Shown here: piece after piece, positions 1 through 64,000 of the stretch
Position numbering within the stretch: position 1 is the first letter of the stretch
How the letters are laid out: each line of letters starts with the position of its first letter
Sequence record: OZ195934.1
Direction: 5' to 3' (one strand)
DNA: 64,000 nt
Position numbers and translations under genes: made by a program
Notes under the pieces: model-generated
What the model was told of the DNA's origin: nothing
Databases searched by the model: none
The model's input: only the letters and a program-made list of their open reading frames with translations

Positions 1-320
1 AACTAGCAGCGAACACTAAGCTTTCTCCACACTTCGAAGCTTTAATCTCGCGCTCAATCTACCTTGACCTTGGTGTTCACACTAAAGAAGAAATCATGGT
101 ACGCATTAAGCAAGTAGTTTCTGCTTCAACTATGCTAGAAGATCTTGGTCTAGTTACTGAACAAATCGTAGACATGCTAACGTGGATCGAGTCTCACATC
201 TTCGAATTGCGTTCACTTTCTCTTCGTACTTGTTTACACATCGCTGATATGATGTTAACCTCTCCTACGAAGTGGAAATCACTTGCTAAGATGACTATGC
301 TTACAAAGAAGCGTAAATAG
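1..320 (+). CDS. C-terminal part of AAA+/P-loop ATPase-like protein (truncated at window edge)
   Basis: Frame open from position 3 (LAANTKLSPHFEALISRSIYLDL...) into ORF 96-320; AL-SR box resembles AAA+ arginine-finger region. Confidence 0.5.
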   Translation, partial: LAANTKLSPHFEALISRSIYLDLGVHTKEEIMVRIKQVVSASTMLEDLGLVTEQIVDMLTWIESHIFELRSLSLRTCLHIADMMLTSPTKWKSLAKMTMLTKKRK

Positions 321-331
321 ATTTTTAAACT

Positions 332-350
332 GGGGCTTTCGAGCCCCTTT
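332..350 (+). terminator. Rho-independent terminator
   Basis: GGGGCT-TTCG-AGCCCC followed by TTT. Confidence 0.65.
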
Positions 351-367
351 GTCAACTGAGGAAAACG

Positions 368-1654
368 ATGGAGAGAAAACTTACAGATATTGTAAATGAT
401 GAAGCACTTGAATATGCAATGTACACAATCGAGAATCGAGCTTTAGCAAATGGCGTTGATGGTTTGAAACCAGTTCAACGCTTTGTGCTTTATAGCGTTC
501 TGCGCGACGCATCGACATCGTTTGATAAGGTAGCAGCACTCGGTAGCTCAGTTTCAAAGATTGGTTACAATCACGGTGAGACTTCAGCCCAAGACGCTCT
601 AGCGTTAATGGCAGCTAACTGGAAAAACAACTTGTCGATTGTTGAAGGGCGCGGTAACTTCGGTTCGCGAATGGTTCAAGAGCCCGCGAGTGCTCGTTAC
701 GTGTACGCGAAGCTGCACGAAAACTTCAAGCAATACTTCAAAGATATTCACCTTGCACCGGAACACAAAGACGTTGAACACGTCCCACCACAGTTCTACG
801 TGCCCGTGATACCGACAATTCTATTGAATGGCGTGTTCGGTGTTGCGACCGGCTTTGCGTGTAACATTCTACCGCACGATCCGAAATGGGTTAAGAAAGC
901 AGTTGTTGAATATCTCAGCGGCAAAGAAATCAGTGAGCCAGTGATCATGTATCCCGAGTTCAACGGTCGCGTTGAAAAGCTTGAGCATAACAAGTACGCA
1001 CAGATTGGTACAGTTGAGATTAGCGGTCTGACAGCAGTCGTTACAGAAGTTCCGACGACGTTCGATCACACAAAATATCTCGCAGTGCTTGACAAACTCA
1101 CAGAATCGGGTAAAATCAGTAGCTATGTTGATGAGACTAGCGAGACGTTTCAATTCAGAGTGCGTTGCAAGCGCGGGACGAAGATGGACGAAGCGAATAT
1201 CATCAAACTGTTAAAGCTTCAGTCTAATGCGACTCAGAACATCAACGTTATCGACGAGAACTATGAGATTCGTCATTTTAACGATGTCAGAGAGCTTGTG
1301 AAGTGGTTCGTTGACTACAGACTAACGTTCTTACCAACTCGCATCAAAGACGCGATACAGACGACTACAGCGCGTTCTAGTTTAGCGATTGCGAAAGCAT
1401 CGTTCATCAAAGACGTTGTTAGTGGTAGGATTGTATTGTTCGGTAAGAAGCGTGCTGAAGTTTCAAAAGAGCTGAAAGCAGACGAGCGATATTCACCGCA
1501 CGTAACTGAGCTTCTAAATATGTCGGTTGATAAAATGACCGACGATGAGATTGCAAAACTCGATAAAGACTCAGAATCAGCGTTGAAAGAACTCGATTAC
1601 TGGAATAAGACAACTCCGCAAAAAGAGTTTATCAAAGATCTAAAGGGTATATAA
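368..1654 (+). CDS. gp52: DNA topoisomerase II medium subunit (GyrA/ParC-like)
   Basis: DGLKPVQR, YNHGETS, GRGNFGSR and ARY active-site motifs. Confidence 0.95.
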   Translation: MERKLTDIVNDEALEYAMYTIENRALANGVDGLKPVQRFVLYSVLRDASTSFDKVAALGSSVSKIGYNHGETSAQDALALMAANWKNNLSIVEGRGNFGSRMVQEPASARYVYAKLHENFKQYFKDIHLAPEHKDVEHVPPQFYVPVIPTILLNGVFGVATGFACNILPHDPKWVKKAVVEYLSGKEISEPVIMYPEFNGRVEKLEHNKYAQIGTVEISGLTAVVTEVPTTFDHTKYLAVLDKLTESGKISSYVDETSETFQFRVRCKRGTKMDEANIIKLLKLQSNATQNINVIDENYEIRHFNDVRELVKWFVDYRLTFLPTRIKDAIQTTTARSSLAIAKASFIKDVVSGRIVLFGKKRAEVSKELKADERYSPHVTELLNMSVDKMTDDEIAKLDKDSESALKELDYWNKTTPQKEFIKDLKGI

Positions 1655-1896
1655 TGAACAACATAATCGTAAATAACGGTTTTGTTCAAGTCACAGATCA
1701 TGCTACACTATTCGGCGACGAAGAAGTTATCTTCGTCGAACCGATGAATCTCACTGATTTAGTGTGTTCACTTGGCTTGTACAAATCGAAATCTCAAGCT
1801 CGTCAAGCAAAGCGCGTTGGTGAGATACCTCCCGGTTACTCAGAATTCAAAGGCAACAAGAAAACGCCTCTGTACGTCTGGAACCCAACAGAATAG
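1654..1896 (+). CDS. Small S4-like RNA-binding domain protein
   Basis: LTDLVCSLGLYKSKSQARQA...G resembles S4/TyrRS C-terminal motif. Confidence 0.5.
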   Translation: MNNIIVNNGFVQVTDHATLFGDEEVIFVEPMNLTDLVCSLGLYKSKSQARQAKRVGEIPPGYSEFKGNKKTPLYVWNPTE

Positions 1897-2772
1897 GTGA
1901 AAATAATGGTAAAATGGACTGAAATGTTCTACTCAATTCAGGGCGAAGGCAAATACACTGGTCAAGCTAGTTTATTCTTTCGCTTCTGGGGCTGCAACTT
2001 AGAATGTCACGGCTTTGGTCAAGACGATCCAACCGATCCCGATTCGTACGTACTTGACTTTAAAGAGTATGACCCGAAGGCGCACAACGTAGAATCAGTC
2101 GAAGATTTACCAGTATGGACACGCGGCTGTGACTCAAGCTACACATGGGCGAAGAAATACGCGCATCTAGCTTCTAAGTCTTCAGTCGAAGATGTTTGTG
2201 AAGCTATGCTTGACAAACTACCGAATCGTCAATGGGGTGATATTCATCTTGTATTGACTGGCGGCGAAACGATGATGAATCAAAAATCTATCGCTGCTAT
2301 TCTTGCGTACTTCGCACAAATTGGCAATTTTCCGAAGAACGTAACAATCGAAACTAACGGTACGAAAAAAATGTCGAGCGAGTTCGGTGACTTCATCGAG
2401 ACAATATCGTTCTACACTAAAGTTAGTTTCAGCGTATCTTTCAAGCTTTTCAACGTTACTGGCGAACTGTCAGAAAAAGCTATCTGTCCGAGCGTAGTTA
2501 ATCGCTATGCTCGATACGCAGAGACATGGCTCAAGCCCGTTGTCGTCGATACTGACGCGTGTTGGGATGAAGTTGATATGCATATCGCGCAATACAAAGC
2601 GTGCAGTGCTCTTCACAACGTTCCAATCTATATCATGCCTTGTGGTGCTACTCAAGAAGAGCAAGAACAAGACGGGTATATGGCATCGATTGCAAACAAA
2701 GCATTGAGTCGTGGTTATAATTTCTCAATCAGAGCACATGTGTTTATTTGGGGAAATGCGGTCGGCACATAA
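1897..2772 (+). CDS. queE: 7-carboxy-7-deazaguanine synthase-like radical SAM enzyme (start probably 1906)
   Basis: EMFYSIQGEG, FFRFWGCNLEC...CDS, VLTGGE, TIETNGT, SIRAHVFIWGN. Confidence 0.88.
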   Translation: MKIMVKWTEMFYSIQGEGKYTGQASLFFRFWGCNLECHGFGQDDPTDPDSYVLDFKEYDPKAHNVESVEDLPVWTRGCDSSYTWAKKYAHLASKSSVEDVCEAMLDKLPNRQWGDIHLVLTGGETMMNQKSIAAILAYFAQIGNFPKNVTIETNGTKKMSSEFGDFIETISFYTKVSFSVSFKLFNVTGELSEKAICPSVVNRYARYAETWLKPVVVDTDACWDEVDMHIAQYKACSALHNVPIYIMPCGATQEEQEQDGYMASIANKALSRGYNFSIRAHVFIWGNAVGT

Positions 2773-2801
2773 GTGCCGTTTTAACTTAAAGAGAAATTGA
2801 A

Positions 2802-3116
2802 ATGATTCTATTTGGACACATTGTAGGCACGCTTGGTATGATTCTTATCTGTCTTGCGTTTTGGTTTGTAACTAGCGAGAAATACGGTCCCAAAGACAAC
2901 ACGTATCTTTGGACTAACTTGACTGGTGCAGTCTTGCTTACAATTAGCTTGCTGATTAACTTCAATCTCGGTAGCTTTATGATTGAGCTATTCTGGATGG
3001 CTATTTCTGGGTCAGCACTATATAAAAACTATACAGGCAAAGAAATTAAATTGACTCTGAATGAGAAATTTAACGTCTTTCGCAATTCGACTACTAATAA
3101 AGGTGGTCCGAAGTAA
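2802..3116 (+). CDS. Small 3-TM membrane protein (CBU_0592/SemiSWEET-like)
   Basis: IVGTLG..LI, YLWTNLTGAVLLTISL, FMIELFW pattern. Confidence 0.6.
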   Translation: MILFGHIVGTLGMILICLAFWFVTSEKYGPKDNTYLWTNLTGAVLLTISLLINFNLGSFMIELFWMAISGSALYKNYTGKEIKLTLNEKFNVFRNSTTNKGGPK

Positions 3117-3119
3117 ATA

Positions 3120-3148
3120 GTTTACTTCATTGTCGTTTCGTGTATAAT
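3120..3148 (+). promoter_or_regulatory. Early sigma70-type promoter
   Basis: GTTTAC-17 bp-TATAAT. Confidence 0.75.
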
Positions 3149-3184
3149 CAACTGCGAAACGACAATCTAACAGAGAACAATAAA

Positions 3185-3373
3185 ATGTCTAGAAAATCAA
3201 AGAACAAAAAGAAGCAGAAGCAACGCGATGCTTTAGAAAACAAGCCACGTGATTTCGTCGCGAAGTACATGAATGAGTTCAATCATGCTACGGTCGAGAC
3301 TGATCGCAAGAAAGAAGAGAAACGACGCACACCGCGTAAAATGAAACACAAAGGGAAAGCCTATGGGGATTGA
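3185..3373 (+). CDS. Small basic phage protein
   Basis: ORF downstream of promoter; RDFVAKYMNEFN, Lys/Arg-rich. Confidence 0.6.
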   Translation: MSRKSKNKKKQKQRDALENKPRDFVAKYMNEFNHATVETDRKKEEKRRTPRKMKHKGKAYGD

Positions 3374-3695
3374 TCAAGAGCTAGATATTTTCGACGACTG
3401 GCCAGTGGCGTCAGCGTCTATACCTATGCCGAAAGCACCTGCTAAATTTGAGCCAGAAAATGAGCTTCATCAGTTCTTTCATGACTGTTCGAAGTTCGAT
3501 TGGTATTACAACTACAGCGATGATCATCGTGTGTGGACGCGTGGTGAACGCGAATCGAAAGCTCTTCAGGCGCGTAGTCGTGCAAACTCTGTGACGACAG
3601 CGATTTACGAAGCATGGTCAAAGTACATGTTCACGGGACCGAACTACGGTAATGAACGTGCACCTAAGCCAAAATGGGAAGATTATCGTGCATAA
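3363..3695 (+). CDS. Hypothetical protein
   Basis: ORF overlapping upstream stop. Confidence 0.65.
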   Translation: MGIDQELDIFDDWPVASASIPMPKAPAKFEPENELHQFFHDCSKFDWYYNYSDDHRVWTRGERESKALQARSRANSVTTAIYEAWSKYMFTGPNYGNERAPKPKWEDYRA

Positions 3696-3960
3696 AGACG
3701 TGCTTCAAAATACAATTGAAATGAAAGACATTGTTTTTCGTCTGTCAAAAGAGCGATTGTGCGTTGAGCCGTGTATTGTTGTCGGTTTTACTGAACACAA
3801 AGTTTTACTAAACGATGGCTTGCAATGTGATCCGAATCGCGTTGTAGTTATTACTGAACAAATTCAAAATAACGGTGTTGATCTCTGGTCTACTGTGCTA
3901 GAATTCAAATATCGAGAATACATCATCAAGGGCTTTAAACGCCTCAAACAACAAAAGTGA
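3652..3960 (+). CDS. Hypothetical protein (true start probably 3688-3721)
   Basis: ORF in operon context. Confidence 0.55.
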   Translation: MNVHLSQNGKIIVHKDVLQNTIEMKDIVFRLSKERLCVEPCIVVGFTEHKVLLNDGLQCDPNRVVVITEQIQNNGVDLWSTVLEFKYREYIIKGFKRLKQQK

Positions 3961-3967
3961 GCAAAAC

Positions 3968-4246
3968 ATGAAATTTCTACAAAAAATCTGGGCAGTTCTA
4001 ACAGGCGACACAACTCCACGTACACCTGAAGACATCATCGCTGATATGAACAAAGGTGCGGTTGAGCTTCGAGCGCGTTCGACATTCGATAAAGATCAAA
4101 TCGACAAGAACGTAGCAGAGCAAGCAGAAATTGCCGCAGAAGCTGCGCGTAAAACTGCCGAGCTTGACGCAATCAACACTGGTCACGCTGCTTCAGCAGA
4201 ACATGCAGATCGCGTTGCTAAACGCTTCGAAGATCTGACTGCGTAA
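3968..4246 (+). CDS. Hypothetical alpha-helical protein
   Basis: ORF, Ala-rich helical pattern, followed by terminator. Confidence 0.65.
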   Translation: MKFLQKIWAVLTGDTTPRTPEDIIADMNKGAVELRARSTFDKDQIDKNVAEQAEIAAEAARKTAELDAINTGHAASAEHADRVAKRFEDLTA

Positions 4247-4275
4247 TGCGTTAAAACATACGCATTAACCGAATT

Positions 4276-4320
4276 AAAGCCCCTTAATGAGTGCATTTGC
4301 ATACATTAAGGGGCTTTTTT
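4276..4320 (+). terminator. Rho-independent terminator
   Basis: AAAGCCCCTTAATG...CATTAAGGGGCTTTTTT hairpin plus T-tract. Confidence 0.8.
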
Positions 4321-4359
4321 GTTTCTGTCATAAATACAAGTAAACAAATGAGAGACGCT

Positions 4360-5463
4360 ATGAAAAAATTAAACACATTCATGGAAGAACTTCAGGCACT
4401 TAATGAAGTGTTCGTTCGTGGCGGCAAACCGCGCAACGGGTCTAAAGTTCTTGCAAACGGAAAAAACATTTGGGTATGGAATAACGAGCGTGAGCTTGAA
4501 CGTCTATTGCCTTTCATCAACAAAGAATTCAACACTGATTTCGAAGATCAATACGAAATCGATGAGTGGTACATGAGTGGCGCTGACGCAGTGTACGGGG
4601 AGATTGAACACGGCAGACTAGATATGTCCGGTGATTCGACTTATCGCCCGTCTACAGCGTCTGACACGCTCAGAAAGACGATTAAAGCACTGAATCTAAG
4701 TGGCGTGACTCGTCGTTCACGTTCTTTTACTACTGATTATGACGAAATCGACCACGACTTTGAAACGTCGCGTGCTGAATTCAACAAAAAGCTAGGTCAA
4801 AAAACGTTCTATCACGGTACATCGACGACTTACATCGAATCGATGCTCAAGATCGGTCTAAAACCAGACGTAGGTGAATCGCAGTTCGATAAGATTGAAC
4901 ACAGCGACAAGGTGTTCGTCACGACTGAGCTTGATAAAGCAATGTTCCACGCGACTCATTCAGCGAATCAAAACAGTTCATTCCCTGTAATAATCGAGCT
5001 GAAGATTCCAGACGAGGCTAAACTAGTGTCTGATTACGACGTTGTTATCGACACGCTAGGTGCTGATTCTGACGAAGCACTTGAACTTGGCTACTCTGAC
5101 ATCTATTACGGTGCAGTAAATGGTCGCGATGACGGCAAAAAATACGACGATATGCACCAACGATTTGGTAAGCGTATCGGCAATCTATCGACTAAATTCG
5201 GTGTGTTCGGCTACAAGGGTCGCATCCCTGCAAGTCATTTCACGAAGATTCTAGCAGATACTGACGTAATCGAAGATGAAATCTCGATGAACTTCTATGA
5301 AATGGAAGACGAGTTCAATCTATCTGCGATGACATCAGAAGCGGGAAATCATCGTTCAATTGACTACTGGTCTGAACAACGACCTGACAAATTCATATCG
5401 AATCTTGAAGACCGTTGGGAAGAGATTCGAGACGAGAACGAAGAAGAAGACGATTGGGATTAA
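4360..5463 (+). CDS. Putative ADP-ribosyltransferase-fold protein, possibly head-packaged
   Basis: FYHGTS...GLKP, VFVTT, VIIELKIP; N-terminus MKKLNTFMEELQALNE; late-like CATAAATA at 4329. Confidence 0.65.
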   Translation: MKKLNTFMEELQALNEVFVRGGKPRNGSKVLANGKNIWVWNNERELERLLPFINKEFNTDFEDQYEIDEWYMSGADAVYGEIEHGRLDMSGDSTYRPSTASDTLRKTIKALNLSGVTRRSRSFTTDYDEIDHDFETSRAEFNKKLGQKTFYHGTSTTYIESMLKIGLKPDVGESQFDKIEHSDKVFVTTELDKAMFHATHSANQNSSFPVIIELKIPDEAKLVSDYDVVIDTLGADSDEALELGYSDIYYGAVNGRDDGKKYDDMHQRFGKRIGNLSTKFGVFGYKGRIPASHFTKILADTDVIEDEISMNFYEMEDEFNLSAMTSEAGNHRSIDYWSEQRPDKFISNLEDRWEEIRDENEEEDDWD

Positions 5464-5506
5464 ATACTAGGGAGCATTTAGCTCCCTTTTTTATTGAGGT
5501 AAGAAA

Positions 5507-5986
5507 ATGTACAAATGTAAATATTTCGAAATATATGAACTCGTAACTCCGCAGATGTATGAAGCGTGGGGCGAGAAATGTTGGCAACTATTCGACGAGC
5601 GCGTTCTAATCACGCTAGACGCTCTCAGAAAGAAGTTCGGCTCATGCGTAGTCAATGACTGGAAGTGGGGCGGAAGATTCGATGACAGCGGTTTTAGAGA
5701 CGTTCACTTCTATAGTTCAGTCGATGCGTACTTGAAGAGTCGTTCGCAGCACAAATATGGTCGCGCAGTCGATGCAAAATTCAAAGTACCCGCTCACGAA
5801 GTGCGTAAATACATATTAGAGAACCCCGACGAATTCCCACACGTGAAATTCATCGAAGTGGGTCCGTTAAAAGACGGCTCTGATATGTCATGGGTTCACA
5901 TCGATGTTCGCAACGGTGACTTGCTATGTTGGTCGCCATTAGAGGGTGTCGTTTCAAAAGAAGATGTGATTCGTCGAAAACTTTAG
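5507..5986 (+). CDS. Peptidase M15A-like Zn peptidase, candidate endolysin
   Basis: SGFR, SQHKYGRAVD, WVHIDVR motifs. Confidence 0.8.
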   Translation: MYKCKYFEIYELVTPQMYEAWGEKCWQLFDERVLITLDALRKKFGSCVVNDWKWGGRFDDSGFRDVHFYSSVDAYLKSRSQHKYGRAVDAKFKVPAHEVRKYILENPDEFPHVKFIEVGPLKDGSDMSWVHIDVRNGDLLCWSPLEGVVSKEDVIRRKL

Positions 5987-6057
5987 TTTAACACTCGATG
6001 TTTTAGCATTAATATAACATTGTCAACAAGACATTTATCAACTAAAAGGTCTACTAC

Positions 6058-6768
6058 ATGGGCAAAAAGAAAACTCAAGAAGATCCGCGCTCAAGTCAAC
6101 GCGTCGAGTTACTTTCATTCAATCAAGAGCAGTACGCAGCCGCGATTCACGAAGAGATTAAAGAAGACGGCTCAGGTGCATTTGTGTTCGCGATTGGGTC
6201 AGCAGGTACCGGTAAAACGTGGCTAGCGACTACTCTCGGTGCTGACATGTATTCTATGTTTGAGTACACGCAGTTCATCATTCTAAAGCCGACACTTTCG
6301 TGTGGTGAAGAACTGGGTTACTTACCGGGAACACTTGAAGAGAAAATGGAACCTTGGATTCAAACTGTCACACAGCCGTTGAAAGACCGCTTGGGTGCAG
6401 ATAAGTTCAAATGTGATTGGAACAAACGAATTCATGCAGAGCCTATTCAGTTCGTACGTGGTAAAACGTTCGATAACTGTTTCATTATAGTAGATGAAGC
6501 TCAGAACTTAACTAAAACTGAAATTCAGACGATCATGACTCGTATCGGTGAAAATACGAAGATGGTATTTTGTGGCGACTTGAAACAAGACGACCATAAG
6601 ATGATCTATCGTACTGGTCAGAAAGAAATCAGTGGTCTAGCGTGGATGGTTAACGAGATTCAGCGTCAACAACGCGCAGGTATCGAGATCATTCAATTCA
6701 CTAACGCTGACGTTGTACGTTCTGGCGCATGTAAGATGGCTCTAGAAATTATCGACAAGGCAGATTAA
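6058..6768 (+). CDS. phoH: PhoH-like ATPase
   Basis: GSAGTGKT, LGYLPGTLEEKMEPW, RGKTF, VDEAQN, TRIG, GDLKQ. Confidence 0.95.
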   Translation: MGKKKTQEDPRSSQRVELLSFNQEQYAAAIHEEIKEDGSGAFVFAIGSAGTGKTWLATTLGADMYSMFEYTQFIILKPTLSCGEELGYLPGTLEEKMEPWIQTVTQPLKDRLGADKFKCDWNKRIHAEPIQFVRGKTFDNCFIIVDEAQNLTKTEIQTIMTRIGENTKMVFCGDLKQDDHKMIYRTGQKEISGLAWMVNEIQRQQRAGIEIIQFTNADVVRSGACKMALEIIDKAD

Positions 6769-7076
6769 TGAAGAAAGAAACAAACAACGTCACGTGCAAA
6801 ATCACTGACGTTGGTAATTTCAATGTGCTCGTTAAATCGTGGTATGTTGAGGGTGACTTCGTTCGCGGGGTCACGCTTGAAGTAGGGGATGTCGTTAACA
6901 TCAAAGAATACAACGACCCGTTGGTCTCTGGCGGCGTATATTCCGCTATCAAAGTATCAAAAGATGGGAACGTTTACTCAACTACGGTCTTAGGTCGGTT
7001 AGTATTCGACCGAACAGACTCGTCATACGTCATGAAGAACGACAAACATCGCATTCAGTACACTACGACACTATAA
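6768..7076 (+). CDS. Hypothetical protein
   Basis: ORF coupled to phoH stop, followed by terminator. Confidence 0.6.
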   Translation: MKKETNNVTCKITDVGNFNVLVKSWYVEGDFVRGVTLEVGDVVNIKEYNDPLVSGGVYSAIKVSKDGNVYSTTVLGRLVFDRTDSSYVMKNDKHRIQYTTTL

Positions 7077-7184
7077 CAAAAGCGCCTACGGGCGCTTTTT
7101 TTGTTTAGAATGCATCATTTCTGAAGTAAAATAAATGACGGGAGGTGTCAATGACATACAAACAACAGCACATCGGGGCGATTA

Positions 7185-7916
7185 ATGGAAAGAACAGAAA
7201 TCATAATTCCTACCAAGAGCATCAGAAATGCAGGTTATGAATTCGATGTAATAGATACAAGCAAACTAGATCACTTTCACGTTCGATGCGTGACAAATAC
7301 GTTATACGACAACAGCATACAAGGTTCACAACTCGACGGATTTCGTGCCGAGATTACTCTAATGGACGCAGAATCACTAATCTTCTTGAACTCAATGAAT
7401 CTTTATGCTAACTTTACTGAGTCGAACCGTGCAAATAATGGCATGAAGCGCATTAAGTCGGCTCGATATGACTATCATCATTATTATCAACAACAAGAGG
7501 ACTGGTTTAAAGGCATACTACGAAAGAACAGAGTCACCGTAAAATATCCGAACGGGGAAAAGCGAGAAAAGCTTCCTACGTTCTACACGTGCGGGTTGCG
7601 TTTATCAAACGTAAGACGTTCAGCAGATAAAGCTTGTGCCATGCTCGTACTCGATGAGAACGGGAAGCCCAAGATGTATGCGTTCGCTATCGGAAAACTA
7701 AGATACATTTTCGACGCGTACGACCGGTCAGAAAACCTAAACTGCCCCGCGCAAATCGGGAAGAAAACAGTTGACGTAATCGAGTGTTTAGATTACAATG
7801 ACGGAGACGATTGGAATGACGAAAACGAGTTCGAAGAAACGCGTAAATTAATGTCGATTCCAGATGTATCCGATTTAGACAAAGTATTAATGTCATTAGA
7901 CGAAGAAGAGTTTTAG
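7185..7916 (+). CDS. Hypothetical protein with acidic C-terminus
   Basis: 243-aa ORF. Confidence 0.65.
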   Translation: MERTEIIIPTKSIRNAGYEFDVIDTSKLDHFHVRCVTNTLYDNSIQGSQLDGFRAEITLMDAESLIFLNSMNLYANFTESNRANNGMKRIKSARYDYHHYYQQQEDWFKGILRKNRVTVKYPNGEKREKLPTFYTCGLRLSNVRRSADKACAMLVLDENGKPKMYAFAIGKLRYIFDAYDRSENLNCPAQIGKKTVDVIECLDYNDGDDWNDENEFEETRKLMSIPDVSDLDKVLMSLDEEEF

Positions 7917-7917
7917 T

Positions 7918-8211
7918 ATGAATGAAGTAACAACTTACACCGACACAAAAGAACTAGCACTAGACATCGCAGCATACGCATCACTATTAGTTAAGATGGG
8001 ATATTGCGAATGTGTTGAAAATCAAAAACTCTTTGTTGAAATGTGTAACGAAGCAGGGTTCAGAACAGTAACCGGAAAAGAATTTTCTCAAATGTCATTT
8101 CGACAGATGTTCGCTCGACTTCCAGCACGCATTAGTGAAGAAATCAAAGCACAATTCTCATGGGGTAACAACGCACCAAATGAGTCTATTCTTGAAAGCG
8201 TTTACGTATAG
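7918..8211 (+). CDS. asiA: Anti-sigma70 factor AsiA
   Basis: ASLLVKM...VENQKLFVEMCNEAG...FSQMSFRQM aligns by eye with T4 AsiA (ASILIKF...VENRANFIAFLNEIG...LNQNSFRKI). Confidence 0.8.
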   Translation: MNEVTTYTDTKELALDIAAYASLLVKMGYCECVENQKLFVEMCNEAGFRTVTGKEFSQMSFRQMFARLPARISEEIKAQFSWGNNAPNESILESVYV

Positions 8212-8218
8212 GTAACAC

Positions 8219-8512
8219 ATGGACTTCGGAAAAGCACTAGAAGCACTGAAATCAGGTCAAAAAGTAGCACGCGCAGGTTGGAACGGTCAGGGAATGTTTA
8301 TCGTTCTTATGCCCGAACTATATCTCCCATCGTTTAACACTCAAGACACGTTCAAAAAAGTAAATGATCGAACCGCGAAACACATCGGCAAAGACACTCC
8401 ACTAGACAGTCAGCCGTATATCGCTATGTTCACATCAGATGAAAAGTGGCAGCCAGGTTGGGTTGCGTCGCAAGCTGATCTTCTAAGCGAAGATTGGGCG
8501 ATTGTAGAATAA
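8219..8512 (+). CDS. tad2: DUF2829 / Thoeris anti-defence Tad2-like sponge
   Basis: MDFGKALEALKSGQKVARAGWNG, QPYI, GWVASQADLLSEDW. Confidence 0.85.
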   Translation: MDFGKALEALKSGQKVARAGWNGQGMFIVLMPELYLPSFNTQDTFKKVNDRTAKHIGKDTPLDSQPYIAMFTSDEKWQPGWVASQADLLSEDWAIVE

Positions 8513-8550
8513 AAAAAAGGGCAGTCTGCGTAATGCAAACTGCCCTTTTT
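8511..8550. terminator. Bidirectional terminator
   Basis: A8-GGGCAGT...ACTGCCC-T5 between convergent genes. Confidence 0.85.
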
Positions 8551-8562
8551 GTTGGTCACTCG

Positions 8563-9126
8563 TTATTTCTGGTCGGTTAATTTCTCTACCCTAACATCTA
8601 ACGCGTCAATGCGTTCTTTCAGCATGTCCGCCTCAGAACCAGTAAATCGGTCGCTGTTAACTGCCTCAAATTGAGTTTGCACTTTAGCAAGTTCAGCTTC
8701 AAAACGTCCATCTTTCTGGTTTCGAGCATCGATCTTGATACCCAATTCTTTCTGAGATTCGTATAATGCATCATACGAATTGCGCAGATTTTCATCCGCT
8801 GCTTGTGATGTTGCTCTTAGAGATTCTACACTTGATCCAAGTCTGCCGTACTGCACTAACATTTCATCTTGTTTTTTCACGATGAGAGATTGTTGTCCCT
8901 CTAGCGAAATAAGTTGCTGTGCTTGTGTAGCATCGGTTAATTTAATGTCGGTAATCTCTTTCATAATCGCGTCGTACTGCTTGATGTTGGTCTCGCCTTG
9001 CGCTTGCACTATTTCTAGTGCTTCCTGCATTCCACCATACTGAGTCGCGACGCTCAATGAAGATATTGATAGAGGAATAAGAATCGTCCCAACCACAGCT
9101 AATGCCACTTGCCAGAACTTTGTCAT
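8563..9126 (-). CDS. Membrane-anchored coiled-coil protein (possible holin or lysis protein by position)
   Basis: N-terminal TM segment plus coiled coil; lies directly after distal fibre genes like T4 t. Confidence 0.45.
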   Translation of the reverse strand: MTKFWQVALAVVGTILIPLSISSLSVATQYGGMQEALEIVQAQGETNIKQYDAIMKEITDIKLTDATQAQQLISLEGQQSLIVKKQDEMLVQYGRLGSSVESLRATSQAADENLRNSYDALYESQKELGIKIDARNQKDGRFEAELAKVQTQFEAVNSDRFTGSEADMLKERIDALDVRVEKLTDQK

Positions 9127-9169
9127 AGTATTGGTTCCTATGTTCGTTAATCTTAGTCTTCAATCGTAT

Positions 9170-11947
9170 TTATAAGCCCAGAATTTTCTTCCACCAAGGT
9201 TTTTTAAGCTCGTGTACTTCGCTCTGAAGCGTCTCAACTTTCTCGTTAAGCTCTTTAATCGATTCAATCAAAAGACCGCTTAGATTGCCGTACGCGACGC
9301 TTAAATGGTCTTCACCCTCGACAACAGCCTCAGGTAGAACAGCTTGCACCTCTTGAGCAATCACGCCCGTTTGTCGGTCGCAATCAACATCCGCACGATC
9401 AAACGTATACCCGTTCAATTGAGTCACTTTATCAAGAGCATCATCGATCTTCTCGATGTTCTTCTTCAAGCGAATATCAGAGTATGCAGTAACGTTACCA
9501 GAACACGTGAAATCACCGCCAGTCACTGACAGCAAGTTAGACGCTGAACAATCCAATCGAATATCATAGTCGGCGGTACTATTCGTCGTATGAAAATCAA
9601 TATATCTCGCGACTTCAAGAACACCCGATGTTGATACCTTTCCTAGATACTTCCCTGCGATGTCAGCATATGTTTGCAGCGTTGCAAACTCGCTATATTG
9701 CGCAAATCGCGCATCAGATTCTGTTTCGGTGTAGTAACGACCATCATGCGAGTGACTATCGTTTGCAACAGTAGTCGTAATCGATACTGTTTTGTTTCCA
9801 CTACCGTCAACTGACATACTAGCAGAACCTGACACGTCACCTGTAAGTGTCGTTGTCAACGTACGAGCAGTTGTCCATTTATCAGCATTCGGGTGATAGT
9901 TGTCCATGAAAATGCGTTGTTGCGCATGATCAGCAGCCGTTGTGCTCGTGTTGTTTCGATACGCGTAATGCAGTTGGTCAATAGCACCAGTCTCTGAATA
10001 TAGCGTATGTCTGAACTTCGAGCCGCCATTATGACCCCACTGAATCCAGTTGATAAATGCAGTAGTTGGTGCGCCTGCAACATTCGAAGCTGAACCCGTT
10101 CTGAATTCATCAGTTTGAGTATTCCAGTTCGCGTTTAGCGGGTCTAGTCGTGTGTGCATGTGACTATCGTTTGCAACAGTTGTCGTGATCGATACTGTTT
10201 TGTTCCCACTACCATCGACTGACATACTAGCAGAACCCGTGACATCACCAGTTAGCGTTGTTGTCAACGTTCTTGCAGTTGTCCATTTCGCCGCGCTAGT
10301 CGCAGTAGAAGCATTACCCTGAAGTGCACCGACAAATTTAACCGCATTCACTGTACCGTCATTCAACGTCATAAAGATGCGTTTAACAAACGAATCAGTT
10401 TCGTAGAAATTAACTTCGTTATCAGAGCCGATTTCTAGTGTTCCAGACGCAGGTCCTTGTCTAACAAACGACCACGCCCCGTTAAACCCAGACGCGGCTT
10501 CGTTTAGATGACCGAAGTACAGACCTTTATACGAAGATGAACCCCACTGAATCGAACCAGTCATAGTATCGCCAGACTTCGCTACATATCCCGCGCCGTT
10601 GATAGGCGCGAATCGAGAATCAGATTCTGTTTCAGTGTAGTAACGACCGTCATGCGAGTGACTATCGTTTGCAACAGTTACAGAAATTGTTGCGTTAGTT
10701 GAGCCATCCCATACTACTGAACCACTAGCATCACCTGATAGCGTCAGCGTACGCGCATTCGTCCATTTATCAGCATTTGGGTGATACGCATCGTGAAATG
10801 CACGTGCTGTAGCACCCAAGCCGATGTACAATTCACCAGCCGCAGTCAGATTTGCAGAACGCGTCCATGACCCATCTTTGTTGTATGAAACGCCGAAGAT
10901 CGTGCCAGTCGTTTCAGAATCCCCTAGTACGATTGCTTGATTCAACCCACCTTGGTCGTTGCGGATCGCAGACGCATTACCGTGAGTGAACGTAAATCCA
11001 TAGTCGTCTGTATAGATCTGCTCAAGTCTCATGTAATTGTCACCTGACACATTACCAACTTTAATCATACTATCTTCGACGACTAAATCACCAGTCATCG
11101 TATCACCTGCAACGTTCACATAACGCGCATCAGATTCTGTTTCAGTGTAGTAACGACCGTCATGCGAGTGACTATCGTTTGCAACCGTTACCGACAATGA
11201 AGCATTTGCAGATCCGTCCCATGACACTGAGCCACTAACGTCACCTGAAAGTGTTAGCGTTCTTGCCGTCGTCCATTTGTCAGCATTTGGGTGATACGCA
11301 TTGTGAAAAACGCGATTGCCTTGAAACTGAAATATAGTAGGCGTTACGTACAATCCATTTGTAGTAGTTGTACCAACATACAATTCACCATCAGTGCGAA
11401 CGCGAGACGAACCAAAGTAAATACCATCAGTGAACTCACCAGTATCGTTGATTCGTAGCCATGAATCGTACGAGCGAAATGCCGTCTTGCCGCGTAGATT
11501 GAAATTATCAACGTTTAGATTTACGACGTTAGTCTCAATCGACACACGCGTAGTTGATGTTGTATCTTCGCGAACTGTTAAATTGCCACCATCACCAACC
11601 ACGAACCATTTCTTCGAATCAGTCCAGTCCAGTAACGTCAAGCGAGGCGAGCTGCCTTGAATTTCAATATCATTACCAGAAGTAGTCAACTTACCGGTCA
11701 TTGCATCGCCATCTTTGCGCACATAACCAGCCGTATGAATCGGGGCAAATGTCGCGTTTGATTCTGTTTTTGTATATGCCGAAGTTGTCCCACCGTTGCC
11801 TAGTTCGCTTGGCAGTGGTGTGTCGTGTTCAGTAAAAATCTTATGACCGTTGTACAGAACTGTTTCGCCTTGAGGATCAAAGCGTAAGTTCCCTCCGTGC
11901 CATACTATGTTACCACCGATTGCGGTAGTAGATCTTAGTTCTGCCAT
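9170..11947 (-). CDS. Long tail fibre subunit with C-terminal S74 intramolecular chaperone
   Basis: Repeated YHPNADKWTTARTLT...VANDSH modules; AYSDIRLKKNI, RQTGVIAQEV, VAYGNL. Confidence 0.88.
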   Translation of the reverse strand: MAELRSTTAIGGNIVWHGGNLRFDPQGETVLYNGHKIFTEHDTPLPSELGNGGTTSAYTKTESNATFAPIHTAGYVRKDGDAMTGKLTTSGNDIEIQGSSPRLTLLDWTDSKKWFVVGDGGNLTVREDTTSTTRVSIETNVVNLNVDNFNLRGKTAFRSYDSWLRINDTGEFTDGIYFGSSRVRTDGELYVGTTTTNGLYVTPTIFQFQGNRVFHNAYHPNADKWTTARTLTLSGDVSGSVSWDGSANASLSVTVANDSHSHDGRYYTETESDARYVNVAGDTMTGDLVVEDSMIKVGNVSGDNYMRLEQIYTDDYGFTFTHGNASAIRNDQGGLNQAIVLGDSETTGTIFGVSYNKDGSWTRSANLTAAGELYIGLGATARAFHDAYHPNADKWTNARTLTLSGDASGSVVWDGSTNATISVTVANDSHSHDGRYYTETESDSRFAPINGAGYVAKSGDTMTGSIQWGSSSYKGLYFGHLNEAASGFNGAWSFVRQGPASGTLEIGSDNEVNFYETDSFVKRIFMTLNDGTVNAVKFVGALQGNASTATSAAKWTTARTLTTTLTGDVTGSASMSVDGSGNKTVSITTTVANDSHMHTRLDPLNANWNTQTDEFRTGSASNVAGAPTTAFINWIQWGHNGGSKFRHTLYSETGAIDQLHYAYRNNTSTTAADHAQQRIFMDNYHPNADKWTTARTLTTTLTGDVSGSASMSVDGSGNKTVSITTTVANDSHSHDGRYYTETESDARFAQYSEFATLQTYADIAGKYLGKVSTSGVLEVARYIDFHTTNSTADYDIRLDCSASNLLSVTGGDFTCSGNVTAYSDIRLKKNIEKIDDALDKVTQLNGYTFDRADVDCDRQTGVIAQEVQAVLPEAVVEGEDHLSVAYGNLSGLLIESIKELNEKVETLQSEVHELKKPWWKKILGL

Positions 11948-12018
11948 GTTATTGTCTCAGTTGTTCATTTATCATGTATTTATGCAGATATAAAAAAAGC
12001 CCCTTTCGGAGCTTTTCG

Positions 12019-13599
12019 TTATTTGAAAAGTCGTTTCCACCAAGGCTTCTTCAACTCATCAATTTGTTGTTGCTGTTCTTTGATCGCTTCGATTAGCAAG
12101 CCAACCATGTTCCCGTACGCGACGCTTAAGTGCTCTTTCCCTTCGACTACAGCCTCAGGAAGAACCGCTTGTACCTCTTGAGCAATTACACCCGTCTGTC
12201 TGCTATACTCGTTGTTATCATCATTCGTACGGTTGTACGTGATACCACGAATCTGTTTCACTTTCTCAAGTGGATTTTCGATAACTTCAATATCAGTCTT
12301 CAGTGCAATATCTGAATAAGCAGTGATGTTACCATAACAGTAGAAATCAGCAGCATTTGTAGATGAAGTCCCTGACAATATCAAGCCATTGCTTTCGTGT
12401 CGCAATTGGCATGCAGTATGCCCAGCTCTATGGAAGCCCATCGACGCGTCGCCCGCATCGCTATTCTGAATTTCAAACTGACCAGTCGTATAATTTGGAG
12501 TCGAGCCGACGTTATTCACGATCGACAGCTTGCCAGTCATCGTGTCGCCCGCTTTGTACGTATAGCGTGCATTCGATTCTGTCTCAGTATAATAGCGACC
12601 ATCATGCGTGTGACTATCGTTCGCAACAGTAACTGTTAGTGTTTGATTAGCCGAACCATCGATTGAAACACTACCACTTGCATCACCGCCTAATGTGATT
12701 GTACGAGCAGTCGCCCATTTCGTTGCAGACGATGCATTACCCGATAACGCTCCACTAAACGTTCCGGCAGTCACTGTACCCGTAACAGTGACACCACTTG
12801 TTGTAGTTTCAAGTTTCGTGCTGCTATTGTAATAAAGACGAATGCCTGCACTGTCAGTTGCTTGCCACAACCATACATTACTAGTGTCATCATACAGACC
12901 ACACGTAGTACCATCAGCCATCAACGACCAAACTGTCTCACTTGCGGTATTGTCAATGCATATACCAGCCCACCCCGACGTTTGCGACTCAACCACTAGC
13001 AGGTCTGGTCGATGAGAAGCTTCACCGAGTTTAACACCAGACCCCAATGTGATTGACGTACCACTCAGATTCGTAAATGTATCAGTTGCATCAGAACGCA
13101 AAAACGATGTTGAATTGATGCCATCCAGCAACTGAGCATCGGCTGCTTTTGCAACAGTCACAGACAATGAAGCATTTGCAGAGCCGTCCCAAGACACAGA
13201 ACCGCTCACATCGCCCGTCAGCGTCAACGTACGAGCCGTTGTCCACTTATCTGCGTTAGGGTGGTACGTATCATGAAACACGCGCTGACCCGTTGCATAG
13301 ATTTCCCCCTCGACTTGCAAGTTAACCGTCGCAGCAGTCGAGCCACTTGAACGCAAGATTAGCGCCTGACCAGACCCGTATATATCACCGTCAGTGATTT
13401 CGTGAATCAACTCAGCATTTTGAGCTGCGCTAGTTGTCCACTCGATGCCGGAATTTCCTGTAGCGTAGTTAGTTTCTTCTATAACGAGGCGAGTGCTCAC
13501 ACCGCTAACAACTAAACTTTCGACACTTACATCTTTCAAAGACGCGATTCCGGTCACGTCGATGCTACCATATACTTTAGTAGGGCCTAACTTAGCCAT
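12019..13599 (-). CDS. Second tail fibre subunit with S74 chaperone
   Basis: Same repeat modules; AYSDIALKTDI...GVIAQEV...VAYGNMVG. Confidence 0.85.
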   Translation of the reverse strand: MAKLGPTKVYGSIDVTGIASLKDVSVESLVVSGVSTRLVIEETNYATGNSGIEWTTSAAQNAELIHEITDGDIYGSGQALILRSSGSTAATVNLQVEGEIYATGQRVFHDTYHPNADKWTTARTLTLTGDVSGSVSWDGSANASLSVTVAKAADAQLLDGINSTSFLRSDATDTFTNLSGTSITLGSGVKLGEASHRPDLLVVESQTSGWAGICIDNTASETVWSLMADGTTCGLYDDTSNVWLWQATDSAGIRLYYNSSTKLETTTSGVTVTGTVTAGTFSGALSGNASSATKWATARTITLGGDASGSVSIDGSANQTLTVTVANDSHTHDGRYYTETESNARYTYKAGDTMTGKLSIVNNVGSTPNYTTGQFEIQNSDAGDASMGFHRAGHTACQLRHESNGLILSGTSSTNAADFYCYGNITAYSDIALKTDIEVIENPLEKVKQIRGITYNRTNDDNNEYSRQTGVIAQEVQAVLPEAVVEGKEHLSVAYGNMVGLLIEAIKEQQQQIDELKKPWWKRLFK

Positions 13600-13635
13600 A
13601 AGATTCCTCGTAAAAAAATTAATTCAATGAGATAT

Positions 13636-16600
13636 TTATACCTCATTGAACTCATTGAACATAGCGTCACCATTTGCACCGAAGCTCACATTCCCATTAT
13701 AGTCAACATCTTCACCGTAACTCGGAAGCAGGGGCATTGACTCAGAGCCAGAAAGCAACTCTTCTAGTGTCGGTTGACTGCCGTCCATTACGTCGATTCG
13801 GGGTCTATAAAAGAACTGTTCAGTGTCAGTAGCAGAGCTTTGATACATAAACGCACGCATGTAGTTTTCAGTTGCACCGTCACCCATTGCGTAGTTCGTA
13901 TTAATGCTACTCAAACGATTCCCGTCAACATCGTATATGCCATGATCAATATACGTGTCGTTGTCAGTCGTTCCGTTTGCATATACGTAAGCAACAAGAA
14001 GCACCCATTCATTGTCAAAGTAATTTGTACCGTAATCAAAGTATGGATTCGTGTTTGCAGATCCACTCAAGTTATTTGTCCTTGACCCATTACACCCAAC
14101 ATACCAGTTGCCGTTACCACTCACGCTACGTCGCATCCACAGAGTAAATCTATGATGCTTCGCAGGGTTCATATTAACGTCATGTGCATAAAATCCACCT
14201 GATTGAGTCGTCGAATCTTCTTTATAACCGCGCCACATCACGTCGTCTTCACCCCATGGGTTTTTCGCAACTGCAATGATCGCATTAGAGCCATACACAT
14301 CAAATCCCGGCTGACTTCCTGTGGTTTCTAATGTCCATGTTGAATAGTCAAGCAATCCCGGACGATAATAGCTCTCGACTATCTCACCTGCGTGCATAAC
14401 ACCATCTTTAGTAACTTGCGGCTTATGAAATCCACCAGTCGCAGCGTATTCTTTCGTGTAGTACGAAATTGAACCACTTGAAGCATCATAACGACGTCCA
14501 TCAGAGAACTGAGTCAACAACTCGCCATTCTTGATGCCGATGAAACCCCATGTACCGCGAGACGCAATCGCATGATTCTCAGTGACCCCGAAGTATCGTT
14601 CGAAATATTCACGCAGTGTACCATCTTGCGTCGTACTTGCATCACATCGAGCAGCAGTCATCAGCCAACCATCTTCCATTCGATCAATCGCGTCTTTTAG
14701 ATGATTCGCAGCGGCTTGTGCTGAATCAGGAACATCGTTTGCCGAAGCGACAATCACTTCACCGTCGAACTCGTAATATTGAGCCGTTGTTCCAGAATAC
14801 GTATCAAGACCACCGAACGCACGAAGCGTCATTGTTTGATCGAATATACAGAAGTTAATACCGCGCCAAGAGTCAATATTACCCACCTTAACACCATTCA
14901 AATACGTGCCAGTATTGCCGCTTGAGCTGCTTCGAATCATCAGCGTATTTTCACCGTCATGGTCCCAACCCTCTTGAAACTCTACTGCATGTGCATTGCC
15001 TAGATTATCAACAGACGCCTTCACGTTGTACAAACGAGAAACTTCATCGACTGACAGTGCTTTACCATGAATCGAAACTTCAGTAATATCGCCATTGAAC
15101 GTAGCACCAGTCGTACTAGAATAAGGGTGCATATTCGCGCCAATAGTCCATACGTAGTTTTCTAGCGGCTGAATCACGCCTTCGCTATCAAGCGAGTTTG
15201 CAACTTCACGCACACCATCGACAAACATGTTAGCTAATCGCGTATCGTAATCAAACGTCCATACATAGTGATGCCATTCGCCATCATTAGTATGCGTCGA
15301 ACAAATCGGGTCACTTGAACCCCAACCGTGCATTCTAAATCGATTGCCTTCAAGACACAGCAAAATAGCACCACCAGAGACTTGACTTCCCTCAGTATAA
15401 ATGCCATCATCGTATTTCATGAATGGGTTACGATTATCACCTTGTGTTGTTCTAGCCCAGAATGCAACTGATACTTGACGCGACATGTGATTCGCAGTTG
15501 TTCGAATATGTCTTCGAATATCATTCCAACCAGTACGTCCCGAAGACGGGAAGTGAAAATGACCAGAACCGCGTTCAGTGTCGTTCTCAACATAAGATGG
15601 CGCATAGTCGTATTCAAGAAGAGCATTGTTCTCTAGACCAGTCATATCAGAGACGATAACATCGTCAGCACTGAATTTGCGATATGGGTTTGCCACGTCA
15701 CGATGGCATTCAAATTGAATGTCTTTCGCTTCCATCGTCGCGCCCTCGACTGAGTAATGACCATAGAAGTAAATCGTAATAGAACGATTCACATCAGTGT
15801 CAGAGCCAACAGTCGTCGTATACGATTTGCGTTCCCATTCACCTGCAACGTTTTGCGTGTGTGTTATCTTACCAGATTCCCACTTTGTAGAGTTATCAGC
15901 TCGACGCGTGTAAAATCCAACGTTGAACGTCGCGCCAGTGTGAGTTGAACGCTGCGTCCATGAGACTGTGATTCGGTCGCCAACTTCAAGACCATAATCA
16001 ACTAAATTCCCATGACCGCATGAGATACCCATCCAACGATCCCCGTAACCAAAACGCTGATTATCATTGATATGGCGCATTACAGCTTTACCGTCAATAT
16101 TCACCCATTTCGCGTGATAGCCAATTTCCGGATCAGGGACGCCGCCATTGTAGCCACTTGACCAACTTTCACACAAGATCGCGTCTTTGTTCAGTTCAGT
16201 GTCCCATGTTCCGTTGACGTACGCAGCACCCGGTAGAAAATCAGGGTTACGCGTGCTGTTACGCGGTAGAAACTCGTTCGCCCCGTTCATGTTCCACTTT
16301 GCAACTGTCCCAAGTGCGATGTCTTTCATTTCACGATCTGAAATCGCGTTGTCGTAAAAGCGAACATCTTGCAATCGCACACGAGCACTCGTGTGAGCAA
16401 TCAATGTCACTGCCCCAGTAGGTGGTGATATATCATTCGATACGTTAAACATACGATCAAACTCTGCGTTGATGTATATGCTAACTCTCGTCGGAGTTCT
16501 GCGTATTGTTACGTGATGCCAATCAGCAATAGGCCCGACCCGATAATTGGTTGTAACAACCCCATTACCACTAGTTGCGCCATTGAACCAGTTACACCAG

Positions 16601-16920
16601 TAATCATATTGATTGACATCATCATCAATATTACCACGCTCAAAACGCACCGTTGCTGCGCCAGTCGATGGTTGATAGCTAACAATGTCAGCCCAATCAG
16701 ACCCATCAGAATCACCTTGCACCCAGAAACACAATGTAGCCTCGTCGCCTGAGAGAACTTGATCAAGTTGTTCATTTTTATCGATGTGCAATGTACTCTC
16801 AAGTACATTGCCCCCAATCACACCATTTCCGCTTGTCGAATTTGCACCATGTGCGTGATTCTCAAACCCACTCCAGTCATTGGTGTCTTTGTGGAGCGGG
16901 TACCATGCTAATAATGCCAT
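13636..16920 (-). CDS. Tail-fibre-associated multi-lectin protein (LamG/ConA-like and ILEI/PANDER-like domains)
   Basis: DWHHVT/EWHHYVW...VDG, LQDVRFYDNAIS LamG-type motifs; RGINFCIFD...RGTWGFIGIK. Confidence 0.7.
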   Translation of the reverse strand: MALLAWYPLHKDTNDWSGFENHAHGANSTSGNGVIGGNVLESTLHIDKNEQLDQVLSGDEATLCFWVQGDSDGSDWADIVSYQPSTGAATVRFERGNIDDDVNQYDYWCNWFNGATSGNGVVTTNYRVGPIADWHHVTIRRTPTRVSIYINAEFDRMFNVSNDISPPTGAVTLIAHTSARVRLQDVRFYDNAISDREMKDIALGTVAKWNMNGANEFLPRNSTRNPDFLPGAAYVNGTWDTELNKDAILCESWSSGYNGGVPDPEIGYHAKWVNIDGKAVMRHINDNQRFGYGDRWMGISCGHGNLVDYGLEVGDRITVSWTQRSTHTGATFNVGFYTRRADNSTKWESGKITHTQNVAGEWERKSYTTTVGSDTDVNRSITIYFYGHYSVEGATMEAKDIQFECHRDVANPYRKFSADDVIVSDMTGLENNALLEYDYAPSYVENDTERGSGHFHFPSSGRTGWNDIRRHIRTTANHMSRQVSVAFWARTTQGDNRNPFMKYDDGIYTEGSQVSGGAILLCLEGNRFRMHGWGSSDPICSTHTNDGEWHHYVWTFDYDTRLANMFVDGVREVANSLDSEGVIQPLENYVWTIGANMHPYSSTTGATFNGDITEVSIHGKALSVDEVSRLYNVKASVDNLGNAHAVEFQEGWDHDGENTLMIRSSSSGNTGTYLNGVKVGNIDSWRGINFCIFDQTMTLRAFGGLDTYSGTTAQYYEFDGEVIVASANDVPDSAQAAANHLKDAIDRMEDGWLMTAARCDASTTQDGTLREYFERYFGVTENHAIASRGTWGFIGIKNGELLTQFSDGRRYDASSGSISYYTKEYAATGGFHKPQVTKDGVMHAGEIVESYYRPGLLDYSTWTLETTGSQPGFDVYGSNAIIAVAKNPWGEDDVMWRGYKEDSTTQSGGFYAHDVNMNPAKHHRFTLWMRRSVSGNGNWYVGCNGSRTNNLSGSANTNPYFDYGTNYFDNEWVLLVAYVYANGTTDNDTYIDHGIYDVDGNRLSSINTNYAMGDGATENYMRAFMYQSSATDTEQFFYRPRIDVMDGSQPTLEELLSGSESMPLLPSYGEDVDYNGNVSFGANGDAMFNEFNEV

Positions 16921-16929
16921 TGTATTACC

Positions 16930-18570
16930 TTATGCAAAAATAAAGTCAATTGAGTTCGTTGAAGAATTGTACTCAATCGACGCTGTTCCATCGTCAAATT
17001 TCATTTCAGAACGACCATCGTGTTGCACGATACTATCGTTGTACGTCATTGCGTCTGTATTACTCGCACTTGATGTTGAATCAATTCGAAGCGTATTCCT
17101 ACTACCTGCACCTGCACGCAATTCGATACCCTCAGTCGGACCCGTGCCGTCACCATCAGCTTGTATGATTACACTCGCATTACTTTGCAATGTCGGACCC
17201 GCATTACCGCCCATCAAATCTAAGAAGTAACCAGTTGATGTACCGACAACCCACGCACTACCCATCGTCAAGTTACCAGTCATTGTGTCGCCCGATGCGT
17301 TTACATAACGACCATCAAGTTTTGACGTGTAGTTGCCCATGTGAACAACATCATGTCCGTTAAACTCAAGCGAATTCACATTAGCTGCGCCACCTGCTAC
17401 GCGTAGCGTATTCAAACCAGCTTTCAAGTTCAAGTATCGAGTAGTTTCATTATCGTTCGAGTCTGCTTCGATTGTGATGTCACCAACCGACTCCATCCAA
17501 ATATTCGTCGAATTGAATTTCAATGCGTAGCTCGAAGACTCACCCTCGAATCCGTAACCCGAATCAAATGTGATATTCGACCCCTTCATGTCCAAGCCAC
17601 CGTTGGCAAGAAATTCCCACTTGTTACCAGTCATTCGGTTACCACGAACGCTAATCAACGAGCCGCTTGCCTCACCTAGATACGTCGTGTCTGAATAAAG
17701 ATACGTCGTACCAACACTTGATTGAATGTAGAAATCACCATCTTTGAACGCTGTACGACCCGCAAGATCGCTGAAGAAATAGCCATTGCCTTTAGTATCA
17801 CCGATATACAAACGTTCGTCGGCAATCAAATGATTTGATGCACGAATGTTACCGATACCCTTCCATTCATATGAGTTCATACCCAAACGCGTGAACTGAA
17901 CGATATCATCACCATTATCGTTATTGATGTATCGGACGTTACCGTCTGCAATAGTCCCACCGAAAGTCATCCACGTGCCACCAGTACCGCTGTACTCAAT
18001 AGAACTCTTGGCGTCAATCCCCGCGTTGAATATCACAGCACCGGTAAACGTATCGCCTGCAACGTTAGCATAACGACCGTCTAGTGTTGAGTTAATGTTG
18101 TCAGTGTGCAGCATCATTCGATGAGCTGAACCGTCATAATACTGAAATTCACCGTCATGACCGAACTGCCAGTATTTCGGGTTCGAACCGTACGTACTTG
18201 CAATTCTCAACTCATTGCCCGTTAGCCCCGACGTGGTCCCGACGTAACGAATTTCCCACGAATATGATGTACTAGCCGTACCATTACCCATCGCAATCCA
18301 GTTGTCATAACCGCCAAGGTCGGGGTGTGTTAAGTCTAGAGCACATCCATTAATGACAGGGATGTTTAACGTACCAGACATCGTATCACCGCTACGCTTA
18401 ACAACAGATTCGGTCAAATCAGTATGCGGGTCTGGCTTATCGTTTTCGGTGAATACTTTATAGCCGTCGTAAAGTACAGTCTCGCCCTGTGGGTCAAAAC
18501 GTAAATTACCTCCATGCCATACTATGTTACCGCCAATTGCGGTAGTTGATCTTAATTCTGCCATTAGCAT
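16930..18570 (-). CDS. Tail fibre subunit
   Basis: N-terminus MAELRSTTAIGGNIVWHGGNLRFDPQGETV identical to ORF 9170-11947; GRYVNxSGDTMTG repeats. Confidence 0.8.
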   Translation of the reverse strand: MLMAELRSTTAIGGNIVWHGGNLRFDPQGETVLYDGYKVFTENDKPDPHTDLTESVVKRSGDTMSGTLNIPVINGCALDLTHPDLGGYDNWIAMGNGTASTSYSWEIRYVGTTSGLTGNELRIASTYGSNPKYWQFGHDGEFQYYDGSAHRMMLHTDNINSTLDGRYANVAGDTFTGAVIFNAGIDAKSSIEYSGTGGTWMTFGGTIADGNVRYINNDNGDDIVQFTRLGMNSYEWKGIGNIRASNHLIADERLYIGDTKGNGYFFSDLAGRTAFKDGDFYIQSSVGTTYLYSDTTYLGEASGSLISVRGNRMTGNKWEFLANGGLDMKGSNITFDSGYGFEGESSSYALKFNSTNIWMESVGDITIEADSNDNETTRYLNLKAGLNTLRVAGGAANVNSLEFNGHDVVHMGNYTSKLDGRYVNASGDTMTGNLTMGSAWVVGTSTGYFLDLMGGNAGPTLQSNASVIIQADGDGTGPTEGIELRAGAGSRNTLRIDSTSSASNTDAMTYNDSIVQHDGRSEMKFDDGTASIEYNSSTNSIDFIFA

Positions 18571-18611
18571 AATCCCATTTATTAGATATATGCTTGTATT
18601 TAGTATAGCCG

Positions 18612-18636
18612 AAAAAAAGGACGCTATCTGCGTCCT
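18612..18636 (-). terminator. Rho-independent terminator
   Basis: AGGACGC-AGATA-GCGTCCT-T tract on minus strand. Confidence 0.8.
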
Positions 18637-19148
18637 TTAGTTTTGTTTCTTTTTAGTTTTCGTTTGAGCTTGCGAACTTCTTTACGCTTCGCGATTTTAT
18701 CAGCTCGTCGAACCGCGTCATAATCCGCAGCACAAGACGCTGCAAACGCATCGGGCTTGAATACTGGCTCTTGACCCACATATCCGAAGATCGTGCCCTT
18801 AGCTTCGTTATACGCGACGCTAGACTTGTGTTTAGGGTCTGGGTTAATGTCAACGTGTACTTCAAAGCCGCGAGGGCCGCACATTGGCTTAACTTTCAAC
18901 GCACATTCACCTGCTTTGTATACTTCGTTCATCAAGCGGCTACGAATACCATCAGTAGATGACATATAGGCTTTCTCAGTTTCGATTGTTTTGAATACTT
19001 GAGCGCCTTTACTGCCTTCCAAGTGAATTATGATTACAGTCGCGTAACTGATCATATCACTTTTTCGTTTACTGTCACACCCAACATAGATCGTGCTACT
19101 CGGGTGACTATTTTGAATCGCTGTTTCTACAGCTTCCCAATCGAACAT
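18624..19148 (-). CDS. YkuK/DUF458 RNase H-like protein
   Basis: IYVGCDS, YATVI, RLMNEV, VHVDIN, FKPDAFAASCAAD. Confidence 0.8.
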   Translation of the reverse strand: MFDWEAVETAIQNSHPSSTIYVGCDSKRKSDMISYATVIIIHLEGSKGAQVFKTIETEKAYMSSTDGIRSRLMNEVYKAGECALKVKPMCGPRGFEVHVDINPDPKHKSSVAYNEAKGTIFGYVGQEPVFKPDAFAASCAADYDAVRRADKIAKRKEVRKLKRKLKRNKTKGRR

Positions 19149-19163
19149 GTTTCACCTCGTTAC

Positions 19164-19189
19164 AAAAAAGGGTAGCGACGTGCTACCCT
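19164..19189 (-). terminator. Rho-independent terminator after DUF2828 gene
   Basis: AGGGTAGC-ACGTC-GCTACCCT-T tract. Confidence 0.8.
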
Positions 19190-19197
19190 CTGTGTAC

Positions 19198-20631
19198 TTA
19201 TAAAGCGTATCGGTCGACACCGACAGTCTTCAGCATGATTTTCACTGGCTCAAGCTCACCACCCAACAGCGACGTTAGAATTGAAGGGCTGCAACCCGAC
19301 ACTAACGCTGTGTTCGCTTCACCTGATTTAACAGGCACGTTGTCTAGACGACCACGCAAGTTCCAGAACACTAGTTGCGGCATTTCGTAGCCCGCGTTCG
19401 CATACATGACTTTGATTGCATCGAAGTTCGTAGTGTTACGAGTATGCCAGCCACCGCCAGTACGAGCTTGATCGAATTCCATATCGCTCATGATAAGCAA
19501 TTTGGTTGGCATTTCGTCTTGCGACAAGTTTGCCGTACGAGCGCGTTCAAGAAGAACTTCGAAGCATCGTGTGATGTTCGTGCTCATATCTTCGCCAGAT
19601 CGTTGCATGTTGTCAAGACGCGACTTCAAGCTATCACCCGTCAACTTGTGAAAGTGCGGATCACTTGAGAACGAAATGAATTGATCTTTGAAGATACCCT
19701 CATTACGTTCAGCGACGTAGATGCCAAGAGACATCGCAACTTCTTTACAAGTCACACTACCACCGTGTTCACCGTTGATACCACAGCCCATAGAGCCAGA
19801 AACATCAACAACTGGAATCACGCGCTCGTCAGAGCCTTCCATGTAGTTCGGTAGAGCTTTCCATTGCTCATTTGCAACACGATGGTCACCCATTTTAACG
19901 CTGCGAACAACATCGTACGGGTAAACAGCACCTGCATTGATCTTCGCTTCACCTTTCACAAGCGATGTGATGTACTCACCGTATGCAGATTCAGCGTTAC
20001 GACCGAATGCTTTCTGATAGCGTGCAGACGCTACAGATGGCAGTTTGCCGAACTCGATCTCGTCCCAATTACGAGCACACATCTTCTGTTCAACAGTGTC
20101 AGACAAAAGAGAGATCACTTTACGCCACTGCTTCGCGTTTACACCAACCGACTTGATTGTGCGCTTGAACACGATAGCGTTTTTGCTGCGCTCACGAGGA
20201 AACCACTTAGCAGCAAGCGCGTTTTTGTCATTGACAATCGCGTGTGTCCACAGAGTGATAGCATCAGCTTCAAGAGAAGTACCGAACGCAGATACTAAGT
20301 CATCGAAACGACCAAGTTCTGGGATCTTGCGCATAACTAGACGCGCCACTTCTGGTTGTTCTTTACACAGACGTGCAAAGATTTTGCGGAAAGTACCGCG
20401 CTCACCTGCACCGCCACGCACGTCGCGAGACCATAGCAAGATGCGAGTTGCAAGCTCAGGGTTTTCACCGAATGCGCGATTAAACGCAGTTAGTGACTGA
20501 TCATTACCGCGCATAGCGCCGATAGTGAAGAACAAGTTTAGACACTCGTTACCCGAAGTGCTGTGTGTTACTGCACCGTTTGCTGTACGTGAATCGTTAG
20601 ATTGCATAGCGTTCATAAATAAACTAGTCAT
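19198..20631 (-). CDS. DUF2828 Ro60/TROVE-related protein with C-terminal vWA domain
   Basis: RDVRGGAGER, AAKWFPRE, VYPYDV, VVDVSGSM (MIDAS), SDMEFD, LVFWNL; GGAG SD before ATG 20631. Confidence 0.85.
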   Translation of the reverse strand: MTSLFMNAMQSNDSRTANGAVTHSTSGNECLNLFFTIGAMRGNDQSLTAFNRAFGENPELATRILLWSRDVRGGAGERGTFRKIFARLCKEQPEVARLVMRKIPELGRFDDLVSAFGTSLEADAITLWTHAIVNDKNALAAKWFPRERSKNAIVFKRTIKSVGVNAKQWRKVISLLSDTVEQKMCARNWDEIEFGKLPSVASARYQKAFGRNAESAYGEYITSLVKGEAKINAGAVYPYDVVRSVKMGDHRVANEQWKALPNYMEGSDERVIPVVDVSGSMGCGINGEHGGSVTCKEVAMSLGIYVAERNEGIFKDQFISFSSDPHFHKLTGDSLKSRLDNMQRSGEDMSTNITRCFEVLLERARTANLSQDEMPTKLLIMSDMEFDQARTGGGWHTRNTTNFDAIKVMYANAGYEMPQLVFWNLRGRLDNVPVKSGEANTALVSGCSPSILTSLLGGELEPVKIMLKTVGVDRYAL

Positions 20632-20667
20632 TGCTGTAAGCTCCAAATATCAAGGATCAGAAAAATA

Positions 20668-21258
20668 ATGTTTCATATTGTATATCAAATAACAAATTTA
20701 ATAAACAACAAAATTTACGTCGGTAAGCATTCAACCGAAAACATTCATGACGAATACATGGGTTCGGGAAAGCTTTTGCTCAGAGCCATTAAAAAGTATG
20801 GCAAGGAGAATTTCACAAAAGACATACTGTTCGTATCATTAGACGAAAAGGATGCATATAAAGCAGAACATGAGATCGTGAATGAAGATTTTGTTCTCCG
20901 TGAAGACACATATAATCTCAAAGTTGGCGGTCTTGGTGGATCATCAGGAATAGAATCTCCATGCAAAGGTCGTCAACTGAGTGAAGATACTAAACTAAAA
21001 ATGAGAAAAAGTAAACAATTTTCTCAAAAACATTTAGATTATCTCTCAACTAAATTATCTGAGTACAACAAATCTAGACAAGGTGTTCAAAGAGACGATC
21101 TAAAGGGTAACTCAAACCCAATGCATCGAGGTAATTGGCATACACCCCACGGAATATTTGAAACATCAAGCGAAGCAGCGTGTGCCATAAAATGTAGTCA
21201 ATCAACAATTGTTAGACGTTGCAAAAATCCAAATTTTGAGGATTGGTACATCAAATAA
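20668..21258 (+). mobile_element. Free-standing GIY-YIG (Seg-like) homing endonuclease
   Basis: IVYQITNLINNKIYVGKH, YMGSG, YNL; AT-rich, antisense to neighbours. Confidence 0.88.
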
Positions 21259-21567
21259 CTATCGTTGTCTGTGCAACGATGTGCCATTCTTATGAATTTC
21301 GATCAGAATCGTGCCGCCAGTTTCGTAGTTCGTACGAACAGAACGATAGTCGTATTTCTCAAAGAAGTTGCGAATAATAGTCGCACCTTTCTTATCAGTA
21401 TCGGTAAGATGCACATCAACTTTGATGCGAATCGGGAAATCTGCGTTATTCTTGACAGCCGCCATGAATTCGCGTTCGCACTGCTTAGTGTAGTGCTCAG
21501 AAAGAACGCGACGTTCTTCTAGCACTCGCTCTTCGATGTTTTTACGTAGCTCGTCATGTTTAATCAT
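21259..21567 (-). CDS. Hypothetical protein
   Basis: ORF from MIKHDEL in minus-strand operon. Confidence 0.6.
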   Translation of the reverse strand: MIKHDELRKNIEERVLEERRVLSEHYTKQCEREFMAAVKNNADFPIRIKVDVHLTDTDKKGATIIRNFFEKYDYRSVRTNYETGGTILIEIHKNGTSLHRQR

Positions 21568-21569
21568 AA

Positions 21570-21896
21570 TTAAGAACCGTGATTTTTGTTGATAGTTAGT
21601 GTAACGTATGAATACGAACAAGAATTGTATTCACGCGGGTCAGAATCAGTGCGACCGAACTCGGCAGTGAAGTTATTAAACCCCTCTTTGCGCATAAGCT
21701 CTTTGATGATCGTCATGAACTGCGAGTTTGCTTCTGTTTGACTCTTCAATGTCACTTGAACAGTCACAGGAAACGCATAGCCATTCACTGAGTTGATTCG
21801 TTTCTCGAACGATTTGCGCATATCGCGACCAAACTCTTCCATGCGAGTCGTCTTGTTGTTCTCAACGCGTTCGACTAGTTGTTCGTATAAACTCAT
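21570..21896 (-). CDS. Hypothetical protein
   Basis: ORF from MSLYEQ with SD. Confidence 0.6.
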   Translation of the reverse strand: MSLYEQLVERVENNKTTRMEEFGRDMRKSFEKRINSVNGYAFPVTVQVTLKSQTEANSQFMTIIKELMRKEGFNNFTAEFGRTDSDPREYNSCSYSYVTLTINKNHGS

Positions 21897-21897
21897 A

Positions 21898-22197
21898 TTA
21901 CACCCCAAGAACATTTGGCAATTGCGAAATGGTATATGTGCTTTCTTGCACACGACCGCGAAACTTCACAAGCATACGATGACTGAAGTCGTCTGGGTGC
22001 TCATCTAAAAGATCAGCATACTTCCACAAGCCACATTCATTGCGCATACTCTGACCGATTGAGTGATGATACACTGCTAAATCAGATTCATCAGCAAGAA
22101 ACGCTTCACGATGCTCTTTCGGAGTATCTTGCCAGATGCCTTTTAACCAACGCTGACAGTGCGCTTCTAAGATCTTTTTAACAATTGCAGTTTTCAT
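21898..22197 (-). CDS. Hypothetical protein
   Basis: ORF; HHSIGQSMRNECGLW, HPDDFS. Confidence 0.65.
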   Translation of the reverse strand: MKTAIVKKILEAHCQRWLKGIWQDTPKEHREAFLADESDLAVYHHSIGQSMRNECGLWKYADLLDEHPDDFSHRMLVKFRGRVQESTYTISQLPNVLGV

Positions 22198-22562
22198 TGA
22201 TAGTCCTTAATGTCGTTGTCGAAGTGACGAATGCACGAGCTATCAAGTCTCGGGCGATCATCGTCTTCAGTGATTGATGGTAGTGTGTAATTATCGTTGA
22301 ACGGCTGACCGCTTGCTTTAGCGATTTCGTACGCGTCTGCACGATTGAAATACTCACCACAATAGTTGATGAAACCTTGCCCGCGATCACCGAGTTCTTT
22401 TCGATGTTCGATTGTACAGCCCGCTTTCTTCAGTGCTTTCATTACACCAGACATGTTGCGACCGAAGTGACAGCTATCAGCTATCACAAGTTCTTCAGTC
22501 GAACCATCGGGGTATGTTACGCGTATCGCGTTTGCAGCAGCAGAAATAATGTTTACGTGCAT
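22194..22562 (-). CDS. Conserved hypothetical phage protein
   Basis: QGFINYCGEYFNRADAYEIA..GQ pattern. Confidence 0.6.
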   Translation of the reverse strand: MHVNIISAAANAIRVTYPDGSTEELVIADSCHFGRNMSGVMKALKKAGCTIEHRKELGDRGQGFINYCGEYFNRADAYEIAKASGQPFNDNYTLPSITEDDDRPRLDSSCIRHFDNDIKDYQ

Positions 22563-22909
22563 GTATCGAGCCTCATAAAAATGTTACCGATTTTCTTGTA
22601 CTGTTTAGACGCCATGATCATGTTCGTCATCTTCAAGTTACCGACCGGATTGCTCGTTACAAGAACAATCGTGTACGGATAATTGCGATGATCCATAGCG
22701 TGTGATAGAATATCGCTTCCCTCTTTGCCGACTACATCACCGAGATCATTGTCCATTAGCAACGTAATGTCAGTCAAGTTCGTGTGCTTCACGAAATTCA
22801 TTCCCTGTTCGAACGTTCGAAGTGTCAGCTTTTGAGCTGCATTCACTGTGTCGTTCGTCAACTTGTTGATGTCTCGAAGATCATCAATCAAAATATACAT
22901 GTGTTTCAT
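22553..22909 (-). CDS. Cyclic-phosphate-processing receiver (cREC)-like protein
   Basis: ILIDDLR, LMDNDLG, EGSDIL, TSNPVG match stand-alone receiver pattern LDD.R / DHDLG / S.Np.G. Confidence 0.7.
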   Translation of the reverse strand: MKHMYILIDDLRDINKLTNDTVNAAQKLTLRTFEQGMNFVKHTNLTDITLLMDNDLGDVVGKEGSDILSHAMDHRNYPYTIVLVTSNPVGNLKMTNMIMASKQYKKIGNIFMRLDTCT

Positions 22910-23155
22910 TACACAACCTCTAACCAATATGCTAATTCATTTGCTGAAGCTAAAGCAGGCGTATAAGAAATCCAGTAGTCTAGATTCTGAGTCATCGACT
23001 CAAGATAGCAATACTCTGAGTCTGCGCTGAAACGATAAATAAACTCATCGTCTTTATACGCATCGACCACTTTAGAACGAGGATTGACTTTAACATCGAA
23101 CCCCGCGTTCTTAAACAACGCAATTGCTGTCTCGTGTTCTGCTTCAAGTAGCGTC
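22909..23155 (-). CDS. Hypothetical protein
   Basis: ORF from MTLLEAEH downstream of a TTGACA promoter. Confidence 0.55.
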
Positions 23156-23216
23156 ATATTATTCTCAGTAGTTGTTTTGATAAATACAAGATACAGAAAA
23201 ACTATACGAGTGTCAA

Positions 23217-23585
23217 ATGAAAAGTGAAAAAAGAACAGACTTTTCTTCGTATCTAGAGGAATCATGGATTCAGAAGAAATACACAGAGTATCAAAATGGG
23301 GCTGAAGCGCGTGCTATGAGACGCATCGGCAAACATCTAACGCGACTGAACAAGCTTGAGAAGAAAGCCGAATCAAACAAACACAAGCCAGAAGTGCAAC
23401 GATTCAACTTGATGGACATTTCATTGACGGTAAATGAAGCTAGACACGACATCAAGAAGCTTCGACGCAAGAACATGAGCAAAGACATGCACGATGAACT
23501 AATCGAAGTAGAGCGCGAACTAGACCGATTTAAGCAGTATTCCGATGAGGGATTGAACTACTTGATGATTAATCAGTTAATTTAG
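23217..23585 (+). CDS. Hypothetical basic helical protein
   Basis: ORF with late-like GATAAATA upstream; ends at bidirectional terminator 23589-23615. Confidence 0.6.
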   Translation: MKSEKRTDFSSYLEESWIQKKYTEYQNGAEARAMRRIGKHLTRLNKLEKKAESNKHKPEVQRFNLMDISLTVNEARHDIKKLRRKNMSKDMHDELIEVERELDRFKQYSDEGLNYLMINQLI

Positions 23586-23619
23586 ACCAAAAAAAGCCCG
23601 CTAAATGCGGGCTTTGTCG

Positions 23620-23832
23620 TTAATAGTTATGGCGTAACTTGCGATTGATCGTTTGATCAACAATCGTGGAGTACATCAAATGCTCTTTGTAATATTTCTC
23701 ATCAACTCGATTGCATTGAAATTGTCGAAAGTCTTTGCGCAGTCTCGCAATGAATTTATTCAGTGCTTTGCGAACTTTGCAGACTTCGTTTAATTCCATG
23801 TTTTTCAGTGTTTCTTCAGAAAGTATTTCCAT
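23620..23832 (-). CDS. Hypothetical protein
   Basis: ORF from MEILSEE with AGAGG SD. Confidence 0.55.
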   Translation of the reverse strand: MEILSEETLKNMELNEVCKVRKALNKFIARLRKDFRQFQCNRVDEKYYKEHLMYSTIVDQTINRKLRHNY

Positions 23833-23862
23833 GATTGTTACCTCTAGGTTATTAGACATAAA

Positions 23863-23905
23863 GGCGAGGTCGGGACTCGAACCCAAACATTGCACCATTC
23901 TCACC
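23863..23905 (-). pseudogene. tRNA minihelix-like remnant (acceptor stem plus T-arm only)
   Basis: GGTGAGA-12 nt-TTGGG TTCGAGT CCCGA-CCTCGCC, no CCA. Confidence 0.5.
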
Positions 23906-23932
23906 ATCGAGAAAGTTACACCATCTTACAGC

Positions 23933-24157
23933 TTAGTGTGCCATAGCTTGAAGTCTGCGCATACGATCACGCAGTTCAAGTTCAGATAAGTCTTCGACTT
24001 TCTCTTCCACTTTGAATTCTTCTACCGGCTCGCCGTCTTTCTTAGCATTGGGACCAATGTTATCCCACAATGGCGAGTTGTGCCACGCGTCTGAACATTG
24101 ATTACCCATACCGCGCCCTTGACGAGCACTTGATTTATCGTGAATTGATTTTGCCAT
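23933..24157 (-). CDS. Hypothetical protein
   Basis: ORF coupled to upstream gene. Confidence 0.6.
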   Translation of the reverse strand: MAKSIHDKSSARQGRGMGNQCSDAWHNSPLWDNIGPNAKKDGEPVEEFKVEEKVEDLSELELRDRMRRLQAMAH

Positions 24158-24381
24158 TATTCGTTTGACTTCTTAGTTACTTGTCGACCAACACCAACTG
24201 CGGCACCTACAGCAGCAGCACCGGCAGCTTTACCCGCTTTCTTAGCACCAGACTTGGCAGCAGACTTAGCACGATCTTTCACTGACGGCTTTTTCTTAGC
24301 AGGCTTTTTCTTGTCATCGGACGGCTTTTCTTTTTCTTCGTCTAACTGAGACATAAATTGATCAAATGTTTTGTCACTCAT
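24157..24381 (-). CDS. Lys/Ala-rich basic protein, candidate internal head protein
   Basis: MSDKTFDQFMSQLDE N-terminus, histone-like tail, TCTAAATA late-like promoter upstream. Confidence 0.55.
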   Translation of the reverse strand: MSDKTFDQFMSQLDEEKEKPSDDKKKPAKKKPSVKDRAKSAAKSGAKKAGKAAGAAAVGAAVGVGRQVTKKSNE

Positions 24382-24412
24382 GTGAGTTCTCCATTGTTGT
24401 AGTTAAATGTAT

Positions 24413-24793
24413 TTAGACAAACAACTTTCGGGATAGCTGCACATCGAATTCACGACGAAATGTACAACGCTCATCACCCATCAAAACATCATCAAGCGTA
24501 AAACGCTGACGCTTACGAGAAGTCGCAGTTTCCATCCAACGCGTCATAGCGTCTTCTGTATCGAATTCTAAGCGTCTGCAACGCTGATTAGGTGCATTGT
24601 GTTGACTTCTATCGGTATACGTCTCATAGAGAAACATGCCGCGAACTAGAGCAGCATCAAGCGTGCTTCTGAACTTAACTGTCACGCCATCGATGTCATC
24701 GAACGAACGCATAGTTAAAATCACAGTCGTGTCTTTTTCTTTAGCTATTCGCTTCATCTTCTCGATTGAAACTAGCTTTTCACTTTTGAACAT
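24413..24793 (-). CDS. Hypothetical protein
   Basis: ORF with SD and promoter upstream. Confidence 0.6.
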   Translation of the reverse strand: MFKSEKLVSIEKMKRIAKEKDTTVILTMRSFDDIDGVTVKFRSTLDAALVRGMFLYETYTDRSQHNAPNQRCRRLEFDTEDAMTRWMETATSRKRQRFTLDDVLMGDERCTFRREFDVQLSRKLFV

Positions 24794-24852
24794 ATATTGT
24801 ACCTTTCATTTCACTTTTCTTCAGCATACTGCATTTTCTAACCGACATAAAC

Positions 24853-24879
24853 AAAAAAACCCGCCTAAAGAGGCGGGTT
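24853..24879 (-). terminator. Terminator ending the tRNA/ncRNA array
   Basis: AACCCGCC-TCTTTA-GGCGGGTT-T tract. Confidence 0.85.
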
Positions 24880-24893
24880 CATCGTGCATAAAC

Positions 24894-25084
24894 AGACATT
24901 CGTGAACAGTTTTAAAGTCTTTCGCATTAATCACATTTGACTTTCATGTTTAACGATACATGAATCCCTACCAACAAGTTGATAGTCGTACCTTCGAGTT
25001 TATTGCTTTAAGTCACCGAGAATGCGGCTATGCGTTACTCTATCTCTTATTTAAGTTTTGTTAGTTGGTTGCTGTACAATGTCT
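24894..25084 (-). ncRNA. Motif RNA E1 (end-paired, ACAGCAACC motif)
   Basis: 5' AGACATT-GT-ACAGCAACC ... ACG-AATGTCT 3'. Confidence 0.7.
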
Positions 25085-25094
25085 TTGCAAAATT

Positions 25095-25183
25095 TGGCGG
25101 AGATACTGGGAGTCGAACCCAGAGAACGCTATTAACGTCCGACACCTTAGCAGGGTGCTGTCATACCATTAGACCATATCTCC
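25095..25183 (-). tRNA. tRNA-Ser(GCT)
   Basis: Cloverleaf, long variable arm, CCA. Confidence 0.95.
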
Positions 25184-25314
25184 AGTTCGGAATGCTGCTC
25201 TCATTCTCAACTACATATTTGCTCTTATCGCTGCCGTGTAGTACGAGCTTCGCAGGTTCGCTTTCGATAATTTTAAGAGCAGGGCGACTCATACCAGCTC
25301 TATTCAAGCGAACT
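25184..25314 (-). ncRNA. Putative structured RNA (~130 nt)
   Basis: AGTTCG/CGAACT, GAAT/ATTC and GCTCTTA/TAAGAGC stems in a tRNA spacer. Confidence 0.4.
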
Positions 25315-25320
25315 TGAATT

Positions 25321-25398
25321 TGGTGCCCAACCCGAGATTCGAACTCGGAACTTCTAGCGTTTGAAACTAGCGACTCTGCCAGATTGGCCTAGTTGGGC
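25321..25398 (-). tRNA. tRNA-Leu(CAA)
   Basis: Cloverleaf, loop TTCAAAC, short variable arm, CCA. Confidence 0.9.
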
Positions 25399-25404
25399 AA
25401 TGTT

Positions 25405-25481
25405 TGGTACGCGTGGGCGGATTCGAACCGCCATCCCTGAGATTTTAAGCCTCATGCCTCTGCCAATTGGACCACACGCGC
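25405..25481 (-). tRNA. tRNA-Leu(TAA)
   Basis: Cloverleaf, loop CTTAAAA, CCA. Confidence 0.92.
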
Positions 25482-25483
25482 AT

Positions 25484-25557
25484 TGGAGCTCGTACACAGA
25501 ATCGAACTGTGACCAAGTGATTTGCAATCACTTATACTACCGTTATACGATACGAGC
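25484..25557 (-). tRNA. tRNA-Cys(GCA)
   Basis: Cloverleaf, loop TTGCAAA, U73, CCA. Confidence 0.93.
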
Positions 25558-25567
25558 AAATGTACTT

Positions 25568-25644
25568 TGGGGTGACAGACGGGGACCGAACCCGCATTTT
25601 CCGGAATCACAACCCGGAGGTATTTCCACTTCACCCACTGCCAC
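25568..25644 (-). tRNA. tRNA-His(GTG)
   Basis: Loop TTGTGAT, C73; atypical T-loop TTCGGTC; flanked by TGTACTTTGG/CCAAAGTACA inverted repeat. Confidence 0.85.
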
Positions 25645-25715
25645 ACCAAAGTACACTCTGGGACATATAACGTTTATCAACCGGACTCATTTACGTGGGT
25701 CATTCGAGCAAAGCA

Positions 25716-25961
25716 CTACTTTGCTAGTAAGTTTTCTTTCTTGAGATATATACTATCACTTGAGAGTTCGCGAGTAAACATATTTCTGAAATAAATTTGC
25801 ACATCGTCTTCAGTCGTGTTCGACTCAATTTTCTGCGCTAATTCGAGAATTTTGCTTCGCTTGTATCCCTTTCGCCAACAGTCAAACATCAGTTTGTCCA
25901 TTTCTTTCAGTTTTTCGACCTGATTCGGGTGTACATATTCGCGTGTTTCAAGTAATGACAT
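25716..25961 (-). CDS. Hypothetical protein in tRNA array
   Basis: ORF from MSLLETR; contains a promoter (TTTACT-17-TAGTAT, 25750-25778) for downstream tRNAs. Confidence 0.55.
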   Translation of the reverse strand: MSLLETREYVHPNQVEKLKEMDKLMFDCWRKGYKRSKILELAQKIESNTTEDDVQIYFRNMFTRELSSDSIYLKKENLLAK

Positions 25962-25981
25962 AGTATATTGCTCATAAAGAA

Positions 25982-26056
25982 TGGTAGTCCCTGAGAATTT
26001 CGAAATCTCGACCTTCGCCATGTAAAAGCGGTGCTCTGCCTCTGAGCTAAGGGACT
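25982..26056 (-). tRNA. tRNA-Val(TAC)
   Basis: Cloverleaf, loop TTTACAT, CCA. Confidence 0.9.
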
Positions 26057-26061
26057 ATAAT

Positions 26062-26137
26062 TGGAACGTGTAACGAGATTCGAACTCGTACCTTCGGTTT
26101 GGAAGACCGTAATGCTACCGTTAAACACCATACACGC
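26062..26137 (-). tRNA. tRNA-Gly(TCC)
   Basis: Cloverleaf, loop CTTCCAA, CCA. Confidence 0.93.
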
Positions 26138-26429
26138 ATTGTTAATCAGACGCATTGAACAAGTCTTGAATTGCTTTCAAGTTGCTCAACTCTACTTCAA
26201 GTGTTCTTATAAAGAACGGGTTAGTCTCTACAGAGAGACGATATTCAACATCGCGAATGAATCGACCGATGTTGCCCTTGCTTAGTGTAAAGTAGTCATG
26301 CTTCTTTCTCTTCGTTTGAGGTTAGAATTAGATGAACGTGTTCGTTAACTTCTTGCTCAATCTGCCATTGTTCATAGACATATTCAGCATACAAAAGTGT
26401 TTCGTACATAATTCACCTTTCTTAAAATG

Positions 26430-26506
26430 TGGTAGTGACTCTGAGGTTCGAACTCAGTACCAGCGGCGTATGAAACCACGACTTTACCATCATAAGCTAA
26501 GTCACC
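26430..26506 (-). tRNA. tRNA-Met(CAT)
   Basis: Cloverleaf, loop TTCATAC, CCA. Confidence 0.85.
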
Positions 26507-26614
26507 AAAGCAGATATTAACGTATTTAATCAGCACACGGGCTTGACACCACATTGTTTGTGGTCTACGTGAAGAACCTCTGCACAACAATCCCGCTCTA
26601 ATTGCGTTATGTGG

Positions 26615-26920
26615 TGACTGTCACGAGGAATCTAGTCTTCTTTAAGTGCCTTTCGGCTGTAATAAAGTACAGACAATAACGAAGTGTTTTTTCGTCTTTT
26701 ACATAAATCGCAGTTGACTATCTTGTTACTCTAACAAGCAAGTATCGACTACCTCAGCGTCGCGCCTAGACTGTGTATTTCTACACGCCACATCTTTCGT
26801 TACAAGTCTCGACCTAGCACGTTGTTGCTGTGCTGAACGTCTCGAACCCACGCTAAGACCTAATCATTGTTTTAGTAGATTAGTAGTTTGGTTGCTGCAT
26901 ATTGTCTTACGTGACAGTCA
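26615..26920 (-). ncRNA. Large motif RNA E2 (nested end-pairing)
   Basis: 11-bp IR TGACTGTCACG/CGTGACAGTCA enclosing AGACAATA-TGCAGCAACC...TATTGTCT (26671-26907). Confidence 0.7.
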
Positions 26921-27002
26921 AACACACAATGCCGAAACAATATGCCGAGACGTTCACGCTCTTATTTTTCAAGTTCACACTATCGTAGTGACTCTCGTGA
27001 TA

Positions 27003-27078
27003 TGGCATCCCCAGAAAGATTTGAACTTTCAACCCCGAATTTAGAAGATTCGTGCTCTTCCAATTGAGCTATGAGGAC
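27003..27078 (-). tRNA. tRNA-Arg(TCT)
   Basis: Cloverleaf, loop CTTCTAA, CCA. Confidence 0.93.
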
Positions 27079-27154
27079 ATCAATAAGATTCGAACCATAA
27101 GATCTTGTGACACGATGGTAGTAAAGAGAGTGTCTATCTCATGTGTTCGAAATT

Positions 27155-27230
27155 TGGTGGAGCTTGAGGGTTACGATCCCTCTACTTCTCCGTGCAAGGG
27201 AGATGTTTTACCGATTAGCACTAAAGCCCC
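27155..27230 (-). tRNA. tRNA-Ala(TGC)
   Basis: G3:U70, loop CTTGCAC; atypical T-loop ATCGTAA. Confidence 0.9.
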
Positions 27231-27237
27231 AAATTGT

Positions 27238-27450
27238 CTATTTTAACTCTGTGACGCCTATATTTTTCCAATCAAACAGACCATCGACATCTTCAAGCGA
27301 TTCGCCAGTCACGTCTGCAATATAAGCAGCGACTTTCGATTCGATTTCGTCATTACTTAGAGACTCATCAACAGTGAAAATCTCTTCGTTGTTATTACCA
27401 CCGAATGTGCCGTTAATGTCGTATTCACACCAAACTGATATGTATTTCAT
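27238..27450 (-). CDS. Small acidic hypothetical protein
   Basis: 70-aa ORF with GAGA SD. Confidence 0.6.
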   Translation of the reverse strand: MKYISVWCEYDINGTFGGNNNEEIFTVDESLSNDEIESKVAAYIADVTGESLEDVDGLFDWKNIGVTELK

Positions 27451-27475
27451 AATGTCTCACAAAGTTAATAAAATA

Positions 27476-27550
27476 TGGTGCTCCCGGACAGACTCGAACT
27501 GCCATAACCTGATTACAAAACAGGGATAATCGCCTTTATATTACGGGAGC
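27476..27550 (-). tRNA. tRNA-Thr(TGT)
   Basis: Cloverleaf, loop TTTGTAA, CCA. Confidence 0.9.
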
Positions 27551-27556
27551 GAAACT

Positions 27557-27666
27557 GAGTGTCGTTTATACCGCGTCTCCAAGACCTGAGATACCAACTC
27601 AGCATGGGATTCGAACCCACCGACGTTTCTTGTATCGAAAGAAATTTTAAATTGCTGTAAACACTC
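27557..27666 (-). ncRNA. Circularly permuted tRNA-like RNA E3 (YrlA-like topology)
   Basis: GAGTGT-T-TACAGCAA, anticodon-like hairpin, GTGGG TTCGAAT CCCAT T-arm, loop-closed acceptor, D-like hairpin, AAACG-ACACTC. Confidence 0.8.
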
Positions 27667-27675
27667 TTAGTATTT

Positions 27676-27749
27676 TGGCTGGGGATAACGGACTCGAACC
27701 GATACTGCGAAAGTCAAAGTTTCGTATGCTGCCATTACATCAATCCCCT
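27676..27749 (-). tRNA. tRNA-Gln(TTG)
   Basis: Cloverleaf, loop CTTTGAC, CCA. Confidence 0.92.
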
Positions 27750-27757
27750 ATTGTTCT

Positions 27758-27982
27758 TTAGCGACTCGAATTGATCTCATCGATCATTCGTTTAGCTAGT
27801 TTCGTAGCTAGTGCTTTATCAGCATCGCCAGTTGTTTCTATGTCGTATGCAATTTTACTCACATACTTTGAGTCTAGCGCACCCGCTGATTGTTTAGACC
27901 AGTGATCCTTGACTTTCTGATATTTCGTCATGTCAATCGAATCTTTTGTCGCTTCACCCAAAAATTCTGCTAATGTTTTCAT
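27758..27982 (-). CDS. Candidate internal head protein (T4 IP-like)
   Basis: MKTLAEFLGEA capsid-targeting-like N-terminus; TATAAATA at 28012-28019. Confidence 0.7.
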   Translation of the reverse strand: MKTLAEFLGEATKDSIDMTKYQKVKDHWSKQSAGALDSKYVSKIAYDIETTGDADKALATKLAKRMIDEINSSR

Positions 27983-28022
27983 ATCTCTATTCTTATTAAA
28001 GTGTAAAAACATATTTATATGC

Positions 28023-28171
28023 AAGATAACATACACGACGGCGTAAGTAGTCGTTCTTATGTTTAGACTAGAAATCCACGTCACATCATTAATGCTATAA
28101 TTGCGCCACTCTCTACTATGAATATGTTATGCATTATTCATGCAGACTCTTCTTGCGCTGTAAATTATCTT
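28023..28171 (-). ncRNA. Motif RNA E4
   Basis: AAGATAA-T-TTACAGCGCAA ... ATG-TTATCTT; starts right after tRNA-Asp CCA. Confidence 0.65.
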
Positions 28172-28247
28172 TGGCGGAACTGACGGGGCTCGAACCCGCT
28201 TCCTTCTCCGTGACAGGGAGGTATGCACCCAGTTACACCTCAGCTCC
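28172..28247 (-). tRNA. tRNA-Asp(GTC)
   Basis: Cloverleaf, loop CTGTCAC, G73. Confidence 0.94.
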
Positions 28248-28250
28248 CCA

Positions 28251-28340
28251 AAGATAACTCTTTGTATTAAGACACTGTAATCGTTTGGTTTTTTCTTCAA
28301 ATAAAAAATACTGGTTTGTTTGCAGAATGATTACTATCTT
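28251..28340 (-). ncRNA. Motif RNA E5 (CTGCAAAC subtype)
   Basis: AAGATAG-T-AATCATTCTGCAAAC ... GAG-TTATCTT. Confidence 0.6.
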
Positions 28341-28345
28341 AAATC

Positions 28346-28421
28346 TGGCAGGGACACTCAGATTCGAACTGAGACCAACGGGTTTGGAATCCGTCATGCT
28401 GCCATTAAACACCATGTCCCT
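28346..28421 (-). tRNA. tRNA-Trp(CCA)
   Basis: Cloverleaf, loop TTCCAAA, G73. Confidence 0.9.
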
Positions 28422-28469
28422 ATTGCGTATGAGGTGGCTTAAATCAGTGGCCACTCTCACGCTAAAATT

Positions 28470-28543
28470 TGGTACTCACGAAGAGAATCGAACTCTTATC
28501 TGACGGTTATCAGCCGTCTGCTTTACCGTTAAGCTACGCGAGT
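28470..28543 (-). tRNA. tRNA-Ile(GAT)
   Basis: Cloverleaf, loop CTGATAA. Confidence 0.94.
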
Positions 28544-28608
28544 AAAGTACGCTCGAAAGCGCACAATGTTAATCGGTTAAGTGACTAGCTCGACCAATGT
28601 AACATATT

Positions 28609-28701
28609 TGGAGGAAGATAACGGAGTCGAACCGTCACCGCGCTACTAACGCAATGGGCTGGTTTTCAAGACCAGTTGCGAACCACATCGCCCTATCTTC
28701 C
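28609..28701 (-). tRNA. tRNA-Ser(TGA)
   Basis: Loop CTTGAAA, long variable arm, CCA. Confidence 0.9.
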
Positions 28702-28706
28702 TTTAA

Positions 28707-28955
28707 TTACTTATGTCGTCCCCAATACATCTTATCAAAGCTGTTTAGGTATTCTTCGACTTTAGCTACATCAGCCGCACTAACAACCCATTCGTTGTCT
28801 TGAGTCGTGCGTTTATTCGCAGGAACTGCTTTAGCGCCTAATTTAGCCATTGTGTTTCTGTGTCGTTCGCGATCCATTGATCCACTAAAAAGTGAGCCAG
28901 ATACGCCGTACGTAACGTCCGTTGCTTCTGCAAGAAACTCTTGTAAAGTTTTCAT
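28707..28955 (-). CDS. Candidate internal head protein (T4 IP-like)
   Basis: MKTLQEFLAEA N-terminus; TCTAAATA late-like promoter near 28981. Confidence 0.7.
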   Translation of the reverse strand: MKTLQEFLAEATDVTYGVSGSLFSGSMDRERHRNTMAKLGAKAVPANKRTTQDNEWVVSAADVAKVEEYLNSFDKMYWGRHK

Positions 28956-28999
28956 GTTTTCCACCATTGTCTTAAAACAATATTTAGACGTTTAAAAAT

Positions 29000-29076
29000 T
29001 GGATGCGTGGGAGTGGATTCGAACCACTGACCTCCGGCTTATGAGACCGACGAGCTGACCGCTGCTCTACCCCGCA
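29000..29076 (-). tRNA. tRNA-fMet-like (CAT)
   Basis: TGCGGGGTAGAGCAG initiator-like 5' end, loop CTCATAA; one extra A in acceptor 3' strand. Confidence 0.8.
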
Positions 29077-29080
29077 ATTA

Positions 29081-29266
29081 TTACTTACTGAACTGCACTA
29101 CACAAGTATCTGATTGATACACTATCGTGCCAGTTGCTTCCGCGTCTATTTGAACGATGCAGCCATTTGCCCCATCTTCACCGCGTGATGCTACATCTTT
29201 AATCGAAATGCCACTTGAACAAGCTGTCAATGACAGTGCAAGTGCTAATGCTGCTATTGCTTTCAT
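29081..29266 (-). CDS. Small lipoprotein
   Basis: Signal peptide with lipobox LTAC; two further Cys. Confidence 0.7.
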   Translation of the reverse strand: MKAIAALALALSLTACSSGISIKDVASRGEDGANGCIVQIDAEATGTIVYQSDTCVVQFSK

Positions 29267-29282
29267 GATGTTCACCTTAATT

Positions 29283-29369
29283 TGGTGGTTCGCCTAGGAC
29301 TCGAACCTAGAAGCCCGTTCAAGGGCGAGGGATTTACAATCCCCTGACTTACCATTAGTCTAACGAACC
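29283..29369 (-). tRNA. tRNA-Tyr(GTA)
   Basis: Loop TTGTAAA, long variable arm, CCA. Confidence 0.94.
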
Positions 29370-29375
29370 AGAATT

Positions 29376-29449
29376 TGGTACTCCGTACGGGAGTCGAACC
29401 CGTCCCTTTAGATTGAAAGTCTAACGATCTACCAATAATCTAACGGAGC
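29376..29449 (-). tRNA. tRNA-Glu(TTC)
   Basis: Cloverleaf, loop CTTTCAA. Confidence 0.93.
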
Positions 29450-29572
29450 ATTGAAAAATTATTTATTAGCAAACTAGCAAGTTATCTGAGATAATCATTT
29501 AACGGGCCCAGCTAGTAAACTAATAGATAATTTCTCATCTAGAGATAGTTTAGTGACTTCTCAACGGTCAAT
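29450..29572 (-). ncRNA. Putative rod-like RNA (~120 nt)
   Basis: AAATTAT/ATAATTT, ATTAG/CTAAT, ACTAGC/GCTAGT stems separated by 2x2 internal loops. Confidence 0.45.
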
Positions 29573-29573
29573 T

Positions 29574-29648
29574 TGGTGCGTCGCCTGAGATTCGAACTCA
29601 GACTTTTCTGGTTAAAAGCCAGATGTACTACCATTATACGAACGACGC
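29574..29648 (-). tRNA. tRNA-Lys(TTT)
   Basis: Cloverleaf, loop CTTTTAA. Confidence 0.94.
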
Positions 29649-29654
29649 ATTAAC

Positions 29655-29729
29655 TGGTGCACCCTCTCGGAATCGAACCGAGCACTGTGGGACTTCACTC
29701 CACCGCTTTTCCTGATAAGCTAAGGGTAC
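29655..29729 (-). tRNA. tRNA-Phe(GAA)
   Basis: Cloverleaf, atypical loop GTGAAGT. Confidence 0.85.
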
Positions 29730-29735
29730 TTTATT

Positions 29736-29810
29736 TGGCGGACGTGGAGAATTTCGAAATCTCGACCCCGGTGTTAACAGCACCGCGCTCTGCCTCTGAG
29801 CTACACATCC
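29736..29810 (-). tRNA. tRNA-Asn(GTT)
   Basis: Cloverleaf, loop CTGTTAA, G73. Confidence 0.94.
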
Positions 29811-29815
29811 AAATT

Positions 29816-29892
29816 TGGTACGCAGAGAGAGATTCGAACTCTCAACTCCTAGTTTCTAAGACTAGCGGCTCTGCCAATTGGCCTACCTGCGC
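29816..29892 (-). tRNA. tRNA-Leu(TAG)
   Basis: Cloverleaf, loop CTTAGAA. Confidence 0.92.
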
Positions 29893-29905
29893 ACTGTGTA
29901 AATAA

Positions 29906-29980
29906 TGGTCGGAGTAGAAGAATTCGAATCTTCACCGCTCGGCCCCAAACCGACTATGCTGCCATTAACACCATACTCCG
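29906..29980 (-). tRNA. tRNA-Pro(TGG)
   Basis: Cloverleaf, loop TTTGGGG. Confidence 0.92.
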
Positions 29981-30008
29981 AAAAACTTTTGTAGAACTTC
30001 GTTCTTAC

Positions 30009-30202
30009 ATTGTACATGATGTTTTCTTCGTTGTAAACATCTTTTTTGAAAAACTTTTCGTTCGTTTTCGAACGTTTAAATGCTTTTCTCTATTGTACAT
30101 GATGTTTTCGTCATTGTAAACATCTTTTTTAAATCTTTTTGAATGACTTAACGTTTTTGTTTTAACACGTTAATCATATCACTCGTTTACGACTCGTTAA
30201 AC
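30009..30202 (-). promoter_or_regulatory. Three tandem early promoters driving the tRNA array
   Basis: TTTACA-17-TACAAT twice (30009-30037, 30092-30120, near-duplicate) and TTTAAC-17-TATGAT (30173-30201). Confidence 0.8.
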
Positions 30203-30278
30203 ACTTATTTGTGAATAATTTCGTTAAATTCTATCATCGCGACAGTAGATAACGAGACACGGTCCTAAACGTATCGTT

Positions 30279-30354
30279 TGGCACTCGATATAAGATTCGA
30301 ACTTATAACCTGCGCCTTCGTAGGACGCTGCTCTTCCAATTGAGCTAATCGAGC
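30279..30354 (-). tRNA. tRNA-Arg(ACG)
   Basis: Cloverleaf, loop CTACGAA. Confidence 0.93.
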
Positions 30355-30381
30355 ATTAAAGCTTGTTTGCTTTCTTTGTTT

Positions 30382-30410
30382 ATCATACTCTGCTTTGAAA
30401 GCATGTTAAA
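30382..30410 (-). promoter_or_regulatory. Early promoter
   Basis: TTTAAC-17-TATGAT. Confidence 0.7.
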
Positions 30411-30437
30411 CAAAGAATTTCAGTTTATTTCGCCCAT

Positions 30438-30462
30438 AAAAAAGGACGCTAATCTGCGTCCT
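30438..30462 (-). terminator. Rho-independent terminator
   Basis: AGGACGC-AGATTA-GCGTCCT-T tract. Confidence 0.8.
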
Positions 30463-30723
30463 CAAGTATACTTCTATGTTATACTTTCGGACTACATTCG
30501 TGGATCCCATTTCTGGTTGCCAAACGTCGGATTCGCCAGATATACCGATACTGAGCTAAAGCGCATTTCGCTTCGTAAAATCTCAATATGTGTATTAGAA
30601 TGTGGCATCGTGGCTCTCTTTTCGAACGTAAAAATTGTTGTTTTGTTTTTTCTATAATTGTACTTATAAGACTAAAATCGAGGTTTCGTGCGTTTTTTGC
30701 AAAAAACCTCGAAAAAAGTGAAA

Positions 30724-30963
30724 TTATTTTTTAAAGTGCTTTCTTTTATTGCACTCAGCTAAGATTTCATTGTCATAATGATTCTGAAGCTGCTTGAATT
30801 TCTTGTGCTGATCTGGCGTTAGCTCATTCTCATCACGAAGATTTTTCAAGAACCCAAGAGGTTTACGAAACGACTTGCGATACGAGTCTAAACGCTGATC
30901 AGTCAAACCGACTAGTTGTTTAGGCGTTAGCAATGTCTTATTAATGTCAAAGTTCTTACTCAT
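30724..30963 (-). CDS. Hypothetical basic protein
   Basis: 79-aa ORF with AAGGGG SD. Confidence 0.65.
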   Translation of the reverse strand: MSKNFDINKTLLTPKQLVGLTDQRLDSYRKSFRKPLGFLKNLRDENELTPDQHKKFKQLQNHYDNEILAECNKRKHFKK

Positions 30964-30985
30964 GTGTTACCCCTTGTATTGAAAT

Positions 30986-31100
30986 TGGCTGACCGATGCG
31001 GGACTCGAACCCACGACCACGTGCTTAACAGGCAATTAGAAATGCGGTAGCGATACTTATCAATATCATTTACGTGCTCTACCACTGAGCTAATCGGTCA
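30986..31100 (-). ncRNA. tRNA-Asn(GTT)-like RNA with 38-nt insertion after nt 28
   Basis: Removing 31035-31072 restores CGTGC-CTGTTAA-GCACG arm; 8-bp acceptor, G73, CCA. Confidence 0.8.
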
Positions 31101-31105
31101 ATTGT

Positions 31106-31349
31106 TTAGTTCGCTTTTGCAGTGCACCGAGCCACCTCAGAATTGATACATTTCGTTTGACGCGCATTCGGATGGTTACGCTTTGCGTCGTGAGTCTGTC
31201 AGCGATGCATGGCATACACACACCCCGTTTCTCACCTACTCTGCCCTACAGACGTTATCTGCTTGGTTAACAATTGCACTCGCATTAGGTATAACATGTC
31301 ACCGTCATCTTCCGGACGATTTCAGTGTATGCACTCAAAAGCGAACTAA
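31106..31349 (-). ncRNA. Putative 244-nt RNA closed by a 20-bp terminal stem
   Basis: TTAGTTCGCTTTTGAGTGCA pairs with TGCACTGCAAAAGCGAACTAA. Confidence 0.65.
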
Positions 31350-31362
31350 TGTTGATTCTATT

Positions 31363-31911
31363 CTACTTCTCTCGCAATGTAAACAGCAGATTGCGATAAT
31401 CGAAGTTTCGTTTGTTCTTTGTATTGTAGAAGCTAGTCCAGTCGATTGCAACGGGACAATTCTTACTACCGACACGAGCAATGAATATCTCGTGTGTCGC
31501 GCTGTGCTTCGCGTTATAAGCTCTTACTCGTTTTTCATAGTGAGCTATGTATTCTGCACAAGCAGCGTTGTAATCAGCTCTAGAGAACGTCTTACCTTTC
31601 ATAAAGCGTGCATCAAGATACGGACGAATAACCCGAACGCGTTCTCCCGACCATGCCATATTAAAGCTGTTTTCAATTTCACCTAGAATTTGACCAGTCT
31701 TTAAGTTACGGCTCAGTATGACCCAACAGCGTGTACGACGATAGTCTTCAAAACGCATCACCTTAATGTGTGCATTAATGAATTCATCGCGTTTAGCGTT
31801 GCACTCAATGCGTGCTGCACGACGCTGTTCTTCAGTCATCGACTCTCGAACTTCTTTCGGATACAATGTAGCAAAGCGTTTCGGGCAATCTGCCATCGTT
31901 AGCTTTTTCAT
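31363..31911 (-). CDS. Hypothetical basic protein
   Basis: 182-aa ORF coupled to upstream gene. Confidence 0.65.
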   Translation of the reverse strand: MKKLTMADCPKRFATLYPKEVRESMTEEQRRAARIECNAKRDEFINAHIKVMRFEDYRRTRCWVILSRNLKTGQILGEIENSFNMAWSGERVRVIRPYLDARFMKGKTFSRADYNAACAEYIAHYEKRVRAYNAKHSATHEIFIARVGSKNCPVAIDWTSFYNTKNKRNFDYRNLLFTLREK

Positions 31912-32117
31912 ATCATACCTCTCTTGCGTTTAAGTTGCGAACGCTCAATTTGATTGAAGACTTGCTTATCTTTTGCTTTATTGCGTCGAGAATTACCCCA
32001 ACGACTTCCAGCACATACACCAAAGCGGTCTTTTTTAAGCTTCTTAGCTAACCACAATGGTACTTCGACACGAGCACGTAAGTAGTGCTTTGCGATGTCT
32101 TTATAAGTCTTGCCCAT
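31908..32117 (-). CDS. Small basic protein
   Basis: ORF from MGKTYKD with AGAGGA SD. Confidence 0.6.
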   Translation of the reverse strand: MGKTYKDIAKHYLRARVEVPLWLAKKLKKDRFGVCAGSRWGNSRRNKAKDKQVFNQIERSQLKRKRGMI

Positions 32118-32130
32118 GATAATTTCCTCT

Positions 32131-32371
32131 TGTTGCCGCTCCGTGGAATCGAACCACGTCAAACACAACACCTCGTCAGCCCAATAAGAGTTTCGAAGTA
32201 AGAGCTTACTAGCACATTAAAGCACGGGGCATTATTTCTCTCAAGCAGTTTTCGACCACCGCGTGAGCTTTCTTATCCCCAGTCCCAGTGATTCAGAACG
32301 AAACATGATAGCGAGTCATGAGTTGAACTAATGTTGGGAAAACACTGCGTATTGTACACCGAGTAAGCGGC
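32131..32371 (-). ncRNA. tmRNA-shaped 241-nt tRNA-like RNA
   Basis: GCCGCTT/GAGCGGC acceptor, CGTGG TTCGATT CCACG T-arm, ACAATAC/GTGTTGT helix. Confidence 0.7.
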
Positions 32372-32385
32372 ATTGTTAATAAACT

Positions 32386-32505
32386 TGGTGCCCTACGTGA
32401 ACGTTGAACGTTTTTCTACTTAGCTTCCATCTACCTCACTCAACGAAGAGCTATAGATTCCGTCAAGGTCTACTTCCACTTGACTAAGCGATTCAAACGT
32501 AGGAC
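32386..32505 (-). ncRNA. 120-nt CCA-terminated non-cloverleaf RNA
   Basis: GTCCTACG/CGTAGGGC-ACCA end; internal CTTAG/CTAAG, TCAAG/CTTGA, TCTAT/GTAGA stems. Confidence 0.7.
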
Positions 32506-32544
32506 ATATTTTGAAAGTAGTCTCGTAAAACTACTTTGAGAATA

Positions 32545-32622
32545 TGGTGACCCTCGTGGGACTCGAACCCAACTATCTTTCGGTTATGAGCCGACTGCTT
32601 TTACCAGTTAAGCTAAAGGGCC
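32545..32622 (-). tRNA. tRNA-Met or Ile2 (CAT)
   Basis: GGCCCTT acceptor (ileX-like), loop CTCATAA, CCA. Confidence 0.85.
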
Positions 32623-32623
32623 A

Positions 32624-32989
32624 TTATGTTTCTAGCCATCTACCAATCTTTGCAGCGAAGATGTTTTCTTCTTCGTTGATTAGCGCAGTCGATTTCATTT
32701 GATGAAACATATCTTGCTTGTGAAGCGTATCAAGTTTGACTGCACATTGCAACAACTCTTTTACGCTTCGCATAATTTCTTCTGAATCAAGCTGCGACGT
32801 TTCAGGATGATAAATCAAATTCTGAAGCACAGCTTCTATGTTGCCGTAACAACCCATACCAATAAAATTGATGATAAGTCGATACTGCATTTCTACTGAG
32901 AATGAACAATGCTTGCGCAAATTGCGCTTAACGACTTCACATACTAGCAACTTCTCTTCGAGTTCTTGCTTTATTGCTGTAAACTTCAT
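32624..32989 (-). CDS. Hypothetical protein
   Basis: 121-aa ORF with GAGGTG SD. Confidence 0.65.
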   Translation of the reverse strand: MKFTAIKQELEEKLLVCEVVKRNLRKHCSFSVEMQYRLIINFIGMGCYGNIEAVLQNLIYHPETSQLDSEEIMRSVKELLQCAVKLDTLHKQDMFHQMKSTALINEEENIFAAKIGRWLET

Positions 32990-33005
32990 TGTTCACCTCT
33001 TAAAA

Positions 33006-33128
33006 TGGTGGAGAGTGCGGGATTCGAACCACGCGGCCAAAAGATTTACTTAGTTAGTGTTTGCAGCATGAATACTTGACAATATTCTGTCAACGTTCTT
33101 TTGCTCTACCAGACTGAGCTAACTCTCC
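33006..33128 (-). ncRNA. tRNA-Tyr(GTA)-like RNA with ~45-nt insertion in anticodon loop
   Basis: Canonical acceptor, D and T arms; AAAGA/TCTTT stem enclosing 52 nt that end AAGTAAA. Confidence 0.8.
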
Positions 33129-33140
33129 ATTTAAAACACA

Positions 33141-33264
33141 TTGAGCAGGGTGCAGGATTCGAACCTGCGTCACGATCTTAGAATGATATGCTGTTTGGGT
33201 TGCTGAATACAAGCTATACAACTTGCGTTTATGCTACGTGTGCTAGCCACTACACCAACCCTGC
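33141..33264 (-). ncRNA. tRNA-Arg(TCT)-like RNA with 49-nt insertion after nt 28
   Basis: Removing 33188-33236 gives CGATC-ATTCTAA-GATCG; ends CAA; 17-bp flanking IR. Confidence 0.8.
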
Positions 33265-33517
33265 TCAATGTGTTCTAGTGCAATGCCATATGAACTCACA
33301 TGGCATCACTGAACCTGTTTTATATTGCCTTAGCTAACCAACACAATCTGAAATCGTGCGCTTTAATAAAGGGAGGGCGTCCCTCTTCGCCAGTTAGCAT
33401 AGATGTGTTGCTATGCACCCATTTGTCAATCATGTCCAAGGCAAACAGAACAATGAATACGAGTGCGAGAAGATATACAATCAAATTGAAACACCTCGCT
33501 AAAAAGTTAGAGCATAT

Positions 33518-33639
33518 TGGTCGTGCGTACTAGAATCGAACTAGTCCTACGATCTCCTAATGATATGCGTTATTGGTTGCTGAATACTTACTTGTCAGTA
33601 AGCGTTATGCTACGTGTGCTGCCACTACACCAACGCACG
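33518..33639 (-). ncRNA. tRNA-Leu(TAG)-like RNA with 48-nt insertion after nt 28
   Basis: Removing 33565-33612 gives CGATC-ATTAGGA-GATCG; ACCA end; 21-bp perfect flanking IR. Confidence 0.8.
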
Positions 33640-33654
33640 ACCAATATGCTCTAG

Positions 33655-33809
33655 ATTATTTAATTTGCGTGCTACTTGCACGACGACTGAGCGAATTATA
33701 ACTCAGCTAGTTTTTGTTCGAGAACTCGGCGGCTAAGCCTATTCACTGCTTGTCAGAACTTAGAACTGACCTCATGTTTTCATTGCGTCTAACACGCAAA
33801 TTAAATAAT
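33655..33809 (-). ncRNA. Putative 155-nt RNA closed by a 17-bp perfect stem
   Basis: ATTATTTAATTTGCGTG/CACGCAAATTAAATAAT; internal GTCAG/CTGAC and CTGAG/CTCAG hairpins. Confidence 0.65.
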
Positions 33810-33921
33810 TCTTATCTTCAGTAAAGAGCAGAAACGATAAGACTAGTCTGTTTAATCAATCGTGTTCATCTTCAAGAAGAGGCGAAAACGATGAACTTAG
33901 TTCGCTTAATCAACTGTGTTA

Positions 33922-34046
33922 ATCTTAGCAGCTTTTTCGCTGAAGTCAAACACTTTTTTCAAATTTCTTTCATCGAATCAAGAGTTTGTGTTGCTGTCTC
34001 TCGACTCGATGAAATACATTCTACAGGAAAACAAAGCGAAGTCAAC
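33922..34046 (-). promoter_or_regulatory. Two tandem early promoters heading the ncRNA array
   Basis: TTTGAC-17-TAAGAT (33922-33950) and GTTGAC-17-TAGAAT (34018-34046). Confidence 0.75.
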
Positions 34047-34063
34047 AAGTATTTTCAACTTTT

Positions 34064-34315
34064 TTACGATTGAATGATAATACCGCTTTCCGTCTCACCG
34101 CGCTCAAGAGCTGCGTGCTTAATCTGTAGTTGTGCTACTGCTTGTTGAAGTTCTGTGATCGTCTGATCATATAGCTTCATGTTGCTTTGCATGTGTTTAA
34201 TCTGATCGCTCTGCAAACCAACGATATAGGTAAGCAAGATGATGCTTTCATTATCTTGCAGTTCTTCACCGTCGTTGTATTTCTTCAGAACAGATTGGAT
34301 TGTAATATCAGCCAT
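34064..34315 (-). CDS. Coiled-coil hypothetical protein
   Basis: ORF from MADITIQ. Confidence 0.6.
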   Translation of the reverse strand: MADITIQSVLKKYNDGEELQDNESIILLTYIVGLQSDQIKHMQSNMKLYDQTITELQQAVAQLQIKHAALERGETESGIIIQS

Positions 34316-34763
34316 TGTTTTCAGCCCATGACAAATCGAGTGGTTCAACGTATTCGTCTACAAGTCGAACTTCGGCTTCGACGAACAAGGGAGTGATTGC
34401 ATCGTCATACGAAAGCGTGACGTGCGGAGTATAGTCAGGGTAATCGTGAGTACCACCGATAGAGATAAGGTCTTCATGACGCGCTACAAGCTCAGGACAT
34501 TTCATCTTCGCAACAACTGCGTGATTACCGTCTTGAGTTTTCCAGCAATCGATATACTCAATAGTTGCTACGAATGTCGTATCAACGGCAGGCACATCAA
34601 TTTGATTGCGACTGTATAGAACAGTGACGTGAAATTTATCTGGATCTAAAGGATTTGCTAGACGAAGCGATGTCTGCAAGCGAACTAACTCTTGTTTACT
34701 CGATTCGTCTAGTTTGATACCAACGTACGTCCCCTGACTTTCAAGGAACGTAGATAGTTTCAT
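34308..34763 (-). CDS. acb1: 2H phosphoesterase, T4 57B / anti-CBASS Acb1 family
   Basis: Two HxT motifs (FHVTVLYSR, PHVTLSY); synteny 57B-57A-1-3. Confidence 0.85.
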   Translation of the reverse strand: MKLSTFLESQGTYVGIKLDESSKQELVRLQTSLRLANPLDPDKFHVTVLYSRNQIDVPAVDTTFVATIEYIDCWKTQDGNHAVVAKMKCPELVARHEDLISIGGTHDYPDYTPHVTLSYDDAITPLFVEAEVRLVDEYVEPLDLSWAENNG

Positions 34764-35032
34764 TATTCTGCTTCTTTTTCTTCAGTTGGTTCAGCAGGGC
34801 GTTCAGCCTTGCCAGTAAGAATCGCGATCTCGTCAACGTAGTTTTGAAGAGACGCTGCTTTCTCTTGATCGAAATCAAGTAGCTGTGCAAGTACACCCAC
34901 GAATTGACCGAAAGACTGACGTTCAGCTTGTAGAGTTTCTTGAGTGTCGAATTGACGAACTTTCAGATCTTTTACTTGAGCTTGAAGAGTTTCGATTACT
35001 TGTTCTGGAGTTTGTTGTGACATTCTGTTCAC
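34763..35032 (-). CDS. gp57A: Tail fibre chaperone
   Basis: Coiled coil, LKVRQFDTQE; synteny. Confidence 0.75.
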   Translation of the reverse strand: MNRMSQQTPEQVIETLQAQVKDLKVRQFDTQETLQAERQSFGQFVGVLAQLLDFDQEKAASLQNYVDEIAILTGKAERPAEPTEEKEAE

Positions 35033-35033
35033 C

Positions 35034-35675
35034 TTAAATTTTTAATTGATTAATTTGATCATGTAGCTCAGATAGTGAGCCGTTATTATCTATTTGAATG
35101 GCTTCGAGTATAAACCCAAGCTCTGTGTCGCTAATGTGATTAGATGCCAGTGAACCGTTTCGGTTAACTTGAAGCATTGTCCCATCAAGCTCTTGTACTA
35201 ACGCTAATTCGTTTTCGAATCGCACATCAGTAATTATAAACTTTAAATCTGGTGTATTAAACACCAATTCGTTGTATTTGTTTCTAGCGTAATTGATCCA
35301 GTGCTGTTCGTCTATCGAACGCGCTACATCGGTGCCGGTCATTTGTAGTAAGTCGCGAATACTGAATAGTCCCGTATGCGGTAGCAAGCAAAAGTAGACA
35401 TAATCATAGTCAGCGTCTACGTTGGCGTACTCACAAGCAAGAAGAACGATTTCAACCGCTTCATCAAAAGTGAATGTTGGGATTTCTCTATCGAAGTCAT
35501 CTTGACCATCTATATCAGCATATTCATACCCATAGTCTTGAAGCCCGATAAGCAATCCCTCTTTAATAGGATCAGCAAATTTGTAAATGTAAGTCTGATC
35601 ACTATGGGATTCTTTAATGACGGTTGCTACAGTATCTTTGCCTGAGCGTTTTTGTCCATTTATTCCGATTATCAT
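35034..35675 (-). CDS. gp1: Deoxynucleoside monophosphate kinase
   Basis: IIGINGQKRSGKDT, FADPIK, IITDVRFENE. Confidence 0.92.
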   Translation of the reverse strand: MIIGINGQKRSGKDTVATVIKESHSDQTYIYKFADPIKEGLLIGLQDYGYEYADIDGQDDFDREIPTFTFDEAVEIVLLACEYANVDADYDYVYFCLLPHTGLFSIRDLLQMTGTDVARSIDEQHWINYARNKYNELVFNTPDLKFIITDVRFENELALVQELDGTMLQVNRNGSLASNHISDTELGFILEAIQIDNNGSLSELHDQINQLKI

Positions 35676-35771
35676 AGTGTTACCAGTTTAGTGTTGTTCA
35701 TAAGCTAATTATACGCGCCAATCACCATATTCTAAACAAGTAGCGATTTAGGTTCCTATTCTCTAATACTT

Positions 35772-35840
35772 CTAATATCACTAACTTCACTAAAACTACT
35801 AATACTACTAAGATGATGCGGAATTTTTCCGCCTCGTCCA
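35772..35840. repeat. Copy 1 of a 69-bp long-range inverted repeat (9-bp CTAA iterons plus hairpin)
   Basis: 66/69 identical to reverse complement of 61717-61785. Confidence 0.9.
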
Positions 35841-35890
35841 ATCCTGCCGCTGACGCTCAGACCTAAAAAAGCCCCTGACGGGGCTCTTGA

Positions 35891-36421
35891 TTAAACTATC
35901 GGGCTTATAACAACTTCTTTGCCATCTATCTTGTGTATCATTTCAAAGTAAGCGTATTCAAACTCAACGTCACATGTTACGACTTCAACATCACCTGCTT
36001 CTGTATAGTTCCATTCAACTTGACTTAATGACTTAGGGAACGCATTGATAAAACGATACGTTGCTACAATCTTGTCTTTGTTGTTGTCTAGAATATGAAG
36101 CAGAAGCGTTGATGGAACTTTACCATCGGGATTACTTGGTCCATTCGGATTGTTCATCGTTAACATCCAACGATATAGCTCTGCGTATGTCTTGAGATCT
36201 TCATCGACTAGAAACTGAATCGATAGCGAGTCGTAACTTGTTGCAGACCCTGCAATGTTGTTGTCAGCTAGTTTCGCGTATTTTGGACCTCTTGCGATAC
36301 TAGCAACTTCCATATTGACACCTGGGATAGCGGCAGATTGAATCTGCCACACGAACGTTTCAGTTGCGTTATTATCTGGTATGTCGATTCGGAAGTTATT
36401 CTTCATCGTTACGTTTTTCAT
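35891..36421 (-). CDS. gp3: Tail tube terminator / tail completion protein
   Basis: QSAAIPG, FLVDEDLKTY.ELY.WM, LHILDNNK. Confidence 0.85.
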   Translation of the reverse strand: MKNVTMKNNFRIDIPDNNATETFVWQIQSAAIPGVNMEVASIARGPKYAKLADNNIAGSATSYDSLSIQFLVDEDLKTYAELYRWMLTMNNPNGPSNPDGKVPSTLLLHILDNNKDKIVATYRFINAFPKSLSQVEWNYTEAGDVEVVTCDVEFEYAYFEMIHKIDGKEVVISPIV

Positions 36422-38388
36422 TACTGCGATACCCTCTGTGTAGTTCCGTTGTGTTTAGCACCACCACCAGAAACTAATGGACTTGCAAAGTTCGTTGTTT
36501 TTTGCTGCACTGAACTCACTGCTTGATTGACGATGTTGTTACCAACCGATGCTGCGTTTCTAGCAGCTTCTGCCGCTGCTTTCTGCACTGCAAGGGCTTC
36601 TAGTATCACTGCATTAGAAACCGTCTTAGCGCCCGCTACACCCTCTGTAATCATACGCTGTCTTTCAGCTTCAATTGCTGCTTGTTCAGCCATTTGCTTC
36701 TTCTCAAGTTCCATTGACAAGAAGTTGTCTAGACCTTCCGCTGAAGCTGCTAGTCCGTCAACTGGTTTAGAAAGTGTGTTACCAATGCTCTTGGCACTTT
36801 CAACAACGACTTGTCCCGCTGCTTTTGCACCATCGACTACAGCACTACCCATTTTCCCGATATAATCAGTCTCGTAGTTTGCGTTCAATCGTTCTTTGAT
36901 TGCTGCGCTTTCGCCATCTAAGTTTTCGCGTTTAGCTGTCAACTTGTCTTTGGCTAATGAATCTGGTCTATCGATTCCCGGTATCCAGTCAATCATTTCA
37001 GCAGCCATTTCTTGAACACTTAGCATCATTCGTTCGATTGCGTTCATCAGCAACGCGAATGAATCAGGAATGCTCATGAAACTCGCGATGATCTTGTTCA
37101 AGTTGTTGACAAACATGTTGAACGTGCTCTTAACAAACCCGACTACTTTATCAAACGCGCCGACGATTCCTTCGACTGCTCCCTCTGGAACTGCGTCTTT
37201 GATGTTGTCGCCAACTAATCCGAACCATGCACCGATTCCGTGTATAACGTCGCTGAACCATTGAGATACTAATCCGAATAGCAATTGTCGTTTCTCTGGG
37301 TCCATGAATATAGATTTCAATGCACCGAAAATGCGATCAATCTCTTCTTCGAAGATCTTATAGATACCGTAACCTGCAACAAGACCGACTAGTGCAACTG
37401 GGTTCAATAGAACTGCAATCACGCGTCCAAGCCCGAAGAATATCTGTCTCGCGACTGACTTCATCATTGTCTTAGCTACTTCACCAAATCCCTGCTCGGC
37501 TAAGATTTTAATCATCTTACCACTGCCGCCAGTCAATTTACCAAATCCTGATAGAGCCATTGCAGCGAGTTGTCCTAGTTTGCCGAACTTCGTAGCAGTC
37601 GCAGCCGCAGTTCCCATCGCACTACTGAAAGTCACGATTTGACCGCCAAGCATCATCAAGCCAACGCCGACGATTCTGAACAACTTAGCAATCCATCCAA
37701 GCTGACGACCAGTTAGGTGATTCGCAATACGTTTTAGATCACTTGCTTGATTGCGCTGAACTTTCATGTTCGCTTTATAGCGATGCAATTCAGTTTTACG
37801 GTCACGCGTACGCGAAACTGTTTCATATGCGAAGATCTTCTGATACAATGCGCTTATAAAGCCCACAGTGAGCGGTGAGTTATTACCCCGACCCGATGTT
37901 AGGAAACTATTCAAATCGTCGGCAGTCGTCTTCTGAAGCCCGATTATGCGCTTCATATCGTTCACTCTGAAGATTAGACGCTCGAACCAACGAGTGAATC
38001 CCTCTTGCATACGCATGAATCCGAGTTTAGCCGTCACTTTCATTTCTTGAATGCCGCGATCAATGCGCGACAAATGACCTTTAAAGTCGAGTGTCGTTTT
38101 GATCACATCGGTCAGTGAAATGATCGACGCTCGTAGTTTATTTGATCCTTCTTGGAAGTTCTCGCCAATTCGCTGAAACAGTGATTTTTGCTGAATCGTT
38201 TGCTTTTCATTGACTTTGAAAACAGACTTCATCGTGTCGAGCAATGACGTGGTGCTCACGTCTATATTGGCGACGTGACGAGCCACACGCTGCATCGTGT
38301 AGACTTCTGGTCTGTCTTCTTGTTGTAAAATCACATGATCTAATCGGTTGATTATCTCTTGTAATTTTTTGTTATTATCAGCCGACAT
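36421..38388 (-). CDS. gp29: Tape-measure / baseplate hub gp29-like protein
   Basis: 655-aa helical protein with central hydrophobic segments; position next to gp26/51. Confidence 0.6.
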   Translation of the reverse strand: MSADNNKKLQEIINRLDHVILQQEDRPEVYTMQRVARHVANIDVSTTSLLDTMKSVFKVNEKQTIQQKSLFQRIGENFQEGSNKLRASIISLTDVIKTTLDFKGHLSRIDRGIQEMKVTAKLGFMRMQEGFTRWFERLIFRVNDMKRIIGLQKTTADDLNSFLTSGRGNNSPLTVGFISALYQKIFAYETVSRTRDRKTELHRYKANMKVQRNQASDLKRIANHLTGRQLGWIAKLFRIVGVGLMMLGGQIVTFSSAMGTAAATATKFGKLGQLAAMALSGFGKLTGGSGKMIKILAEQGFGEVAKTMMKSVARQIFFGLGRVIAVLLNPVALVGLVAGYGIYKIFEEEIDRIFGALKSIFMDPEKRQLLFGLVSQWFSDVIHGIGAWFGLVGDNIKDAVPEGAVEGIVGAFDKVVGFVKSTFNMFVNNLNKIIASFMSIPDSFALLMNAIERMMLSVQEMAAEMIDWIPGIDRPDSLAKDKLTAKRENLDGESAAIKERLNANYETDYIGKMGSAVVDGAKAAGQVVVESAKSIGNTLSKPVDGLAASAEGLDNFLSMELEKKQMAEQAAIEAERQRMITEGVAGAKTVSNAVILEALAVQKAAAEAARNAASVGNNIVNQAVSSVQQKTTNFASPLVSGGGAKHNGTTQRVSQ

Positions 38389-38555
38389 TATTGTGCTTCC
38401 TTATTCTTTTCTTGAATATAATGAATTAGCTGTGCGGCGTAGATATCACGCTCGAATAGAACCATCGTTTCAACGTCATGAAGAGAGAAATTGCCATGAG
38501 TGATCATGGCAAAGTTTTCTTTGTAATACTCTTCAAGTGAGTATCCACCGAGCAT
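38388..38555 (-). CDS. gp51: Baseplate hub assembly gp51-like protein (55 aa, absent from ORF track)
   Basis: MLGGYSLEEYYKENFAMITHGNFSLHDVETMVLFERDIY. Confidence 0.7.
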   Translation of the reverse strand: MLGGYSLEEYYKENFAMITHGNFSLHDVETMVLFERDIYAAQLIHYIQEKNKEAQ

Positions 38556-39409
38556 TAGACGAAAAAATCTTCGATTCCTCGTAGTGTTACCTTTTCGCTG
38601 TTACCACACTTAGGGCAAACAACATCAATATGAGTAGTCAGACGCGGAACAGAATCGACGAATGTTTGAACTTTCGTGAATGTGTTTGTGTCAATCTCAC
38701 CCATGATATTGATTAGCATGTTTTGTTGTTCAAGTTCTTCTTTGGTGTATACAACTTCGCCCACGTGAACTTCGTGAATCGATGCTACAGCGATATTGAA
38801 TAAACCCTCAGGTGTATTCGGATCGTTGTTCTCGTATACTTTAATGTTCGGGTGTTTCAGCTTGATTACAACGTTGTCGTTCACTTTAACCGTGTCATCG
38901 CCTTTGAACTTCGGTACGTGCGCTTGATTCAAATCAATGTGCGCGTGAATCTGCGTGCCGCATAGCTCTTTATCGGGCGCGAACACAGCTTCGATTGCTT
39001 CGTCGTCAGACTGATTCACGATTTCTGCGAACAGTTCATCGGCAGACTTCGCAAGCTCTGCTTCTTCTTCTGCGCTGATCTCTGCTAGTTCTTCTTCAGT
39101 TTTCGTTCCTTCTGCACAACAGTTATATGTTGCTTGGATGTTTGTCACACCGTTGCTGTTCATATACATGTGCATGAATAGAAATTCACCATCACCGACT
39201 GTCAGTTCTTCCATTTTGATGTCAGACATGATGCAATTTTCAAGTGCTTGCTCGATTGCGTCAACTTTCTGATCTGACTCGTTCGCGATTAGCAACGCTT
39301 TGTGCTCTTTTGCAAGCATAGCGCGAAGCTTAATCTCTTCACCCGTCGATGGTAGTTTAACTGTGTATTGTGGTGCTGCCAGTACGTTTAAATCAAATGT
39401 TTTAGTCAT
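38555..39409 (-). CDS. gp26: Baseplate hub assembly protein
   Basis: LPSTGEEIKLR...KEHKALL, CPKCG...LRGIEDFF. Confidence 0.85.
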   Translation of the reverse strand: MTKTFDLNVLAAPQYTVKLPSTGEEIKLRAMLAKEHKALLIANESDQKVDAIEQALENCIMSDIKMEELTVGDGEFLFMHMYMNSNGVTNIQATYNCCAEGTKTEEELAEISAEEEAELAKSADELFAEIVNQSDDEAIEAVFAPDKELCGTQIHAHIDLNQAHVPKFKGDDTVKVNDNVVIKLKHPNIKVYENNDPNTPEGLFNIAVASIHEVHVGEVVYTKEELEQQNMLINIMGEIDTNTFTKVQTFVDSVPRLTTHIDVVCPKCGNSEKVTLRGIEDFFV

Positions 39410-39418
39410 GATATTACC

Positions 39419-40159
39419 TTAAAAAAGACCCGTGATTGCTTCTGAGCCCGTATTGTAAATGCTGTTATATGTCTTCTCGAATTCTTGCGAAATCTCTAGT
39501 TGACTTGAAATCTCGTTTTTAATATCTTCGGACAAGTATGTTGCGCTCTCGTACACAAATTCAACTTCGAATTCAGCGATTGCGTTGTTGTTTTCGTAGC
39601 CTAACTGAACGCCACCAACACGCGTCGGGAATGCATTCTTCAAACTAGTCATAGTAACCATGTTCGAGTTGCGGTCATACGTGTAGATTTCAATTGTACG
39701 AGCATAGTTCGCCATGAATCCTACCTGTGCAGTCGCGCTAGTGTAAATCTGTTTGAACCAGCCAAGCATCATTTTACGCTCTGGGTGAGTCGGTGACAGA
39801 TACATTGTCATGGTCACTGTTTCGTCAGTTTTCGATTTGACTATGTGATTTGGCGTGCGTCGAGTCTTATCGACATCAGTTTCGTACGATGACCCCGGGA
39901 TGTTAGTCGATTTCACCATCATTCCGATGTTGCGTTCGTACTCAAACCCCGCGCCGAACAGTTCAATCGTAGACATGAACGCATCTTGAACGCCAACGCC
40001 CTTGACTGAATCAGTCGCAGCGTTGTACATAGTTTCGCCCGTGTTCATAACTTGTTTCGCTGTGTCTTGCAGCGATGCGAAACGCACCGCGTACAAGTTT
40101 TGACGAGCCAAGTCGTTCTTGGTGATTTGCGCCAAGAACTTCTTAACGTCAATGCTCAT
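39419..40159 (-). CDS. gp54: Baseplate-tail tube initiator
   Basis: DLARQNLY, AFPT.V..VQL..ENNN, FEVEF.Y. Confidence 0.75.
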   Translation of the reverse strand: MSIDVKKFLAQITKNDLARQNLYAVRFASLQDTAKQVMNTGETMYNAATDSVKGVGVQDAFMSTIELFGAGFEYERNIGMMVKSTNIPGSSYETDVDKTRRTPNHIVKSKTDETVTMTMYLSPTHPERKMMLGWFKQIYTSATAQVGFMANYARTIEIYTYDRNSNMVTMTSLKNAFPTRVGGVQLGYENNNAIAEFEVEFVYESATYLSEDIKNEISSQLEISQEFEKTYNSIYNTGSEAITGLF

Positions 40160-40161
40160 TT

Positions 40162-40758
40162 TTATCTCCCACGTCTATAACGATCATCGTAAGCACGTAC
40201 AGCAGAAATATTACGACCATTTTTAGCAACGAATTGCTGTAGAGGCATATGAATAACATTGAACCAGTCAGCAGGTTTGACTTCTTCGAGCGAGCCTTTA
40301 ACGCGCTTCAAGATGTACAATTTAACCATGTGTTTACTGAACTTCATGTTCTTCACTCGACCCCAGTCGATAATCAACTTTGTCTTGTTACTTACTGTTT
40401 TCGTGTTCGCGTATCTAAGTATTCTTTCCATGAACTTCTCACGTTCCTTTGGCGGAATGTAGTGTAAGTTCAATCCGAGCATGTATCCCTTGCTAACGCC
40501 TAGACAAACAACGCAAGGGAACTTATCCCAATACGGTAGTTTTGCTTTCGTCTTCGCGTCGTATGCGAATACATACATGTTTCCCTTGTGCGGGACTTGT
40601 ACTTTTTTGCTTCGAATCGCATCATGCACGCGCTTCTTGAACCACGCTATTGATTTGCGCTGATTCTTCGCGACTGGCTGACGACCCATTTCATGCACTT
40701 GTGCTTTGAAACTTTGAAGCAAGCTTTCTTTTTTCTTCGGTGCGCCTGTTTTAGCCAT
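40162..40758 (-). CDS. gp2: DNA end protector
   Basis: FAYDAKTKAKLPYWDKFP, GLNLHYIPP. Confidence 0.92.
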   Translation of the reverse strand: MAKTGAPKKKESLLQSFKAQVHEMGRQPVAKNQRKSIAWFKKRVHDAIRSKKVQVPHKGNMYVFAYDAKTKAKLPYWDKFPCVVCLGVSKGYMLGLNLHYIPPKEREKFMERILRYANTKTVSNKTKLIIDWGRVKNMKFSKHMVKLYILKRVKGSLEEVKPADWFNVIHMPLQQFVAKNGRNISAVRAYDDRYRRGR

Positions 40759-41213
40759 TAGATTCTAAGTCCTATGAGTTTTCTCAAGCCATGCTCAGTG
40801 AGCACTTTAAACTGCCAGCCTTTTTGCTTCGCGAACTTAATCGCAGCAGCCCATTTATCTTGATTGACTTGAAATGTGTATACCTCGTGAATGAGACGCT
40901 TTTTTGCTTTCTCAGTCAGTCGTTGAGGCTTTTCAGGTGGCTGAGTTTCTTTATGAGGCTTAACCTCGAAGATGAACTCGCGACCATCGCTGAACTTCAC
41001 GTAAAAGTCCATAAAATATCTACGTTTTTTACCGCCATCAGCACTGCTCACGTACGGTATAACGATTTCTTCACTGTTCCAACGAACAACGTCAGGGTTG
41101 TTATCGCACCAACGCATGAAAGATAGCTCCCATGAGCTGCGATATTCTATCTTCTGATAGTTGCCTTTGTACTTTTGTTTGTTCGATGGGACGAATTTTC
41201 CAGAATATGCCAT
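40758..41213 (-). CDS. gp4: Head completion nuclease
   Basis: MAYSGKF.P.N..KYKG, YRSSWE, RYFMDF, EVKP. Confidence 0.92.
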   Translation of the reverse strand: MAYSGKFVPSNKQKYKGNYQKIEYRSSWELSFMRWCDNNPDVVRWNSEEIVIPYVSSADGGKKRRYFMDFYVKFSDGREFIFEVKPHKETQPPEKPQRLTEKAKKRLIHEVYTFQVNQDKWAAAIKFAKQKGWQFKVLTEHGLRKLIGLRI

Positions 41214-41281
41214 AAACGTCTCCTTTCTTATATTTAGTGAACTTCTAAATACGAGTATTACACATGAATAGGAGCCGACAT

Positions 41282-42418
41282 ATGTCTTGGATCGGTCTGA
41301 CAGGAAAACAAACAAATACCGCCGAACGAATCTTATCGATGGAATCGGGACCGTCTGGCGGAGTAACAGAAACTAAAGAAATCACAGACGATGAGAAAGA
41401 TGCCAAAGCTCAGGGAAGTAGCAATGTCGCGCTGACATATCCCGCTAATCTTGGTGCAATGGGCGGTCATCCGAACTTCTTTATGTTTCGAGCATACGAC
41501 ATGGCGAGCACTACAAAGCAGCATTACACTGATATGCGTAGCTCGTTCACGTCAAATCAAAGCGAACGCGAAAGTGCAGATAAAATCCCTCAAGAATTGA
41601 TGGCTACCATCGCACTGTACGCACCGAACGTAGTAGAAGAAGTCTCACACGAGTTTGACAAAACGGCAACGTCTGTTTTCTCAGACTTCTTAGCCGATGC
41701 CGCAGCAGCAGTTGGGGCAGATTCAACGCAAGGTAAAGTTGAAGGGGCAGGCAAAGCGATTCGAACTGGTGTTGGTGCGACACTAGCACAAGCAAAACGC
41801 TCGTTCATTCAGCAGAATGCAGCAGCACAATTGGAGAAGAATAGCTCAGTTGTTACCGATAACGTAACAGTTTCTTCGTACAAGGGTACATCACAGCGTC
41901 AACAGACATTAGTGTATATCTTCCACCCGAAATCACTTGATGAATTGAAAACAGTCGGTCAGATTATTAAGACGTTCTACAGTCTTTCGCTTCCGATTAA
42001 AACGAGTATATCAGGTGATGATGTAGTCGGATATGACTCTACGGGTGCCGATGGCGCAGCGGGTTTTGCTAAGTATGCAACTCTTTTGAAAACACCACCA
42101 GTATGGTTGATTGAAGAAGTTTCAGATTCGAGTGCTGACAGATGGACACCTCGTTTCATTTTCGGTCCCGCGGGTATCACGTCAGTGAAATTGAACAGAA
42201 CACCAGATCAATACTGGCGCACGTTCAGAGGCACAGCAGGTGACCCGTCTGGTATTGAAATGGAAATTACGTTTACTGAACTTATTCCGCTTGATCGCGC
42301 TATGTATCTTCGTGATGTTAATAGTAGCATTAACGGGTATCAAGATAACACGGTCACTGCATCAGGTGATAGTGAAGATAGCGGTAGCTTTATCGACGAT
42401 GTTAAGGGGATTTTCTAA
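41282..42418 (+). CDS. gp48: Baseplate tail tube cap
   Basis: FHPKSLDEL, PP.W, FGPAGITSVK, LTFTE; divergent CTAAATA late promoters 41230-41252. Confidence 0.8.
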   Translation: MSWIGLTGKQTNTAERILSMESGPSGGVTETKEITDDEKDAKAQGSSNVALTYPANLGAMGGHPNFFMFRAYDMASTTKQHYTDMRSSFTSNQSERESADKIPQELMATIALYAPNVVEEVSHEFDKTATSVFSDFLADAAAAVGADSTQGKVEGAGKAIRTGVGATLAQAKRSFIQQNAAAQLEKNSSVVTDNVTVSSYKGTSQRQQTLVYIFHPKSLDELKTVGQIIKTFYSLSLPIKTSISGDDVVGYDSTGADGAAGFAKYATLLKTPPVWLIEEVSDSSADRWTPRFIFGPAGITSVKLNRTPDQYWRTFRGTAGDPSGIEMEITFTELIPLDRAMYLRDVNSSINGYQDNTVTASGDSEDSGSFIDDVKGIF

Positions 42419-42996
42419 TGATTTTTTCAATATTCGATAAAACAGAATATGGTGACGTTGAGACAGCCGATATTTTCAAGAACTTGAATTATTACCACAA
42501 GCAATTGATTGGCTCATTCGATGTCATACAATACACAATTGTCGGCGACTTTCGACCAGAACAGATCGCGTATCGTCTATATGGCGATACGTCGCTGTAT
42601 TGGATGATTCTTCTACTAAACGAACGCGTTGATCCGTTCTATGATTGGGTTCAGCCCAATGAAACAGTCGCGGAAAATGCAGAGTATCGCTATCAGTGGA
42701 TTGGTGGCCACGAGCAAGTGCATCATCATGTAGATGAACAAGGGCGTTTGTGGTACGATATGGTAGAAGACCCCGACAACCCGCGAAACTGGTACAATGA
42801 ATTTGACTTCATCAACAACGCGCCTGAAGAGGGGCAAGAAGATCATCGCGAGATTTTATATCACGGTGTCATGATTCCTGTGTCGGTTGATGAATATGAG
42901 TTCAACACAAATGAAAACTCGCGAGTGATCAACATACTATCGAAAGACGATGTTAGTACGTATGTCAGCTCGTTTATGAAATTAGCAGGGGTATAA
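42418..42996 (+). CDS. gp53: Baseplate wedge subunit
   Basis: RPEQIAYRLYGDTSLYWMILLLN...DPFYDW. Confidence 0.9.
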   Translation: MIFSIFDKTEYGDVETADIFKNLNYYHKQLIGSFDVIQYTIVGDFRPEQIAYRLYGDTSLYWMILLLNERVDPFYDWVQPNETVAENAEYRYQWIGGHEQVHHHVDEQGRLWYDMVEDPDNPRNWYNEFDFINNAPEEGQEDHREILYHGVMIPVSVDEYEFNTNENSRVINILSKDDVSTYVSSFMKLAGV

Positions 42997-42997
42997 C

Positions 42998-44269
42998 ATG
43001 TTTGAAATGCGCTCGGCTAACCCCGTTGAGAACTTCGTGGTTAGCTCAATACAGATTCGAGGCGTAAATTACAGTGCAGGTGTCGAGAACGAGATCACGC
43101 ACTTGGAAATTTACGAATCGCTTGATGGCTTAACGTCAGGGATCTTCATGTTCACTGACACTGCGGGTATCGCAGACACATTACGACCAATGGGATTTGA
43201 AGCGGTTGACATCGAATTCGCGTCTCTCGTCGGGGCGCAAGCACACAAGGTTTATAAAAAGTCGTTTCGTTGTACTGGTATTACTCGTCAGCCATCAAAA
43301 ACTGGTGGCTATGAGACGGTAATGATTCGATTCACGAACAACTTAATCACGATGAATGACTATGTGAAACGCCCGTATGTTTTCAAGAAAACAAGTATCT
43401 CGAATATCATCACGGCAATTCTAGATGGTCTTGGTGATGAAGTACCGGTATATGACATCGAGCAGTCGCTATATCAGCGTGATTTTGTCACGTCGATTAC
43501 AAAGCCGTTCGATACGATCATGAGCTTAGTGGATTATGCGAGTACCGACGTGAATAACTCGTGTAAGTTCAAGTTCTATGAAGATCGCGATGGTCTGAAG
43601 TTCAAATCACTCGGTACGATTCGCGATCAAGATTACGACTTCATCATTCGCAAGGGTGCGAATACGGGCGACGGTAAGTGGACGTCGGGTGAAGGTAACG
43701 CGATTACTGCGCTTCGTGTTGTCGTGAAAGAACAATCAAATATGCACGAAATCAGTAGCGGAATATTCGGCGCACGAACGTACGCACACAGCTTGATTAA
43801 TAAAAAGCTGACGACTAGTGATGTTCGACGTAATGACTATATCGCGAGTGTTGGTATTTTAAATGACACTGCTCACATGTACACGAGCGAAGACGTGTTT
43901 CCTAGTGAAGTTACCGAGTCTGAACAGCCATTGAACAGCATTCAGCTTGTATCACACGACGGGTTTTATGAAAAAGACACGCAACACCCACTAGGGTCAA
44001 CGCATAGCGTGTCTATCATGGAAGAAACGTACATCAGATCTAAGACGATCATCGTTGAAATCCCGGGAAATACGAATATGACTGTAGGTGAAGTCGTTTA
44101 CATGGACTTGCATTCAGTAACGGGTGAGAATCACGCGAGTTTAGACGCGTCAGGTCGATGGGTAATTCAAGAGCTGAAGCACCGCGTTGAACTGAATCAA
44201 TTTATAACGACACTTGAGCTAGTCAGTGATTCATCATTGAACGTAGCAGTGGCGGGGAGTGACACATAA
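42998..44269 (+). CDS. Baseplate hub (gp27-like)
   Basis: Position between 53 and 5; FYED, IPGNTNMTVG, SGRWVI..LKH. Confidence 0.75.
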   Translation: MFEMRSANPVENFVVSSIQIRGVNYSAGVENEITHLEIYESLDGLTSGIFMFTDTAGIADTLRPMGFEAVDIEFASLVGAQAHKVYKKSFRCTGITRQPSKTGGYETVMIRFTNNLITMNDYVKRPYVFKKTSISNIITAILDGLGDEVPVYDIEQSLYQRDFVTSITKPFDTIMSLVDYASTDVNNSCKFKFYEDRDGLKFKSLGTIRDQDYDFIIRKGANTGDGKWTSGEGNAITALRVVVKEQSNMHEISSGIFGARTYAHSLINKKLTTSDVRRNDYIASVGILNDTAHMYTSEDVFPSEVTESEQPLNSIQLVSHDGFYEKDTQHPLGSTHSVSIMEETYIRSKTIIVEIPGNTNMTVGEVVYMDLHSVTGENHASLDASGRWVIQELKHRVELNQFITTLELVSDSSLNVAVAGSDT

Positions 44270-45534
44270 TGTTTATGGGATTAGAGGGCTTTGAATGGTG
44301 GACTGGTGTGGTTGAAGATCGCACTAGCGACCCGCTCAAGCTTGGTAGATTAAAAGTACGAATGATTGGCTTGCATCCCGAGAAGAAAAACTCTGAGCAA
44401 GGCATCAAGACTGAAGATTTGCTTTGGGTTCACCCGATGCAGTCGCTTGATAACGCAGCAATGAACGGAATTGGTAATGCATCAATCGGTGTCGTTGAGG
44501 GTACGTGGCTGTTCGGCTTCTATCGCGACAAACTTAGACAAGATGCAGTTGCGATTGGTTCACTTCCCGGTATTCCCGGTGAAGCTGCTAACGGCTCACG
44601 TGGGTTCAATGACCCGAATGAGAAATATCCGTTAGCTGACAAGCTCAATGAGCCAGACACGAATCGACTTGCGCGTAACGACGTTTCGACAGACGAATAC
44701 GACGAGCAAACAGCAGTCGATGAATTCAACAACGGCACGACTGATTACGTGCATAGACCGCACCCTGTTATCGCAGCGAAACGCGCTTTAGATGAAACAG
44801 AAATACCAACAGCGGGATATAACGAAGACGGAGTGCCGTATGATGAGCCTAGCACCCCGTATAACGCTCAGTATCCGTTCAATCACGTTCGTGAGAGTGA
44901 GAGTGGGCATATACAAGAAATCGACGACACAGAGGGCGTAGAGCGTCTTCATACGTATCATAGAACAGGCACGTTTGAAGAAATTCATCCCGACGGCACG
45001 AAAGTGACTCGAATCATAGGTGACGACTTTGAGATCGTGAAGCGCGATCAGAACTTGCTTGTAAAAGGCAACTTGAATATCACGGTAGTTGGCGATGCGA
45101 CGTTCTACTGTCAAAGCAATGTAACGCAGCAAATCGACGGTAACTTGAAACAACACGTGAAAGGCAATGTTGATCAGCACGTTGAAATGGACGTGACGCA
45201 GACAGTTGACCAGAACGTGAATCAAACTGTACATCAAAACGTGACTCAAGAAGTCGATGGTAACGTATCACAGACAGTTCATCAGAACGTCACACAGCAG
45301 GTTGATCAGAATGTGACTCAAACAGTGGGCGGAAACGTACAAAGCACTGTCTCAGGGGATTACACGCAGAATATCAGCGGTAATTATTCGATAACAGTCG
45401 GTGGCTCGATGTCTGAAAGTGTAAGTTCGTCTTATACGAGATCAGCAGCTTCTATCTCAGACGATGGTGGCGGTGCAACATTGAGTCTTGCAGGTGCAGC
45501 AGCACTAGACGGTTCAACAGTGAGCTTAGGCTAA
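44269..45534 (+). CDS. gp5: Baseplate central spike gp5 (OB fold plus beta-helix, no lysozyme)
   Basis: GVVEDR.DPLKLGR, YPFNHV.ESESGH..E.DDT, V...V.Q octad repeats. Confidence 0.92.
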   Translation: MFMGLEGFEWWTGVVEDRTSDPLKLGRLKVRMIGLHPEKKNSEQGIKTEDLLWVHPMQSLDNAAMNGIGNASIGVVEGTWLFGFYRDKLRQDAVAIGSLPGIPGEAANGSRGFNDPNEKYPLADKLNEPDTNRLARNDVSTDEYDEQTAVDEFNNGTTDYVHRPHPVIAAKRALDETEIPTAGYNEDGVPYDEPSTPYNAQYPFNHVRESESGHIQEIDDTEGVERLHTYHRTGTFEEIHPDGTKVTRIIGDDFEIVKRDQNLLVKGNLNITVVGDATFYCQSNVTQQIDGNLKQHVKGNVDQHVEMDVTQTVDQNVNQTVHQNVTQEVDGNVSQTVHQNVTQQVDQNVTQTVGGNVQSTVSGDYTQNISGNYSITVGGSMSESVSSSYTRSAASISDDGGGATLSLAGAAALDGSTVSLG

Positions 45535-46016
45535 TGGCTAGTATTCTTCCGCTTTTGCTAGAAGAAACACCAGAATCGGAGAATGTCGATGTGACGTTCT
45601 CCGCTGTTCTTGAAGAGGGCGAGACTCTTGATAGCATTAGCATAACATCGCACAGAGAAAATAACGGCATAACAGTAGTCGGCGCGAGATTTCACGGTCA
45701 ATACGTCGATTCGTTCGATTTGGGTCCGAGTGGCTTGCAGTATCGCGATACGCGAGATAATAGCTATCACTCAGTGAGTGGCTTTGATGAGCTACCCGAA
45801 AATCCACAAAACGGTCACGTGTATCGATTCGAAGCACCGAGTCCGTTGACGACTGATTATGACTACACAGTAACTTTAAATTACACGTATGAAGACCCAT
45901 TAGTACCGGGAATGCCAGAAGAGTTGGAGATCGTAGAGACGTTTACGCAGACTGTAAAAGGCAAATATGACGCTTGGGGTCAACAATTGCGTGATTACAT
46001 AGCATTGGGGAATTAA
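45534..46016 (+). CDS. gp5.1-like protein
   Basis: Synteny between gp5 and PAAR. Confidence 0.6.
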   Translation: MASILPLLLEETPESENVDVTFSAVLEEGETLDSISITSHRENNGITVVGARFHGQYVDSFDLGPSGLQYRDTRDNSYHSVSGFDELPENPQNGHVYRFEAPSPLTTDYDYTVTLNYTYEDPLVPGMPEELEIVETFTQTVKGKYDAWGQQLRDYIALGN

Positions 46017-46017
46017 T

Positions 46018-46314
46018 ATGCCAGCTTTAGCGAGATCAGGTGACCCGACAACAGGTCACGGGACGTATCCGCCAACTAACGTAGTGGGTGGTAGTCCGAA
46101 AGTAAGCGCACAGGGGATTGGAGTTTTGTCACAAGCAAACTTAGTTCACGTGACGCATTGCAATACAGTAAAACCGCATGATTGCCATGCGGGTTCAGCA
46201 GCAACGTACAGCGATAAAGTTTTTATCGAAGGAAGCCCCGCAGTTCGCATAGGTGATATGCTAACTTGCGGAGATACTGTAGCGGGTGGTGCAGGGAAAG
46301 TTGTTAGTTCTTAG
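46018..46314 (+). CDS. PAAR spike-tip protein (gp5.4)
   Basis: GDPTTGHG, SDKVFIEGSPAVRIGD..TCG. Confidence 0.9.
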   Translation: MPALARSGDPTTGHGTYPPTNVVGGSPKVSAQGIGVLSQANLVHVTHCNTVKPHDCHAGSAATYSDKVFIEGSPAVRIGDMLTCGDTVAGGAGKVVSS

Positions 46315-46660
46315 AGTGTGAACGAATTTCATCTTCACGCGTTGGTGACGTATCAACAGGCTCTGGCTTGAACGAGTTGTCGTTTGCAGTCGGAGCAACT
46401 AGAACAATATCAGCGTCAACTTTGTGCGCGCCAGTGTCATCGACTACTTCAGTCATCACAGGGCGCGTGATTGGCGATGTTACTAGCTTCACACCAGATG
46501 CAACTACAGTGAACACAACGATTGTTAAGATGATTTTAGCGAACGGTACTTCAACGTTCTTTGTCTTTGTCAGTTTCATTACGAACCATATGAAAAACAG
46601 TGCTAGAAGTAAGAACGCGGCGATACCAAGAACAGGTAATACGGGTAGTAAGAATTCCAT
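46304..46660 (-). CDS. Two-TM membrane protein
   Basis: Two hydrophobic segments. Confidence 0.65.
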   Translation of the reverse strand: MEFLLPVLPVLGIAAFLLLALFFIWFVMKLTKTKNVEVPFAKIILTIVVFTVVASGVKLVTSPITRPVMTEVVDDTGAHKVDADIVLVAPTANDNSFKPEPVDTSPTREDEIRSHSKN

Positions 46661-46715
46661 TTTATTTCCTTTTTAAAAAAGAAGAGCGACTATTTAGCCG
46701 CTCTTGAGTTTTTGA

Positions 46716-47591
46716 TTACTTAACTTGAGAAGTCAGGTTAAGATTGTCAATCATACCGCTTGGTACGAACACTTTGTTTGTGCCTTGAGCCATCATTCGA
46801 AGTGTTTTCTGCTCTTCAAGGAATCGAACGTTGTCGTTCATTAGCTTGTCAGCAACAAGTTTCTTCGTTTCAGCTTCGTACAGTTCGATTTCACGCTCTT
46901 TCTTCGATACTTCTTCACGAGTCTTGATAGTCAACAGGTCAAGTTTACGCTGTGCATTCACAGTATCTTCTTGTTGGCGACGTTCAGCAGATTTAATCTG
47001 TGCATCAGTGATTGTATCTGGGTAAACAACATCAGTCACACCAACTACTTTGATTACGAACGGTGTATCAGCTAGTTCTTGATTCAGACGTTGTTTCACA
47101 AATTCGTTCAGTTTCTGACGAGTGGACGCGACTTCTGCGATAGAGTATTCAGCGATAATCGACGGAATAATCGTATTCAGTTTTGCACGCGCATAACGTT
47201 CGAACACTGCTTTCTGTTCAATTACACCAACTTGGTCAGCGAGTGATTTAAACGGAACTTTAGTAAACACGAAGTTGTATTTCTTCGGGTTCATCGCCAT
47301 CGTCATTTCGATGTCGTACTTCAGCATCAGTTCGTCTTTCGGCATGAACGTGTTGAAGTTCATTTCGTAGAAGCTGTCTGACACATCAAGCATTACTAGA
47401 CGGTCAGGGTAGCGCCACGCCCAATCTAGACGAAACTTAGAAGGACCACGTGGTTGAGCTGACGCATCGAAGCCATCTTTCGTCTGAATCTTGCCGACGT
47501 AACCAGTCGGGATTTCAGCAGGCGTACCACAGCCAACAAGTGCTAGACCTAGTGCAGCGACTGAAAGTAGTTTTGCGATTTTCTTAATCAT
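46716..47591 (-). CDS. SPFH/band-7 family lipoprotein
   Basis: Lipobox LVGC, IPTGYVG, C-terminal coiled coil; TTGACA-17-TACTAT promoter 47657-47685. Confidence 0.8.
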   Translation of the reverse strand: MIKKIAKLLSVAALGLALVGCGTPAEIPTGYVGKIQTKDGFDASAQPRGPSKFRLDWAWRYPDRLVMLDVSDSFYEMNFNTFMPKDELMLKYDIEMTMAMNPKKYNFVFTKVPFKSLADQVGVIEQKAVFERYARAKLNTIIPSIIAEYSIAEVASTRQKLNEFVKQRLNQELADTPFVIKVVGVTDVVYPDTITDAQIKSAERRQQEDTVNAQRKLDLLTIKTREEVSKKEREIELYEAETKKLVADKLMNDNVRFLEEQKTLRMMAQGTNKVFVPSGMIDNLNLTSQVK

Positions 47592-47723
47592 GTTTTTCTC
47601 TCTTAGTTAATGATGTTTACTTCATTGTTTGTGCGCTTCGTTGCGCTGAGGAGTACATAGTAGGCAAATTCGATGCACCTGTCAACACTTTTTCTATAAA
47701 TAATTAAAAATACGGAGAATAAC

Positions 47724-48143
47724 ATGGCAATTTCAGAGCTAAACACGCTGAAACCCGGGAAATATTACTACAGTGATATACCCGCGAACTTCAGTAAGAG
47801 TGTTGTAAACAATGACTTGAGCGCGTCATACGACTTAAAAGCAGTTCAAGAATCGATTGTCGGGATCGTGAGTACAAATAAAGGCGAACGTCCTTTCAAT
47901 CCTGAGTTTGGTTGTGATATCAACAATCAACTATTCGAGAATATTTCACCTGCGAGTGCTTTTGCAATAAAGTACAGCATTGAGAACGCGATTTCTCAAT
48001 GGGAGCCGCGTGTAATACTCAAGCGTGTTGAGGTTAGACCGTTGTACGATCAGAATACGTATCAAGTAGAGGTTCAATATCGCTTGAGAACAAACGTAGA
48101 CCGCACATTCGCGACGACAACTACACTCGCTAGTCGAACTTAA
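47724..48143 (+). CDS. gp25: Baseplate wedge subunit
   Basis: STNKGERPFNPEFGCDI..QLFE, WEPRV; TATAAATA at 47695. Confidence 0.93.
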   Translation: MAISELNTLKPGKYYYSDIPANFSKSVVNNDLSASYDLKAVQESIVGIVSTNKGERPFNPEFGCDINNQLFENISPASAFAIKYSIENAISQWEPRVILKRVEVRPLYDQNTYQVEVQYRLRTNVDRTFATTTTLASRT

Positions 48144-48225
48144 TAGAAGCCCGCCATTTGAGCGGGTTTTTTTGTGCATTAAATATAAGAAACGAATTCT
48201 ACGAGAAATTTATCAAGGGGATAAC

Positions 48226-50184
48226 ATGACAACTAACTCGAATTTGCCTGTTAGTTCTGGATCTTTTGAGACTATCAAGCAAGACCTTATCAAATACTTG
48301 AAAGGTCAAGATCAGTTCAAAGATTATGACTTTAAAGGTAGTCGTCTGAACGTACTAACAGATTTGCTTGCGTACAACACAATGTACATGCAGCACTACT
48401 CAAACGCAGCACTGTTTGAGGGTTTTATTCGCACTGCGCAAAAACACAGCAGTGTGGTTCAGCACGCGCAAGATATGGGTTACGCGCCAAGCTCCCTATC
48501 TGCTTCAACTCATACAATCGGAATCAAAGCGTACAACGCTGCGAACCCAGTTGAAATTACTCTAGGTACAGGTACGCGATTCAGTGCTGACGTTGATGGT
48601 ATCGAGAACTACGGCTACATCGTATGGGAACCGCACATTCTAATCGGTGCTAAAGAAGACGCGCTTGACCCTGCATCACCGCTTGTGTATCAAGATCAGA
48701 TTGATGTCGTACAAGGTACGCTTGGTCGTTACGAAACAACTTTCTCAGAAACGCAATCAATCACGATCAAAGACCCTGATTTAGACCGCAACTACGTGCG
48801 TGTGTTCGTAGATAGCGCGGAATGGACAAACTGGACTGATAAGTCGATTGTGAACGTATCGGGTGGTTCAAACGTGTTCTACTTGCGTGAGACAGTTGAT
48901 GGCTATACTGAAGTGTACTTCGGTGAGGGTGAACTAACAGATTTCACAGAAACGGCAGGCGCATACGACCCACAATACATTGGCGGTCTACGTCCGATTG
49001 AAGGGCAGCGTGTTCGTGTTCAATATGTGAAAACTCAAGGTCCCGTTGCAAACGGCTCGAAGAACTTCACATGGGCAGATGATATTCCGAACTTCCAACT
49101 TGATGACAAGAACATCGACGACAACCCGAATGACGATGAAAACTTCGTTGGTTCGATTGGCGGTGGTTATGCAGAAGGCACAGAGCGTATTCGCGAACTT
49201 GCACCTGTATTCCGCGAGTCGCAACGTCGCTGTGTTACTAAGCTTGATTACGAAACGTTCGTGTCTCAGAAATTCGGTAACATTGTTCAAGCAGTACAAG
49301 CATTCGGTAGCACTGAAAAGCCAGGTTACGTGTTTATCTCAATCAAGCCGAAGAGTGGTTTGACGCTACCGCAAGTTGCACGCGCAGATATAGAAGATTA
49401 CTTGAAAGAATTCAACATCGTGACAATCACGCCGAAAGTTGTTGACCCAGATTACTTGTACATCAAGCACAATCTAGTCGTGAACTACAGAACTGGTTCA
49501 TTGTCAGAGGGTGCGGATTACTTGAAAGCTCAGATCACCGACGCGATTAGCGATTACTACTACAACGACGTTGAGATCTTCAACGCATCGTTCCACGTAT
49601 CGAAGATGCTTGGCTATGTAGATGACGCGCACGACTCGATTTTAGGTTCACGCTGTGATATCTCACTGATTCGCGAACTAGTGAACTTCAGTCAGACACC
49701 GATGAGCGGCTATAGCTTCTTGAATCCGATCCTTGAACGTTCGGTGAATTCTGAAGCGATTACTTACATCGCGCATGATTGCGAAGTGTTTATCAAGTCA
49801 ACGGATCGACGCACGACAGAGACGCAAGAAGACATCGGTACATTGCTATTGGGTCCGTTCTCAGAAGGCACAATCACTGACCCGATTGACCCTGAGACTG
49901 GCGCGCCAACGACTGAATACACAGGCGATGATTTTAATCGCGAAGTTATCGACGGTCGTTCGCTGTACTACAGAATCGGTACAGTCAACTATGCAACTGG
50001 TATGTTGGATTACGAGTTCGCAAACTTGGGTGTAAATACATCAGAATGGGATGTCGTTGGCAATCTTGTTGTTTCAGCATCGCCTACGCGTTCAAACATA
50101 TACACAGACGACGGTAGCTTAATCGTTTATGAAAACGAGCTACGTCCTCAATACACTGATATTTTCCTAGAGGGTATTTCTTAA
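48226..50184 (+). CDS. gp6: Baseplate wedge subunit
   Basis: FKDYDFKGSRLNVL.DLLAYNT, QRRCVT..DY. Confidence 0.95.
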   Translation: MTTNSNLPVSSGSFETIKQDLIKYLKGQDQFKDYDFKGSRLNVLTDLLAYNTMYMQHYSNAALFEGFIRTAQKHSSVVQHAQDMGYAPSSLSASTHTIGIKAYNAANPVEITLGTGTRFSADVDGIENYGYIVWEPHILIGAKEDALDPASPLVYQDQIDVVQGTLGRYETTFSETQSITIKDPDLDRNYVRVFVDSAEWTNWTDKSIVNVSGGSNVFYLRETVDGYTEVYFGEGELTDFTETAGAYDPQYIGGLRPIEGQRVRVQYVKTQGPVANGSKNFTWADDIPNFQLDDKNIDDNPNDDENFVGSIGGGYAEGTERIRELAPVFRESQRRCVTKLDYETFVSQKFGNIVQAVQAFGSTEKPGYVFISIKPKSGLTLPQVARADIEDYLKEFNIVTITPKVVDPDYLYIKHNLVVNYRTGSLSEGADYLKAQITDAISDYYYNDVEIFNASFHVSKMLGYVDDAHDSILGSRCDISLIRELVNFSQTPMSGYSFLNPILERSVNSEAITYIAHDCEVFIKSTDRRTTETQEDIGTLLLGPFSEGTITDPIDPETGAPTTEYTGDDFNREVIDGRSLYYRIGTVNYATGMLDYEFANLGVNTSEWDVVGNLVVSASPTRSNIYTDDGSLIVYENELRPQYTDIFLEGIS

Positions 50185-53100
50185 TGTCAAATTTACAAGC
50201 CCCACCAATTATGGGCGTGTACATCGACAAACTGACGCGAAACTATGTTGATTTGCGTTGGGATGGTGTCGGCGAGAACTTCAGATACGAAATACAAGTA
50301 CGTTCGGCTGGCTCAGCCGAACATGTACTGTCTGAAACTTACCAACCACTATACCCAAACCCGTATACAGGCGAAACAAGTCTGTTTGCGCAGATCAATG
50401 AATCAGTGCGCTACTACCAGTGGCGCATTCGTGCCGTTTACACGAATTTCGATCCGGGTGAATGGACAGCATCAGATATCGGCTACACGTCAGATTCAAA
50501 CGATTACGAAATCGTTACACAATCGACGTTCACGGCTGCTCAGTCGTTCATCGAAGCGCGTTTGAACAACGATAACGACAAATACCTGAATGAGCGTAAC
50601 GAGCTACAAGCAACATTAGTACGCCCGGGGTATGAGTTCGATACGAACATGTTCAACGTAGATTCGGCTGCATATTGGTTCGTTACAAACCCAGGGTTTA
50701 GTGCGAATTACGGTGAAGTTCCAAACGTGTGTCAGAACAACATGCGCGTGATCCCATCAGTTATCGATGACGTGATCTATGCATTCGAGCGTTGGCAAGA
50801 AGTGTGTAAGATCTCGAACAACGGCGGTCAAACATGGCAGACGTATCGTGCAACGAACAGTCGTCTAGGCAATCCCGTGTACGATTGTATCTGTAAGCAG
50901 TCAGAAACGTTCAGTTACTTGTTAGGGTACGATTACCTTATTCAGGGCGTTGCGTCTAGTGACGTTGATTACTCACACGATAACGGTACTGAATACAGCC
51001 ACGCGTCGGTCGACTTGACGTTCGATAAGCTTGATTTCGATTTAGGCTTCGGCTTTGACGTTGAGCGTTTTAAAGATCTTGCAGTTTTACCACCACAAGT
51101 GCGTCACAAAGCAGATGCATTTGGCGTTGATAACGTAATGACAGTTATAACCGCAGGTAATACGTACGTATGGCACAACAACAGAATCCCGACTATTTGG
51201 GAAGATGTCGTGAGTGACCTATACGGCGAGCGTATCTTTGAAACAGTCGGTACGTCTAACAACGAGCCAGTATACTTCGAATCATACGTCGTTCGCGATG
51301 ACGTGTCAAGACCTGATTTTGACGAAACGACGGCTGACGTGTGTGTGAAGAAAATCGAATACTTTGATGATCCAGAAGTCGGTATCGACTATCAAGACGG
51401 TAAAATGTACGCTCTCGTGACCGGTGAATGGGTACACGATGAAAACGGCAAGCGTATATCAGTTTCAGACGACAACGAAATTCGTGGCGTGTATCGCATG
51501 AACCGCGACGAAATCATGGACGGTGACATCGTAGTTGGTTACGAAAACATCGAATGGATTCGTGTATATGGTAACATTGAACCAGAGCGCGACTTGATCA
51601 ACGAACGCAGTGTTATTTCTCGCGATACTGAACATCTAATTCTAGGTCATGACTTGACGCGTGCATACGGTGAAGAAGGCGACCCTGAATACGACAATCG
51701 TCAAGAGTCTAGCGGTGCACCGGGTGAATATCACTCTCAATCGGGAGATCACTACGGTACAATCGATGATGCAGCACTTGTTCAAGACAATGCAGAAGTT
51801 AACGAAGCTGTTCGCATGTTCAGCAAGCCGTACTACACGACGCACGCAAAGCCGATGTCACAGATCGTTGCGACTAAAGACGGTGACACGTGGGAATATA
51901 AGCCGCAAGATTACTACGGTAACGCGCATTTCAACTGGATGGAACGTGCGAAGACACGCGACTGGAAATCTTGGTCAAATCAGATCATGTATTACAAGTC
52001 AGATTCGCTATTCCGTCGTGATTTTGACAATTTAGACTCGGTAAAATGGTCTGAAGTTCTTGAAAACGGCTCGTACAAGTTCGAAGCACCGAATCTAGAC
52101 GTGTTCGGCTTCAATGGCTACTGTGACGGTGCGATTATTCACACTGCAAACGATAACAAGGTAATTGGTTACTACAAATTCCCGTATCGCGTTAGCATCA
52201 CAGCTCCGATTCACTGGTCGCCAATCCGTACTGTAATTACAGGCGAGTTGACGAATTACACGCCAGTTACAATCGAAGAGCCAGAAGCAGATCCGACTAA
52301 ACTTCTCGATCCGACGTTGACGCCATTGATTTACAAGATGATGCCAGAGAATTACCTTGATTCTGACGGATTTTACAAAGATTTCGCAAAAAGCTATCTT
52401 GATTTCATCAGTAAAGGTGACGGTACAGCGTACAACAACGTGTATAACTTGCTGAACAGCAAATACCCGCGTGACGAACACTACGAAGAATATCTGTACA
52501 AGATGGTATACGAACGTAATCGTATTCTTGAACCAGAGAAGCGCGACGCAGTTGTGAAATTCTTCTTGAGTAGACGCGCAGACTTCTACAGCACGAAAGG
52601 TATCATCGACTCGTACGAGTTCTTGTTCAAATTGCTGTACAACGAGACGGTTGAGGTTGAGATCGAATCACTGAACGCGTTTGAGTATGCGATTACGGTT
52701 GCATCGAACGACGTGACAGATGACATTGTAGGTCGTCGTATTTTCACAGAGGGCGGTCAAGCTGACGTGACATACATCGAGCGTGAATACATTGATGGTC
52801 GCAGACACTGGAAACTGACGCTGAATAACTTAATCGGTGAATTCAAAGCCGGTGCTGAAATCGGAATTGCGGGATACGATTTTGAAGCAACAGCGTTGAC
52901 GGGCGTTAAGGGTGAGCGTATCGATTATGACTCGAATGAGTATCTTGATCGAAGCAAAACGTACTACGTCATGAAGCTACGTTCTGAAATGCAATTGAGT
53001 CAGTACAAAGACGATATCATTCGTTTCGTACACCCAATCGGCTTCGGCTTCGTGGGTATCACATTGCTGACAGTTCTTGTGAATCACGGCATTTCAGTTG

Positions 53101-53678
53101 ACCATCACGAAACAATTGTCGATTCGTATCGTTCAGTTCGAATTGATAACGGCATCGGTCTTTCGTACACGGAATTGACTGGTTTACTAGACGATGACTT
53201 GAACAGACAGTACAACGATTTCGGTGAGTTGTTGACTAAAGATCACCCGATTTACGGTCAAACTCCGATTGATAACGTGATACATGACAGAATCAACGGT
53301 ACGCAAGGCGTTACAGTAACAGAGTACAACGATTACTGGGCGAATGCACGTGAAATTCTAGTTCGCGAGAATATGGTCGAAGATAATGAACGATATATAG
53401 AAACAGACACGGGCGACGTTGACGATGAATTTGGCGGTAAACAGCGAGTTATTAACCCTGATTACAACCCGATTGCACAAGTTCAAGTTGCAGACGTGAA
53501 TGGTTCTATTCAATGGGGAATGACCGCGTACGAGCGTGCTCCAGCATTTATGTTCGATACGTCGTGCGCTTCACTATCAATCAGTGACATGTACGCGGAT
53601 GATGAGAATCGTCTGAAAGACAATGTTGGTAACCCATACGATCCGACTGAGCCGACTCAGAAATTTATAGGTGAATAA
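50184..53678 (+). CDS. gp7: Baseplate wedge initiator
   Basis: FY..KG...SY.FLFKLLYNE.V, RFVHPIGF. Confidence 0.9.
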   Translation: MSNLQAPPIMGVYIDKLTRNYVDLRWDGVGENFRYEIQVRSAGSAEHVLSETYQPLYPNPYTGETSLFAQINESVRYYQWRIRAVYTNFDPGEWTASDIGYTSDSNDYEIVTQSTFTAAQSFIEARLNNDNDKYLNERNELQATLVRPGYEFDTNMFNVDSAAYWFVTNPGFSANYGEVPNVCQNNMRVIPSVIDDVIYAFERWQEVCKISNNGGQTWQTYRATNSRLGNPVYDCICKQSETFSYLLGYDYLIQGVASSDVDYSHDNGTEYSHASVDLTFDKLDFDLGFGFDVERFKDLAVLPPQVRHKADAFGVDNVMTVITAGNTYVWHNNRIPTIWEDVVSDLYGERIFETVGTSNNEPVYFESYVVRDDVSRPDFDETTADVCVKKIEYFDDPEVGIDYQDGKMYALVTGEWVHDENGKRISVSDDNEIRGVYRMNRDEIMDGDIVVGYENIEWIRVYGNIEPERDLINERSVISRDTEHLILGHDLTRAYGEEGDPEYDNRQESSGAPGEYHSQSGDHYGTIDDAALVQDNAEVNEAVRMFSKPYYTTHAKPMSQIVATKDGDTWEYKPQDYYGNAHFNWMERAKTRDWKSWSNQIMYYKSDSLFRRDFDNLDSVKWSEVLENGSYKFEAPNLDVFGFNGYCDGAIIHTANDNKVIGYYKFPYRVSITAPIHWSPIRTVITGELTNYTPVTIEEPEADPTKLLDPTLTPLIYKMMPENYLDSDGFYKDFAKSYLDFISKGDGTAYNNVYNLLNSKYPRDEHYEEYLYKMVYERNRILEPEKRDAVVKFFLSRRADFYSTKGIIDSYEFLFKLLYNETVEVEIESLNAFEYAITVASNDVTDDIVGRRIFTEGGQADVTYIEREYIDGRRHWKLTLNNLIGEFKAGAEIGIAGYDFEATALTGVKGERIDYDSNEYLDRSKTYYVMKLRSEMQLSQYKDDIIRFVHPIGFGFVGITLLTVLVNHGISVDHHETIVDSYRSVRIDNGIGLSYTELTGLLDDDLNRQYNDFGELLTKDHPIYGQTPIDNVIHDRINGTQGVTVTEYNDYWANAREILVRENMVEDNERYIETDTGDVDDEFGGKQRVINPDYNPIAQVQVADVNGSIQWGMTAYERAPAFMFDTSCASLSISDMYADDENRLKDNVGNPYDPTEPTQKFIGE

Positions 53679-54702
53679 AGTGGCAAAAATTTACAGATCA
53701 ACAATCACAACTGAATATCGAGTGAACAACTTGATGAACTTCTACGATAGCGTCGGTGACGGCGCTGACGAGAATTCAATATATCTCATGTTCGGTCGAA
53801 ATGAGTCATGGTCAGACCGCGAAGATGAAATAAACTTCGCGCCACCTTACCCGAACGATACAACAGACGGCAAAGCTGACGTTTGGGCTCGTTCGCTTGG
53901 TATGATCAAGATTCCAAAGTCGCAGCTACGACCAGTATTGCCGCGCAAAGATTGGGGCGACCCGAATCTAAACAATTCACTGAAATTCACTTTCGGTGAC
54001 ATTGTTACAGTAAACACAATCACGCTGAACGCGCACCCGAGTGCATTGAACGGCTACATGGTTTATCGATGCATTGATATCCCAGAAACAGACGCGAATA
54101 ACTCAAACATTCGCGGTACATGTTCAGTGCCTACAATCACGAACAAAAGCGACTGTGTAGCAGTTGGCGGTACGTGGGATGCACCGAGTTCACCGGGTAA
54201 CCAAGAGAACATTCCTCACGGTACAGGTAACGCGATTGACACAGGTGATGGCTATGTGTGGGAATACATGTACACGATTCCACCGTCAGAAGTTCTAACA
54301 AGTGTTTCGCGTGAATACATCGTATGTCCATTCCCTGACGAAGTGATCGATGATCGCGAAGCGTGGGGATTAGATCAGAACATCATCTTCAATGAAAACT
54401 ACGATGAGACGATCTTCAGCATCGGTGCAGTCAACTTGCGGTTCCGAGCTAAATTAGCAGGCAGTGATTTCATTCACTTGTTCGGGCCCAACAACAACGG
54501 TTATCGTCAGATTACACTTGTTCAGAACCCATTGCTAGTGCGTGAACCCGGTGCGACTGACGACATAAAAGCAACTGAATTGCTGTACAACCCTCACGAA
54601 ATTCAAGAGGGTACAGGTCAGATTATCTACATGGAAAATCGACAGCCAATTCGCAAGACGTTAGACCAAGTAGAAGAGTTCAACCTGATCTACACATTCT
54701 AA
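53671..54702 (+). CDS. gp8: Baseplate wedge subunit
   Basis: PPYPND, VLPRKDWGD, GDGYVWEYMYTIP, YMENR.PI. Confidence 0.93.
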   Translation: MNKVAKIYRSTITTEYRVNNLMNFYDSVGDGADENSIYLMFGRNESWSDREDEINFAPPYPNDTTDGKADVWARSLGMIKIPKSQLRPVLPRKDWGDPNLNNSLKFTFGDIVTVNTITLNAHPSALNGYMVYRCIDIPETDANNSNIRGTCSVPTITNKSDCVAVGGTWDAPSSPGNQENIPHGTGNAIDTGDGYVWEYMYTIPPSEVLTSVSREYIVCPFPDEVIDDREAWGLDQNIIFNENYDETIFSIGAVNLRFRAKLAGSDFIHLFGPNNNGYRQITLVQNPLLVREPGATDDIKATELLYNPHEIQEGTGQIIYMENRQPIRKTLDQVEEFNLIYTF

Positions 54703-54756
54703 TAAATATATAAAACATACATCGGGCTTGATGTCAAGCCCTTTATGGAGATTAAA

Positions 54757-55713
54757 ATGGGAAGAAGTAGACTAGAAACTGGTACTGCGGGTTCAGTTGG
54801 TACAGGTGATACGATTCACAACGGTGGTAATAAGCTGCGCGATAACTCAGACGAGTTTTATCACATTAACGCTGACTTCGAATTGACTGAATCAGGCGAA
54901 CCGTATATTCCAGCCGTGAATGATTCAGCACCGCGTCCACATGCCGGTGGCTACTGGCAGAGAATTCCGCCAAGCTCAACAGCGGGTGGCTCAGGTGGTC
55001 CGAACGCTGCAAACTTGCTTACATCTATTGTAACAGGCGGCAAGTACGATGTCGATACATCATCACTAGGGGGCGGCGCTGTAATGACGCTAAATCTACC
55101 TAAAATCGGCACGAGTGCAGGTCAAGCAAAACGCGGTGAGAAGATTTCATTTCAAAACACAACCTCTACACTAGACACAAATCCACTCGTACTGCGTTCT
55201 AGTGCAGGCGATGCTATTGTAGGCGCAAGCGAGACGAATGGCGATCATACGATTCGCACGAATTACGCTCAGATAACATGCACCGTGATTGATGACGGTA
55301 CAGGCATTGCAGGGACACCACAATGGGGTTTCAAAATTGACCCGATTATCGGTGATTTCGGTGCACCAGTTAATGACACAATTTACACGATTCCGAACAC
55401 AGTGACTCGTTCACTTGCTCTATTCGATGTACTGTCATACGCAGCCGTGAAACTCATGATTTACGCTGAAAATAGCGACCCTGCTCAGGGCGGCATCGTT
55501 ACACGCAGAACAACGTCAGAAATGTTGCTGCTAAATAACATTACAAATGCGTATATTGATGAATACTCAGTAATCAATACGGACAGTGATTTCGGTAACT
55601 TATTGTTAATCGTTCCTCGCGTTGAAGATGGTGTCGTTTATGTTGACATCACATCGAACGACGACAATGTATCAATGGCTATCAAATCAATCGAAACTAT
55701 CAGACTATCGTAA
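54757..55713 (+). CDS. gp9: Baseplate-long fibre connector
   Basis: GTGDTIHNGGNKL N-terminus; synteny. Confidence 0.8.
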   Translation: MGRSRLETGTAGSVGTGDTIHNGGNKLRDNSDEFYHINADFELTESGEPYIPAVNDSAPRPHAGGYWQRIPPSSTAGGSGGPNAANLLTSIVTGGKYDVDTSSLGGGAVMTLNLPKIGTSAGQAKRGEKISFQNTTSTLDTNPLVLRSSAGDAIVGASETNGDHTIRTNYAQITCTVIDDGTGIAGTPQWGFKIDPIIGDFGAPVNDTIYTIPNTVTRSLALFDVLSYAAVKLMIYAENSDPAQGGIVTRRTTSEMLLLNNITNAYIDEYSVINTDSDFGNLLLIVPRVEDGVVYVDITSNDDNVSMAIKSIETIRLS

Positions 55714-55722
55714 GGGACAAAA

Positions 55723-57969
55723 ATGAAACAGACGATCAACGTCGGACAAGTTGTCGATGACGGTACAGGTGACTATCTAAGACAGGGTGGCATCAAAACT
55801 CGTGACAACTTCAACGAAATTTATAGTCATCTAGGCGACGGTAGTACACTTTATGCTGCCGGTGCGTGGCGCAAATGGAGATTTGCTGCTACTTACTTGA
55901 ACGGTGACACTACATACAACGCAGCAAATGCCGAGAACTATTACGACGAAAACGGCGATGGTCAAGGTCCCGAGCTGCACGCTGCATTCGGTGAATCGTG
56001 GACAGTTGATACTACTCTAGGCGCAGTTGATGTGTATCTACCGAGTGGTGTCGAAGAAGCAGACTACGGTAAAGCGATTCGCGTACGCGACGTTAAGGGT
56101 ACGTGGGACAAGCAGCCACTAACTGTATACCCAGACTCAAAAGACTCGATTAAGCGCGTTGCAAGTAGCACAAACCGCGAACTCGGCACAGGCGCTGAGT
56201 TCACAAACGCATATCAAGATTTAGAACTTGTATTCACGCCACCGCGTCACTGGGAATATGTTGCTCAGAAATACGTAAACGGCATGACATTTGGTGATGT
56301 TCCGAGCGTATTGCGTCGTGCATTGCTATCGCGTCAGGGTCAGCGTGATTTCAATATGTCACTTGAACTAGCGGGCGGTGATTACAATGCAACTGCGGTT
56401 GAGATCTATCGTCGCGGTAACTTGATGTACTACGGGAACGAACTGAATGACTTTTCAGATTACGGCTCAATCCCGCTACACACAGTCGAAAGTTGGGAAG
56501 CTTCGCGTTCTGAACCATACTACGTAGGCGATTTAGTTCGTGGTGACGTTGCAGGTTCGCGTGATGACCGCATTTGGCAGTGTATAGAAGAACACAACTC
56601 AATCGGTACATGGGACTCTGACAAATGGGCAGAATTCAGCGATTACCCTGATTACGAAGAGCACGCAGGTAGCACCCCTTATAGCGCGTCAACAGTCGTA
56701 ACGCAAGAACATGACGGGTTCGTGCAGACGTTCGAGTGTCTAATCACGCATACTTCTGCGGCTGGTTACACTGATCTCACGACAGATAACAACTGGAAAC
56801 AGCTTACAAACGATGATCTTGCACCGCTTGACGGGAAGACAATTCGTTTGCGTCTAGCAGCCAATGCAGGTGACCCAATCGCGATGGTAACATACTTGAG
56901 CGATGTGTCAAGCTTCCGTAGCAGCTACATGCTGAAATCGATCAAGCTAATTGACACGAATAACTTCGGTGTTGAGGAATCGACTGGGTCCGTTGTTCGT
57001 AAAGACTTCGTACCTGGGATGACAGTCAAGTTAATTGACTTTGGTCTACCTAGTTACACTCAGTTTAACACTGAGACGCTTGAACTTCTAGTGAATGGTA
57101 CACAATTGACTCGCTCGAATACGGCTGGTCAAGGTGACTCTGATAATGGCGGCGATTACGACTACGACTATAAGCAAGACGCGGAAGGTCTATGGAACAC
57201 GCTTGTATTCAGCGAAGCTCTAGCTGATAGCGATATTGTAACAGTTCGTTGGTACGATAATGTAATCGGCACACTATTATCCTGGGATGAAGGCGAAGAC
57301 AACTTACAAGTTCGCACGCGTGAGTTATTCGTTTCTCGTGATGATTGGGCAGATGTTCGCCGTGTTAACAAACTTGCGTATTCAGACACTGATAATCCGA
57401 GCGCGGCAGTTGCTGAAGTTCTACCTGACTCAGAAACATTCGCACCGGGTGGTACACTGACATCATTGATGGAAAGTATCTTCCCTATTGGCTCGATTTA
57501 CACGAACGCAAATAACCCGAGCAACCCCGCTGATTACATGGGCTTCGGTAAATGGGTTCGTTATGCTGAAGGGCGTACAATCGTTGGTTGGAATAGCGAA
57601 GATGACGGAAGTTTTCACCGCAACAACAACAACGAAAATATCGTTCAAGCGGGTGGTACTGGCGGTGCAATCGGTGTGACTCTTACACAAGAGAACATTC
57701 CAGAGCTGATAAGTACAACAAACGATGATCACGCGAACGACTCTAGTCGCGATATTGGTAACATCACAGAGCAATACAGCTTAGTAGCTCGTGCTGCAAC
57801 GTCTGGCGGTGATATCAACTTGAATGGTTGTTTAGGTGACCCTGAAAACACGACGCCTTTAGCGTACTACGCTGAAGAGCCAATCAAAGTGAATCATGGT
57901 CAAATCGCACAAGCGGTTGATGTAACTCAACCTTACATTACTGCATACACTTGGATAAGGACTGCATAA
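55723..57969 (+). CDS. gp10: Baseplate wedge subunit and tail pin
   Basis: MKQTINVGQVVDDGTGDYLRQGG, FPIGSIY, QPYITAYTWIRTA. Confidence 0.93.
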   Translation: MKQTINVGQVVDDGTGDYLRQGGIKTRDNFNEIYSHLGDGSTLYAAGAWRKWRFAATYLNGDTTYNAANAENYYDENGDGQGPELHAAFGESWTVDTTLGAVDVYLPSGVEEADYGKAIRVRDVKGTWDKQPLTVYPDSKDSIKRVASSTNRELGTGAEFTNAYQDLELVFTPPRHWEYVAQKYVNGMTFGDVPSVLRRALLSRQGQRDFNMSLELAGGDYNATAVEIYRRGNLMYYGNELNDFSDYGSIPLHTVESWEASRSEPYYVGDLVRGDVAGSRDDRIWQCIEEHNSIGTWDSDKWAEFSDYPDYEEHAGSTPYSASTVVTQEHDGFVQTFECLITHTSAAGYTDLTTDNNWKQLTNDDLAPLDGKTIRLRLAANAGDPIAMVTYLSDVSSFRSSYMLKSIKLIDTNNFGVEESTGSVVRKDFVPGMTVKLIDFGLPSYTQFNTETLELLVNGTQLTRSNTAGQGDSDNGGDYDYDYKQDAEGLWNTLVFSEALADSDIVTVRWYDNVIGTLLSWDEGEDNLQVRTRELFVSRDDWADVRRVNKLAYSDTDNPSAAVAEVLPDSETFAPGGTLTSLMESIFPIGSIYTNANNPSNPADYMGFGKWVRYAEGRTIVGWNSEDDGSFHRNNNNENIVQAGGTGGAIGVTLTQENIPELISTTNDDHANDSSRDIGNITEQYSLVARAATSGGDINLNGCLGDPENTTPLAYYAEEPIKVNHGQIAQAVDVTQPYITAYTWIRTA

Positions 57970-58655
57970 TGACAAGTAAAGCAAGACATTCATCAAGAGT
58001 ATGGACGAACGATTCTAGCAAGAAGATCTTCGACCAAGACTCGATTAGCGACGCTGGGCTATATCCCGGCGACCGCTTCAACTTTCGAGGCGCTATTTTA
58101 GGCGACTCGACAGTTGACGAAATTCAAAACGGTGCATGGGATCCCAATGTACAATCGGCATTAATGCAGTTAGCAATGGCTGCGATTTTACCAGTTGGGT
58201 CAGTTCTAATGTCTACTGACGCATCGAACCCGTTTAACACAAACCAGTTCAATGAAACGATTTCGTATACGGGCACATCGCTAGTTGATAACATCAACTT
58301 GTATGGCGTGTCAGTGTCGCTTTCAGTCGGAGACTCAGACAACGACATCGCAGAGAAAGTATTCACTGCAATGCACGCGTCTCAGTTGTTTGACACAGTA
58401 CCGACAGATCACGTACCACCGTCGAACACATTCTTACTGAAGCACCGAAGCTCAAGACCGCATAATACTGCGTACACTTCAACGTACGCTGATATTCTAG
58501 ACTCGAACGGTGATACTACGGGTATACAAGCTAAAAGCGTCGTAACGGGCGAATCAGACGGCGAGACGAGCTTAGGTTATGGGGAATGGGAGCTGTATCA
58601 CACAGATACGACAACATACCCGTCAACAATGTACTTTTATAGAAGGATTGGTTAA
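57969..58655 (+). CDS. gp11: Baseplate wedge / short fibre connector
   Basis: LPVGSV, LGYGEW; synteny. Confidence 0.8.
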   Translation: MTSKARHSSRVWTNDSSKKIFDQDSISDAGLYPGDRFNFRGAILGDSTVDEIQNGAWDPNVQSALMQLAMAAILPVGSVLMSTDASNPFNTNQFNETISYTGTSLVDNINLYGVSVSLSVGDSDNDIAEKVFTAMHASQLFDTVPTDHVPPSNTFLLKHRSSRPHNTAYTSTYADILDSNGDTTGIQAKSVVTGESDGETSLGYGEWELYHTDTTTYPSTMYFYRRIG

Positions 58656-60196
58656 TGTCAGGTACAAACATATTCACGCACGTAAGCGACGAAGCGCAAT
58701 ATGTTTACCTACAGCCGTTCACATCACCGGGCAAGGCGTTCGAGACTGGTGGTGATGTTCAGAGTCTTTTAGAACAGATTCACGTGAACGCTCTTGAGCC
58801 GTTGCCAACTTTACCGTTCGCGACGACCGATGAGCAAGGTTCGGTCGAATACTCAACTCAAGCAGAAGCAAATGCTTTAGATGACGTTTTGACCGTATTG
58901 ACACCACAATCACTTGATGGTGTCAATACACACGTTTCTCCGTCTACGACGACTCAGTTAGGTAACTTACGCGAAGTTCGTACGAGTGATTTGACACGCG
59001 TTACTGCGTCGTCAGATGATACACGATTGATGTCATATCGTCGATTGGATGAAATGACGAGTGTACGAAATGCGTTAGCAGACGATGGTAGCGTCGAGTC
59101 TCAAGGCTTCGCTAGACATTCGACTTTATCAGAAGCACTCGCATACAACCCGACAAATTTCATTTCACCGCAAAAGACGTGGAATTTGATCAAAACCGAA
59201 ATACCAAACCCGTGGACTCAAGCAACTGAAACGGAATCTGGCGTATTACGAACGGTAGGTCAGCGAGACGCACTTAAATCAGATCGCACAATTGCAATCA
59301 CAGTTGGTGGATTGAATCACGTTAACGCTACGACATCGAAACGCGGTGCGTTCAAGATAACTGACAATAATCTAAGTCGTGATGACGAATTCGCAAACGA
59401 GTATGCGATTACACCCGCGACAATTGCAAACTTAATCGGCACAGAAACGCAGTCAGGATTCTTTTCACTACCGACTTCGTTCGCCGATGAATCTAGCGAA
59501 GTAACTAGTGCAGCACGCGGTTTCGAGTTAGGTCAAAAGCTTGGCCCAGATGGCGGTGTGATTACAGGAACATTAAACTGTGACAACATCGTATCGAAGA
59601 TCACGCAATCAGTCAAGAAAACCACGTCTGGTGGCGGTACGTATTACGTAGATGAAACACGCAAGCGCGAATTGTTCCCATCAGATCACATCGACCGTGA
59701 AATTGGATTAGAAGGGCGACCAGTTGGTAGTATATTTCACTGTACTCGCAACGTAGACCCAAACACTCAGTTCGGTGGGGTATGGTATCGCGTACAAGGC
59801 GGGCGTACTATGATCGGTGCAGGTACTGGTAATGATTACGTGAGAAAGCGTAGCTTCAGTGCAGGGTCGCAAGGTGGGAATCGTCGTGAGCGTTTAGCAG
59901 AGAAGCACTTGCCAGTTCACAAACACGCGAGTTGGGGTGAAACGTACTCAACAAAGAACAGCACATGCATAAAGTACGAAGAAGTTCGTAACCCATATGG
60001 TGTTACATATTACTGTAAAGAATATTCAACCGTCAATTACTGGAAGTTCGGTAAAACCGGCTCTAGAAATAACCCGGGAATGGGTAGCACTGACAGCGAC
60101 AACTACATGTACTACAATTCACCAGTGGGCGGCAACGGATATCACGAAAACATGATGCCGTATTACACAGTTTACATTTGGAGACGAGTTAAATGA
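58655..60196 (+). CDS. gp12: Short tail fibre paralogue 1
   Basis: HVSDEAQYV, ATETESG repeats, HxH, PYYTVYIWRRVK. Confidence 0.8.
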   Translation: MSGTNIFTHVSDEAQYVYLQPFTSPGKAFETGGDVQSLLEQIHVNALEPLPTLPFATTDEQGSVEYSTQAEANALDDVLTVLTPQSLDGVNTHVSPSTTTQLGNLREVRTSDLTRVTASSDDTRLMSYRRLDEMTSVRNALADDGSVESQGFARHSTLSEALAYNPTNFISPQKTWNLIKTEIPNPWTQATETESGVLRTVGQRDALKSDRTIAITVGGLNHVNATTSKRGAFKITDNNLSRDDEFANEYAITPATIANLIGTETQSGFFSLPTSFADESSEVTSAARGFELGQKLGPDGGVITGTLNCDNIVSKITQSVKKTTSGGGTYYVDETRKRELFPSDHIDREIGLEGRPVGSIFHCTRNVDPNTQFGGVWYRVQGGRTMIGAGTGNDYVRKRSFSAGSQGGNRRERLAEKHLPVHKHASWGETYSTKNSTCIKYEEVRNPYGVTYYCKEYSTVNYWKFGKTGSRNNPGMGSTDSDNYMYYNSPVGGNGYHENMMPYYTVYIWRRVK

Positions 60197-61617
60197 CACA
60201 AAAAGGCACTCAGATTTTCGACCACGTTTTAGACAATGCGGGTACCGTGACGGTCAACGTTGAAAGTACAGCATTCGATGGATTGACGGGTGGAAATGAT
60301 GATTTACAAACTTGTCTTGAGTTGATCCAAGAACATGCAGTGATGGAGATACCGGACTTCCCAGTCGCGAGTACATCACAGCAAGGGATTACTCAACTGA
60401 GTGATGAAAGTGCAGTTGCTGACGAGACGAATGATTCGTCGGCAGTAACACCATCCGCACTTAATTACTGGTTTGAAAATCACGCAACGGCAACCGAAGT
60501 TCAGTATGGATTCGTGAAGCTGATTAGCAACAATACGATTGACACGGTCGAACCATCAGCGTCTGTAGAAGAAGCTCAGAAACACGCGTTTACGCTTCGC
60601 ACGTTGAACTATGCACTTGACAATCGCTTTTACGCGACTGAAACAGATGCAGGTGCAGTTCGTCTAGCTACAGAAGCGCAAGCAACTACAACTGGTACGC
60701 TTTCAACTACAGTGGCAATGACACCGCAACGCGTTAAGCAAATGCTGGACGTTTGGGCTAATACTACAGCATCAGATGCGAGTGAGTCAACAAAAGGTTT
60801 GATTCGTCTGGCGAATGGAACTGAAGTGAATAGCACATCAGCTTCAGAGAATGACTTAGCGATTTCACCGTATCGTTTCAACGATAGAACAGCAAGCACT
60901 TCGAGAAAGGCGGGTTTCTTTTTAGCAACTCAAGCAATCGCAGATGCGCGTACGTCAAACGAACACGCTGTTACAGTCGGGACACTTTCGTTATTTGATG
61001 CTACATCAACTCGCGTCGGTGTTGCTAAAGTTGCAAACAACTTGACGACAAATGATGCTACTCAAGCACTAAGCGCAGCGATGGGCTTTAAGCTGAACAA
61101 CGAGAAGATCGGTGCACCGGGTGGTACAGTCAACGGGACACTGAACATTAACAACGTTCAGTCTGTGGCGGGCGTTCAGTTGATGCAAAATGGCTTGATT
61201 ACATCGCGTGCGATGTTAAACATGTATCCAGTAGGGGCGATTTACATGAGCGTATCTAGCACTTCTCCCGCTACGCTATTTGGCGGCGGCTGGTCGAGAA
61301 TTGCTAACGGTCGAGTTCTCGTTTCAGAGGGTTCATATGACGGTAAAACGTTCAGTGTCCGATCACAAGGCGGTGAGTATGCAGTTACGCTAACTGAAAG
61401 CACTATGCCAACGCATAAGCACGCAGGTTGGGGCGAACACTATGATGGCAATGGTATCGGATTCGGTGTAGCTAAACAATATGGGCGTAATAACCCAGGG
61501 TCGAAAAAGACCGACAGTGATAACTACTTGTATTACTCAGAGCCAAAAGGTGGTAGTGAAGCTCACCCGAACATTCAGCCGTATTACACGGTTTATATGT
61601 GGGAACGAACTTCTTAA
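60193..61617 (+). CDS. gp12: Short tail fibre paralogue 2
   Basis: ASTSQQGITQL repeats, YPVGAIYMS, HKH, QPYYTVYMWERTS. Confidence 0.85.
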   Translation: MTQKGTQIFDHVLDNAGTVTVNVESTAFDGLTGGNDDLQTCLELIQEHAVMEIPDFPVASTSQQGITQLSDESAVADETNDSSAVTPSALNYWFENHATATEVQYGFVKLISNNTIDTVEPSASVEEAQKHAFTLRTLNYALDNRFYATETDAGAVRLATEAQATTTGTLSTTVAMTPQRVKQMLDVWANTTASDASESTKGLIRLANGTEVNSTSASENDLAISPYRFNDRTASTSRKAGFFLATQAIADARTSNEHAVTVGTLSLFDATSTRVGVAKVANNLTTNDATQALSAAMGFKLNNEKIGAPGGTVNGTLNINNVQSVAGVQLMQNGLITSRAMLNMYPVGAIYMSVSSTSPATLFGGGWSRIANGRVLVSEGSYDGKTFSVRSQGGEYAVTLTESTMPTHKHAGWGEHYDGNGIGFGVAKQYGRNNPGSKKTDSDNYLYYSEPKGGSEAHPNIQPYYTVYMWERTS

Positions 61618-61716
61618 AGACAAGCATAGTATACATTGAAAGTCAATGAAATTAAACGGGTGAGACAAGTTCTTGCCCGTTTTTGTATCTGAAGAATCCA
61701 GAGCGAAGCGAAAGAA

Positions 61717-61785
61717 TGGACGAGGCGGAAAAATTCCGCATCATCTTAGTAGTATTAGGGGTTTTAGTGAAGTTAGGGATATTAG
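61717..61785. repeat. Copy 2 of the 69-bp long-range inverted repeat
   Basis: Follows terminator 61654-61684, precedes TATAAATA at 61795. Confidence 0.9.
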
Positions 61786-61923
61786 TATTATTAGTATAAA
61801 TACCTTGTTTAACTCAGTTCGCTTGACTGCTAAAATAGACGCATAAAGACAATCCCTTCTTGATCCTTTGTATTGCTATAAATAGTAGTAAGCTATGTTC
61901 ATTTACAATACAAGGGAACAAAC

Positions 61924-63585
61924 ATGACAATTCAAAAGCCTATCATTGAAGAGCTTAGATATGTAAATGGTCAACCAGATCCATCACTTCGTCCCGACCA
62001 AACTCGAATCAATTGGGCGAAAAACGGTGAAAGCATTCTTGGTGCTACTGGTGACACGACTTCTGACGGCGTACTTAACCGTGCTCCTGTGCAGATTCAA
62101 GAAAACATTCTGAACTCTCATAACAACACTAAAGCACAGCAAGAAACAATCGGTCAGCTTGTTGATACTGTAAACGAACTAACAGGCGGCGAAGATGCTG
62201 ACTTGGGTTCGCGTATGACAACTGCGGAGTTTGATATCAACGTTCTTGAGACTGAAGTTAATAATCTTCAATCTGACGTTGGCGCGGCATCAACAGAGAC
62301 TGCACTTGCTACTGGCATTCATCTAACAACTGAAAATATTGTTGATGACATTGGTGTTCGTAATCCACAAGATATCCCAAATGACGTTGAGAACAACGAC
62401 ACTGTACGCAAAGACTTGTACTTCATCAAGCGTCGTATCGGTAACGACCGTAACTATGACGTGAACGGCAATTTAGTTCCTGATACTGCACCTACGGGTA
62501 TGAAGTTTCAGATTGATGACTTGTACAACAAAGTAGCGACCGTCAACCAAGAGATTGGCGAGAACGTTACACCGGGTACGATCAATGGTCGATTGACTGA
62601 TCTTGAGCAGAATTCACAAGCAGGGTCTGTTACTGCAATTCGTGCAGAACTAGGCGATTCGGCTGACGCAGTTGAAGGGCGTTCGGTATACTTGCGTCTT
62701 GATGACATCGAAAGTCAAAATGCTGATTTTGTGATCGATATTGCTGCACTTGATGCAACTCTAGTGACTCCTGTTACTGGTCTTGTTCCGCGTGTTACTG
62801 CGCTAGAAACTGAAGTTGCGGGCGCGATTTCACAAGCAGATGCAAACGAATTGAGCATCACAACGATTTCTAACGACGTTGGTGTGTATTCAGTAGGCGA
62901 CACGTACTCTTCTACGATTAAAGAGCGTCTAAGCTCACACAGCACTGATTTGACATCATTGTGGACTCGTGTCGGTGCGACAGATGACGATATCGGCTCA
63001 ATCGGCAATCGAGTTAAAGAACTTGAATCAACCGTCGGTGATGTGAACTCACCTGCTGAATTTACAGCATGGTATGAAATCGCTCAGAATGCAGGTGATA
63101 TTGTTCAGCTACGTGCAGATGTCGATGCTATGGGGCCGTCTACATTACAAACACGTCTGGCAACGCTTGAAGCTGCCGAAGCTGCCGCTCTTATTGCGTC
63201 AGAAACGCCAGATGAAATCACAATCCCGACGACGCTAACTAACGTTGTTGATGTGATTGACGAAGAAGTTGAACTAGTCGGATACACATTTGTCGATGGT
63301 GCGTTGATTAGTAATGCTGCACGCACTGCTCCATTGACGATTGCATGGGTTATGTACGAACCGCACAATCACACTCATTTGATCACGATTCGAGTTGAGA
63401 TCACTCACCCTGATACTTCAGTTGAGATTCATGATTATACTCGTAAGTTGCGCGGTAATCTAGTGACACCTATTGCGATTTCTCATACTGCTACGTTAGT
63501 TGCTGGTAGTGCAGTGAAAGTTTATGTTCAATCGGATTCAGTTGGTAGTTCAGTTGAGCACGATTCGCTATTCATTCGAATTTAA
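61924..63585 (+). CDS. wac: Fibritin (neck whiskers)
   Basis: LRYVNGQP...RINWAKNGE, GVLNRA.VQIQ.N, long heptad coiled coil. Confidence 0.9.
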   Translation: MTIQKPIIEELRYVNGQPDPSLRPDQTRINWAKNGESILGATGDTTSDGVLNRAPVQIQENILNSHNNTKAQQETIGQLVDTVNELTGGEDADLGSRMTTAEFDINVLETEVNNLQSDVGAASTETALATGIHLTTENIVDDIGVRNPQDIPNDVENNDTVRKDLYFIKRRIGNDRNYDVNGNLVPDTAPTGMKFQIDDLYNKVATVNQEIGENVTPGTINGRLTDLEQNSQAGSVTAIRAELGDSADAVEGRSVYLRLDDIESQNADFVIDIAALDATLVTPVTGLVPRVTALETEVAGAISQADANELSITTISNDVGVYSVGDTYSSTIKERLSSHSTDLTSLWTRVGATDDDIGSIGNRVKELESTVGDVNSPAEFTAWYEIAQNAGDIVQLRADVDAMGPSTLQTRLATLEAAEAAALIASETPDEITIPTTLTNVVDVIDEEVELVGYTFVDGALISNAARTAPLTIAWVMYEPHNHTHLITIRVEITHPDTSVEIHDYTRKLRGNLVTPIAISHTATLVAGSAVKVYVQSDSVGSSVEHDSLFIRI

Positions 63586-63596
63586 GAGGTAAGGTC

Positions 63597-64000
63597 ATGA
63601 ACACATATAATGCAACTTCTCCACGTGAAATGAAAGACCTGATTTTAAGGCGCCTTGGTGCGCCTATTGTCAACGTCGAAGTGACCGAAGACCAAGTGTA
63701 CGACTGTATTTCTCGTGCGCTTGAGTTGTTCATTGAATATCACCCAGACGGTGTTAATAAAACGTACTCTATCATATCACTATCTGCCGAGCAAGCATCG
63801 ACTGGTATCATTCAGTTAGATATCCCTGCCGAAGCTGTGACTAAGATTCTGCGCGGTGAAAGCACGTTCTGGACTATGGATGGTAACGCAACTTACTCAT
63901 GGTTCAGTGACTTCTTGACTGGTCTTGCAGGCGGTGCGATGGGTAATGGTTCATCAAACTCGTATCACAACGGGATGTTGGGTGGCTCAAGTGGTCTATC
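63597..64000 (+). CDS. gp13: Neck protein (5' part, truncated; absent from ORF track)
   Basis: MKDLILRRLGAPIVNVEVTEDQVYDCISRALELF. Confidence 0.92.
   Translation, partial: MNTYNATSPREMKDLILRRLGAPIVNVEVTEDQVYDCISRALELFIEYHPDGVNKTYSIISLSAEQASTGIIQLDIPAEAVTKILRGESTFWTMDGNATYSWFSDFLTGLAGGAMGNGSSNSYHNGMLGGSSGL

What the first reader, a model, noticed from the sequence alone, without database searches (positions are those of the whole stretch)
30986..31100. tRNA-Asn-like gene with 38-nt insertion after position 28 and an 8-bp acceptor stem
Deleting TAAATG...CTAAT (31035-31072) restores a perfect CGTGC-CTGTTAA-GCACG arm with G73-CCA. The insert has an AAATG/CATTT stem around a GATATT/AGTATC hairpin followed by GCTACC, a degenerate motif. 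The acceptor is 8 bp (TGACCGAT/ATCGGTCA). An intact tRNA-Asn(GTT) exists at 29736, so this copy is not needed for decoding. It may be a decoy, a Ro-tethered mimic, or an intron-containing tRNA at an unusual site.
Basis: partly seen in the sequence, partly recalled or inferred. Interest (0 to 1): 0.8.

Follow-up and report, generated by a model that had tools for sequence, protein, structure and literature searches.

The report
tRNA-shaped partner RNA for phage Ro protein
The 'tRNA-Asn with an insert' is real: it is one of four conserved tRNA-shaped RNAs in this Vibrio phage whose extra arm carries a motif that travels with a phage Ro60-like protein gene, so it is most likely a new form of Y RNA and neither a broken nor an intron-bearing tRNA.

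Summary
Window 31100-30986 (minus strand) is a full tRNA cloverleaf (Rfam tRNA, 49 bits) with 38 nt inserted between positions 28 and 29. The window is a KVP40-like Vibrio myovirus; KVP40 annotates the orthologue as 'tRNA-Pseudo-3'.

It is not decaying. Orthologues keep the insert, with compensatory changes in the acceptor, T, split anticodon and insert stems. The window holds four such RNAs (A-D).

All four share one module: an A-rich lead, a 7-bp hairpin capped by GNNA, then N-U-N-C-N-GCA at a fixed 12 nt from the loop. A pattern scan of IMG/VR returned 80 loci (the cap). Nearly all are tRNA-like scaffolds carrying this module.

Their commonest neighbour is a DUF2828/DUF7788 protein, which the window also encodes (19198-20646, same strand). 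Its AlphaFold model matches Ro60 structures over its full length.

The reverse test agrees. In 45 of 67 loci found through this protein, the motif lies within 120 nt downstream of the gene (8.5% in controls). There it is circularly permuted, so the helix is closed by the RNA's 5' and 3' regions, as in Y RNAs.

Best reading: a tRNA-embedded Y-RNA analogue that docks the phage Ro-like protein. Binding itself is inferred, not shown. This is a new variant of a known kind.

The parts
30986..31100 (-). Long tRNA-like RNA 'A' (the finding). Asn-like cloverleaf with anticodon-like loop CUGUUAA and a 38-nt module between positions 28 and 29. Body 31099-30991, then A-GCCA.
   Evidence: Rfam tRNA 49.1 bits. 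Orthologue alignment A1. RNAalifold.
31051..31068 (-). Module hairpin of A: 7-bp stem UGAUAUU/AGUAUCG capped by the GAUA tetraloop.
   Evidence: and alignment A3. 96% of cells paired, all 7 pairs show compensatory changes, 0 of 500 shuffles reach this.
31043..31050 (-). Conserved single-stranded motif of A: C-U-A-C-C-G-C-A (N-U-N-C-N-GCA). GCA starts exactly 12 nt after the tetraloop.
   Evidence: U, C and GCA are invariant in 26 of 26 module copies. The same motif lies downstream of Ro-like genes.
33009..33128 (-). Long tRNA-like RNA 'B'. The module sits inside the 'loop' closed by stem AAAGA/UCUUU. The 3' end is A-CCA. Module at 33056-33095.
   Evidence: Rfam tRNA 49.8 bits; R1 38.8 bits.
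33145..33264 (-). Long tRNA-like RNA 'C'. Module between positions 28 and 29, followed by the mini-hairpin AUC-AUUCUAA-GAU. Module at 33195-33234.
   Evidence: R1 37.4 bits.
33522..33639 (-). Long tRNA-like RNA 'D'. Module between positions 28 and 29, followed by the mini-hairpin AUC-AUUAGGA-GAU. The 3' end is A-CCA. Module at 33572-33611.
   Evidence: R1 46.5 bits.
19198..20646 (-). Ro60-like RNA-binding protein: a helical-repeat ring plus a vWA domain with a DxSxS MIDAS motif. Pfam DUF2828 + DUF7788. The tblastn match in near-identical phage D480 corresponds to about 19201-20580.
   Evidence: Pfam 4e-26 and 2.8e-46. (AF2 pLDDT 82.5, pTM 0.83). (Foldseek top five hits are all Ro60, probability 1.0). 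(MIDAS invariant). (annotated 'Ro-like RNA binding protein' in phage records).
18624..19148 (-). PF04308 RNase H-like protein directly downstream of the Ro-like gene. A possible effector partner.
   Evidence: 1.1e-17. The same family neighbours module-bearing tRNA-likes in 10 IMG/VR loci.
22553..22927 (-). cREC_REC protein (cyclic-phosphate-processing receiver domain), lying between the tRNA cluster and the Ro-like gene. Context only.
   Evidence: 1.2e-12.

Best explanation
The element is a functional, conserved non-coding RNA and not a decaying or intron-bearing tRNA gene. It is a complete tRNA cloverleaf. That body is likely processed and stabilised like the phage's other tRNAs, which is inferred. 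Its anticodon stem carries a side arm. The side arm is a 7-bp helix capped by a G..A-closed tetraloop, followed at a fixed distance by the single-stranded motif N-U-N-C-N-GCA(A). This is the same RNA element that lies next to genes for the phage Ro60-like (DUF2828/DUF7788) protein in many phages. There it forms the terminal stem of a Y-RNA-like transcript. I therefore read the four window RNAs (A-D) as tRNA-embedded Y-RNA analogues. The module docks the phage Ro-like ring encoded at 19198-20646. The tRNA-shaped body, with its anticodon-like loop, acts as the tether or bait for a tRNA-binding partner. Candidate partners are a host exoribonuclease such as PNPase (as in Ro-Y RNA-PNPase complexes), the neighbouring RNase H-like protein, or a host tRNA-targeting defence factor. 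Shown here: the structure, its conservation and covariation, the genomic co-location, and the Ro60 fold of the protein. Inferred: physical binding, the identity of the tethered partner, and the biological outcome.
For: (1) Conservation with compensation. In nine KVP40-like phages the insert is kept, with double changes in the acceptor stem, T stem, insert hairpin (GAUAC/GUAUC versus GAUUC/GAAUC) and anticodon pair 29:41 (U:A to A:U). Across the wider set the two halves of the split stem covary (27-28/42-43 = AU/AU, CU/AG, CG/CG, AC/GU, CC/GG, UU/AA).
(2) Four paralogues in the window, five in KVP40 and five in D479, all carry the module.
(3) The hairpin is 96% paired with 7 of 7 pairs compensatory, against 35-48% paired when slid. 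G of the loop and U, C, GCA are invariant.
(4) A covariance model of the module hits only these four places in 64 kb.
(5) An IMG/VR pattern scan returned 80 loci, the cap. Nearly all are tRNA-like scaffolds with the module.
(6) The commonest neighbouring protein (18 loci) is DUF2828+DUF7788. In all 14 loci where the strict module pattern was detected (of those 18), the RNA is on the gene's strand, and in 11 of them it lies within 0.15-2.7 kb.
(7) The window encodes this protein. Its model matches Ro60 of Thermus phage phiLo and of Xenopus over the full length.
(8) Reverse test: 45 of 67 loci found through the protein have U.C.GCA within 120 nt downstream, against 8.5% of 18,368 control windows. 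These instances share unsearched positions with the module: A-9, G-7, U-4 (40 of 40) and A+7 (38 of 40). The 7 nt before the motif pair with a perfectly complementary 7-mer followed by G, 36-160 nt downstream, in many covarying versions.
(9) Precedent: a mycobacteriophage DUF2828 'Ro-like' gene is followed by a YrlA-like RNA. phiLo Ro60 binds two phage Y-like RNAs and host PNPase (PMC12135203). For Bas63, some tRNA genes next to its Ro60-like gp130 have been suggested to be Y RNAs (10.1101/2024.10.10.617714).
Against: No binding, expression or processing data exist for these RNAs. In this window the Ro-like gene is 10.3 kb from A, not adjacent. The motif differs from the known Ro-binding motifs (GNCGAAN0-1G in YrlA, GGUCCGA in animals). 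A FelixO1-like phage with the Ro-like gene beside its tRNA cluster shows no module, so the pairing is not universal for the protein family. The anticodon-like loops keep U33 and a canonical shape and vary mainly at positions 34-36 within one scaffold family. That pattern would also fit real decoding tRNAs. Co-location cannot tell whether the module binds the Ro-like protein or another co-inherited factor.
Confidence: 0.65

Rival explanations
1. Intron-containing tRNA. The 38-50-nt module is an intervening sequence, removed by an unknown phage or host endonuclease plus a ligase (or by self-cleavage). This would yield ordinary decoding tRNAs such as Asn-GUU, Arg-UCU and Leu-UAG.
For: Removing the insert restores a perfect 5-bp anticodon stem with a 7-nt loop. 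All but one of the 7-nt anticodon-like loops at split stems keep U33. One scaffold family shows loops AU-NNN-AA with six different triplets. 'Enigmatic' conserved tRNA introns have been reported in Lak megaphages (10.1101/356790).
Against: The same motif occurs outside tRNAs, as the terminal helix of RNAs directly downstream of Ro-like genes, where there are no exons to join. No bulge-helix-bulge can be drawn consistently across orthologues. There is no group I or ribozyme match in Rfam. In types B and Pseudo-5 the module fills the whole 'loop' and leaves no clean anticodon loop. Some copies have 8-nt loops or C33. All four would duplicate canonical tRNAs in the same cluster. The neighbouring '57B RNA ligase' is in fact Acb1.
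Confidence: 0.1
2. A tRNA-scaffolded aptamer or decoy for a different partner. The module binds some other host or phage factor, for example an anticodon nuclease, another tRNA-targeting defence protein or the PF04308 RNase H-like protein. The link to the Ro-like gene is only shared ancestry of a gene block.
For: The anticodon-like loops mimic tRNAs that are common nuclease targets, and they diversify. PF04308 co-occurs in 10 loci and in the window. Phage tRNA clusters are known to counter tRNA-targeting defences (my own knowledge, not tested here).
Against: Across clades whose other neighbours differ (ClpP, DnaJ and unknowns), the motif still sits within about 35-100 nt of the stop codon of the Ro-like gene. 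That is the classic position of a Y RNA. No other protein family tracks the motif as widely.
Confidence: 0.17
3. A tRNA pseudogene disrupted by a chance insertion, as annotated in KVP40 and related genomes.
For: GenBank labels it 'tRNA-Pseudo-3' or 'tRNA-OTHER'. ARAGORN does not call it.
Against: The insert is conserved with compensatory substitutions in phages only 77-80% identical in this region. It is multi-copy and found in many unrelated phage contigs with the same invariant letters.
Confidence: 0.01

Closest known systems
YrlA, the bacterial and mycobacteriophage tRNA-like Y RNA (Rfam RF02553; Chen et al. 2014, PMC4201824)
   Same: It is a non-coding RNA that combines tRNA-like D and T arms with a helix-plus-motif element. 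It is encoded on the same strand as a Ro60 orthologue. It is expected to dock the Ro ring and tether a second factor.
   Different: YrlA is circularly permuted relative to tRNA: its ends lie in the Ro-binding stem and it has no anticodon loop. Its motif is GNCGAAN0-1G, and it lies within 4 kb of the Ro gene. Here the tRNA is not permuted: the ends form the acceptor stem, often with an encoded CCA. The Ro-type element is a capped side arm inside the anticodon stem, and an anticodon-like loop is retained. The motif is N-U-N-C-N-GCA(A), there are 4-5 paralogues, and the distance to the Ro gene is 0.15-12 kb. The Rfam YrlA model does not hit A. The 28-bit hit at 33070-33196 is the tandem-tRNA artefact that Chen et al. 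warn about.
phiLo Ro60 with Yrl1/Yrl2 from a Thermus phage (PMC12135203; PDB 9KOP, 9L5Y)
   Same: It is a phage-encoded Ro60-fold protein with phage-encoded partner RNAs next to the gene. It is the best structural match to the window protein. It assembles with host PNPase in vitro.
   Different: Yrl1 and Yrl2 are stem-bulge-stem Y RNAs with a CGAA motif, not tRNA cloverleaves. The proteins share only about 15% sequence identity.
Bas63 (Felixounavirus) gp130, a Ro60-like protein upstream of the tRNA cluster (10.1101/2024.10.10.617714)
   Same: It is the same protein family beside a phage tRNA cluster (one search lists Felixounavirus records, and one search shows the layout). The authors suggest that some of the 'tRNA genes' may be Y RNAs, and they show that gp130 counters the ppl defence system.
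   Different: No RNA element was defined there. The module found here is absent from the FelixO1-like region I scanned.
T4 stable RNAs rnaC and rnaD (species 1 and 2)
   Same: They are stable RNAs of unknown function, co-located with the tRNA cluster of a T4-type phage, with partial tRNA-like 3' ends.
   Different: They have no module (R1 finds nothing in the T4 tRNA region) and are not full cloverleaves.
Artificial 'tRNA scaffold' for displaying RNA aptamers in the anticodon arm (from my own knowledge)
   Same: A functional RNA module is grafted into the anticodon arm of a tRNA body that supplies folding, processing and stability.
   Different: That scaffold is an engineering device. This is a natural, widely conserved phage RNA family.

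Membership tests
tRNA (RF00005) | Covariance-model score above the curated threshold. | tested here: met
   49.1 bits against a cut-off of 29, with a 49-nt insertion in the anticodon arm.
tRNA (RF00005) | 7-bp acceptor stem, D arm with GG, and T arm with UUCRA, all supported by covariation. | tested here: met
tRNA (RF00005) | A continuous 5-bp anticodon stem with a 7-nt loop, fit for decoding. | tested here: not met
   The stem is split 2 + 3 bp by a 38-nt structured arm. ARAGORN does not call it.
tRNA (RF00005) | Aminoacylation and use on the ribosome. | not testable with these tools
   This needs acid-urea northern blots or tRNA-seq.
YrlA (RF02553) | Covariance-model score above threshold (69 bits). 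| tested here: not met
   No YrlA hit on A. The only hit is 28.2 bits, spanning the T arm of C and the D arm of B, which is a tandem artefact.
YrlA (RF02553) | Permuted topology: the 5' and 3' ends form the Ro-binding stem, and the T arm precedes the D arm. | tested here: not met
   The order is the normal tRNA order and the ends lie in the acceptor stem.
YrlA (RF02553) | GNCGAAN0-1G motif. | tested here: not met
   The module motif is N-U-N-C-N-GCA(A).
Y RNA (functional class: partner of a Ro60 protein) | A Ro60 orthologue encoded in the same genome, on the same strand. | tested here: met
   Window 19198-20646 (-). Ro60 fold.
Y RNA (functional class: partner of a Ro60 protein) | A conserved helix-plus-motif element that co-locates with Ro genes across genomes. 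| tested here: met
   45 of 67 against 8.5% in controls. Shared unsearched positions. A covarying helix. 14 of 14 on the same strand.
Y RNA (functional class: partner of a Ro60 protein) | Physical binding to Ro60. | not testable with these tools
   This needs RIP, CLIP or gel-shift assays.
Ro60 / TROVE protein (for the partner gene) | A helical-repeat ring followed by a vWA domain with a MIDAS motif. | tested here: met
   AF2 model pTM 0.83. The top five Foldseek hits are Ro60, aligned over about 510-570 columns. DxSxS is invariant. Sequence-only searches are weak (profile E = 0.02 to the phiLo TROVE protein). Pfam files it under DUF2828/DUF7788, not TROVE.
Archaeal/eukaryotic-type tRNA intron | A bulge-helix-bulge (3-4-3) at both exon-intron junctions. 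| tested here: not met
   By inspection of alignments A1 and A6, the pairs that close the insert differ in register among orthologues and no 3-4-3 motif can be drawn.
Group I intron in tRNA | A group I ribozyme core (over 200 nt) in the anticodon loop. | tested here: not met
   The insert is 38 nt, lies in the stem, and has no Rfam match.
tmRNA-like | G3:U70 alanine identity and a conserved tag reading frame starting at the GCA codon. | tested here: not met
   Pair 3:70 is C:G in A and A:U in B. Frames from GCA are not conserved, because orthologues differ by 1-2-nt indels.
tRNA pseudogene | No selective constraint on the disrupted part. | tested here: not met
   The insert is conserved with compensatory changes.

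The most novel reading that the evidence does not exclude
The RNAs do both jobs. They would be charged, anticodon-bearing tRNAs (or exact tRNA baits with swappable 'anticodons') that carry a docking arm for the Ro-like ring. The phage Ro particle would then be aimed at the translation or tRNA-surveillance machinery. For example, it could capture or neutralise host anticodon nucleases and other tRNA-targeting defences isoacceptor by isoacceptor, or police the phage's own 26-tRNA set. That would be a programmable, tRNA-addressed Ro RNP, a mode of action not described for any Y RNA.
Probability: 0.15. Interest if true: 0.9.

Novelty: new variant of a known kind. Interest (0 to 1): 0.7.

Why it matters
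Ro60-like (DUF2828) genes occur in at least 710 sequenced phage genomes, including Felixounaviruses, Listeria, Staphylococcus, Campylobacter and T4-type phages. One of these proteins has been shown to counter a bacterial defence system. The cognate RNAs of this protein family are largely unknown.

This work defines a compact sequence-structure motif that tracks the gene, and shows it in two topologies. One is a Y-RNA-like terminal stem. The other is a capped arm grafted into a full tRNA. It explains 'pseudo-tRNAs' that have sat unexplained in KVP40-type and Aeromonas phage annotations since 2003-2006. It also gives an immediate handle for bench work: four short RNAs, one protein and one 8-nt motif to mutate.

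It also warns annotators that long 'tRNA-OTHER' calls in phage tRNA clusters may be regulatory RNAs.

Tried and rejected
- **tmRNA-like reading.** I tested GCA as a resume codon followed by a short ORF. Several copies give short frames (for example B: A-N-T-N-stop), but frames shift between orthologues and there is no G3:U70. Rejected.
- **LigT-type ligase next door.** The T4 57B homologue could have served splicing, but Pfam shows it is Acb1, an anti-CBASS phosphodiesterase.
- **Homology to T4 rnaC/rnaD.** No module is present.
- **Lak megaphage 'enigmatic tRNA introns'.** Lak-C1 has a distant DUF2828 homologue, but the 41 kb around it holds no module and no tRNA. The rest of the 540-kb genome was not scanned.
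- **FelixO1-like UAB_Phi87.** The Ro-like gene abuts the tRNA cluster, but there is no R1 hit.
- **Resemblances recalled from memory.** These were the SRP RNA domain IV 'AGCA', lambda/P22 boxB GNRA-like loops, ToxI antitoxin repeats, the hammerhead core and the K-turn. None fits the invariant positions, and Rfam gave no match other than tRNA.
- **Closing stem AAAUG/CAUUU.** It is not conserved.
- **Pairing partner for GCA.** No conserved UGC partner for GCA was found within the RNA. RNAalifold paired the GC of 'UAGC' with the GC of 'GCAA' in types C to E only. I treat this as unproven.
- **Literature.** The KVP40 genome paper (PMC180978) and the supplement of Chen et al. 2014 are not held, so I could not check whether KVP40-type RNAs were listed there.
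- **Promoter and terminator scan.** The scan around the RNAs was no better than shuffled sequence.

Full report
**What is there.**
The window matches KVP40-like Vibrio myoviruses: 100% identity to phages D482 and 6E35.1a, and about 77% to KVP40. A cluster of 26 canonical tRNA genes lies on the minus strand between 25095 and 32622.

The finding lies on the same strand at 31100-30986. Read 5' to 3', it is a complete cloverleaf. The 5' strand of its anticodon stem is interrupted after C27-G28 by 38 nt (31072-31035). After the insert come U29-G-C31, the loop CUGUUAA and G39-C-A-C-G43. Rfam's tRNA model scores it 49.1 bits with a 49-nt gap, and ARAGORN does not report it. KVP40 annotates the orthologue as 'tRNA-Pseudo-3' and 6E35.1a as 'tRNA-OTHER'. 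A canonical tRNA-Asn(GTT) exists at 29736-29810.

**It is under selection.**
I aligned orthologues from nine phages. The region is only about 77-80% identical between the clades, yet the insert is retained almost letter for letter. Where it changes, it changes in pairs:
- acceptor stem: GACCGAU/AUCGGUC, AGUCGGG/CCCGACU, GGCCGGU/ACCGGCC
- T stem: GUGGG/CCCGC, GCUGG/CCAGC, GUAGG/CCUAC
- insert hairpin: GAUAC/GUAUC against GAUUC/GAAUC
- anticodon pair 29:41: U:A against A:U in phage D479

In the wider set, the two nucleotides before the insert covary with the last two of the 3' strand (AU/AU, CU/AG, CG/CG, AC/GU, CC/GG, UU/AA). So the stem really forms across the insert.

The eighth acceptor pair is specific to this phage lineage. 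Orthologues read as 7 bp + N73 + CCA, like the 26 canonical tRNAs here, nearly all of which encode CCA.

**It is one of four.**
A simple search for acceptor, D and T arms enclosing an over-long anticodon region found four such RNAs in the window: A 30991-31099, B 33009-33128, C 33145-33264 and D 33522-33639. KVP40 has five (two unannotated) and D479 has five.

All of them share one module:
- an A-rich lead
- a 7-bp hairpin whose last pair is U-A, capped by a GNNA tetraloop
- exactly five nucleotides N-U-N-C-N
- an invariant GCA, usually followed by A

The distance from the loop to GCA is always 12 nt. On 26 distinct copies the hairpin is 96% paired, and all seven pairs show compensatory changes. 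None of 500 shuffles reaches this, and slid registers give 35-48%. A covariance model of the 40-nt module (R1), run unfiltered over the whole window, hits only these four places.

The module sits between positions 28 and 29 in A, C and D, leaving a 3-bp mini-hairpin with an anticodon-like loop. In B, and in KVP40 Pseudo-5, it fills the whole 'loop' of a contiguous 5-bp stem.

**It is widespread.**
I scanned IMG/VR with a degenerate pattern joining the module to a T loop. It returned 80 loci, which is the cap. Nearly all are tRNA-like scaffolds with the same module and the same A-rich lead. They include Aeromonas T4-type phages (a 233,234-bp contig, the published length of Aeh1), marine metagenomic phages and contigs of 300-424 kb.

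At split stems, all but one of the 7-nt anticodon-like loops keep U33. One scaffold family carries AU-NNN-AA with six different triplets. Rfam 15 has no family for this apart from tRNA. The literature I could search treats such genes only as 'pseudo' tRNAs (PMC1524935, PMC3468402).

**The link to a Ro60-like protein.**
I clustered all ORFs in the 80 loci. The commonest neighbour (18 loci) is a protein of about 475 aa with Pfam DUF2828 + DUF7788. In all 14 of those loci where the strict module pattern is detected, the RNA is on the gene's strand, and in 11 of them it lies 0.15-2.7 kb away.

tblastn finds this protein in 710 phage records, where it is variously annotated 'Ro-like RNA binding protein', 'RNA-binding protein' or 'vWFA protein'. 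The records include the KVP40-like phages. The window encodes it at 19198-20646 on the minus strand, the same strand as the tRNA cluster and downstream of it. Next to it is a PF04308 RNase H-like gene (18624-19148), a family that recurs in 10 of the IMG/VR loci.

An AlphaFold model (pLDDT 82.5, pTM 0.83) has Ro60 as its five best PDB matches: Thermus phage phiLo 9L5Y/9KOP and Xenopus 1YVR/2I91. These are aligned over essentially the full length with probability 1.0. The vWA MIDAS motif DxSxS is invariant.

**The reverse test.**
I started again from the protein (alignment A4) and fetched 80 further IMG/VR loci. In 45 of 67 usable loci, U.C.GCA lies within 120 nt downstream of the stop codon. 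The figure is 8.5% for 18,368 control windows from the same loci.

Only those five letters were searched. Even so, the instances share further conserved positions with the tRNA-embedded module: A at -9, G at -7, U at -4 (40 of 40) and A at +7 (38 of 40).

In these RNAs there is no local hairpin. The 7 nt preceding the motif instead pair with a perfectly complementary 7-mer followed by G, 36-160 nt downstream. Many covarying versions exist: UGGUUCC/GGAACCA, AAGAUGU/ACAUCUU, AGAAUCG/CGAUUCU, GGAAUGC/GCAUUCC and others.

So this is the same element, circularly permuted. Next to the Ro-like gene, its helix is closed by the RNA's 5' and 3' regions, as in Y RNAs. In the tRNA-likes, it is capped by GNNA and grafted into the anticodon stem.

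As a positive control for the protein family, mycobacteriophage Jubie has a YrlA-like RNA (39 bits) directly after its DUF2828 'Ro-like' gene.

**How it most likely works.**
Shown here: the RNA's structure, its constraint, its multiplicity, its co-location with the gene, and the protein's fold.

Inferred from the established Ro-Y RNA paradigm: the module docks the Ro-like ring, while the rest of the RNA tethers a second factor. In bacteria, YrlA combines a Ro-binding stem with a tRNA-like domain and links Ro to PNPase (PMC4201824). phiLo Ro60 binds two phage Y-like RNAs and host PNPase (PMC12135203). The Ro60-like gp130 of Bas63 counters the ppl defence, and its authors guessed that some neighbouring tRNA genes are Y RNAs (10.1101/2024.10.10.617714).

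Here the tether is a complete tRNA body with an anticodon-like loop. That points to a tRNA-binding partner. The candidates are a host exoribonuclease, the adjacent RNase H-like protein, or a tRNA-directed defence factor. I cannot choose among them.

**Rivals.**
- *Spliced intron.* This would explain the restored stem and the canonical loops. It does not explain the same motif in non-tRNA RNAs beside Ro-like genes, the B-type architecture, the 8-nt and C33 loops, or the absence of any splicing signature.
- *A different binding partner.* This remains possible. Against it, only the Ro-like gene tracks the motif across clades whose other neighbours differ.
- *Pseudogene.* This is excluded by the covariation.

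**Comparison and novelty.**
It works like a Y RNA, and most like YrlA. It fails the membership tests for YrlA on model score, topology and motif (see the membership table). The partner protein is a Ro60-fold protein that Pfam files under DUF2828/DUF7788 rather than TROVE.

I found no description of this motif, or of a Ro-type element embedded in a non-permuted tRNA. The closest statement is the Bas63 speculation. I therefore rate it a new variant of a known kind. The caveats are that the evidence is comparative only, and that two key sources were not available to me: the KVP40 genome paper and the supplement of Chen et al. 2014.

**Verdict.**
Confidence is about 0.95 that this is a selected, structured RNA family. 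Confidence is about 0.65 that the module is the docking site of the phage Ro-like protein.

Noticed in passing
window 34308-34763 (-): The T4 57B homologue, annotated 'RNA ligase' in related genomes, matches Pfam Acb1 (anti-CBASS cyclic-nucleotide phosphodiesterase) at 9.5e-45. It is followed by the 57A and gene 1 homologues, as in T4.
   Followed up: partly
window 22553-22927 (-): A small protein with a cREC_REC 'cyclic-phosphate processing receiver' domain lies between the tRNA cluster and the Ro-like gene. This hints at an RNA-repair or RNA-end-sensing context.
   Followed up: no
window 20668-21258 (+): A GIY-YIG (SegE-like) homing-endonuclease gene on the opposite strand abuts the start of the Ro-like gene. 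GIY-YIG/NUMOD3 genes also recur beside Ro-like genes in 16 IMG/VR loci.
   Followed up: partly
window 33070-33196 (-): The weak Rfam YrlA hit (28 bits) spans the T arm of RNA C and the D arm of RNA B. This is the tandem-tRNA false positive that Chen et al. 2014 describe, not a YrlA gene.
   Followed up: yes
window 30724-30963 (-) and 32624-32989 (-): RNAs A and B are each followed within about 20 nt by a Shine-Dalgarno sequence and the ATG of a small ORF of unknown function (79 aa, phrog_9405; 121 aa, phrog_27428). The same arrangement is seen in KVP40 (Pseudo-3 then KVP40.0316).
   Followed up: partly
L010:10500-10617 (phage D479 orthologue of A): The anticodon-like loop is CCGUUAA, so the near-universal U33 is a C, while the stem pair 29:41 has switched to A:U. 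The loop is therefore less constrained than the stems.
   Followed up: partly
L113, L115, L117 (about 100 nt downstream of the Ro-like gene): Some of the permuted, Ro-adjacent RNAs contain a T-arm-like hairpin (ACAGG-UUCAAAC-CCUGU) between the motif and the closing strand. A partial tRNA-like domain may therefore exist in that topology too.
   Followed up: no
L102, L105, L110 and similar loci (+36 and +96 after the Ro-like gene): Many Ro-adjacent RNAs carry two copies of UACAGCA about 60 nt apart. The second sits in what looks like a GUAC-AGCAAAAA-GUAC hairpin. Its role is unclear.
   Followed up: no
L001:4815-4936 and L001:5205-5323 (KVP40, minus strand): KVP40 has two further module-bearing long tRNA-likes that its GenBank record does not annotate. 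Together with Pseudo-3, -4 and -5 that makes five.
   Followed up: yes
L180 (Prevotella phage Lak-C1, 5589-46836): Lak-C1 encodes a distant DUF2828 homologue (25.7% identity). The 41 kb around it has no module and no tRNA. Whether the published 'enigmatic tRNA introns' of Lak phages relate to this module remains open.
   Followed up: partly

Follow-up and report, generated by a model that had tools for sequence, protein, structure and literature searches.

The tRNA region of a marine vibriophage contains the gene of a member of a new family of phage RNAs, predicted to be stable and built on a tRNA-like domain, although stable phage RNAs of this kind are themselves already known. Judged from its sequence and those of its relatives, the RNA is shaped like a tmRNA and yet is not a tmRNA, having neither alanine identity nor a message. 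The window (the whole stretch of DNA analysed, 64,000 nucleotides of sequence record OZ195934.1) is by all appearances part of a KVP40-like phage (T4-related, Straboviridae) of the ~253 kb kind, and is 100% identical to Vibrio phage 6E35.1a and its oyster-farm relatives. The RNA gene occupies 32131..32371 on the minus strand, where the initial annotation had placed it, so that RNA position 1 is window position 32371 and the RNA is read 5' to 3' down to 32131. It lies within a region in which ARAGORN identifies 26 tRNAs, all on the minus strand, between 25095 and 32622.

A blastn search recovers the element from about 49 phage records, all of them Vibrio phages of the KVP40/nt-1 kind, with 18 copies identical to that of the window and 31 at 71–77% identity. 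From these an alignment of nine Vibrio-type sequences representing about five lineages was assembled (6E35, KVP40, phi-pp2, VH7D, F86, 1.081.O, QD01, VS1 and nt-1), in which conservation sets in at the first base of the acceptor stem and ends at the discriminator. The predicted 3' end of the window RNA has its last acceptor base at position 237 (window 32135), followed by the discriminator A at 32134 and the trailer ACA, the same A-ACA ending read in the initial annotation. A covariance model scores the window RNA at 214 bits. Scanning IMG/VR with exact and degenerate patterns returned only KVP40 and VH7D; one pattern match each in the JGI metagenomes and the GTDB genomes fell in GC-rich coding DNA and was discarded as due to chance. 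In one phage, PVA23, both the RNA and the 5' part of the gene downstream are missing, which indicates that the pair is dispensable for growth on the host from which PVA23 was isolated.

The RNA has no entry in Rfam 15, and no description of such an RNA was found in the published literature. With its occurrence in several phage lineages, this makes a new class of tRNA-like RNA, one of the possibilities first raised for this locus, the best-supported reading. GenBank records mask the RNA under spurious "hypothetical protein" reading frames (for example in F86, QD01 and KVP40), and because these frames overwrite it, describing the RNA would also correct the annotation.

Covariation and the parts of the fold

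Folded alone, the sequence has an ordinary energy (z = -1.1), and judgement on the structure therefore needs relatives. The consensus fold obtained with RNAalifold from the nine sequences contains 69 base pairs, 36 of which stay paired through changes on both sides; the covariation among homologues on which the initial annotation had let its proposal depend is present. Standard pairs fill 92.1% of the cells, and none of 500 shuffles equalled the observed values. When the pairing partners were slid by one to three columns, a control that preserves the relatedness of the sequences, pairing came to 37–44% and the covariation score fell from 0.48 to about 0.1. Because compensatory changes are found throughout the molecule and are combined with invariant blocks in lineages that are otherwise 71–77% identical, the comparison points firmly to purifying selection on the RNA structure.

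The same observations bear on the idea that the element is a functionless remnant, whether a tRNA or tmRNA pseudogene in decay or an intron-containing tRNA. Several "pseudo-tRNAs" are annotated in the cluster of KVP40-type records, and PVA23 is viable without the RNA, as such an idea would have it; compensatory changes and invariant blocks contradict decay, however, and splicing would restore neither a D-arm nor an anticodon arm. No group I intron model of Rfam matches the RNA, and the known tRNA group I introns are longer than its insert. We regard a functionless remnant as very improbable.

The two ends of the RNA are predicted to come together as a tRNA-like domain, in which a 7-bp acceptor stem is set on a canonical T-arm and accompanied by a stem-less GG loop. 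The acceptor stem pairs GCCGCUU (32365..32371, minus strand, as are all features of the RNA) with GAGCGGC (32135..32141); its seventh pair is a U7.G66 wobble, four of the six scored pairs show two-sided change, and GCCGC switches to GGCGG among the relatives. The T-arm (32142..32158) consists of a 5-bp stem and a UUCGAUU loop, CGUGG-UUCGAUU-CCACG in the window, with two-sided change in 4/5 pairs and a stem that occurs in five different sequences. Between the acceptor and the interior lies a D-like loop of ten bases, ACUCGGUGUA (32355..32364), for which no D-stem partner exists. In these three elements, including the perfect T-arm and the missing D-stem, the fold agrees with the initial annotation.

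The picture differs for the helix that closes the interior. Helix P2 pairs RNA positions 18–27 (32345..32354) with positions 204–212 (32160..32168); all cells (100%) are paired, three pairs are changed on both sides, and in the nt-1 group A-U pairs are replaced by U-A or G-C. The register proposed at the outset, ACAATAC/GTGTTGT, shows no two-sided change and gives way to this shifted one, while the long-range pairing of CCCAA with TTGGG breaks in the relatives; CCCA instead pairs locally with UGGG at 85–88, and four of these five pairs have changed on both sides. The sole strong match to a promoter consensus (32379-32351, minus strand) has its -10 hexamer, TACAAT, inside P2 and is taken as coincidental.

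P2 encloses a four-branched core of about 185 nt, the branches being H3 to H6. H3 (32283..32339) is a long irregular hairpin with invariant CAUUA and GAAUCAC, and 13 of the 20 pairs in its helices 3 and 4 show two-sided change. H4 (32226..32281) rises from a basal helix through an internal loop rich in A to an apical hairpin, with two-sided change in 12/15 pairs of helices 5 and 6; its apical loop, GUCGAA (RNA positions 116–121, window 32251-32256), is found at the same place in all seven of seven Vibrio-type sequences. The interior hairpins noted initially, CATGA/TCATG, GCGGT/ACTGC and CTCA/TGAG, are located in covarying helices and are retained. H5 (32204..32213), the hairpin GCU-AGUA-AGC that RNAalifold places after a conserved AUGCUG block, is weakly supported, since the changes in it are one-sided only. 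H6 (32169..32200) is a nearly invariant hairpin containing UUCGAAAC, whose pairing is neither backed nor contradicted because the sequence hardly varies. The consensus fold consists entirely of nested hairpins, and a possible pairing between loop and helix, UCGAA with UUCGA, which would amount to a pseudoknot, involves invariant bases only, so that covariation speaks neither for nor against it.

A wider family of loci and the hallmarks of tmRNA

The gene downstream of the RNA belongs to the protein family phrog_15953, and its distant homologues lead to loci of similar layout in other phages: Vibrio phage D479, the Cronobacter phages LPCS28 and S13, Citrobacter phage Ci1, several metagenomic T4-like contigs, and a 353-kb IMG/VR contig (L020). 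At each of these loci the two ends of a stretch of 224–268 nt upstream of phrog_15953 make up an acceptor stem of 7 bp and a T-arm of the UUCGAUU type, and GG lies in a loop behind the 5' acceptor strand. In the T4-like phages the stretch stands directly before the Shine-Dalgarno sequence of phrog_15953 or before a small inserted reading frame, and in L020 the RNA is separated from phrog_15953 by some 190 nt and by a tRNA-like sequence. All 14 representatives of the family have the three terminal elements, with the GG of the D-like loop invariant (14/14), the T-loop reading TTCGATT in 12/14, and acceptor sequences that covary freely. A separate alignment of five Cronobacter-type sequences has two-sided change in 16 of 57 pairs, and the acceptors of this type, counting a further member (L031), include GCUCGUU/CACGAGC, GCACGUU/UACGUGC and GCGAGUU/CACUCGC.

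Ends, size and position are all that the four subfamilies share. Profiles built from the cores alone gave no nhmmer match across the four, and the Vibrio covariance model (R1) returned only scores at the level of ordinary tRNAs on the D479, Cronobacter-type, L020 and T4 loci. Core motifs that appear by eye to be shared (UCUGAUAUG and GAUAGAAAG) are not claimed here because of the null nhmmer comparison across subfamilies. Position, size and ends make common descent of the whole RNA across the subfamilies plausible, short of proof.

At default settings ARAGORN reports neither a tmRNA nor a tRNA on this stretch, Rfam has no match on the RNA at gathering thresholds, and at E<=10 only a 17-nt fragment of the T-arm is found; the searches proposed in the initial annotation, ARAGORN and the tmRNA models, are therefore negative at normal thresholds. 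An ordinary cloverleaf (RF00005) is likewise not found, there being no D-stem and no ARAGORN or Rfam tRNA match.

The description of the locus as tmRNA-shaped holds all the same. The terminal domain has the layout of a tmRNA head, with a covarying acceptor, T-arm and long closing helix P2 and an invariant, stem-less GG loop. When the ARAGORN thresholds are cut to 80–90% of default, the RNAs of KVP40, nt-1, LPCS28 and L024 are called with exactly the same boundaries. The syntenic counterpart in L020, with acceptor GGGGUUG/CAACUCC, has both G3:U70 and A73, its 3' end resembles the tmRNA consensus, and RF00023 aligns it from end to end at a sub-threshold 15 bits (E 5e-4, against a gathering score of 47). 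These likenesses speak for a mimic or descendant of tmRNA whose head would bind host SmpB, and perhaps stalled ribosomes, and which would add no tag but sequester or redirect trans-translation during infection. We consider such a role unlikely, as also the SmpB/EF-Tu or ribosome-rescue decoy suggested in the initial annotation, which the variable discriminator and the unconserved CCA weaken.

The 3:70 pair is C:G in all Vibrio-type sequences, bearing out the initial remark that alanine identity is lacking, and in 13 of the 14 representatives it is C:G, U:A, A:U or G:C rather than G:U, leaving the L020 RNA as the only one with G3:U70 and A73. The discriminator varies across the family among A, G and C. 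The 3' trailer of the window RNA reads ACA; the KVP40 group has CCA at this place and the nt-1 group has AC, so that CCA is encoded in one Vibrio lineage only and is missing from most, whereas 25 of the 26 tRNAs of the window encode it. An enzyme might nevertheless supply CCA after transcription. Enumeration of all frames in 11 relatives revealed no conserved frame or stop for a tag peptide, in line with the earlier statement that no tag is recognisable; indels among the relatives are mostly of single bases rather than multiples of three, and the tags given by the low-threshold ARAGORN calls differ between phages. An apparent frame, "...YFETLIG..CCV", was rejected, since the invariance of the nucleotides accounts for it; in F86 an insertion of 1 nt breaks it, and its stop is lost in 1.081.O and the nt-1 group. 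The adjacent phrog_15953 protein has no SmpB-like fold, and the L020 and window RNAs share no core sequence, so that common descent of the two is not shown. Since the functional hallmarks fail (the 3:70 pair, the discriminator, and the frame and stop, with a trailer that is not conserved), the RNA is tmRNA-shaped but not a tmRNA, and the lack of both alanine identity and a tag message marks it as a non-coding RNA of tRNA-like form not described before, and not as a ribosome-rescue RNA.

Neighbouring genes and candidate partners

Directly after the RNA come the Shine-Dalgarno sequence AAGAGGAAA and a basic reading frame of 69 aa (31908..32130, minus strand, ATG at 32117), confirming the observation that the SD of a small basic ORF abuts the 3' end of the RNA. 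The predicted product has 21 K/R against 5 D/E residues, belongs to no Pfam or PHROG family, and is encoded only in the 6E35 and nt-1/VS1 lineages. The next gene, phrog_15953 (31363..31911, minus strand, 182 aa), is the next conserved downstream gene in every lineage that bears the RNA, and adjoins the RNA in four subfamilies that are unrelated in sequence. Its protein has no Pfam domain; the AlphaFold model (pLDDT 85) has no fold match in the PDB, and its matches in BFVD are confined to its own family. The absence of a PDB match argues that the protein is not SmpB-like, and the candidate of a hidden SmpB or of another known RNA-binding fold was rejected on the combined Pfam, PDB and BFVD results. 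Distant homologues of phrog_15953 occur without any such RNA; this, and the lack of a recognisable RNA-binding fold, count against a reading in which the RNA binds protein.

The reading we tentatively favour, which we hold to be possible at somewhat less than an even chance, is a stable, non-coding molecule of about 237 nt that is matured by tRNA-processing enzymes and carries a protein-binding core acting in trans. The RNA would be co-transcribed with the neighbouring tRNAs and cut at its 5' end by RNase P; a 7-bp acceptor stem with a T-arm is a recognised design of RNase P substrate. Its 3' end would be trimmed in the manner of a tRNA, a host enzyme might add CCA, and the tRNA-like fold would shield the molecule from exonucleases. 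The conserved core would be the working part and would bind a protein, candidates being the phrog_15953 product and the phage Ro60-fold protein; with the latter as partner, it would have the part of a Y RNA. The long invariant blocks in loops and single-stranded parts of the core (GUCGAA, GAAUCAC and UUCGAAAC) fit contacts with a ligand better than the role of a spacer, and since the cores of the four subfamilies have no detectable similarity, a common protein-binding core is not demonstrated.

The position of the RNA also suggests an action in cis, in which its tRNA-like end would serve as a cleavage signal that frees the mRNA of the downstream gene just before its Shine-Dalgarno sequence. 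In three T4-like subfamilies an SD and ATG indeed lie 1–15 nt past the 3' end of the RNA, whichever reading frame follows, and the loss in PVA23 takes in both the RNA and the 5' part of the gene behind it. An acceptor and T-arm would suffice as such punctuation, however, which leaves a covarying and invariant core of ~185 nt unexplained, and the ordinary tRNAs of the cluster already supply signals of this sort. We therefore rate a cis-acting element as improbable.

The Ro60-fold candidate is encoded at 19201..20631 on the minus strand and was recognised through Pfam (DUF2828 and DUF7788) and Foldseek. The top five Foldseek matches, which have probability 1.0 and E values from 5e-8 to 7e-6, are all Ro60/Rsr proteins, namely Ro60 of Thermus phage phiLo, Rsr of Deinococcus, Xenopus Ro and human Ro60. 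Bacterial and phage Y RNAs are partners of Ro60, imitate tRNA, contain a GNCGAA motif and have their genes on the same strand near Ro60 (PMC4201824; PMC12135203). YrlA of M. smegmatis, whose acceptor stem measures 7 bp, is cleaved by RNase P and acquires CCA in vivo (PMC4201824).

A Y-RNA-like role for the window RNA could be imagined along these lines, with the GUCGAA loop as the contact to the Ro60-fold protein, the tRNA-like end tethering or protecting the complex, and host exoribonucleases such as PNPase being recruited. It draws on the presence of the Ro60 fold in the genome, on the tRNA mimicry, GNCGAA motif and possible RNase P and CCA processing of Y RNAs (PMC4201824; PMC12135203), on the invariance of GUCGAA in the Vibrio type, and on the gene order of the Cronobacter type, where the Ro60-like gene is followed by Y05Q, the small-RNA cluster with the RNA and then phrog_15953, the Ro60-like gene standing within ~1.3 kb of the cluster on the same strand. 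In the window that gene is 11.5 kb from the RNA, although also on the same strand, and Ro60-like genes occur in thousands of T4-like phages, far more than the lineages found with the RNA. GNCGAA is fixed in the Vibrio type only rather than family-wide, and chance alone would give ~0.35 copies in each RNA. The Rfam YrlA model (RF02553) has no match on the RNA, the D-arm is absent, and the topology is reversed, the termini of a Y RNA forming the Ro60-binding stem. A weak YrlA match of 28 bits at 33070-33196 spans two neighbouring pseudo-tRNAs, and the three shorter long-armed pseudo-tRNAs of the cluster are at least equally good candidates for a Y RNA. We accordingly find a Y-RNA-like role distinctly unlikely, name the Ro60-fold protein only as a candidate partner of the RNA, and treat the Ro60/Y RNA link as a lead rather than a finding.

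A bolder proposal, and a rather doubtful one, would make the RNA a message-less descendant of tmRNA that forms a two-gene module with phrog_15953 and has been retained in several lineages of large T4-type phages. Its head would give it access to SmpB, to stalled ribosomes or to other machinery that handles tRNA, and in this way it would reprogramme ribosome rescue or RNA surveillance in the infected host. If true, viral tRNA-like RNAs would gain a new functional class. Whichever reading holds, the extra small RNAs in the tRNA clusters of large phages have been without explanation since RNAC and RNAD of T4, and the present RNA offers a clean, well-bounded and strongly covarying case; its head resembles that of tmRNA, a conserved gene accompanies it, and the genome also encodes a Ro60-fold protein. 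Three routes are testable, namely ribosome rescue, Ro60-type RNA surveillance and a new RNA-protein pair, and phage-host pairs for such tests exist in nt-1 on Vibrio natriegens and KVP40 on laboratory strains of V. parahaemolyticus.

Comparison with known RNAs

With tmRNA (SsrA; RF00023 and its clan) the phage RNA has in common the 7-bp acceptor, the T-arm, the stem-less GG D-like loop and a helix P2 that closes a large interior, and the smallest one-piece tmRNAs are only slightly larger. It differs in having no G3:U70, fixed discriminator or conserved CCA and no resume codon, tag or stop, and the consensus predicted for it shows hairpins in place of the pseudoknots PK1 to PK4.

YrlA and other Y RNAs (RF02553) resemble it in their mimicry of tRNA, in a motif of the GNCGAA type and in occurring alongside a Ro60-fold protein, and the M. 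smegmatis YrlA shares with it an acceptor of 7 bp that suits RNase P and the addition of CCA. In contrast to YrlA, the ends of the phage RNA form an acceptor stem and not a Ro60-binding stem, it has a T-arm only and no D-arm, and it is about twice as long. The Y RNA motif, GNCGAA(N0-1)G, lies near the 5' end in the terminal stem, while the GUCGAA of the phage RNA sits in an internal hairpin loop (positions 116–121) and is not present in all subfamilies. Y RNA genes are recognised by a Ro60 gene within ~4 kb on the same strand, a distance that is 11.5 kb in the window and ~1.3 kb in the Cronobacter type.

Closer in setting are two further groups of phage RNAs. The tRNA region of T4 yields two stable RNAs, RNAC and RNAD, to which no function has been assigned (PMC3014915; PMC9697503). 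Like the RNA described here, rnaC and rnaD (species 1 and 2) are stable RNAs from the tRNA cluster of a T4-type phage, and in the rnaC gene sequence an acceptor-like 3' strand comes after a T-arm. They differ in their lengths of 139 and 119 nt and in their gene neighbourhood, and rnaC is tRNA-like in its 3' portion only; no similarity to the phage RNA was found by sequence or model, R1 giving tRNA-level scores in the T4 region. The elements annotated as tRNA-Pseudo-3, -4 and -5 in KVP40 share with it the cluster, the strand and a plan of tRNA-like ends with an extra structured insert, and such long-armed pseudo-tRNAs are likewise conserved from the Vibrio phages to the Cronobacter phages. They have, in contrast, a normal D-arm, score 49–50 bits with the Rfam tRNA model, and carry an insert of only ~50 nt in the anticodon loop.

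Long-insert pseudo-tRNAs and an atypical tRNA-Met

Three pseudo-tRNAs of 110-123 nt, all on the minus strand, are found in the tRNA cluster at window positions 30990-31099, 33009-33128 and about 33136-33258, with counterpart entries in a related locus (L015:5273-5393 and L015:5403-5515), and are annotated in KVP40 as tRNA-Pseudo-3/4/5. All three have normal acceptor, D and T arms with the anticodon loop replaced by ~50 nt, and two of them score 49-50 bits against the Rfam tRNA model. The insert carries a motif in the order ACGCAA, hairpin, GUAUUCAGCA, and because this motif is also present in Cronobacter phage LPCS28 the pseudo-tRNAs are conserved non-coding RNAs and not products of tRNA decay. 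A weak match to the Rfam bacterial Y-RNA model YrlA (28 bits versus a gathering score of 69) at 33070-33196 on the minus strand covers the T-arm of one pseudo-tRNA and then the D-arm of the next, so it probably arises artefactually where tRNA-like genes stand in tandem. The only one of the 26 window tRNAs to lack an encoded CCA end is the second tRNA-Met(cat) (29004-29077, minus strand), which starts with an unusual acceptor strand, UUGCGGG.

The tmRNA-shaped RNA and the phrog_15953 gene in related loci

A natural deletion in Vibrio phage PVA23 (L016:2960-3120) removes the upstream small ORF, the entire tmRNA-shaped RNA and, from the 5' end of the phrog_15953 gene, approximately 60-80 codons, fusing tRNA-Met onto the truncated gene. 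The GenBank records of F86 (L005:1527-1631), QD01 (L007:1508-1639) and KVP40 (L001:3218-3243) overlay the RNA with short "hypothetical protein" ORFs or a lengthened start of the downstream gene, which are probably mis-annotations.

The 353-kb IMG/VR contig L020 contains a ~225-nt tmRNA-like RNA with G3:U70/A73 (L020:2117-2344) that is not detected by ARAGORN. Downstream of this RNA, and immediately upstream of the phrog_15953 homologue, stands an odd tRNA-like sequence (L020:2441-2511) whose anticodon loop has only 5 nt and which is called tRNA-His(atg) by ARAGORN. The distant homologue in the 195-kb contig L030 adjoins a T4-type RNA ligase 1 gene, and a T-arm-like hairpin (L030:1470-1510; GGGGG-UGCAAAU-CCCCC) ends ~10 nt upstream of its start codon; a search for an acceptor 5' strand to accompany this hairpin found none.

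Ro60-like and Acb1-like proteins

The T4 57B homologue (34308-34763, minus strand), labelled "RNA ligase" in older records, matches Pfam Acb1, the anti-CBASS 2H phosphoesterase (E = 1e-44). The DUF2828 + DUF7788 protein (19201-20631, minus strand) has a predicted structure that matches Ro60/Rsr, the Y-RNA partner, over its full length (Foldseek probability 1.0), and the presence of this family in thousands of T4-like phage contigs suggests that Ro60-like proteins are common among T4-type phages.

What the first reader, a model, noticed from the sequence alone, without database searches (positions are those of the whole stretch)
33006..33128. tRNA-Tyr-like gene with a 52-nt anticodon loop carrying the CTGCAAAC motif subtype
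Canonical GGAGAGT acceptor, D-arm, T-arm and ACCA, but the AAAGA/TCTTT stem encloses ACG-TTGACA-GAATAT-TGTCAA-GT-ATTCATGCTGCAAAC...AAGTAAA. The 15-mer ATTCATGCTGCAAAC matches the free-standing RNA E5 (AATCATTCTGCAAAC) at 13/15, which links the embedded and free forms directly. Intact tRNA-Tyr exists at 29283. Asn and Tyr are queuosine-family anticodons and the phage carries queE, which may be coincidence.
Basis: partly seen in the sequence, partly recalled or inferred. Interest (0 to 1): 0.75.

Follow-up and report, generated by a model that had tools for sequence, protein, structure and literature searches.

The report
Phage tRNA mimic with Ro-binding module
This is a real, conserved tRNA-shaped RNA gene of a KVP40-like vibriophage that has no usable anticodon and instead carries a hairpin-plus-CUGCAA module. 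That module is shared by dozens of phage tRNA-like and free-standing RNAs clustered next to a Ro60-like protein gene, so it is most likely a phage "Y RNA", not a tyrosine tRNA.

Summary
Window 33006..33128 (-) scores 49.8 bits on the Rfam tRNA model, with 52 nt between AAAGA and UCUUU, and the 15-mer is conserved in related phages. The Tyr and queuosine reading does not hold. The gene is the ortholog of KVP40 'tRNA-Pseudo-4'.

It belongs to a family: four tRNA-topology copies plus free-standing forms in this window, and at least 60 more in diverse viral contigs. All share one module: a covarying helix capped by CU-GNNA-AG, then 2-4 nt, then C(A/U)GCAA. Most members are otherwise normal tRNAs with the module in the 5' strand of the anticodon stem. 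The target's subclass has no anticodon.

Family RNAs sit 70-250 nt from, and on the same strand as, a DUF2828 protein gene. My model of the window's copy (19201..20631, -) matches Ro60 over its full length. In 80 loci chosen by that protein alone, ACAGCAA is about 4-fold enriched on the gene strand within 1.5 kb.

Best reading (about 0.6): a Y-RNA-like partner of a phage Ro60-like protein. No expression or binding data exist.

The parts
33006..33128 (-). The target: 'type A' tRNA-like RNA gene, 123 nt including the encoded ACCA. It is the ortholog of KVP40 tRNA-Pseudo-4.
   Evidence: Rfam tRNA 49.8 bits. Family model R1 97.8 bits, against 47.5 or less for ordinary tRNAs. Ten orthologs average 91% column identity. 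KVP40 annotation.
33097..33101 (-). P1 5' strand, AAAGA (anticodon-stem position). It pairs with UCUUU at 33040..33044.
   Evidence: 5 bp, invariant in all 10 orthologs and 100% paired, so there is no covariation either way.
33088..33096 (-). J1, an A/U-rich joiner (ACGUUGACA).
   Evidence: A/U-rich in all family members.
33070..33087 (-). P2: a 7-bp helix closed by a GNNA tetraloop (GAAUAUU-GUCA-AGUAUUC). The conserved top is C/U-U[GNNA]A-G.
   Evidence: All 7 pairs change on both sides across 26 paralogs and orthologs, with 96% of cells paired. The same holds in 40 distinct viral-contig members, 92.5% paired.
33059..33069 (-). Single-stranded AUG-CUGCAAAC, containing the family motif C(A/U)GCAA.
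   Evidence: U-N-C-N-G-C-A is invariant in all 26 aligned KVP40-group sequences. CAGCAA is the commonest form in viral-contig members.
33048..33058 (-). P3: a short variable hairpin (ACU-AACUA-AGU), followed by AAA (33045..33047).
   Evidence: Read by eye: ACU/AGU, ACUU/AAGU, ACCU/AGGU, ACC/GGU, CAUU/AAUG. The loop is 5-8 nt, so it is not an anticodon loop.
33040..33044 (-). P1 3' strand, UCUUU.
33141..33264 (-). Sister gene 'type D': a tRNA-like RNA with the same module. Its acceptor stem is extended by 13 further base pairs from the flanks.
   Evidence: R1 104 bits. The extension covaries across phages. Fold z-score -4.2.
33518..33639 (-). Sister gene 'type D2', with a 14-bp extension of the acceptor stem.
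   Evidence: R1 90.4 bits..
30987..31099 (-). Sister gene 'type C': a tRNA-Asn(GUU)-like gene with the module inserted in the 5' strand of the anticodon stem. It is the ortholog of KVP40 tRNA-Pseudo-3.
   Evidence: Rfam 49.1 bits. R1 90.2 bits. Parsed. Counted as a second tRNA-GTT in 10.1101/2024.12.24.630238.
28262..28338 (-). 'E5': a free-standing form with a 12-bp terminal helix, then AUU-CUGCAAAC, then an A/U-rich loop. It has no tRNA part.
   Evidence: The minimum-energy fold forms the helix, but the z-score is only -0.7. The core is invariant in F86.
33968..34014 (-). Free-standing hairpin: a 17-bp stem with the loop ACAGCAACACAAA, just downstream of a promoter-like site.
   Evidence: Fold z-score -6.3. 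Promoter-like TTGACT-16-TAGAAT at 34045..34018.
19201..20631 (-). Gene for the proposed protein partner: a Ro60-like protein (DUF2828 plus DUF7788/vWA).
   Evidence: Pfam 92 and 158 bits. AlphaFold2 model with pLDDT 80. Foldseek hits to Ro60/TROVE structures 9kop, 1yvr, 9l5y and 2i91, TM 0.55-0.60, probability 1.0. ACAGCAA lies between GGAG and its ATG.

Best explanation
The target is a stable non-coding tRNA mimic, not a decoding tRNA.

It keeps a full acceptor stem with encoded ACCA, a D arm and a T arm. It should therefore be cut out of the tRNA-cluster transcript and stabilised like a tRNA (inferred).

In place of the anticodon loop it carries a three-way junction: P1, then P2 (a 7-bp helix with a GNNA loop), then single-stranded AUG-CUGCAAAC, then P3.

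The helix plus C(A/U)GCAA module is proposed to be the binding site for the phage's Ro60-like ring protein (window 19201..20631). The RNA would then play the part that Y RNAs, such as YrlA, play for bacterial Ro60: it occupies or gates the protein and tethers it through the tRNA-like domain to tRNA-handling or RNA-decay machinery.

The resulting RNP most likely serves phage RNA surveillance or counter-defence.

Shown here: the RNA structure is conserved and covaries. The module recurs in tRNA-topology, circularly permuted and free-standing RNAs. These RNAs cluster tightly, on the same strand, with the Ro60-like gene.

Inferred: expression, processing, direct binding and the downstream function.
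For: 1. Structure under selection. Acceptor, D, P2 and T helices are 94-100% paired, with changes on both sides in 22 of 23 pairs across 26 sequences. Slid controls pair 35-46%. The result repeats on 40 distinct viral-contig members.

2. A discrete family. Model R1 scores members at 81-116 bits and ordinary tRNAs at 47.5 or less. Hits of 50-86 bits and 113-150 nt occur in diverse viral contigs.

3. Linkage when loci are chosen by the RNA. 22 of 45 positive loci encode the DUF2828 protein. The RNA gene nearest to it is a family member in 16 of 22 loci, or 10 of 14 groups after I grouped near-duplicate loci by eye. Typical distance is 70-250 nt on the same strand. Family members are only 36 of the 237 RNA genes in these loci, and 9 loci hold no ordinary tRNA at all. 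The anticodon-less subclass, to which the target belongs, is often the adjacent RNA.

4. Linkage when loci are chosen by the protein. In 80 such loci, ACAGCAA within 1.5 kb occurs 84 times on the gene strand and 21 times opposite. Beyond 1.5 kb the counts are 43 and 33. 44 of the 80 loci have a near, same-strand hit, often as 2-4 tandem 'helix plus ACAGCAA' units. Several are hairpins 34-50 nt upstream of the start codon, and in the copies I read their 3' strand carries the Shine-Dalgarno sequence.

5. The protein is Ro60-like over its full length.

6. Another genus. In Aeromonas phage PX29 two members lie 2.3-2.5 kb downstream of the Ro-like gene, apart from the main tRNA cluster.

7. Co-occurrence. 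T4 shows no family RNA in its tRNA region. About 51 Vibrio phage records carry a close homolog of the protein and 49 carry the RNAs.

8. Precedent. YrlA RNAs are tRNA mimics encoded within 4 kb of rsr on the same strand (PMC4201824). Thermus phage phiLo Ro60 binds two adjacent Y-like RNAs and host PNPase (PMC12135203). Bas63 gp130, the Felixounavirus homolog, counters the Ppl defence, and its authors guessed that some neighbouring 'tRNA genes' are Y RNAs (10.1101/2024.10.10.617714).
Against: - There are no expression, processing or binding data for any member.
- In this phage the target lies 12.4 kb from the Ro-like gene, so here the linkage is loose.
- The motif C(A/U)GCAA differs from the known Ro60-binding motifs GGUCCGA and GNCGAA.
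- R1 found a standard-topology member in only 1 of the 80 protein-chosen loci. There the link rests on motif enrichment and on my reading of permuted and free forms by eye.
- Many family members keep perfect anticodon arms, which a pure protein-binding RNA would not need. This hints at a link to translation or aminoacylation that the model does not explain.
- Some loci are near-duplicates, so the counts overstate independence.
- Ro-like genes often lie near tRNA clusters, which partly confounds proximity.
Confidence: 0.6

Rival explanations
1. It is an intron-containing tRNA. The roughly 45-nt module would be a new kind of small intron, removed by cleavage and nick-sealing in the anticodon stem to yield a decoding tRNA.
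For: For most family members, deleting 38-54 nt from the 5' strand of the anticodon stem restores a perfect 5-bp stem and a 7-nt loop with U33 and a purine at 37. Many identities appear: Pro, Gln, Asp, Glu, Asn, Tyr, Thr, Lys, Gly, Ser, Met, Arg. The 5' junction is usually CG|UA. GenBank annotates a PX29 member as a two-piece tRNA. Lak megaphage tRNAs were reported to carry 'enigmatic introns' (10.1101/356790). From general knowledge, T4-like phages encode RNA ligases that seal nicks.
Against: For the target itself, removing J1-P2-J2 leaves no 7-nt anticodon loop, only a 9-bp bulged arm with a 5-8 nt loop. The same module occurs in permuted and free-standing RNAs that are not inside tRNAs. No ribozyme or group I family matched. 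No 3' junction sequence is conserved. The phage already has an uninterrupted tRNA-Asn alongside type C.
Confidence: 0.15
2. It is a tRNA-scaffolded decoy or shield. The bulky module on the anticodon arm would make the RNA, or the tRNAs carrying it, a trap for host anticodon nucleases or resistant to them, with or without the Ro-like protein.
For: Phage tRNA clusters are known to compensate for tRNA-targeting defences (general knowledge). Anticodon-like loops in type D vary fast between close relatives (UCU, UCA, UAG and 8-nt loops) on a constant body, which fits diversifying pressure. The Felixounavirus Ro-like protein is a counter-defence factor.
Against: The target has no anticodon loop to act as bait. 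Nothing ties any anticodon nuclease to these phages. The reading does not explain the free-standing forms or the hairpins in the Ro-like gene's leader.
Confidence: 0.12
3. It is a decaying tRNA pseudogene, as KVP40's 'tRNA-Pseudo-4' label implies, with an accidental insertion and no function.
For: tRNAscan and ARAGORN call it pseudo or OTHER. The T stem has a bulged U in this phage.
Against: Orthologs average 91% column identity where flanking DNA is about 77% identical. Compensatory changes occur in the acceptor (U7-A66 to A-U in phage 1.081.O), in P2 and in the T stem. The insert's motif is invariant across five paralog types. The family is found in unrelated phages.
Confidence: 0.03
4. It is a miniature tmRNA-like RNA. 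Translation would resume at GCA of CUGCAAAC and read a short tag: GCA AAC ACU AAC UAA here, and GCA AAC CUU AAU AAC UAG in KVP40.
For: The first two codons, GCA AAC, match my recollection of the start of the E. coli tmRNA tag (memory only, not checked here). Most type A orthologs have an in-frame stop after 3-6 codons, and one indel is 3 nt long.
Against: Position 3:70 is A-U, not the G:U that gives alanine identity. F86 has no nearby in-frame stop, and types B, C and D have none. ARAGORN and Rfam find no tmRNA. A/U-rich sequence produces stop codons by chance.
Confidence: 0.02

Closest known systems
YrlA / bacterial Y RNAs (Rfam RF02553) bound by Ro60 (Rsr)
   Same: A tRNA-mimicking domain (acceptor-like, D and T arms) joined to a protein-binding helix with a short conserved single-strand motif. 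Encoded near a Ro60-type gene (TROVE ring plus vWA) on the same strand, often in several copies.
   Different: YrlA is circularly permuted: its ends lie in the Ro-binding stem and its acceptor is closed by a loop. The target has normal tRNA ends with ACCA, and a hairpin closes the binding helix. The motif is C(A/U)GCAA, not GNCGAA. The partner belongs to the DUF2828 subfamily, which Pfam does not call TROVE. The Rfam YrlA score here is 28 against 69, and that hit spans two adjacent genes.
Thermus phage phiLo Ro60 with Yrl1 and Yrl2 (PMC12135203)
   Same: A phage-encoded Ro60 with adjacent phage-encoded partner RNAs. A role in hijacking host RNA decay or in counter-defence has been proposed.
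   Different: Yrl1 and Yrl2 are stem-bulge-stem RNAs with a CGAA motif and no full tRNA cloverleaf. Binding was shown experimentally there and has not been tested here.
Bas63 (Felixounavirus) gp130, a Ro60-like counter to the Ppl defence (10.1101/2024.10.10.617714)
   Same: The window's protein is 45% identical to the homologous protein of the related Felixounavirus KhF3. That gene sits directly upstream of a tRNA cluster. The authors guessed that some of the 'tRNA genes' are Y RNAs.
   Different: No RNA partner was identified there. In Felixounaviruses the candidate RNAs I see are permuted or free ACAGCAA units, not the tRNA-topology form.
KVP40 tRNA-Pseudo-3, -4 and -5, and intron-annotated tRNAs of Aeromonas phage PX29
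   Same: These are the same genes: the target is the ortholog of Pseudo-4.
   Different: Those labels treat the genes as defective or intron-bearing tRNAs. Two further KVP40 copies (L002:3611-3733 and 3998-4123) are not annotated at all.
T4 stable RNAs species 1 and 2 (rnaC, rnaD)
   Same: Small stable RNAs of unknown function at the end of a T4-type tRNA cluster. rnaC has a T arm, an acceptor-like stem and a hairpin with a CGUCAA loop.
   Different: They have no C(A/U)GCAA motif and R1 does not match them.

Membership tests
tRNA (Rfam RF00005) | Cloverleaf with acceptor, D and T arms that scores above the gathering threshold | tested here: met
   49.8 bits against 29. The helices are 100% paired in orthologs, apart from a bulged U in the T stem.
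tRNA (Rfam RF00005) | A 7-nt anticodon loop with U33 and a readable anticodon | tested here: not met
   52 nt lie between the stem strands, and no sub-hairpin has a 7-nt loop. The P3 loop is 5-8 nt in orthologs. ARAGORN fails even with introns allowed.
Bacterial tRNA-Tyr | A class II long variable arm and a GUA anticodon in a 7-nt loop | tested here: not met
   The variable loop is 5 nt (UGGCC), whereas the phage's own tRNA-Tyr is 87 nt with a long arm. The 'GUA' lies in the 3' strand of P3 and is missing in F86.
YrlA / Y RNA | Encoded close to a Ro60 ortholog on the same strand | tested here: inconclusive
   The strand is the same, but the distance in this phage is 12.4 kb. Relatives in other viral contigs lie 70-250 nt away and 2.3-2.5 kb away in PX29.
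YrlA / Y RNA | A tRNA-like domain with D and T arms | tested here: met
YrlA / Y RNA | The GNCGAA (or GGUCCGA) Ro-binding motif in a stem formed by the two RNA ends | tested here: not met
   The motif is CUGCAA, 3' of a closed hairpin, and the RNA ends lie at the acceptor stem. The Rfam YrlA hit scores 28.2 bits against 69 and spans two neighbouring genes.
YrlA / Y RNA | Physically bound by the Ro60 protein | not testable with these tools
   Needs a gel-shift or immunoprecipitation experiment.
Ro60 (TROVE plus vWA) proteins, for the proposed partner | A HEAT-repeat ring followed by a vWA domain with a MIDAS motif | tested here: met
   Foldseek matches 9kop, 1yvr, 9l5y and 2i91 over the full length, TM 0.55-0.60. 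A DxSxS motif is invariant. Pfam calls DUF2828 and DUF7788, not TROVE.
Group I intron in a tRNA gene | A catalytic core of about 200 nt or more, inserted in the anticodon loop | tested here: not met
   The insert is 52 nt, and no intron or ribozyme family matched at E <= 1.
tmRNA | G3:U70 alanine identity, and a tag reading frame flanked by pseudoknots | tested here: not met
   Position 3:70 is A-U. Neither ARAGORN nor Rfam calls a tmRNA. The short reading frame is not conserved in F86.
preQ1 riboswitch or queuosine-related element | A match to the preQ1 aptamer models, or a fixed UGU in a 7-nt loop | tested here: not met
   No Rfam hit. The P2 loop is GNNA with a variable second base.

The most novel reading that the evidence does not exclude
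A widespread and so far undescribed class of phage RNAs carries one portable module, a helix plus C(A/U)GCAA, that recruits a Ro60-like protein. The module appears in three settings: inside otherwise complete tRNAs of a dozen identities (in the 5' strand of the anticodon stem), in anticodon-less tRNA mimics such as the target, and in permuted or free-standing Y-like RNAs, including hairpins in the leader of the Ro-like gene itself. If true, phages physically couple a Ro60-type ring to tRNAs. Possible purposes are guarding or gating phage tRNAs against host tRNA-targeting defences, or steering host RNA decay. The protein may also regulate its own translation through the same motif.
Probability: 0.4. 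Interest if true: 0.85.

Novelty: new variant of a known kind. Interest (0 to 1): 0.72.

Why it matters
'Pseudo-tRNAs' and 'intron-containing tRNAs' have been noted in large phage genomes since the KVP40 genome annotation, without explanation.

Separately, a Ro60-like protein occurs in more than 700 phage genome records. It has just been shown to counter a bacterial defence in a Felixounavirus, but no RNA partner is known.

Linking the two would name the missing partner. It would explain a recurrent annotation puzzle. It would extend the Ro60/Y RNA system to a new RNA architecture, with normal tRNA topology and in many cases an intact anticodon.

It would also give directly testable constructs, namely motif and P2 mutants, for studying how Ro-type proteins recognise RNA and why Y RNAs mimic tRNA.

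Tried and rejected
- **YrlA membership.** The only Rfam YrlA hit (33070..33196, 28 bits) runs from the T arm of one gene into the D arm of the next. It is an artefact of tandem tRNA-like genes.
- **gp57B as a tRNA-splicing phosphodiesterase.** It is Acb1, the anti-CBASS protein (152 bits).
- **T4 rnaC and rnaD as members.** R1 does not hit them and they lack the motif.
- **Known ribozymes or riboswitches in the insert.** None at E <= 1.
- **A tmRNA-like tag.** Rejected; see the rival explanations.
- **P2 as an anticodon stem-loop mimic or TGT substrate.** The loop is 6 nt, or GNNA closed by U-A, and the base after G varies.
- **An Hfq A-R-N repeat reading of the motif.** It does not hold for most members.
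- **E5 as a chance match.** I first dismissed it because it has no local hairpin and no R1 hit. I revised this once the long-range helix was seen. Even so, its fold is not thermodynamically distinctive and shows no covariation.
- **First degenerate viral-contig pattern scan.** It returned mostly chance hits, which the covariance model then filtered out.
- **Standard-topology RNAs in protein-chosen loci.** R1 found almost none, which forced the motif-based analysis.
- **Literature.** The KVP40 genome paper could not be opened. I found no paper describing this RNA family.
- **Neighbouring small ORFs.** The 121-aa, 182-aa, 87-aa and 79-aa ORFs gave no functional Pfam match (one weak sub-threshold hit), and their PHROG families have no known function.

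Full report
**1. What is there**

The window is from a KVP40-like vibriophage. It is 100% identical over 2.5 kb to Vibrio phages D482 and 6E35.1a (Straboviridae).

On the minus strand, 33128..33006 reads as a tRNA cloverleaf: acceptor GGAGAGU/ACUCUCC, a D arm, a T arm and an encoded ACCA. Between AAAGA and UCUUU lie 52 nt where 7 nt would be expected.

Rfam's tRNA model scores it at 49.8 bits against a threshold of 29. ARAGORN does not call it, even with introns allowed. KVP40's annotation calls the ortholog 'tRNA-Pseudo-4'.

**2. It is conserved and structured, but it is not tRNA-Tyr**

Ten distinct orthologs average 91% column identity, where surrounding DNA is about 77% identical. The 15-mer is identical in 6 of the 9 other orthologs.

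Compensatory changes occur in the acceptor, in the insert hairpin and in the T stem.

The conserved helix is P2, GAAUAUU-GUCA-AGUAUUC, which overlaps it.

The supposed GUA anticodon is the 3' strand of a small hairpin P3, which covaries: ACU/AGU, ACUU/AAGU, ACCU/AGGU, CAUU/AAUG. Its loop is 5-8 nt, and it is followed by AAA.

There is no long variable arm. In a crude body comparison tRNA-Tyr is not among the five best-matching tRNAs of the window. No anticodon can be read.

**3. It belongs to a family**

The window holds three further tRNA-topology copies: 33518..33639, 33141..33264 and 30987..31099, all on the minus strand. KVP40 holds five, of which only three are annotated.

Aligning 26 sequences of five paralog types (62% mean identity) shows one shared insert:
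- an A/U-rich joiner;
- helix P2, capped by C-U[GNNA]A-G;
- 2-4 nt;
- an invariant U-N-C-N-G-C-A, read as C(A/U)GCAA;
- a variable hairpin.

All 7 P2 pairs change on both sides, and 96% of cells are paired. Slid controls pair 35-46%.

A covariance model of the family (R1) scores members at 81-116 bits and ordinary tRNAs at 47.5 or less. T4 has none in its tRNA region.

R1 confirmed hits of 50-86 bits and 113-150 nt in diverse contigs, many over 100 kb. The covariation repeats in these members.

**4. Anatomy across the family**

In most members, removing 38-54 nt from the 5' strand of the anticodon stem, after nt 28-30, restores a perfect 5-bp stem. The 5' junction is usually CG|UA.

What remains is a canonical 7-nt loop with U33 and a purine at 37. 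A dozen identities appear.

A minority close the whole insert with an intact 5-bp stem and have no anticodon loop. The target (type A) and type B belong to this subclass.

So the family mixes seemingly complete tRNAs that carry the module with pure tRNA mimics.

**5. The protein link**

I clustered the ORFs in the positive viral-contig loci. One family stood out: a DUF2828 protein of roughly 460-570 aa, PHROG 850 'RNA-binding protein'. It is present in 22 of 45 loci.

The RNA gene nearest to it is a family member in 16 of 22 loci. After I grouped near-duplicate loci by eye, that is 10 of 14 groups. Distances are typically 70-250 nt on the same strand.

Family members are only 36 of the 237 RNA genes in these loci, and 9 loci have no ordinary tRNA at all. 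The adjacent RNA is often of the anticodon-less kind.

The window encodes this protein at 19201..20631 (-). An AlphaFold2 model built on 15 homologs has pLDDT 80. It matches Ro60/TROVE-vWA structures over its full length, including a phage Ro60, at TM 0.55-0.60 and probability 1.0.

Homologs occur in 711 phage records.

In Aeromonas phage PX29 two family RNAs lie 2.3-2.5 kb downstream of the gene, away from the main tRNA cluster.

**6. The reciprocal test**

I then chose 80 viral-contig loci by the protein alone. R1 found a tRNA-topology member in only one of them.

The motif, however, is strongly enriched. ACAGCAA within 1.5 kb of the gene occurs 84 times on the gene strand and 21 times on the opposite strand. 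Further away the counts are 43 and 33. 44 of the 80 loci have a near, same-strand hit.

The context is always a helix strand, 1-3 nt, then ACAGCAA, often in 2-4 tandem copies.

Some copies are circularly permuted tRNA-like RNAs with YrlA topology, including those in Felixounaviruses. Others are plain hairpins with the motif in the loop.

Several such hairpins lie 34-50 nt upstream of the Ro-like start codon. In the copies I read, their 3' strand carries the Shine-Dalgarno sequence. That arrangement suggests the protein may bind its own leader.

In the window, ACAGCAA lies between GGAG and the ATG of the Ro-like gene.

The window also has free-standing forms:
- E5 at 28262..28338;
- a 17-bp hairpin with the loop ACAGCAACACAAA at 33968..34014, with fold z-score -6.3;
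- a possible permuted tRNA-like RNA at about 27560..27683.

**7. Interpretation**

The simplest account is that helix plus C(A/U)GCAA is the recognition element of the Ro60-like protein. The target would then be a Y-RNA analogue built on an unpermuted tRNA frame.

Three published results give precedent:
- Bacterial YrlA RNAs mimic tRNA and lie within 4 kb of rsr on the same strand (PMC4201824).
- Thermus phage phiLo Ro60 binds two adjacent Y-like RNAs and host PNPase (PMC12135203).
- The Felixounavirus homolog gp130 counters the Ppl defence, and its authors guessed that some neighbouring tRNA genes are Y RNAs (10.1101/2024.10.10.617714).

I found no description of this RNA family. It is not in Rfam 15. 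A Schizotequatrovirus preprint counts type C as a second tRNA-GTT without comment.

**8. Limits**

- Nothing here shows expression, processing or binding.
- In this phage the target is 12.4 kb from the protein gene.
- The permuted and free forms were read by eye and by regular expression, not with a calibrated model.
- E5 and the permuted RNA are not thermodynamically distinctive.
- Intact anticodon arms in many members remain unexplained. They keep an intron or translation-linked reading alive for those members, though not for the target.

**9. Verdict**

The target is a new architectural variant of the Ro60/Y RNA kind. My confidence in the Ro-partner model is about 0.6.

Noticed in passing
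window 33141..33264 and 33518..33639 (-), with about 15 nt of flank on each side: The two upstream sister genes (types D and D2) have 13-14 extra base pairs beyond the 7-bp acceptor stem, giving terminal helices of about 20 bp. These extensions covary across phages (for example gagagua/uacucuc against gaaagca/ugcuuuc). In D2 the encoded ACCA is paired with an upstream UGGU. They could be RNase III-type processing sites, or the long stem may be kept in the mature RNA.
   Followed up: partly
window about 27560..27683 (-), between tRNA-Gln and tRNA-Thr: A possible circularly permuted, YrlA-like member: GAGUGUU-UA-CAGCAA, a hairpin with a 7-nt loop, a T arm, a closed acceptor-like hairpin, a small hairpin, then GACACUC pairing back to the start. 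The fold is not distinctive (z = 0.27, although my folded range clipped the 3' strand). R1 scores it at only 20.9 bits.
   Followed up: partly
window 33968..34014 (-), with a promoter-like site at 34045..34018 (-): A 17-bp hairpin with the loop ACAGCAACACAAA (fold z = -6.3), immediately downstream of TTGACT-16-TAGAAT. It may be the first element of the transcript that carries D2, D and the target. No hairpin of 10 bp or more with the motif in its loop was found in the fetched regions of the other KVP40-like phages.
   Followed up: partly
window 20631..20637 (-): ACAGCAA sits between the GGAG and the ATG of the Ro60-like gene, and its last base is the A of that ATG. In other phages, hairpins carrying the motif lie 34-50 nt upstream of the homologous start codon, and in the copies I read their 3' strand carries the Shine-Dalgarno sequence. 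This may be a site for translational autoregulation.
   Followed up: partly
window 33141..33264 (-) and its orthologs (L002:3998-4123, L003:4007-4128, L005:4017-4138, L007:4013-4137): The anticodon-like loop of type D changes between close relatives on an otherwise constant body: AUUCUAA, CUUCAAA (a UCA anticodon, which would read UGA), and 8-nt loops AUUCAUAA and AUUUCCAA. D2 has AUUAGGA or AUAGGGA. This is either relaxed or diversifying selection, and the 8-nt loops resemble frameshift-suppressor loops.
   Followed up: no
window 34308..34763 (-): The gp57B homolog next to the RNA cluster, annotated 'RNA ligase' in several records, is Acb1, the anti-CBASS nuclease (Pfam PF23474, 152 bits).
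   Followed up: yes
window 20668..21258 (+) and 18624..19148 (-): A GIY-YIG (SegE-like) homing endonuclease gene on the opposite strand abuts the start of the Ro-like gene. An RNase H-like protein (PF04308) is encoded directly downstream of the Ro-like gene, followed by a 546-aa ORF with no Pfam match.
   Followed up: no
window 32624..32989 (-): A conserved 121-aa ORF (PHROG 27428, function unknown) starts 17 nt after the target's ACCA in all KVP40-like phages checked. Its first codons, AUG AAG UUU ACA GCA AUA, contain ACAGCAA.
   Followed up: no
window 33017..33034 (-): The target's T stem has a bulged U (GCG-U-GG / CCCGC) in this phage and in XZ1, phi-Grn1, phi-ST2, CZ01 and 1.081.O. KVP40, V09, V07, VH1, VS1 and F86 have a regular 5-bp stem.
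   Followed up: partly
L236:12360-12520 (Felixounavirus KhF3); L296, L297, L298, L301 and L314 at about 7760-8900: Felix O1-type phages have 3-4 tandem units of the form AGAAGACC-NNN-ACAGCAA within about 1.5 kb downstream of the Ro-like gene. One is followed by a T arm, a closed acceptor-like hairpin (ACUCG/CGAGU) and a D arm, which is a permuted tRNA-like RNA. Rfam does not call it YrlA.
   Followed up: partly
L319:1548-1650 (Aeromonas phage PX29): A 100-nt 'tRNA-Lys', annotated as two joined pieces, lies directly after gp57B. It scores 51.8 bits on R1 but lacks P2, so it may be a different kind of interrupted tRNA.
   Followed up: no
L002:3611-3733 and L002:3998-4123 (KVP40): KVP40 has two further family members that its annotation misses. 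One overlaps the predicted ORF KVP40.0319.
   Followed up: yes
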